The translations under genes and the position numbers were made by a program. Below are positions 1 through 18,247 of a stretch of DNA of 18,247 nt, one piece after another. The stretch is from assembly GCF_014672695.1 (NCBI RefSeq), contig NZ_CP053923.1, positions 951,827 through 970,073 of the forward strand. Reading direction: 5' to 3'. The notes beneath the pieces were generated by a model. It saw only the letters and a list, made by a program, of their open reading frames with translations, ran no database searches and was not told the DNA's origin. Each line of letters starts with the position of its first letter. Positions within the stretch are counted from its first letter, which is position 1. Source of the stretch: Defluviicoccus vanus (GTDB taxonomy: Bacteria; Pseudomonadota; Alphaproteobacteria; Rhodospirillales; Defluviicoccaceae).

Positions 1-1
1 G

Positions 2-643
2 CCGGAGTTGACTGTCCGAGCCGTAGAGCGCATCGGCGAGAACCCAGGCGCAAGGCGGGCCGGCGTCGAGCGTCCGCTCGATCATCTCCCGCGCCATCGC
101 CGGCTTGGTCTTGAATTCGACGTCGTCCGGCACGGCGGCCGTCCGGCGGCGCGTCGCATCGTCCGCCCAGTCTTTCGGCAGGTACAGCTGCCGGTCGATG
201 AGCGCGTGGCCCCAGCGGCTGGCGTAGGCGACGAAAACGCCGACCTGGCAGTTCTCGATCCGGCCGGCGGTGCCCGAGTACTGACGGCCGACACCCACCG
301 AGTGCCGGCCCTTCTTCAGGAAACCGGTCTCATCGACAACGAGCACGCCGCCCGGATCACCCAGCGCGTTCGTCACGTACCCGCGCACCAGATCGCGAAG
401 CTGGTCTGCCGACCATGAACTGCGTCCGAGCAGTGACTGGAGGCGATAGGGTGCCTCGAGGCCCGCCTGTTCGGCCAGCATCCAGCCGGTCTTGCGCGAT
501 GCCGCCGAGAACAGCCCGTCGATGAACATCCCGGCCGAACGGCGCGTCTCCGCCCGCCCCAGCGCCGGCGCGATCACCCGCCTCAACCCCTCGAGCTCCG
601 CCTTCCAATCAACAAGCGTGCCCGCCCATTCCGCCACACCCAT
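2..643 (-). CDS. IS701-family DDE transposase, N-terminal ~214 codons; the 3' part runs off the left edge of the window
   Basis: Absent from the ORF track because it leaves the window. The reverse complement from ATG 643..641 reads MGVAEWAGTLVDWKAELEGLRRVIAPALGRAETRRSAGMFIDGLFSAASRKTGWMLAEQAG...GVLVVDETGFLKKGRHSVGVGRQYSGTAGRIENCQVGVFVAYASRWGHALIDRQLYLPKDWADD...CAWVLADALYGSDSQLR, with no stop down to position 2. The layout and motifs (DETGFxKKG, QYSGTAG, ADxxYG) are typical of IS701-family transposases. The listed 8..418 + ORF is its antisense shadow. Confidence 0.88.
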   Translation of the reverse strand, partial: MGVAEWAGTLVDWKAELEGLRRVIAPALGRAETRRSAGMFIDGLFSAASRKTGWMLAEQAGLEAPYRLQSLLGRSSWSADQLRDLVRGYVTNALGDPGGVLVVDETGFLKKGRHSVGVGRQYSGTAGRIENCQVGVFVAYASRWGHALIDRQLYLPKDWADDATRRRTAAVPDDVEFKTKPAMAREMIERTLDAGPPCAWVLADALYGSDSQLR

Positions 644-770
644 CCGTCGCCCTCCCACAGCCGCAGGCAACGGAACCATATTAGAGGATAAAATGCAACT
701 GTAGTAGTAGGTTGCGTAATCCGCCGAATGGATCAAGGCTCAATGCCCGTTGACTTAGTCCCCGCGCCAG

Positions 771-810
771 CATGCGACGGAATACGCCAGGGGCTATTTC
801 GCCCTACACG
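771..810 (+). repeat. Copy A of a ~40-nt repeat (catgcgacggaatacgccaggggctatttcgccctacacg)
   Basis: Its reverse complement, cgtgtagggcgaaatagcccctggcgtattccgtcgcatg, matches 1149-1187 at about 35 of 41 aligned columns by hand alignment. It is in the same orientation as copy B (1255-1295). Confidence 0.8.
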
Positions 811-845
811 GGCTTAAACTGCGTGGTGCGTTCAATCTCCCGCAT
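804..845 (-). pseudogene. Stub of a RelE/YafQ-type toxin gene (13 codons, MREIERTTQFKPV then stop)
   Basis: The ATG at 845..843 overlaps the last 14 nt of the antitoxin gene, a typical toxin-antitoxin operon arrangement. MREIERTTQFK resembles the N-terminus of YafQ/RelE-type toxins (M.x.I.x.T.x.FKRD.K). The frame enters repeat copy A at 810 and stops at 806..804. Confidence 0.4.
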
Positions 846-1095
846 TCAGGTCCTTGAGCAGCGCGTCCACATCCTTGAAGCGCGGCAAACCGCCGCTGCG
901 CGCTTCCCGCATCGCCGCGATCGTCTCGGCGTTCGGCGCCTGCAGGTCGAAAGGCAAAGCCTTCTCCCGGGCGATCCGCGTCAGCATCAGCCGAAACGCA
1001 TCGGAGACGGTAAGACCCATTGCCTTGAGGACGGCGGCAGCTTCTTCCTTGATCTGCGCGTCGATGCGAGCGCGCACGACAGCATTTTCACTCAT
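832..1095 (-). CDS. RelB/DinJ-family type II antitoxin (87 aa)
   Basis: This is the internal start of listed ORF 832..1257: ATG 1095..1093 preceded by aaggag with a 9-nt spacer. The product, MSENAVVRARIDAQIKEEAAAVLKAMGLTVSDAFRLMLTRIAREKALPFDLQAPNAETIAAMREARSGG..., follows the DinJ pattern (RID..K..A..VL...GLT.S.A.R..L...A.E..LPF....PN). Confidence 0.85.
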   Translation of the reverse strand: MSENAVVRARIDAQIKEEAAAVLKAMGLTVSDAFRLMLTRIAREKALPFDLQAPNAETIAAMREARSGGLPRFKDVDALLKDLNAGD

Positions 1096-1148
1096 GGTGC
1101 CGATCTCCTTTGAGCTACGATGTAGCCCACCTTGGGGCACCATTCCAG

Positions 1149-1295
1149 CGTGTAGGGCCGAAAAGCCTTTGCGTATTCCGCCGCATGGCGGAGTTTGCCG
1201 CGTTACCGAGGCCGCCGATTGGAGACAGGCCTCTGAAACGTTGGGCGGCTGACACATGGGGTGGAATACGCAAAGAGGCTATTGCGCTCTCCGCG
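1149..1295. mobile_element. MITE-like 147-bp unit: inverted copies C (1149-1187) and B (1255-1295) of the ~40-nt repeat around a 67-bp core
   Basis: C reads cgtgtagggccgaaaagcctttgcgtattccgccgcatg. The reverse complement of B reads cgcggagagcgcaatagcctctttgcgtattccaccccatg, about 31 of 41 columns identical to C by hand. The core contains a small gaggcc...ggcctc stem. I found no flanking direct repeat. Confidence 0.4.
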
Positions 1296-1460
1296 AGCGG
1301 CCGTGAACCCAGTGCTGGGCGGCTCGGCCACAGTGAGATGCGGTGCCGGCGCAGGTGTCGATCGGGGCAGGCGCGGGCACCCTGGATTTCATCCGTTGGG
1401 GTGGACGGCCCCGCGGCATCTGGTGCCAAGGTTCGCTGTCAAAGTGAACAGGAGCCGTCC

Positions 1461-2471
1461 ATGACCGAGATTACCCGCATTGCGATCGACACGTCCAAGT
1501 CCGTCTTCACCCTGCATGGCACGGATGCCGACGGGCGGGCGGTGCTGCGACGAAATCTGCGCCGCCAGGACATGGTGCCATTCTTCGCGCGCCGACCGCC
1601 GATGGAGGTGGTGCTGGAGGCCTGCGGCGGCTCGCATCACTGGGGCCGTGTGCTGGCTGGGCTCGGCCACACGGTGCGGTTGATCCCGCCGCAATACGTC
1701 AAACCCTTCGTCAAGCGCGGCAAGAACGATCGCAACGATGCCGAGGCGATCAGCGAAGCCGCGGCCCGGCCGGAGATGTGCGAGGTCGCGGTCAAGTCGG
1801 CGAGGCAGCAGGCCAACGCGATGCTGCTGTCGGTGCGCGAGCTCCTGGTGCGCCAACGCACGCAGCTGGTCAACGCGCTGCGCGGACACGCGGCCGAGTT
1901 CGGTCATGTCGGCCGCCTTGGCCGCCAAGGCGTGGCAAAGCTGCTGGCCGACGTCGCCGAGGACGCGGATCTGCCGACGCCGGCGAAGGACGCATTGGCG
2001 TTGCTGGGCGCCGAGATCGGTCGGCTGGATGCGCGGCTGGCCGAGGTCGACGCCCGGCTGGTGGCGCAACACAAACAGACGCCAACCAGCCAGATGCTGG
2101 CGGAGGTGCCGGGGATCGGGCCGATCGGCGCGCTGAGCCTGGTGCTGCGGGTCGACTTCAGCCAGTTCAAGTCGGGGCGGCATTTCGCCTCCTGGCTGGG
2201 GCTGACTCCGCGCGAGCATTCCACCGGCGGCAAGACGCGGCTGGGCGGGATCAGCCGCGCCGGCGATGAGCGGTTGCGCCAGCTGCTGGTGCTGGGAGCA
2301 ACCGCGGTGATCAGGCAGGCCAAGCCGGGAAGAGCCTCGGCTTGGCTCATCGCTTTGCTGGCAAGGCGGCCGCGCAAGCTCGCGGCGGTCGCGCTGGCCA
2401 ACAAGATGGCGCGCATCGTCTGGGCGATGATGACGCGCGGCGAGGCGTATCGCCAGCCGGCCACCGCCTGA
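1461..2471 (+). CDS. IS110-family transposase/recombinase (336 aa)
   Basis: ATG at 1461 is preceded by aggag (1450-1454), inside listed ORF 1110..2471. The N-terminal RuvC-like DEDD region shows IAIDTSKSVF, LEACGGSHHW and GKNDRNDAEAI. The C-terminal domain shows VPGIGPIGA and GLTPREHSTGGK. The element boundaries could not be determined. Confidence 0.93.
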   Translation: MTEITRIAIDTSKSVFTLHGTDADGRAVLRRNLRRQDMVPFFARRPPMEVVLEACGGSHHWGRVLAGLGHTVRLIPPQYVKPFVKRGKNDRNDAEAISEAAARPEMCEVAVKSARQQANAMLLSVRELLVRQRTQLVNALRGHAAEFGHVGRLGRQGVAKLLADVAEDADLPTPAKDALALLGAEIGRLDARLAEVDARLVAQHKQTPTSQMLAEVPGIGPIGALSLVLRVDFSQFKSGRHFASWLGLTPREHSTGGKTRLGGISRAGDERLRQLLVLGATAVIRQAKPGRASAWLIALLARRPRKLAAVALANKMARIVWAMMTRGEAYRQPATA

Positions 2472-2609
2472 CCACTCTTTGATGCCAAGGGTGCAGGGCT
2501 GAGGACGGAGAGATGCTGATCGGTCGAGCCGACGATCCACAGAACCCGGGTAGCCCGGTGGCCATCAAGGCCGCTAATCCGTTTGGGCGTGGATCGCGGA
2601 ACCCATCTG

Positions 2610-3062
2610 GGCCAGCGGACATCGTGCCGCGCAAAACAGGCCGGACACACGACTGCCATCGCACCAGATCAGATTTTCTCCCCCTCACCCCTTGCACCCA
2701 GGGGGCCGTCCACACACAGGCTACGGCTTGCTGAAGGCTAACTGCCGGGCGACCTGGCAGATGTCGAGGCATTCTTCGCCGACCCGCCACCGGACGGCGT
2801 GCATCGCTGCGAGACCACCGACGCCGACCACGGCCGGATCGAGGCTCGCCGGCATGCGGTGAGCCATGACGTCGCCTGGCTCGCGTCGGACCGCCGATAT
2901 CCCGATGAAACGGCGATGCCGGGGCTCGCCGCCGTCGCCATGGTCGAGGCGACGTTGCGGATGGTCCGACGCCTTCGCACGCTCCATCCCCTGCCAAATG
3001 CGATAGCCGTGCGCCCTACGCTAGCTTCACTTGTGCTCCGGCGCCACTTAAAATATTCCTGA
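2610..3062 (+). pseudogene. ISAs1-family (H-repeat-associated) transposase remnant: 5'-truncated, frameshifted and internally deleted
   Basis: The frame open from 2742 reads LADVEAFFADPPPDGVHRCETTDADHGRIEARRHAVSHDVAWLASDRRYPDETAMPGLAAVAMVEATLR. This follows the ISAs1 pattern (L..DV..FF.D.......DHGRIE.R...VS.D..WL........PGL.A..MVE). Upstream pieces lie in other frames: TTAIAPDQI from 2649 and YGLLKAN from 2722. A taa at 2739-2741 interrupts the frame. Both ends are approximate. Confidence 0.6.
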
Positions 3063-3172
3063 GCGCTCAGACGTGTGGGGACAAAGGCTGCTCCTGTGCC
3101 CTATCAGGGCCTAACGGACCCAGCTTCGAGAATGCGGGCTTCCTTATTAGCAAACAGTAGTTGAGGGGGGCT

Positions 3173-4255
3173 ATGTCAATTAACGGAACTGTTTTCATCT
3201 CTTACGTCAAAGAAGATGCAAAGATTGCAATGCGCATCTATCGCGATTTACGGGGAAATAAAATCGATGCGTGGATAGATAGCGAATGCCTTAAGCCTGG
3301 TAGTGACTGGAGCGCAGAAATTCAGCGCGTTATAGACGATAGCCGTTATTTCATACTTGTCGTGTCCCGCACATCAGTCTACAAGATTGGTCATTATCAA
3401 GCAGAAACCAAAGCTGCCTTAAAGAAACTTGAGCGTTTTCCGTTTGGTAACGTATTTATTATCCCGGTGCGCGTCGAAGAAGTTGAAATAAGCCATCCTG
3501 ATATAAGAAAGTTACATATCATTGACTTATTTCCCTACAAGCAGGGAATGAGAAAAATTCTGCAACATATATCCATAAATGACGACAAATTGGCAAAGCA
3601 AGGAGAAGCGCTTATCAGAAAACTCACTACCAATGGTATTTCTCCTGAGCAGGCTACGAGAGAAATTTGTTCGTTGTTAGTTTCAAACCCGAAGCTTACG
3701 CAGAGGGAAAAAGATATATGCCAGCAGCTTATGCATTGTCTAGATAAGGGGTACGCTAGAAATCAAAAGGAGATATACATACGTATCGGACTGCTTTATG
3801 CCTTGCTTGAGGGGATTAATAAAGTAATTGACTCGGCGATAGAAGGAAGTAATGGATCATCGCGGACGCAGGCCCCTGCGGGTAATACGGTCGAGCCCCA
3901 CCCTTCTGTACGTGGAGAACCACAAAGTTCTCCATCAACGGATCAAGCTTCTCCCTCACCTCTCTCTGATGTTACCCCCGAGCCGCCTAGAACTACTTCT
4001 GCTGAGGGCGAAATATTTTTGCGGAAGCCATCTCCGTCTTTTCGGCCCGCGCCTAGCTCACAGGCTCCTCGGGTTGGACACGCGCCGCGAGTTCCGCATT
4101 CAGCAGGGCCAATGCACGTTACCCCGCCTTCCTCACCGTTTGTCAACCAACTAAGCGGAGATAGCTTACAATACTCTGATTTATCGGGTTTTGGACTATC
4201 TGGGCACATTGCGGACCAAGCGGTGCGGTCGGCGGGGAGGCCACCCGCAGCCTAG
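3173..4255 (+). CDS. TIR-domain protein (360 aa as annotated): N-terminal TIR, a helical middle region of unknown function and a Pro/Ser-rich low-complexity tail
   Basis: ATG at 3173 lies 6 nt after GAGG (3163-3166). The listed ORF uses TTG at 3161. Residues 1-130 show the bacterial TIR layout: VFISYVKEDAKIAMRIYRDLRGNKIDAWIDSECLKPGSDWSAEIQRVIDDSRYFILVVS...YQAETKAALKK...VFIIPVRVEE. The tail SSRTQAPAGNTVEPHPSVRGEPQSSPSTDQASPSPLSDVTPEPP... is low complexity. GC is far below the flanks. Confidence 0.85.
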   Translation: MSINGTVFISYVKEDAKIAMRIYRDLRGNKIDAWIDSECLKPGSDWSAEIQRVIDDSRYFILVVSRTSVYKIGHYQAETKAALKKLERFPFGNVFIIPVRVEEVEISHPDIRKLHIIDLFPYKQGMRKILQHISINDDKLAKQGEALIRKLTTNGISPEQATREICSLLVSNPKLTQREKDICQQLMHCLDKGYARNQKEIYIRIGLLYALLEGINKVIDSAIEGSNGSSRTQAPAGNTVEPHPSVRGEPQSSPSTDQASPSPLSDVTPEPPRTTSAEGEIFLRKPSPSFRPAPSSQAPRVGHAPRVPHSAGPMHVTPPSSPFVNQLSGDSLQYSDLSGFGLSGHIADQAVRSAGRPPAA

Positions 4256-4347
4256 CTGAGCACGGCGCATCCAACGTCGTTGAGCATGCTATTGATAAGG
4301 GCGGACGAGCGATTGCGAGCGAAGTTGCGAACCAATCGATCCAGGCC

Positions 4348-4578
4348 TTGACCGAAAACGCAGCGCAGGTTGGCAATACTGTAGTCGAAGGCGTCGCACA
4401 TGAAACGATTACAAAGGTTGTCGGCGAAATTGCAGATAGTGCCGCCGTTACAGCTGTTGAGAAAGCGCTACATTGGTTGATTGAAAAGGTGATTTACGGA
4501 TTCATCTCTCTAATAATTTTCGTCGCGTTATACGTAGTACATCATGTTTGGGACTACATAATGTCACTCTTCGGATGA
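4348..4578 (+). CDS. Small hypothetical protein with a C-terminal transmembrane helix (76 aa from TTG), or the 3' part of a frameshifted TIR gene
   Basis: The frame is open from 4180. The first canonical start is TTG at 4348, with no visible Shine-Dalgarno and no in-frame ATG until near the end. The product has an Ala/Val/Glu-rich helical-looking stretch followed by VIYGFISLIIFVALYVVHHVW (about 4489-4548). Coding status as a separate gene is uncertain. Confidence 0.4.
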   Translation: MTENAAQVGNTVVEGVAHETITKVVGEIADSAAVTAVEKALHWLIEKVIYGFISLIIFVALYVVHHVWDYIMSLFG

Positions 4579-4617
4579 CGAAAAGATAATCGAAATGGTA
4601 ATCGCATTGACCTACCC

Positions 4618-4626
4618 CTTCCCTCC
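4618..4626. repeat. Left copy of the 9-bp target-site duplication CTTCCCTCC of the IS4-family element
   Basis: An identical 9-mer at 5922-5930 directly abuts the other inverted repeat. Confidence 0.8.
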
Positions 4627-5921
4627 CTCATCAATCCCCTCATTTAAGCTATGTTCGTCAGTTGGGCGGTGATTGGTTTGTTTTTTAGCATTTCGAGGAA
4701 CCTTTCGATCAACGGCCGGAGGCGGGGTTCGGGCATGGCCGGGATGAGGTCGTAGAGCATGCAGCCCTGGCGGAACAGGGAATGGGTTCGGCGTTTGGCG
4801 GTGTTGACCTTGAGGTGGCGGTCCATGCCGAGCGCTTCGCCGGCCTCGCCGAGCAGGGTGAGGAACAGCACGGCGAAGGCGTTGAGCAGGAGCAGGCGGT
4901 CGCGGCGCTGCGGATCGCCGATGCGCACGGCGCCGAGCCCCATGCCGAAGCGCAGATCCTTGGTGTCGCGGAAGCTGGGCTCGATGGTCCAGCGTCTGGC
5001 GTAGAGGTTGACGATTTCGCGGGCCGATGCGTCTGCCTTGCTCGTCGCCAAACACCAGGGCTCCTTCATCGCCTTGGCGTGGACACAGACGACGGCGCCG
5101 ACCGGTTGCGCGGCGGCAGTGACCGAGGCGCCGCGCAGATGGCGCGCCCGGCCGCCCTTGCCGACCCACTCGGCCGCCGCCCGGCTTTCTCCGTCGGCGG
5201 CGTCGACGCGGATGTCGCCGCGGAACCGGATGACATAGGCGAAGCCCAATTTCGTCAGATAATCGAACAGTTTGCGGTCGCCGAAGCCGCGGTCGGCGAG
5301 GATCGTCGCCGTCGTCCCCGCCGGCAACACCCCGGCAAGGCGGCCGAGACACGCATCCTCGATGGCGTTGCGCTGGCCCGCCAGTTCCGCCTTCAGCATC
5401 GTCAGCCACAACAGCGGCGTCGCCCGGCCGTGCCCGGTCACCAGATTGAGCGCCAGCGTCGCCTGCCCGTCGGCGTCGAAATCGGTCCAGTCCATGGCGA
5501 CGACGATTTCCTTGCGGCCGCCAACCGCCTCCGGAACCCATTGCCCGAACATCTCCCAGACGGAGACGCCGGCGTTGCTCAGCAGCCTGTCGACCTGTTT
5601 GACCGCATGCTTGGTCAGCAATCCCCGCGCCTGCGCCAACGCATGGCCGATCATCGAAACCGCCAGCGACGCACCGGTCATCACCCCCAGCGTGCCGTTG
5701 GCCAGCGACGCGATCCGTTTGGCGTGAACATGCCCCGCGAAAACCCCATCAAGAAACCGACGAACGTCGGTCAAACGAAACTCAGGACGCGCTACCCCGT
5801 TCACTTCCCCACCCCAACCCTCGAAACCTTCCTCTCACCCTGCATAACCGACCGCCGCCGCAAAGCTCATCCGTAGCAACCCATTGATCCGTATCAAAAC
5901 TCAAAATGAGGGGATTCCTGA
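4627..5921 (-). mobile_element. Complete IS4-family insertion sequence (1295 bp)
   Basis: Terminal inverted repeats are ctcatcaatcccctcattt (4627-4645) and the reverse complement of 5903-5921, ttcaggaatcccctcattt, matching at 16 of 19 positions. They are flanked by a perfect 9-bp direct repeat. The element carries a single transposase ORF whose stop codon lies inside the 4627-4645 repeat. Confidence 0.85.
4644..5804 (-). CDS. IS4-family DDE transposase (386 aa)
   Basis: The listed ORF contains ILADRGFGD and the Y(2)R(3)E(6)K signature in YARRWTIEPSFRDTK. It is compact and fills the IS. The overlapping + strand ORFs (4782..5876 and others) are GC-driven shadows. Confidence 0.92.
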   Translation of the reverse strand: MNGVARPEFRLTDVRRFLDGVFAGHVHAKRIASLANGTLGVMTGASLAVSMIGHALAQARGLLTKHAVKQVDRLLSNAGVSVWEMFGQWVPEAVGGRKEIVVAMDWTDFDADGQATLALNLVTGHGRATPLLWLTMLKAELAGQRNAIEDACLGRLAGVLPAGTTATILADRGFGDRKLFDYLTKLGFAYVIRFRGDIRVDAADGESRAAAEWVGKGGRARHLRGASVTAAAQPVGAVVCVHAKAMKEPWCLATSKADASAREIVNLYARRWTIEPSFRDTKDLRFGMGLGAVRIGDPQRRDRLLLLNAFAVLFLTLLGEAGEALGMDRHLKVNTAKRRTHSLFRQGCMLYDLIPAMPEPRLRPLIERFLEMLKNKPITAQLTNIA

Positions 5922-5930
5922 ACTTCCCTC
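5922..5930. repeat. Right copy of the 9-bp target-site duplication CTTCCCTCC
   Basis: See 4618-4626. It lies 3 nt from the mfd stop codon (5934-5936). Confidence 0.8.
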
Positions 5931-5933
5931 CCC

Positions 5934-8900
5934 CTACCCCTTCACCGCCCCCTTCCCCTTCGCGATCTTTGCCAGTTCGCCGACCAGGGCGCGGACGCCG
6001 ACCAGCCGGTCCTTCGACGTCTCCCAGTCGCGGCGGAAGACCAGTTTCTGGTCGGGGCGAAGTTTGCAGGTGTTGGCTTGGCGGCTGATGAACCGGACCA
6101 GTCCCGCAGGATCGGCGAACAGGTTGTTGCGGAAGGCGATCACCGCCCCCTTCGGTCCGGCGTCGATCTTCTCGATCCCTGCCTCGCGGCAGTAGCGCTT
6201 GATCGCCACCACCTGCAGCAGGTTGTTCACCTCGTCCGGCAGCGGGCCGAAGCGGTCGATCAGCTCCGCGGCAAAGCCCTCAAGCTCCGCGCGGCTGCCC
6301 ACGTCGGCTAGTCGGCGGTAGAGGCCGAGCCTGAGCCCCAGGTCGGGGACGTATGGTTCGGGGATCAGCACGCTTAGCCCGAGCGCGATCTGCGGACTCC
6401 ACTCCTCGCTCCCCGCCTCGGTATCGCCGCGCGCCGTCGCCACCGCCTCCTCCAGCATCTGCTGGTAGAGCTCGATGCCCACCTCGCGGATGTGCCCCGA
6501 CTGCTCGTCGCCCAACAGGTTGCCGGCGCCGCGGATGTCGAGGTCATGGCTGGCGAGGGTGAAACCGGCGCCCAGCGCATCCAGCGCCTGCATCACCGAC
6601 AGCCGCTTCTCCGCCGCCGGCGTCAGCTTCTTGCGCGGCGGCAGCGTCAGGTAGGCGTAGGCACGCAGCTTGCCCCGCCCCACCCGGCCGCGCAGCTGAT
6701 AGAGCTGCGCCAAGCCGAACATGTCGGCACGATGGATGACGATGGTGTTGACCGTCGGCAGGTCGAGGCCGGACTCGATGATGTTGGTGGACAACAGCAC
6801 GTTGTAGCCGCCCTCGTAGAAGGCGCCGACGGCGGCCTCCAGGTCCTTCACCGACATCCGGCCGTGGGCGCGCACCACCGTCACCTCCGGGACCAGCGCC
6901 GTCAGCATCGTCGTCAACTCGTCCAGGTCCTCGATCCGTGGGCAGACGTAAAAGGTCTGACCGCCGCGCAGCAGGTGCTCGCGCAGGATCGCTTCGCGGA
7001 TCACCACCGGATCGAACTCGCTGACGAAGGTGCGCACGGCGAGACGGTCCACCGGCGGCGTGGTGATCAGGCTGAGCTCGCGCACCCCGGACAGCGCCAT
7101 CTGCAAGGTGCGCGGGATCGGCGTCGCGGTGAGGGTGAGGACGTGGACGTCGGCCTTGAGCTTTTTGAGCTGCTCCTTGTGGGCGACGCCGAAGTGTTGC
7201 TCCTCGTCGATGATCAGCAGGCCCAGATCGCGAAAGCGCACATCCTTGGCCAGCAGCGCGTGCGTGCCGACGACGATATCCACCGTCCCCTCCGCCAGCT
7301 CCTTTTTCACCGCCTTGGCGGCGGCGGTGGAAACAAACCGCGACAGCTCAGCGATGCGCACCGGAAAGCCACGGAAGCGCTCGCTGAAGGTGCGGTGATG
7401 CTGGCGACAAAGCAGCGTCGTCGGGACGACCACCGCCACCTGGCGGCCTTCCAGGGCCACCACGAAGGCCGCCCGCAATGCCACCTCGGTCTTGCCAAAG
7501 CCCACGTCGCCGCACACGAGGCGGTCGGTCGGCCGGCCGCTGCCGAGATCGGCGACCACGTCTTCGATCGTCTTCAACTGGTCGTCGGTCTCGGTGAAGG
7601 GAAAGCGGGCGCAGAACTCGTCGAAGGGTCCCGACAGCGGTGCCGCCGCGGGCGCCTCCTTCAGTGCCCGGGCAGCGGCAACGCGGATCAGTTCATCGGC
7701 GATCAGGCGGATGCGCTGCTTCATCCGCGCCTTGCGCGCCTGCCAGGCGCCGCCACCCAGCTTGTCGAGGGCGACACCGTCGCCGTCGGAGCCGTAGCGG
7801 CTGATCATCTCGATGTTCTCCACCGGCAGGTAGAGCTTGTCGTTGCCGGCGTAGATGAGCCTGAGGCAGTCGTGCGGTGCACCGCCCACCGCCAGCGTCT
7901 CCAGACCTTCGTAGCGACCGATGCCGTGGTCCACGTGCACCACCAGATCACCCTGAGAGAGTGAGGTCGCCTCGGTGAGGAAATGCTCCGGTTTCGCCCG
8001 CCGGGCGCCACGCCGCACCAGCCGGTCGCCGAGAATATCCTCCTCGGTAATCACCGTCAGATCGGTGGCGACGAAGCCGCGCTCCAGCGGCAGCATGGCG
8101 AAGGCCACCTGCTTCACCGCCAGCTTTTCCGCCTCAGCCCAACCGGCAACGCTGCAGGTGCCGCGCAGACCGTGTTCGGTCAGCAGCGCGAGCAGGCGTT
8201 CACGCGAGCCGCGGCTGACGGCGGCGACCAGGACCCGCCGGCCAGCCTGCTGATGCTCGCGGATACGCTGGATGACCGCTTCGAAGACATTGCTGTCCGG
8301 GCGCTTGCGAGCTTCAGCGAAATCGAGGCCGGAGCGGCCGCCGGCGTCCCACACCCGCCGCTCGGCCTCCGGCATGGCGAAGGGCGACAGCACGGTGACC
8401 ATCCGTTGCGCCAGCGCCGCATCAAGGCCGTCGCGATCGAGAAACAGGCTTTCGGGCGACACCGGGTAGTAGGGTGCGGCGCCGGCAGCGAACCGGCCGG
8501 CATCGATCGTCCGTCGTGCCTGATAATAGTCGGCAACCGCTTCCAGCCGGGTAGCGACTGCGTCCTCCACTTGATGATCGACCACCACCGACGCTGCCGG
8601 CAGATAATCGAACACCGTCTCCAGCCGTTCATGAAACAGCGGCAGCCAATGCTCCATGCCGCTGTGGCGATGCCCGGCGGAAACGGCAGTATACAGCGGA
8701 TCGTCGGCGACGGCGGTGCCCGCCAGCAGCCGATAGCCGGCGCGGAAGCGACGAATGCTGGCCGGATCGAGCCGCACCTCGCTCACCGGCCGCAGGTCCA
8801 CTGCCTCCACCTTCCCCGTCGTCCGCTGGCTGGTCAGATCGAAGGTGCGCAGGCTCTCCACCTCATCGCCGAATAGGTCGATCCGCACCGGCTCGGTCCG

Positions 8901-9431
8901 GCCGCTGGGGAAGACATCGACGATGCCGCCGCGGACGGCGCACTCTCCCGCCTCGCTCACCGTCTCCACCCGCACGTAGCCGTTCGCCTGCAGGAAGGTG
9001 ATGAGGTCTTCGAGGTTGATCGGATCCCCGCGGCTGACGACGAAGCTGGACAAGGCCCAGATGTCGCGCGGTGGCACCCGCTGAAGCACGGCGGCGACCG
9101 TCGTCAGGACGATCCGCGGCCGGTCGGGCTTCGCCTTCGCCGCCAAGCTCGCCAGCGCATCCACCCGGCGGCTGACGATCTCCGGATGCGGAGAGGCCCG
9201 ATCGTAGGGCAGGCAGTCCCAGGCGGGCAGTTCGATCCGCTCCACGTCCGGCGCGAAGAAATCGAGACCTTCGGCCAGGCGCACCAGGCGCACGTCGTCG
9301 CGGGCGATCAGCAGGGCGCCGGCAGGCGACAGCCGGGCGAGCTGGCCGATGATCCGTGCATCATGCCCCGCAGGCGCACCGGCGATGAGCGCGCGGCCGC
9401 CCTGGGCAACAAGGTCAGCGAGGGTCGTCAA
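5934..9431 (-). CDS. mfd: Transcription-repair coupling factor Mfd (1165 aa)
   Basis: Superfamily-2 helicase motifs are CGDVGFGKTEVA, LLIIDEEQHFGV, LTLTATPIPRTL and QLYQLRGRVGRG. The length, the UvrB-homology-like N-terminal region and the C-terminal domain all fit Mfd. The start is TTG at 9431, 4 nt after the stop of the upstream DUF339 gene, so the two may be translationally coupled. Confidence 0.97.
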   Translation of the reverse strand: MTTLADLVAQGGRALIAGAPAGHDARIIGQLARLSPAGALLIARDDVRLVRLAEGLDFFAPDVERIELPAWDCLPYDRASPHPEIVSRRVDALASLAAKAKPDRPRIVLTTVAAVLQRVPPRDIWALSSFVVSRGDPINLEDLITFLQANGYVRVETVSEAGECAVRGGIVDVFPSGRTEPVRIDLFGDEVESLRTFDLTSQRTTGKVEAVDLRPVSEVRLDPASIRRFRAGYRLLAGTAVADDPLYTAVSAGHRHSGMEHWLPLFHERLETVFDYLPAASVVVDHQVEDAVATRLEAVADYYQARRTIDAGRFAAGAAPYYPVSPESLFLDRDGLDAALAQRMVTVLSPFAMPEAERRVWDAGGRSGLDFAEARKRPDSNVFEAVIQRIREHQQAGRRVLVAAVSRGSRERLLALLTEHGLRGTCSVAGWAEAEKLAVKQVAFAMLPLERGFVATDLTVITEEDILGDRLVRRGARRAKPEHFLTEATSLSQGDLVVHVDHGIGRYEGLETLAVGGAPHDCLRLIYAGNDKLYLPVENIEMISRYGSDGDGVALDKLGGGAWQARKARMKQRIRLIADELIRVAAARALKEAPAAAPLSGPFDEFCARFPFTETDDQLKTIEDVVADLGSGRPTDRLVCGDVGFGKTEVALRAAFVVALEGRQVAVVVPTTLLCRQHHRTFSERFRGFPVRIAELSRFVSTAAAKAVKKELAEGTVDIVVGTHALLAKDVRFRDLGLLIIDEEQHFGVAHKEQLKKLKADVHVLTLTATPIPRTLQMALSGVRELSLITTPPVDRLAVRTFVSEFDPVVIREAILREHLLRGGQTFYVCPRIEDLDELTTMLTALVPEVTVVRAHGRMSVKDLEAAVGAFYEGGYNVLLSTNIIESGLDLPTVNTIVIHRADMFGLAQLYQLRGRVGRGKLRAYAYLTLPPRKKLTPAAEKRLSVMQALDALGAGFTLASHDLDIRGAGNLLGDEQSGHIREVGIELYQQMLEEAVATARGDTEAGSEEWSPQIALGLSVLIPEPYVPDLGLRLGLYRRLADVGSRAELEGFAAELIDRFGPLPDEVNNLLQVVAIKRYCREAGIEKIDAGPKGAVIAFRNNLFADPAGLVRFISRQANTCKLRPDQKLVFRRDWETSKDRLVGVRALVGELAKIAKGKGAVKG

Positions 9432-9435
9432 TGAC

Positions 9436-9702
9436 TTACGGGATATACTGGAAGTTGAGCAGCCGCTGCATGACCGGATGTTCGAGCTCGGGCGGGTAGG
9501 GTGTCTTGCCGGTCATCCAGGCGTTGAGGTCGATGTCGTTGTGGTCCATCAACAGCCGCTCCAACCACTCCACCTCTGCGTCGGACAAGGACGGCAGATG
9601 CCGGTCGACAAACGCCCCGAACAGGATATCGTTTTCCTTCATCCCCGTATGGTGGCTGCGAAACACCACGCGCTTGCGGCGTGTTTCGGCGGTATCAACC
9701 AT
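9436..9702 (-). CDS. sdhE: Succinate dehydrogenase assembly factor 2 / SdhE-like (DUF339) protein (88 aa)
   Basis: These are the last 88 codons of listed ORF 9436..10980. ATG at 9702..9700 is preceded by gaggagagagaga. The product, MVDTAETRRKRVVFRSHHTGMKENDILFGAFVDRHLPSLSDAEVEWLERLLMDHNDIDLNAWMTGKTPYPPE, resembles Sdh5/SdhE (compare RGMLENDILL in eukaryotic SDHAF2). As far as I recall, the position between recG and mfd is the usual alphaproteobacterial arrangement. Confidence 0.8.
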   Translation of the reverse strand: MVDTAETRRKRVVFRSHHTGMKENDILFGAFVDRHLPSLSDAEVEWLERLLMDHNDIDLNAWMTGKTPYPPELEHPVMQRLLNFQYIP

Positions 9703-9774
9703 TCTCTCTCTCCTCAAGGCCGGCCGTAGGATATAGAGGCGCCTTACCCCTCTTGTCAGCCGTTTCGACCACGG

Positions 9775-11856
9775 ATGCGCCCGGAAGTTCTCTACCCCCT
9801 TTTTGCCCCTGTGCGCAGCCTGCCAGGGGTCGGAGCTCAACTGGAGACGACGCTGACCCGTCTCGCCGGATCGCGCGTGCTCGATCTCCTGTGGCATCTG
9901 CCGGTGACCATCGTCGAACGACGACGCCTGGCTAGCCTGGCCGACGCCGGCGCCGGCCCCGTCATTCTCTCCCTTCGCATCGACGAGCACGAAGCACCGC
10001 GATCGCCACGGCATCCCTATCGCGTCTGGTGCTCGGACGACAGCGGCAACACCACAGCCCTCGTCTTCTTCCACGCCCGGCCGGACTACCTGCAGCGGGT
10101 GCTGCCTCCGGGCGAGGTTCGCCTCGTCAGCGGCGTTCTCGATCGTTACGGCGAAACGGCGCAGATCACCCACCCCGACTACATCGTCGGCGCGGACGAG
10201 GCGGACTCGATCCCGCAGATCGAGACGATCTATCCGCTTGCCACCGGCCTCAGCGGCAAGGTGCTGCGTCGCCTCGTCGGCGCGGCGCTGCAGCGTGCCC
10301 CCGCGCTCGACGAATGGCTTGATCCGGCGCTCGTCCGCCAGCGCGGCTGGCCCCACTGGCGAGACGCGCTGGCACTGCTGCATGCCCCGGCCGACGCGAC
10401 GGTGCTCGAACCCACCTCGCTGCCGCGCTGCCGCCTCGCCTACGATGAACTGCTGGCCAACCAGCTGGCGCTGGCGGTGATGCGCGGTCATCTGAAGCGG
10501 CAGCCGGGGCGGGCGCTGCGCGGCGACGGCCGGCTGCGCCGCCGCCTGCTTGCCTCCCTGCCCTTCCCGCTCACCGCCGCCCAGACCGCCGCGGCGGCGG
10601 AGATCGACACCGACATGCAGGCGCCAACGCGGATGCTGCGGCTGCTGCAGGGTGACGTGGGCAGTGGCAAGACAGTGGTGGCACTGCTGGCGATGCTGGC
10701 GGCGGTGGAGACCGGTGCCCAGGCAGTCCTGATGGCACCGACGGAACTCCTCGCCCGCCAGCACGGTGAAACCCTTGGCCGCTTTGCCAAGAGCCTCGGC
10801 CTCACCGCCGCGGTGCTCACCGGCCGGGAGAAGGGTGCACCACGCGAGCGGCTGCTGACCGCTCTGGCCGAGGGGACGATCAACATCGTCGTCGGCACCC
10901 ACGCGCTGTTCCAGGAAAGCGTTGCCTTTGCCGATCTGGCGCTGGTGGTGATCGACGAGCAGCACCGCTTCGGTGTCCACCAGCGGCTGAGCCTGGCGGG
11001 CAAGGGTGCCGCCGCCGACGTCCTGGTGATGACCGCCACGCCGATCCCGCGCACCCTGATGCTGGCGGCCTACGGCGATCTCGATGTCTCCCGGCTGGAA
11101 GAAAAGCCGCCCGGCCGCACCCCAATCGTCACCCGCGCTATTCCCCTTGACCGACTAGAGGAGGTGGTCGCCGCTGTCGGCCGTTCGTTGGCCAGGGGTG
11201 ACCGCGTCTACTGGGTCTGCCCTCTGGTCAGTGTGTCCGAGACCCTCGACGTGGCGGCAGCAGAGGAACGTTTTGCCACCCTGCACGAGAGCTTCGGCGA
11301 TCGTGTCGGTCTGCTGCATGGTCGGATGAGTGCGGCTGAGAAGGACAAGACGATGGCCGCCTTCGTCGCCGGCCGGATTGCGGTGCTGGTCGCCACCACG
11401 GTCATCGAGGTGGGCGTCGATGTGCCGGAAGCGACGGTGATGGTCATTGAGCACGCCGAGCGGTTCGGACTTGCCCAACTGCACCAGCTGCGTGGCCGCG
11501 TCGGCCGCGGTGAAGGCCAATCGTCGTGCCTGCTGCTTTACGCGCCGCCGCTCACCGCCACCGCCCACGCCCGCCTCGCCATCCTGCGCGAGACCGACGA
11601 CGGCTTTCGCATCGCCGAGGAAGACCTGCGTCTGCGCGGTGCCGGCGAGCTGCTCGGCGTCCGCCAGAGTGGCCTGCCCACCTTCCGCGTCGCCGATCTG
11701 GCAGCGCACGCCGACCTGCTACCGATTGCCCGCGACGATGTGCAGCTGATCCTCGGCCGCGACCCGGACCTGGAGAGCCCGCGCGGGCGGGCGCTACGTA
11801 CCCTGCTCTACCTGTTCGAACGCGATGCTGCCGTCGGCTATCTGCGCTCTGGCTGA
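9775..11856 (+). CDS. recG: ATP-dependent DNA helicase RecG (693 aa)
   Basis: Helicase motifs are QGDVGSGKTVVA, VVIDEQHRFGV, VMTATPIPRTL and QLHQLRGRVGRG. An N-terminal wedge/OB-like region is present. The gene is divergent from sdhE across a 72-bp spacer. Confidence 0.97.
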   Translation: MRPEVLYPLFAPVRSLPGVGAQLETTLTRLAGSRVLDLLWHLPVTIVERRRLASLADAGAGPVILSLRIDEHEAPRSPRHPYRVWCSDDSGNTTALVFFHARPDYLQRVLPPGEVRLVSGVLDRYGETAQITHPDYIVGADEADSIPQIETIYPLATGLSGKVLRRLVGAALQRAPALDEWLDPALVRQRGWPHWRDALALLHAPADATVLEPTSLPRCRLAYDELLANQLALAVMRGHLKRQPGRALRGDGRLRRRLLASLPFPLTAAQTAAAAEIDTDMQAPTRMLRLLQGDVGSGKTVVALLAMLAAVETGAQAVLMAPTELLARQHGETLGRFAKSLGLTAAVLTGREKGAPRERLLTALAEGTINIVVGTHALFQESVAFADLALVVIDEQHRFGVHQRLSLAGKGAAADVLVMTATPIPRTLMLAAYGDLDVSRLEEKPPGRTPIVTRAIPLDRLEEVVAAVGRSLARGDRVYWVCPLVSVSETLDVAAAEERFATLHESFGDRVGLLHGRMSAAEKDKTMAAFVAGRIAVLVATTVIEVGVDVPEATVMVIEHAERFGLAQLHQLRGRVGRGEGQSSCLLLYAPPLTATAHARLAILRETDDGFRIAEEDLRLRGAGELLGVRQSGLPTFRVADLAAHADLLPIARDDVQLILGRDPDLESPRGRALRTLLYLFERDAAVGYLRSG

Positions 11857-11940
11857 CCCGGACCTGGATTTCCCTGTCGAGAGCAGGTAGACCGCGCGCG
11901 TGGTTTCCTGTGAGGCAGCACAAGGGACAGAGCAGCAGCG

Positions 11941-12918
11941 ATGGGCGTCGAACTGAACGACAATCGCGGGCTGATTTGCGGGTTCGCGCTGCAGCCCGAT
12001 GCGAGTGCCACGCCCCTGGACGCCGCGGCGATCGATCGCTTGGCGCCTTCGCCCGCCAACCCGGTCTGGTTGCACTTCAATTACAATGACGGGCGTGCCC
12101 GCGACTGGATCGCCAACTGTCCCTGGATCGCCGAAGAAGGGCGCGAGGCGCTGCTCGTTGCCGACCACAGCATCCGCTTCGAGACCGCCGGCAGCGGAAT
12201 CTTCATCGTCCTTGGCGAAGCGTACGCCGATGATCGCGAAAGCTTCGGCGTCTTCAATGTCTATCTGGACCGCCACTGCATGGTGACCACGCGGCGTCAC
12301 CAGTTGACCGCCATCGGCAAGCTGCGCAACGATCTGGCGCAGGGGTTGGCCCTCAGTAACACCACCGCCCTCTTCCTGCGCCTTCTCGAGCACAAGGCAG
12401 CCACCTTCGCGAAGTCAACGCAGGACTGCATCGAGGCTCTCGACGATTTCGAAGAACTGGTGTTTTCCGGCCACTTCCGCCGGGCCAGCAATCTAGGACG
12501 GGAGCGCCAGCTGATGGCGCGCGTGCGTCGCCAGCGGGCTGGCAACCGTCAGGCGATGGGCGAGATGCTGGAGCACCCGCCCACCTGGTGGGACGAGGAG
12601 GCAACGATGGATCTGCGTCGCGCCATTGCCCGCCTGACCTCCACCGCCCAGGATCTCGACCTCGCCGCCGACCGCGCCCGGCTGCTCAGCGAGGAAATCG
12701 ACAGCCGGATGAACGAGGCGACCAACCGTAACCTTTATTTCGTCTCCGTGCTTGCCGCCGTATTCCTGCCGATCACGCTGATCTCAGGCGTCTTCGGCAT
12801 GAACGTCGGCGGCCTGCCCTGGGTCGAGGATCCGTACGGCTTCTTCTGGACCATGCTGCTGATGGCGGGCGCGATCCTGACGGTGCTATGGTTCCTGCGC
12901 CGGCGCGGCATTTTCTGA
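11941..12918 (+). CDS. zntB: CorA-superfamily divalent cation transporter, ZntB-like (325 aa)
   Basis: The C-terminus, YFVSVLAAVFLPITLISGVFGMNVGGLPW...FFWTMLLMAGAILTVLWFL, has two transmembrane helices with the GMN signature between them. The N-terminal soluble domain is of ZntB-like length. Confidence 0.8.
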   Translation: MGVELNDNRGLICGFALQPDASATPLDAAAIDRLAPSPANPVWLHFNYNDGRARDWIANCPWIAEEGREALLVADHSIRFETAGSGIFIVLGEAYADDRESFGVFNVYLDRHCMVTTRRHQLTAIGKLRNDLAQGLALSNTTALFLRLLEHKAATFAKSTQDCIEALDDFEELVFSGHFRRASNLGRERQLMARVRRQRAGNRQAMGEMLEHPPTWWDEEATMDLRRAIARLTSTAQDLDLAADRARLLSEEIDSRMNEATNRNLYFVSVLAAVFLPITLISGVFGMNVGGLPWVEDPYGFFWTMLLMAGAILTVLWFLRRRGIF

Positions 12919-12964
12919 CCCACGGCCCGGAAGGCATCCAGGCACCCTGGGCAGACGGCCAATG

Positions 12965-13708
12965 TTACATGAAGACGACTTTACCGGTGTGAACGTCATA
13001 CATCGCTCCGGCGATGGCGATCTTTCCCTGCTCGGCCATCTCGCGCAGAATGGCGCTGCGCTGGCGGATGCGCTCCATCGTCAAGACCACGTTCTTGTCG
13101 GCGACCGCCTGGACAAACGCATGATTGCTGGACGTCCGGTCGGCATCGAAGCCGGAGACCGCCGCCACCGCAGGTTTGATGTTGGCGAGCGTTTGCGTGA
13201 GGTTGCCGAGAACGACATCGTCGCAAGCGCCCATGATCGCGCCGCACTCGGTATGGCCAATGACGAGGACCAGCTTGGCGCCTGCGGCGGCGCATGCAAA
13301 CTCAATGCTGCCGAGGATATCGTCGTTGACAAAGTTGCCAGCGATCCGGGCGCTGAAAATATCGCCGATGCCCTGGTCGAAGATCAGTTCATTGGAGGCG
13401 CGGGAGTCGATGCAGCCGACGATCGCCGCAAACGGAAACTGACCGCCGCCCGTGGCCTTGACCTGCTGCATCAGGTCGCGGCGCAGCATTTTGCCGGCGA
13501 CGAAGCGCTCGTTGCCATCCTTCAACATTTGCAGCGCTTGCTGCGGCGTGATCGCCGCCTGGGTTTGCTGGGTCTGGGTCACCGCTTCCGGTTCGGCAGC
13601 GCCTGCCGGCACCGCCACCGTCGCCAGGCTTGAGGCTGCGCCGGCGGCAAACAGCGTGCTTCCCGCCATCTTCAAGAAGCCGCGACGGTCATGTGCGAGG
13701 TTGTTCAT
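12965..13708 (-). CDS. Beta-class carbonic anhydrase with a twin-arginine (Tat) signal peptide (247 aa)
   Basis: The N-terminus MNNLAHDRRGFLKMAGSTLFAAGAASSLA carries the RRxFLK Tat motif. The zinc-ligand motifs are CIDSR and HTECGA. ggaggg lies upstream of ATG 13708..13706. Confidence 0.9.
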   Translation of the reverse strand: MNNLAHDRRGFLKMAGSTLFAAGAASSLATVAVPAGAAEPEAVTQTQQTQAAITPQQALQMLKDGNERFVAGKMLRRDLMQQVKATGGGQFPFAAIVGCIDSRASNELIFDQGIGDIFSARIAGNFVNDDILGSIEFACAAAGAKLVLVIGHTECGAIMGACDDVVLGNLTQTLANIKPAVAAVSGFDADRTSSNHAFVQAVADKNVVLTMERIRQRSAILREMAEQGKIAIAGAMYDVHTGKVVFM

Positions 13709-13820
13709 TCCGACCCTCCGTTCGAATTGCCCCGCGATTAACCGCAGGAAAAGGCGACATCAATCATCGCGATGACGCCATTTCTTGATAAATCTGTCGT
13801 GTTCGCGGGAGTAATCAGCA

Positions 13821-13836
13821 AACAGGCGCGCCTGTT
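13821..13836. repeat. Perfect 16-bp palindrome AACAGGCGCGCCTGTT in the intergenic region
   Basis: Read directly from the sequence. It lies about 113 bp upstream of the carbonic anhydrase start codon, in the divergent spacer toward the 14192 gene. Its function is unknown; it could be an operator-like site or a small hairpin. Confidence 0.3.
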
Positions 13837-14191
13837 GGGCACTTATGAAAGGATATTACCGTTGGAGTTTGAACTCTAGCCTCGCCTCGCCGTGCTGCCA
13901 ACCCCTATCGTGCGAGCGTCTCAGCTTGCGGAAGGGCCGTGTTTCGCCATAAGGAGACTCGTGGGCGCGCCGATTGCGAACTCGGGTGGTGTGCGTTGTC
14001 GGAGGTTAAGCGGACGCTGCACGGTGGATTGAAGCGAAGCTTGATCAGCATAGTCTTTTCGGGCGACAACGTTCGGGTAGATCGGGCCTTTGACCATTCC
14101 GACCGACGCGCGCTGTCCGGCCGGCGCGATCGCATCGCCGGACAGAATCCAGATCATCGGCCATTTCTCTCGGGACGGGGGTCGTCGAACA

Positions 14192-16201
14192 ATGCCTATC
14201 ACTCGAAAGCTCTGGCTCAGTCTCCTAGCGCTCGGTGCCGCCATCATGGCCCCAACGCCTCCGGCGTCTGCGCAGTCGATGCTCCAAGGGCAGGTCCTCG
14301 GCGCGGGCGCGCCGATCGCCGAGTCCACCGTGACCTTATGGGCGGCGAGTCCGGGCGCGCCGAAACAGTTGGCACAGGCGCGCACCGGCACTGACGGCCG
14401 GTTCACGCTCACCGAAGACGGGGCGCCCACCCAGGATTCGATCCTTTATGTCATCGCCAAGGGTGGTATTCCATCGGCCAATAAGGCCGGCGGCAACAAT
14501 CCGGCGATCGCGCTGATGACCGTGCTGGGGACGACGGCGCCAAAGACCGTAACCATCAACGAACTCACCACCGTGGCCTCGGCGTTTACCGCCGCGCGCT
14601 TCATCACCGGGGAATTGATCTCCGGGAACGGGCTCGGACTGCGGATTGCCGCCGGGAACGTGCCCAACCTGGTGGACCCGGCGACCGGCGGGTGGGGCAA
14701 AGTGCTCCTGGATCCGCTCAACAGCACCCAAACCACGACGCTCGCGAACCTGGACACACTCGGCTCGCTGATCTCCGCTTTCTTCACCGTGGCGAACGAC
14801 GATTGGCGCGCGCGCTTCCTCAAGTCCGCAACCCCAACCGGCGGCGCGACCCCCAAGACCACCCTCGAGGCGATGGCGGGCATTGCCCGCGAGCCGTGGG
14901 CCCACCCTCAGGATCTCTTCGCGCTGTTCGAAGAAGCCTACCCGCAGCCGAAGGATGGCGCCCGGCGAGAGGCGCCGTTCGTGCCATACCTTGCCTGGAC
15001 CCCGCCCGACTTCGCCCTCAGCCTCTGTTTCGCGGGCGGCGGGGTGTACGCCAATGGCCGGTTCATGTTCGATGCGGACGGCAACCTGTGGAGCGGCCAG
15101 AACTGGATGCCCGGCTCCCAATCCGGCGTTCGCAAGAGCATCGGTGGCGGCGTGGTCAAGTTCACCCCCAACGGGATTCCGCTCTCCCCGCCGATCACCG
15201 GCTTCACCGGCATGGGCATAGACGGAGTCGGCTGGGGTACCGCGGTTACGCTCGACAAGGTCTGGATCACCAGCTTCAACGGCAAAATCCTGGTGATGGA
15301 CCTCAACGGCAAACCGATCGGCTCGGAGAGCGACTTCCCCTTCAAAGAGAAGTTCCTCGGCCTGATGGGCGTCGGTGTCGCGGCGAACGGCGACGTCTGG
15401 ATTGCCGATGGCTCGGACAACCAGTTGCTGCACTTCCCCGGCGGCCGAGTGAAGGACGGACGGATCGTCAAGGTCGCGGGGCTGAAGTCTCCCTTCGACA
15501 TCGTCATCGACGCGCAAAATCGAGTCTGGGTCGCCAACTCCCAGTCGGACACGGTCGTGCGGTTCCCGGCCGACGATCCCACGAAGGTGGAATCCTTCCG
15601 GGCCGGAATCAGTGTCCGCGGCCTTGCACTCGACTCGAAGAGTAACGTCTGGGTGGCGAGCCTTCTCTCGCTGGACTTCCCGGTACCGCACATTCCCGAC
15701 GGCGCATCCATCATGGAGCAGTTCGGGCTCCTGGCTGGAGCCGCTCTGCATTATCCCCACCCAACCGGATTGGTCAGCATGATCCGCCCCGACGGCACGC
15801 AACCCGTGCCGACGGGCTTCACTGGCGGCGGCGCCGTCGATATCCCGTGGGGCCTGAACATCGACGGCAATGACGACGTCTGGGTCGCCAATCTATCGCC
15901 TCGTACAAGGGCCGTGGTGCTGATGGCCGGCGCCGACCCGAAGGGTCACCCCGCAGGCACGAAAACCGGCGACGTCATCCATATGTTCGAGGGCGGCAGT
16001 ATCCAGATGCTCACCGACGTGGCGATCGATCCGGCCGGCAATGTCTGGGCGGCAAACAACTGGAATGTCCCCGAAGCGGCGGTCGGCGACCCTCCGGTCT
16101 ACCGCACGTCGACCTGGGGCGGTGGGTCGGGCTTCACGATCATCTATGGCGTGGCGGCCCCGGTGAAGCCGCCACGGATCGGCGAAGTGCGCAAACCGTA
16201 G
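14192..16201 (+). CDS. Secreted hypothetical protein with a C-terminal NHL-like beta-propeller repeat region (669 aa)
   Basis: This is the internal ATG of listed ORF 14090..16201. From 14192 the product starts MPITRKLWLSLLALGAAIMAPTPPASAQS, a Sec-type signal peptide. A short beta-sandwich-like segment follows (LQGQVLGAGAPIAESTVTLWAA...TGTDGRFTL). Repeated blade-like motifs are DVWIADGSDNQLLHF, NRVWVANSQSDTVVRF, NVWVASL, DVWVANLS and NVWAANNWN. The family assignment is only approximate. Confidence 0.7.
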   Translation: MPITRKLWLSLLALGAAIMAPTPPASAQSMLQGQVLGAGAPIAESTVTLWAASPGAPKQLAQARTGTDGRFTLTEDGAPTQDSILYVIAKGGIPSANKAGGNNPAIALMTVLGTTAPKTVTINELTTVASAFTAARFITGELISGNGLGLRIAAGNVPNLVDPATGGWGKVLLDPLNSTQTTTLANLDTLGSLISAFFTVANDDWRARFLKSATPTGGATPKTTLEAMAGIAREPWAHPQDLFALFEEAYPQPKDGARREAPFVPYLAWTPPDFALSLCFAGGGVYANGRFMFDADGNLWSGQNWMPGSQSGVRKSIGGGVVKFTPNGIPLSPPITGFTGMGIDGVGWGTAVTLDKVWITSFNGKILVMDLNGKPIGSESDFPFKEKFLGLMGVGVAANGDVWIADGSDNQLLHFPGGRVKDGRIVKVAGLKSPFDIVIDAQNRVWVANSQSDTVVRFPADDPTKVESFRAGISVRGLALDSKSNVWVASLLSLDFPVPHIPDGASIMEQFGLLAGAALHYPHPTGLVSMIRPDGTQPVPTGFTGGGAVDIPWGLNIDGNDDVWVANLSPRTRAVVLMAGADPKGHPAGTKTGDVIHMFEGGSIQMLTDVAIDPAGNVWAANNWNVPEAAVGDPPVYRTSTWGGGSGFTIIYGVAAPVKPPRIGEVRKP

Positions 16202-16219
16202 GTGATGGGAGACACGGGC

Positions 16220-17091
16220 ATGACACGCCTAGGTTCACTGGGCGCGGTTTTGCTTGCTCTGTCGTTCCTCTCGACCGGCGCCGCCGCGCAGACGCCGGCG
16301 CCGAACCCGGTGCCGGCGCCGATGAGGGGAAGGCGGATGCCCCAAGAGCCGACGACACCGAGGCGCTGGCGAAGCAGGCGCAGAACCCGATCGCCAACCT
16401 GATCAGCGTGCCGTTCCAGAACAACACGACCTTCGATTACGGGCCGCGGCACCGCACGCAGAACATCTTCAACATCCAGCCGGTTCTGCCGTTCACGCTG
16501 AACGAGGACTGGAACCTGATCACGCGTTGGATTCTGCCGATCGTCCACCAGCCGTCGCTCGCCAGAGGCGATAGTTCCGACACCGGGACGGGGAACCTCA
16601 ACCCGACACTGTTCCTCTCGACCTCGGTGGCGAAGGATGTTCTCGTCGGATTCGGTCCGACGTTTCTGTTGCCGACCGCGTCGAGCAACGAACTCGGCAC
16701 CAAGAAGTGGGGCGCCGGTCCCTCGGCCGTGGCCGTGTGGACGCCGGGCCACTGGCTCGTCGGCACGCTCGTCAACAACATCTGGTCGTTTGCCGGCCCG
16801 GACAGAAACCAGTCGACGGTCAACCAGTTTCTGGCCCAGCCGTTCATCAACTACAACCTGTCCGATGGCTGGTACCTCACGAGCGCGCCGATCATCACCG
16901 CCAACTGGGAAGCCGACAGATCGGCCGACACATGGACCGTGCCGGTCGGCGGCGGCTTTGGCAAGCTGTCCCGCATCGACCCGTTACCGCCGATCAACGC
17001 CGAGTTGCAGGTGTTCCGCCTCGCCGAAGCGCCGCGCCACGGCGGCACCTGGGCGCTGCGCACGCAAGTGCAGTTCCTGTTTCCGAAGTAA
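16220..17091 (+). pseudogene. Outer-membrane beta-barrel protein of the MetA-pathway / 'transporter' type, apparently split by a frameshift
   Basis: The frame from ATG 16220 encodes only a signal peptide, MTRLGSLGAVLLALSFLSTGAAAQTPAPNPVPAP, then nonsense up to a stop at 16402. The frame of listed ORF 16408..17091 is open upstream and reads ...DEGKADAPRADDTEALAKQAQNPIANLISVPFQNNTTFDYG...WNLITRWILPIV...ALRTQVQFLFPK, a mature barrel with a C-terminal aromatic-rich strand. The two frames must be joined at about 16295-16345. The family call is from memory of similar proteins. Confidence 0.6.
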
Positions 17092-17215
17092 GTGCGGGCG
17101 AGGGATGATCACGCGGTTGCTGAGCGCGTCATAGCAGAAGCCAGCGCAACCGAGGCTGAAATCGACGCACCTGATGCTGTGGACGGCTCTCCACCCGGCA
17201 TCGGAGTGCCATAGA

Positions 17216-17238
17216 GTGGTTATTGCTGAGGTAACCAC
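17216..17238 (+). other. Hairpin gtggtta-ttgctgagg-taaccac (7-bp stem, 9-nt loop) just upstream of the IS110 RBS
   Basis: Read directly from the sequence. It sits 7 nt before aaggag (17245-17250), in the non-coding left end of the second IS110-family element. Confidence 0.4.
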
Positions 17239-17258
17239 GCTGAAAAGGAGAGCCGCCC

Positions 17259-18247
17259 GTGGGAGAGGTTACGACGATTGGTCTCGACATTGCCAAGTCC
17301 GTATTTCAGGTCCATGGCGTCGACGCCGATGGACAGGTCGTCCTCCGCCAGCGCCTGACCCGCGCCCGCGTCTTGCCATTTTTCCGCAAACAGCCGGCAT
17401 GCCGCGTCGGCATTGAGGCGTGCGCCACGGCACACCACTGGGCACGTGAACTCCTCACCCTTGGCCACGACGTCCGGCTGATGCCGCCGGCCTACGTCAA
17501 ACCCTACGTCAAGCGGCAGAAGAACGACGCCGCCGACGCCGAAGCGATCTGCGAGGCGGTCGGGCGGCCAACCATGCGCTTCGTTCCGGTGAAGACGGTC
17601 GAGCAGCAGAGCGTGATGATGCTGCATCGCGTCCGGCTGATGCTGACCCGCCAGCGCACCCAGGTCGGCAACGCCATCCGCGCGCACCTCGCCGAGCTGG
17701 GCATCGTCGCACCGGTCGGCCGCAAGGGGCTGGCGAGCCTGCTCGCGATCATCGCCGACGAGACCGACGCACGGCTGCCGGCGGCCATGCGCTGTTGCCT
17801 CGCAATGCTAGCCGAACAGCTGCAGCTTCTGAGTGTGCAGATCCAAGAGAACGACCGTGCCATCCGTGAAACGATCCGCACCAGCGAGGTCGCCCGCCGG
17901 CTGATGGCAATCCCCGGCGTCGGTCCGCTGCTCGCCAGTGCCCTGGTCGCCAGCATTGCCGATCCGGCCACGTTCAAGTCCGGCCGCAACCTCGCCGCCT
18001 GGATCGGCCTCGTTCCGAAGCAGAACTCGAGCGGCGGCAAGGAGCGACTGGGGAGCATCAGCAAGCAGGGCAACCGCTATCTGCGGCAGTTGCTGGTTGT
18101 CGGCGCGCTGGCCGTCATCCGCCAAGCCCAGCGATACGGCAGCAAGCGGGCCTGGCTGATCGGGCTGATGGGCCGGCGGGCCACCCGGGTCGCGGCGGTG
18201 GCGCTCGCCAACAAAACGGCGCGGATGGCCTGGGCGATCATGACCTC
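17259..18247 (+). CDS. IS110-family transposase/recombinase, second and different copy; partial (329 codons, runs off the right edge)
   Basis: Absent from the ORF track because it has a GTG start and no stop in the window. GTG at 17259 follows aaggag with an 8-nt spacer. The product reads VGEVTTIGLDIAKSVFQVHGVDADGQVVL...IEACATAHHWARELLTLGHDVRLMPPAYVKPYVKRQKNDAADAEAI...IPGVGPLLASALVASIADPATFKSGRNLAAWIGLVPKQNSSGGKERLGSISKQGNRYLRQLLVVGA... It is roughly half identical to the 1461..2471 protein by eye. Confidence 0.9.
   Translation, partial: MGEVTTIGLDIAKSVFQVHGVDADGQVVLRQRLTRARVLPFFRKQPACRVGIEACATAHHWARELLTLGHDVRLMPPAYVKPYVKRQKNDAADAEAICEAVGRPTMRFVPVKTVEQQSVMMLHRVRLMLTRQRTQVGNAIRAHLAELGIVAPVGRKGLASLLAIIADETDARLPAAMRCCLAMLAEQLQLLSVQIQENDRAIRETIRTSEVARRLMAIPGVGPLLASALVASIADPATFKSGRNLAAWIGLVPKQNSSGGKERLGSISKQGNRYLRQLLVVGALAVIRQAQRYGSKRAWLIGLMGRRATRVAAVALANKTARMAWAIMT

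Follow-up and report, generated by a model that had tools for sequence, protein, structure and literature searches.

Among the described systems, the one closest to the gene discussed here is SPARTA, and in particular the TIR part of its TIR-APAZ protein (PDB 8qlp, 8i87, 8spo, 8isy). This TIR is an NADase that is switched on by oligomerisation. The reference catalytic glutamates for TIRs of the NADase type are E77 in SPARTA and E642 in SARM1, and E77A is the catalytic-dead SPARTA mutant (PMC9097488). Thoeris, CBASS, Pycsar and the PADLOC class 'TIR-TM' have the TIR fold in common with our gene, and also the logic of an abortive infection directed at NAD.

There is in addition a large family of short TIR_2 proteins from Desulfobacterales, Anaerolineae and similar bacteria (P0002, P0003 and P0009-P0127 in our comparison). 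These consist of an N-terminal TIR followed by a small lineage-specific tail, and the tails are hypervariable. The family includes the TIR-EAD7 effectors of NTPase-centred conflict systems (Kaur et al. 2020/2021). According to Kaur et al. 2020 (PMC7159879), EADs are small, mostly all-alpha adaptors with no enzymatic activity; one copy is fused to the effector and a second sits on the core component, which is sometimes encoded at another place in the genome.

The gene studied here comes from the Alphaproteobacterium Defluviicoccus vanus. The window is the whole stretch of DNA that was analysed, 18,247 nucleotides long, and all coordinates refer to it. ORF1 (3173-4255, + strand) encodes 360 amino acids, made up of a TIR domain, an orphan helical domain and a disordered Pro/Ser-rich tail. 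The ATG at 3173 is a likelier start than the TTG at 3161. A Shine-Dalgarno-like sequence, GAGGGGGG (3163-3170, +), can be read in the sequence and ends 2 nt ahead of this ATG, which is also where the 360-aa NCBI product begins. NCBI calls that product a 'toll/interleukin-1 receptor domain-containing protein', so it was already annotated as a TIR protein.

The TIR domain (residues 7-133; 3191-3571, +) is genuine. Pfam TIR_2 (PF13676) matches residues 7-129 over profile positions 1-121 of 122, at an E-value of 1.7e-22 to 1.8e-22. The score of 80.6 bits, for a gathering cut-off of 28 bits, is far above chance. The initial annotation of this DNA had recognised an N-terminal TIR, with a glutamate whose place at the catalytic position was judged by eye. 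The motifs FISY, LKPGSDW and FILVVS and the Glu inside YQAETKAAL are all present, as are the other sequence features it listed, each in its place, and both the profile search and the fold comparison bear out the identification.

In the AF2 model the TIR has a pLDDT that is mostly above 90, and it is predicted to take the flavodoxin-like fold of alternating beta strands and alpha helices. Foldseek against the PDB gave 72 matches at E<=1e-3, and all 50 of those listed are TIR-domain chains. SPARTA TIR-APAZ is matched at E 4.5e-7, with an rmsd of 1.7-2.0 Å over about 136 columns, and SARM1 and AbTir are matched as well.

The putative catalytic glutamate is Glu78, numbered from the ATG at 3173 (codon 3404-3406, +). 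Its column is at least 90% conserved across the 119 relatives, and the family profile aligns it with E77 of the CrtSPARTA TIR-APAZ protein. The catalytic position is thus occupied, as assigned by this alignment rather than from a superposed active site. The same profile finds the SPARTA TIR-APAZ chains at E 1.9e-14. It also finds PDB chains 3h16 (deposited as 'TIR protein'), which we take to be Paracoccus PdTIR, and 4lzp and 4c7m, presumably TIR proteins from Brucella. Judged by sequence and predicted fold, the nearest TIR is the NADase TIR of SPARTA TIR-APAZ, and the same oligomerisation-driven mechanism might be expected by analogy.

The likeness to SPARTA stops with the TIR. PADLOC, which the initial annotation had suggested running, does return the TIR part of its SPARTA models as the best match (E 2.8e-11). 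In PADLOC, the PDB and Foldseek alike, the matches end at about residue 135 and cover positions 5-129 of 430 in the SPARTA model, so an APAZ domain is lacking. The window has no pAgo gene either: the TIR gene is surrounded by IS elements, mfd, sdhE and recG.

The remaining TIR systems are further away. PADLOC reports weak, TIR-only matches to ThsB (E 7e-4), TIR-TM (PDLC03016, E 2.6e-3) and SAVED_TIR (E 2.7e-7), with scores far under those of genuine members and a span of just about 60 TIR residues. For Thoeris, NCBIfam ThcB4 scores 17.9 bits where its cut-off is 220, and the window has no ThsA-like ORF, whether SIR2, Macro or TM. As for CBASS and Pycsar, the D. vanus protein lacks a SAVED, STING or nucleotide-binding domain, and there is no cyclase in the window. 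Altogether the 18-kb window contains no ThsA, SIR2, Macro, cyclase, SAVED, STAND NTPase or other NTPase partner and no EAD or Death-like adaptor gene, which agrees with the initial annotation as far as that had looked (SIR2 or Macro partner, cyclase, SAVED). A partner that acts as the sensor might still lie at another place in the 4.16-Mb genome.

The closest relatives of the TIR are 35-47% identical, come mostly from Desulfobacterales metagenomes, and share all conserved positions. What follows the TIR in this family differs from protein to protein: among the 62 tails that are 50 aa or longer, the biggest cluster holds 6. Of the 122 family proteins that were compared, 119 of them in the family alignment, none is longer than the D. 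vanus protein, at 360 aa (468 when repaired, as described below). The D. vanus protein also differs from the family in its alphaproteobacterial host, in a tail that matches no other tail, and in standing apart, within the window, from any STAND, vWA-MoxR, SIR2 or SLATT gene.

Such genes are the usual company of the relatives. Locus L003 has SIR2_2, nSTAND1-NHL and SLATT as neighbours, L007 has EAD7, iSTAND, AAA_5 and vWA, and a SLATT membrane protein lies near the TIR gene in L005. The neighbour in L006 is an LRR-Roc-COR protein and in L002 an MmeI-like restriction-modification enzyme. Further contexts include nSTAND1-TPR, bDLD1-trypsin, an EAD7 fusion and an FGE-sulfatase fusion. The relatives are effector modules attached to STAND NTPase, vWA-MoxR, EAD, SIR2 or SLATT conflict systems.

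The D. vanus gene lies in very different surroundings. From the left, the flanks hold an IS701-like fragment, RelB, an IS110-family transposase gene (1110-2471, +; Pfam Transposase_20 at 5.5e-23, DEDD_Tnp_IS110 at 6e-11) and an ISAs1-family transposase remnant at the left edge of the island (2799-3062, +). The remnant matches NCBIfam transpos_ISAs1 at E 8.7e-5, over model positions 197-241 of 314 only. To the right lies an IS4-like element (4628-5921, -), and beyond it come the housekeeping genes mfd, sdhE, recG and corA. The IS-rich, accessory setting that had been proposed is therefore real.

Between 2900 and 3150, at the left edge of the island, the GC content drops from 0.68 to 0.42. Over its whole length the island is at 0.481, whereas the window outside it is at 0.664. 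The initial annotation spoke of an island of about 38% GC, which fits 3150-3800 (0.413) and 4401-4627 (0.423) but not the middle part at 3801-4400 (0.562). The rise in the middle comes from Pro, Ala, Gly and Arg codons. GC3 stays at 0.41-0.48 in all four segments, from which it follows that the island is compositionally uniform, and foreign. The identity of only 35-47% to the nearest relatives, most of them from Desulfobacterales metagenomes, likewise speaks for a foreign origin.

With no partner in the 18-kb window, and a position between four insertion sequences, the gene is most likely stranded cargo. Our preferred reading, held with moderate confidence, is that the locus is a horizontally acquired, solitary TIR effector gene that has been stranded and is likely in early decay, rather than a complete working defence system. 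Alone among insertion sequences and without partner genes, the gene is an unremarkable orphan from a large, known effector family, and does not have the status of a new defence system. ORF1 itself speaks against an advanced state of decay: all 360 codons are open within AT-rich DNA, and every conserved TIR residue has been kept. The initial annotation, which proposed a defence or abortive-infection module, was right about the kinship with TIR effectors, but nothing marks the locus as a working defence system.

In the stranded-effector reading, the ancestral protein would have consisted of a cytoplasmic TIR, the orphan helical domain, a flexible linker, an Ala/Val/Glu-rich helix and a C-terminal membrane anchor. 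By analogy with SPARTA, SARM1 and AbTir, the TIR monomer would be inactive. The monomers would have to associate with one another, probably at the membrane by way of the helical domain, and so form composite active sites, which may hydrolyse NAD+ or turn it into an ADPR-derived signal. The loss of NAD+, or the signal, would lead to growth arrest or abortive infection. For the D. vanus protein, we infer the NADase activity, the oligomerisation and the membrane anchoring alike. A 1-nt frameshift near 4234-4255 now appears to divide the ancestral gene. As a consequence, the last 5 codons of ORF1 would be read in the wrong frame, and ORF2 would lack a ribosome-binding site of its own.

The linker is the Pro/Ser-rich stretch, residues 230-360 (3860-4252, +), which by composition and pLDDT is predicted to be disordered. 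It has 23 prolines and 21 serines per 130 residues, and a pLDDT below 50 for most of its length, in line with the low-complexity region of about 130 aa first described. Like the helical domain before it, this stretch has no relatives. The possibility that this region is an out-of-frame artefact was considered and rejected. In the ORF1 frame the third codon position is the lowest in GC (GC3 0.45), as it is elsewhere in the island; the alternative open frame at 3852-4154 would give a GC3 of about 0.65.

ORF2 (4348-4578, +) encodes 76 aa from a TTG and is a 'hypothetical protein' at NCBI. It has an Ala/Val/Glu-rich helical segment, and then ends in the one strong transmembrane helix that the initial annotation had pointed out. 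This helix, VIYGFISLIIFVALYVVHHVW (4489-4551, +), has 21 residues and a Kyte-Doolittle 19-mer mean of up to 2.08. Only 8 residues follow it, which is the geometry of a tail anchor. A k-mer protein search and searches of metagenome and viral contigs returned only ORF2 itself, also when its open extension upstream was included. There is no Pfam, PADLOC or PHROG match for ORF2. The NCBIfam matches that do come up (T3SS translocon, capsid) are compositional and far under the cut-off.

Between ORF1 and ORF2 are 92 nt that are annotated as intergenic (4256-4347, +). This gap is open in the ORF2 frame and has the three-base periodicity of ORF2. Relative to background, its log-likelihood is +0.8 in the ORF2 frame, versus -14.9 and -19.0 in the other two, a value reached by 4 of 5000 shuffles. 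The maximum-likelihood change point falls at 4252-4277, that is, at the stop of ORF1. Frame 1, the frame of ORF2, is open from 4180, for 56 codons upstream of the TTG at 4348, and between 4180 and 4348 it contains no ATG, GTG or TTG.

A gap with the coding periodicity of ORF2 and no start codon means that ORF1 and ORF2 were most likely one gene. On this composition statistic over 31 codons, together with the absent start codon, we consider the most likely ancestor to be a single tail-anchored TIR gene of about 468 aa, since split by a 1-nt frameshift. There is no homologue in which the two parts are fused. The lack of a Shine-Dalgarno sequence ahead of the TTG points to one ancestral gene as well, and so do three family members (P0013, P0094 and P0049) in which a single polypeptide carries the TIR and, C-terminal to it, a transmembrane segment. 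The most plausible site is a GGGG run at 4234-4237 (+), 18 nt ahead of the ORF1 stop, although the exact position is an estimate. One G added to this run produces a continuous ORF of 468 aa. A fused product of ORF1 and ORF2 would span the stretch AVRSAGEATRSLAEH.

Programmed -1 frameshifting between the two ORFs was also considered, and rejected because 4180-4252 contains no slippery heptamer of the form X XXY YYZ. Rfam reports no structured RNA, and sites resembling promoters and terminators are no commoner than in shuffled sequence.

An unlikely alternative is that the frameshift is an assembly error. The gene would then be intact, and encode a self-contained, membrane-tethered abortive-infection NADase of 468 aa with a tail anchor, in which the helical domain is a sensor or an oligomerisation switch. 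The genome is a Nanopore R9.4 assembly in which frameshifts were corrected by homology only, using DIAMOND matches to NR (PMC9041414). Such a correction cannot work in an orphan region, and the ORF1/ORF2 frameshift could therefore be an error of this kind. The extra G that joins the frames and the coding signal across the 92 'intergenic' nucleotides fit this reading. So do relatives with a transmembrane segment C-terminal to the TIR on the same polypeptide (P0013, P0094 and P0049), which in P0013 and P0094 lies at or near the C-terminus.

Against an intact gene, run SRR14561395 yields two Logan contigs, compared over 1954 and 5074 bases, that match the window with 100% identity. Both the deposited sequence and this independent k-mer assembly thus have the TIR part and the transmembrane part in different frames. 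Zero differences over about 7 kb would be hard to get from raw Nanopore k-mers, which suggests that there is short-read support. An intact gene would also still be without a sensor or partner. A wider version, in which the frameshift is either an assembly error or bypassed in translation, and the four-helix domain is a direct sensor of unseen fold in an intact single-gene, membrane-tethered, NAD-depleting system of 468 aa, seems to us rather doubtful. Of the two layouts offered by the initial annotation, the self-contained membrane-tethered TIR fits better than two genes as the ancestral state, but its parts are now in different frames.

The other layout had a TIR and a membrane protein as two genes. 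A soluble TIR would make or consume a nucleotide, and a separately translated membrane protein of 76 aa would be its partner or effector. PGAP annotates both genes, and a second, independent gene caller finds both on the Logan contig. Pairs of a TIR and a transmembrane effector are known, and the SLATT membrane proteins in L003 and L005 show that relatives can have a membrane protein close by. We nevertheless find this module unlikely. There is no Shine-Dalgarno sequence ahead of the TTG at 4348, where ORF1 has a strong one, and the coding signature of ORF2 reaches 92 nt upstream of this TTG without a start codon. With one transmembrane helix and 8 residues outside, ORF2 is built as an anchor and not to form a pore. 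A conserved small transmembrane ORF downstream of the TIR gene was seen in none of the 11 related loci. ORF2 has no homologue in the databases searched, so that co-occurrence of the two ORFs cannot be shown. The initial annotation also asked whether relatives lie in defence islands, and they do sit in conflict-system neighbourhoods.

The sequence C-terminal to the TIR fits no known family. Its first part, residues 122-226 (3536-3850, +), is an orphan all-alpha region, with AF2 helices at 122-152, 158-170, 177-191 and 198-226 (pLDDT 76-88). It had been noted at the outset as a helical region of about 95 aa that could not be assigned, and that description stands. Pfam families, EADs and bDLDs give no match. 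Foldseek finds no matching fold in the PDB, with a best E of 0.74 and TM <0.45; the sub-threshold matches are to Mcl-1, RFC lid domains and designed helical bundles. It was also checked whether the domain is the diverged tail of another family member. Here phmmer, blastp and hhalign were all negative: against the five clusters with 3 or more members (four made of tails, one of N-terminal extensions), the probability was 1.5% at most.

An exhaustive HMMER search with residues 132-235 over 1.84 billion representative proteins found no true relative, only the query (P0001) and artefacts from repeat proteins. The four matches in question (E 1e-11 to 7e-6) are to giant repeat proteins, for example one with 12 tandem VWA domains. 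Individual stretches score about 3 bits each, which makes these matches sum-of-repeats artefacts.

This has consequences for a reading in which the helical domain is a lineage-specific, Death-like adaptor that docks the TIR on a STAND or vWA-MoxR core encoded elsewhere in D. vanus. Close relatives are indeed TIR-EAD7 fusions that adjoin EAD7, iSTAND, MoxR and vWA genes, and in being small, all-alpha and non-enzymatic the domain in D. vanus recalls the adaptors of Kaur et al. 2020 (PMC7159879). However, the second copy that defines such a system is missing. Since HMMER recovered only P0001 and artefacts, no second D. vanus protein with the helical domain was detected, nor one in any other organism, and the window has no NTPase. 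Together with the absence of EAD, bDLD, fold and tail-cluster matches, this makes the adaptor reading improbable.

That the TIR serves no defence at all, but is an adaptor or NADase that acts on a different organism (like Tcp, BtpA or PdTIR) or part of housekeeping NAD metabolism, is highly improbable: the family profile does match 3h16, 4lzp and 4c7m, but D. vanus lives freely in activated sludge (PMC9041414), there is no secretion signal or secretion-system context, and the gene is strain-specific, foreign and flanked by IS elements, with relatives in conflict-system neighbourhoods.

Should the stranded effector be active, it would be another instance of a TIR NADase module recombined with a lineage-specific tail, here with a possible membrane anchor. 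In that case its orphan helical domain may represent a new module for sensing or oligomerisation. The locus also suggests that SPARTA-clade TIR effectors from bacteria rich in conflict systems, such as Desulfobacterales and Anaerolineae, can reach unrelated genomes and be stranded there, sensor-less, in IS hot spots. More practically, in an assembly made from long reads only, a small 'hypothetical' ORF that follows an orphan gene may be a piece of that gene which has been shifted out of frame. The locus opens no long-standing question.

Links to plasmids and phages were considered and rejected. A tblastn search against plasmids gave matches at the level of the TIR only, fused to kinase or HEAT proteins, and PHROG matches were marginal. 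A profile search of genome contigs, based on an alignment of 3 sequences, returned 6 distant loci, with D. vanus not among them.

At the right edge of the island, the IS4-like element has a DDE_Tnp_1 transposase (4644-5804) and 18-nt terminal inverted repeats, and it is bracketed by CTTCCCTCCC at 4618-4627 and 5923-5932. This pair is likely a target-site duplication. Before the element inserted, the island directly abutted the 3' end of mfd, the stop of which is at 5934.

ORF1 (3173-4255, + strand) encodes a 360-aa product that is 100% identical to the NCBI entry 'toll/interleukin-1 receptor domain-containing protein [Defluviicoccus vanus]', carried on the 4,156,012-bp contig of the D. vanus chromosome. 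Going by the sequence, its start is more likely the ATG at 3173 than the listed TTG at 3161, because GAGGGGGG at 3163-3170 precedes this ATG. Residues 7-129 match Pfam TIR_2 (E 1.7e-22, 80.6 bits against a cut-off of 28). In an AlphaFold2 model built with 118 relatives, the TIR has a pLDDT mostly above 90 and is followed by four helices (122-152, 158-170, 177-191 and 198-226; pLDDT 76-88). Beyond about residue 230 pLDDT is mostly below 50, in a segment of 130 residues that includes 23 Pro and 21 Ser. ORF2 (4348-4578, + strand, 76 aa from a TTG) ends in a hydrophobic helix, VIYGFISLIIFVALYVVHHVW (Kyte-Doolittle 19-mer mean 2.08), with only 8 residues after it. Every feature in the initial annotation is thus real: the TIR, the helical region, the Pro/Ser tail and the transmembrane (TM) end of ORF2. 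The HMM search it had proposed confirms the TIR, and the AlphaFold2 model agrees.

All PADLOC matches of ORF1 are restricted to the TIR portion. The highest-scoring models come from SPARTA 'Aga_TIR-PNTD' proteins, of which the TIR part is matched (E 2.8e-11, model positions 5-129 of 430); those for ThsB, SAVED-TIR, bSEFIR and TIR-TM score much lower. SPARTA TIR-APAZ chains are the best sequence matches among solved structures. A profile of 119 family members finds them at E 1.9e-14, followed by chain 3h16 and the AbTir chains (7uwg, 8g83). Foldseek, run on the model, also puts them first (E 4.5e-7, rmsd 1.7-2.0 A over ~136 columns), ahead of SARM1, MyD88 and AbTir.

Glu78 (codon 3404-3406, within GHYQAETKAAL) is at least 90% conserved across the family, and in the profile alignment its column falls on E77 of CrtSPARTA TIR-APAZ. 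E77A is the catalytic-dead mutant of SPARTA (PMC9097488). The catalytic Glu had originally been placed by eye, and for these reasons that placement was correct. The TIR fold, the position of the catalytic Glu and membership of the TIR clade nearest SPARTA are all established. What ORF1 has in common with SPARTA TIR-APAZ is the fold and the conserved Glu (E77 there, Glu78 here). The Argonaute gene of SPARTA, however, is absent from the window, and the ORF1 match ends with the TIR, at model position 129 of 430.

ORF1 and ORF2 appear to derive from a single tail-anchored TIR gene, which we infer from several features of the sequence. Ahead of the TTG, the ORF2 frame stays open for another 56 codons, as far as 4180, overlapping the end of ORF1, and no ATG, GTG or TTG occurs in this stretch. 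A three-periodic nucleotide model was trained on the ORF2 body and applied to the annotated intergenic 4256-4347. Against a homogeneous background, this region scores +0.8 nats in the ORF2 frame, and -14.9 and -19.0 in the other two; the observed likelihood was reached by 4 of 5000 shuffles. The maximum-likelihood switch from the ORF1 frame to the ORF2 frame lies at 4252-4277, which is at the ORF1 stop codon. The amino-acid composition of 4256-4347 (Ala, Glu, Gly, Ser, Val, Ile) carries on that of ORF2, and no Shine-Dalgarno sequence precedes the ORF2 TTG. There is a GGGG run at 4234-4237, and adding one G yields an uninterrupted 468-aa ORF. Finally, in 3 of the 122 family proteins checked (P0013, P0094 and P0049) the TIR is followed within one chain by a TM segment, which is at or near the C-terminus in the first two.

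It could be that the gene is intact, and that an assembly error masks a working single-gene system. CP053923.1 was assembled from Nanopore R9.4 reads, with frameshifts corrected via MEGAN/DIAMOND homology (PMC9041414); such a correction cannot mend a frameshift in an orphan region. Against an assembly error stand two Logan contigs from run SRR14561395 that are 100% identical to the window. One spans 2702-4655; the other is 6,886 bp long, with 5,074 bases compared (7775-12848). One does not expect raw R9.4 k-mers to assemble into 2-7 kb contigs free of any difference. We therefore think that short reads back the deposited sequence, SRR14561395 being presumed to be a short-read run, and that the frameshift is probably genuine. 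An intact gene hidden by an assembly error is unlikely.

A two-gene module of TIR plus TM protein, one of the options originally put forward, finds no parallel among relatives: of 11 related loci, none shows a small, conserved TM ORF after the TIR gene. A true module of this kind is similarly improbable.

A k-mer protein search with the full ORF1 protein returned itself and two TIR-only relatives, and nothing else. An exhaustive HMMER search with residues 132-235 against 1.84 billion representatives returned itself and four giant repeat proteins, with no true relative. The repeat proteins were rejected as repeat-summing artefacts, because their individual stretches score only about 3 bits. Modelled by itself, the helical domain has a pLDDT of 70.5 and matches no PDB fold (best E 0.74). 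The region had been called unassignable, and so it proved. For ORF2, searched together with the open stretch ahead of it, the protein database, metagenome contigs and viral contigs yielded no relative, and Pfam, PADLOC, NCBIfam and PHROG gave ORF2 no assignment. It is quite doubtful that the locus is an intact TIR system, self-contained and tethered to the membrane, with a new sensor fold.

A profile of the three closest TIRs retrieves 297 proteins at E<=1e-8. The best 120 of these are short proteins of 124-245 aa with 35-47% identity; the handful that carry a name are from Desulfobacterales or Desulfococcaceae. Tails of at least 50 aa are found in 62 of 118 aligned relatives, in many unrelated clusters (the largest with six members), none of which the D. 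vanus tail resembles. A minority of members have extra Pfam domains: CSD in six, EAD7, ACP and AsnC in two each, and RHH, STAS and TPR in single cases. Most family tails have no Pfam match, the few exceptions being CSD, ACP, AsnC, RHH, STAS and EAD7. Tails this variable are the rule for the family and could amount to a store of adaptor domains not yet described. A scan of GTDB species representatives did not return D. vanus, although its gene matches the pattern used (INGTVFISY); a different assembly may be used there, or the island may be absent or masked.

The neighbourhoods of the relatives are the NTP-dependent conflict-system repertoire of Kaur et al. 2020. Among the contigs carrying TIR relatives, L003 has SIR2_2, nSTAND1-NHL, more TIRs, SLATT_1 and transposases, L005 has SLATT_1, L006 LRR-Roc-COR and L002 an MmeI-like restriction-modification enzyme. 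L007 has EAD7, iSTAND, AAA_5, vWA and pentapeptide proteins adjoining a TIR-EAD7 fusion, and L008-L011 hold an EAD7-TIR fusion, nSTAND1-TPR, a TIR-FGE-sulfatase fusion and a beta-propeller-bDLD1-trypsin protein. The SLATT_1/DUF4231 genes of L003 and L005 are within 1-4 kb of the TIR gene; L003 and L004 also carry small genes for FUN14 membrane proteins. In L003 (8732-9476, 11420-11831), L004 and L005, SIR2_2, NHL, WD40 and TIR neighbours are called as short consecutive fragments, which suggests frameshift-rich long-read assemblies.

In these conflict systems, small, mostly all-alpha effector-associated domains (EADs) link TIR and other effectors to a core NTPase by homotypic contacts (PMC7159879). 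ORF1 could be such an effector, of a distant core system. The defining mark is a second adaptor copy on the core protein; the search of 1.84 billion representatives did not find one, and this reading is very unlikely. A non-defence TIR is more improbable still.

The TIRs of SPARTA, SARM1 and AbTir are an established basis for inferring NADase activity and oligomerisation. By analogy, the TIR of ORF1 would act as an NAD+ glycohydrolase or cyclase whose active site forms only through head-to-tail oligomerisation. The anatomy of the ancestral protein suggests that TIR and helical domain sat on the cytoplasmic side. A C-terminal anchor, together with a long disordered linker, would have held both at the inner membrane. 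Of its parts, only the helical domain would be a candidate for self-association or for binding a trigger. As the sequence now stands, ORF1 would yield a soluble TIR protein, and efficient translation of ORF2 is unlikely. The window holds no sensor gene. It is about an even bet that the locus is a stranded effector gene in early decay.

Some of this is already known: NCBI annotates the TIR, which comes from a large clade with ties to known conflict systems, and TIR-TM fusions already exist. New in ORF1/ORF2 are only the unmatched tail and, probably, the tail-anchored TIR-to-TM ancestry.

The island (~3063-4627) has 48.1% GC, versus 66.4% in the rest of the window. The ~38% GC of the initial annotation holds for 3150-3800 and 4401-4627 (38-41%); it does not hold for 3801-4400 (56%), where the rise is an effect of amino-acid composition, or for the island as a whole. 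With GC at third codon positions of 0.41 in the TIR, 0.41 in the helical region, 0.45 in the Pro/Ser stretch and 0.48 in ORF2, read in the annotated frames, the whole island looks like one foreign piece of DNA.

To its left lie a DDE_5 (IS701-type) transposase fragment (1-650, - strand; E 7.4e-51) that runs off the window end, a RelB/DinJ-type antitoxin gene (832-1095, - strand; Pfam RelB E 1.3e-23), an IS110 transposase (1110-2471) and an ISAs1 transposase remnant (2799-3062). The RelB gene adjoins the DDE_5 fragment, and no toxin gene is evident downstream of it; in this same IS hot spot it may stand alone as an orphan antitoxin or belong to a toxin-antitoxin pair that was disrupted.

On the right, an IS4-like element that looks complete (4628-5921, transposase 4644-5804) and carries 18-nt inverted repeats is inserted ~12 nt beyond the mfd stop codon. 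It has CTTCCCTCCC on both sides, a 10-bp direct duplication (4618-5932 overall), which means that the island originally abutted the mfd stop codon (5934). The Logan short contigs end ~27 nt into this element, consistent with several genomic copies. Further right come mfd, sdhE, recG and corA, all of them housekeeping genes, and an NHL-repeat protein. SIR2, Macro, cyclase, SAVED, Argonaute and STAND genes are all absent from the window, in line with the earlier remark that SIR2/Macro, cyclase and SAVED partners are missing.

Long shadow ORFs are typical in high-GC DNA. A mechanical ORF of 514 aa (9436-10980, - strand) is mostly spurious: its residues 436-510 (the last ~75) match Sdh5/SdhE, where an independent gene call has an 88-aa gene, and the remainder lies antisense to recG (9775-11856, + strand). 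A 703-aa protein (14090-16201, + strand) has no NTPase signal and no assignment for its N-terminal ~300 residues. It shows weak NHL/beta-propeller signals at residues ~330-480, and can be compared with L003, where an nSTAND1-NHL protein adjoins the TIR relative.
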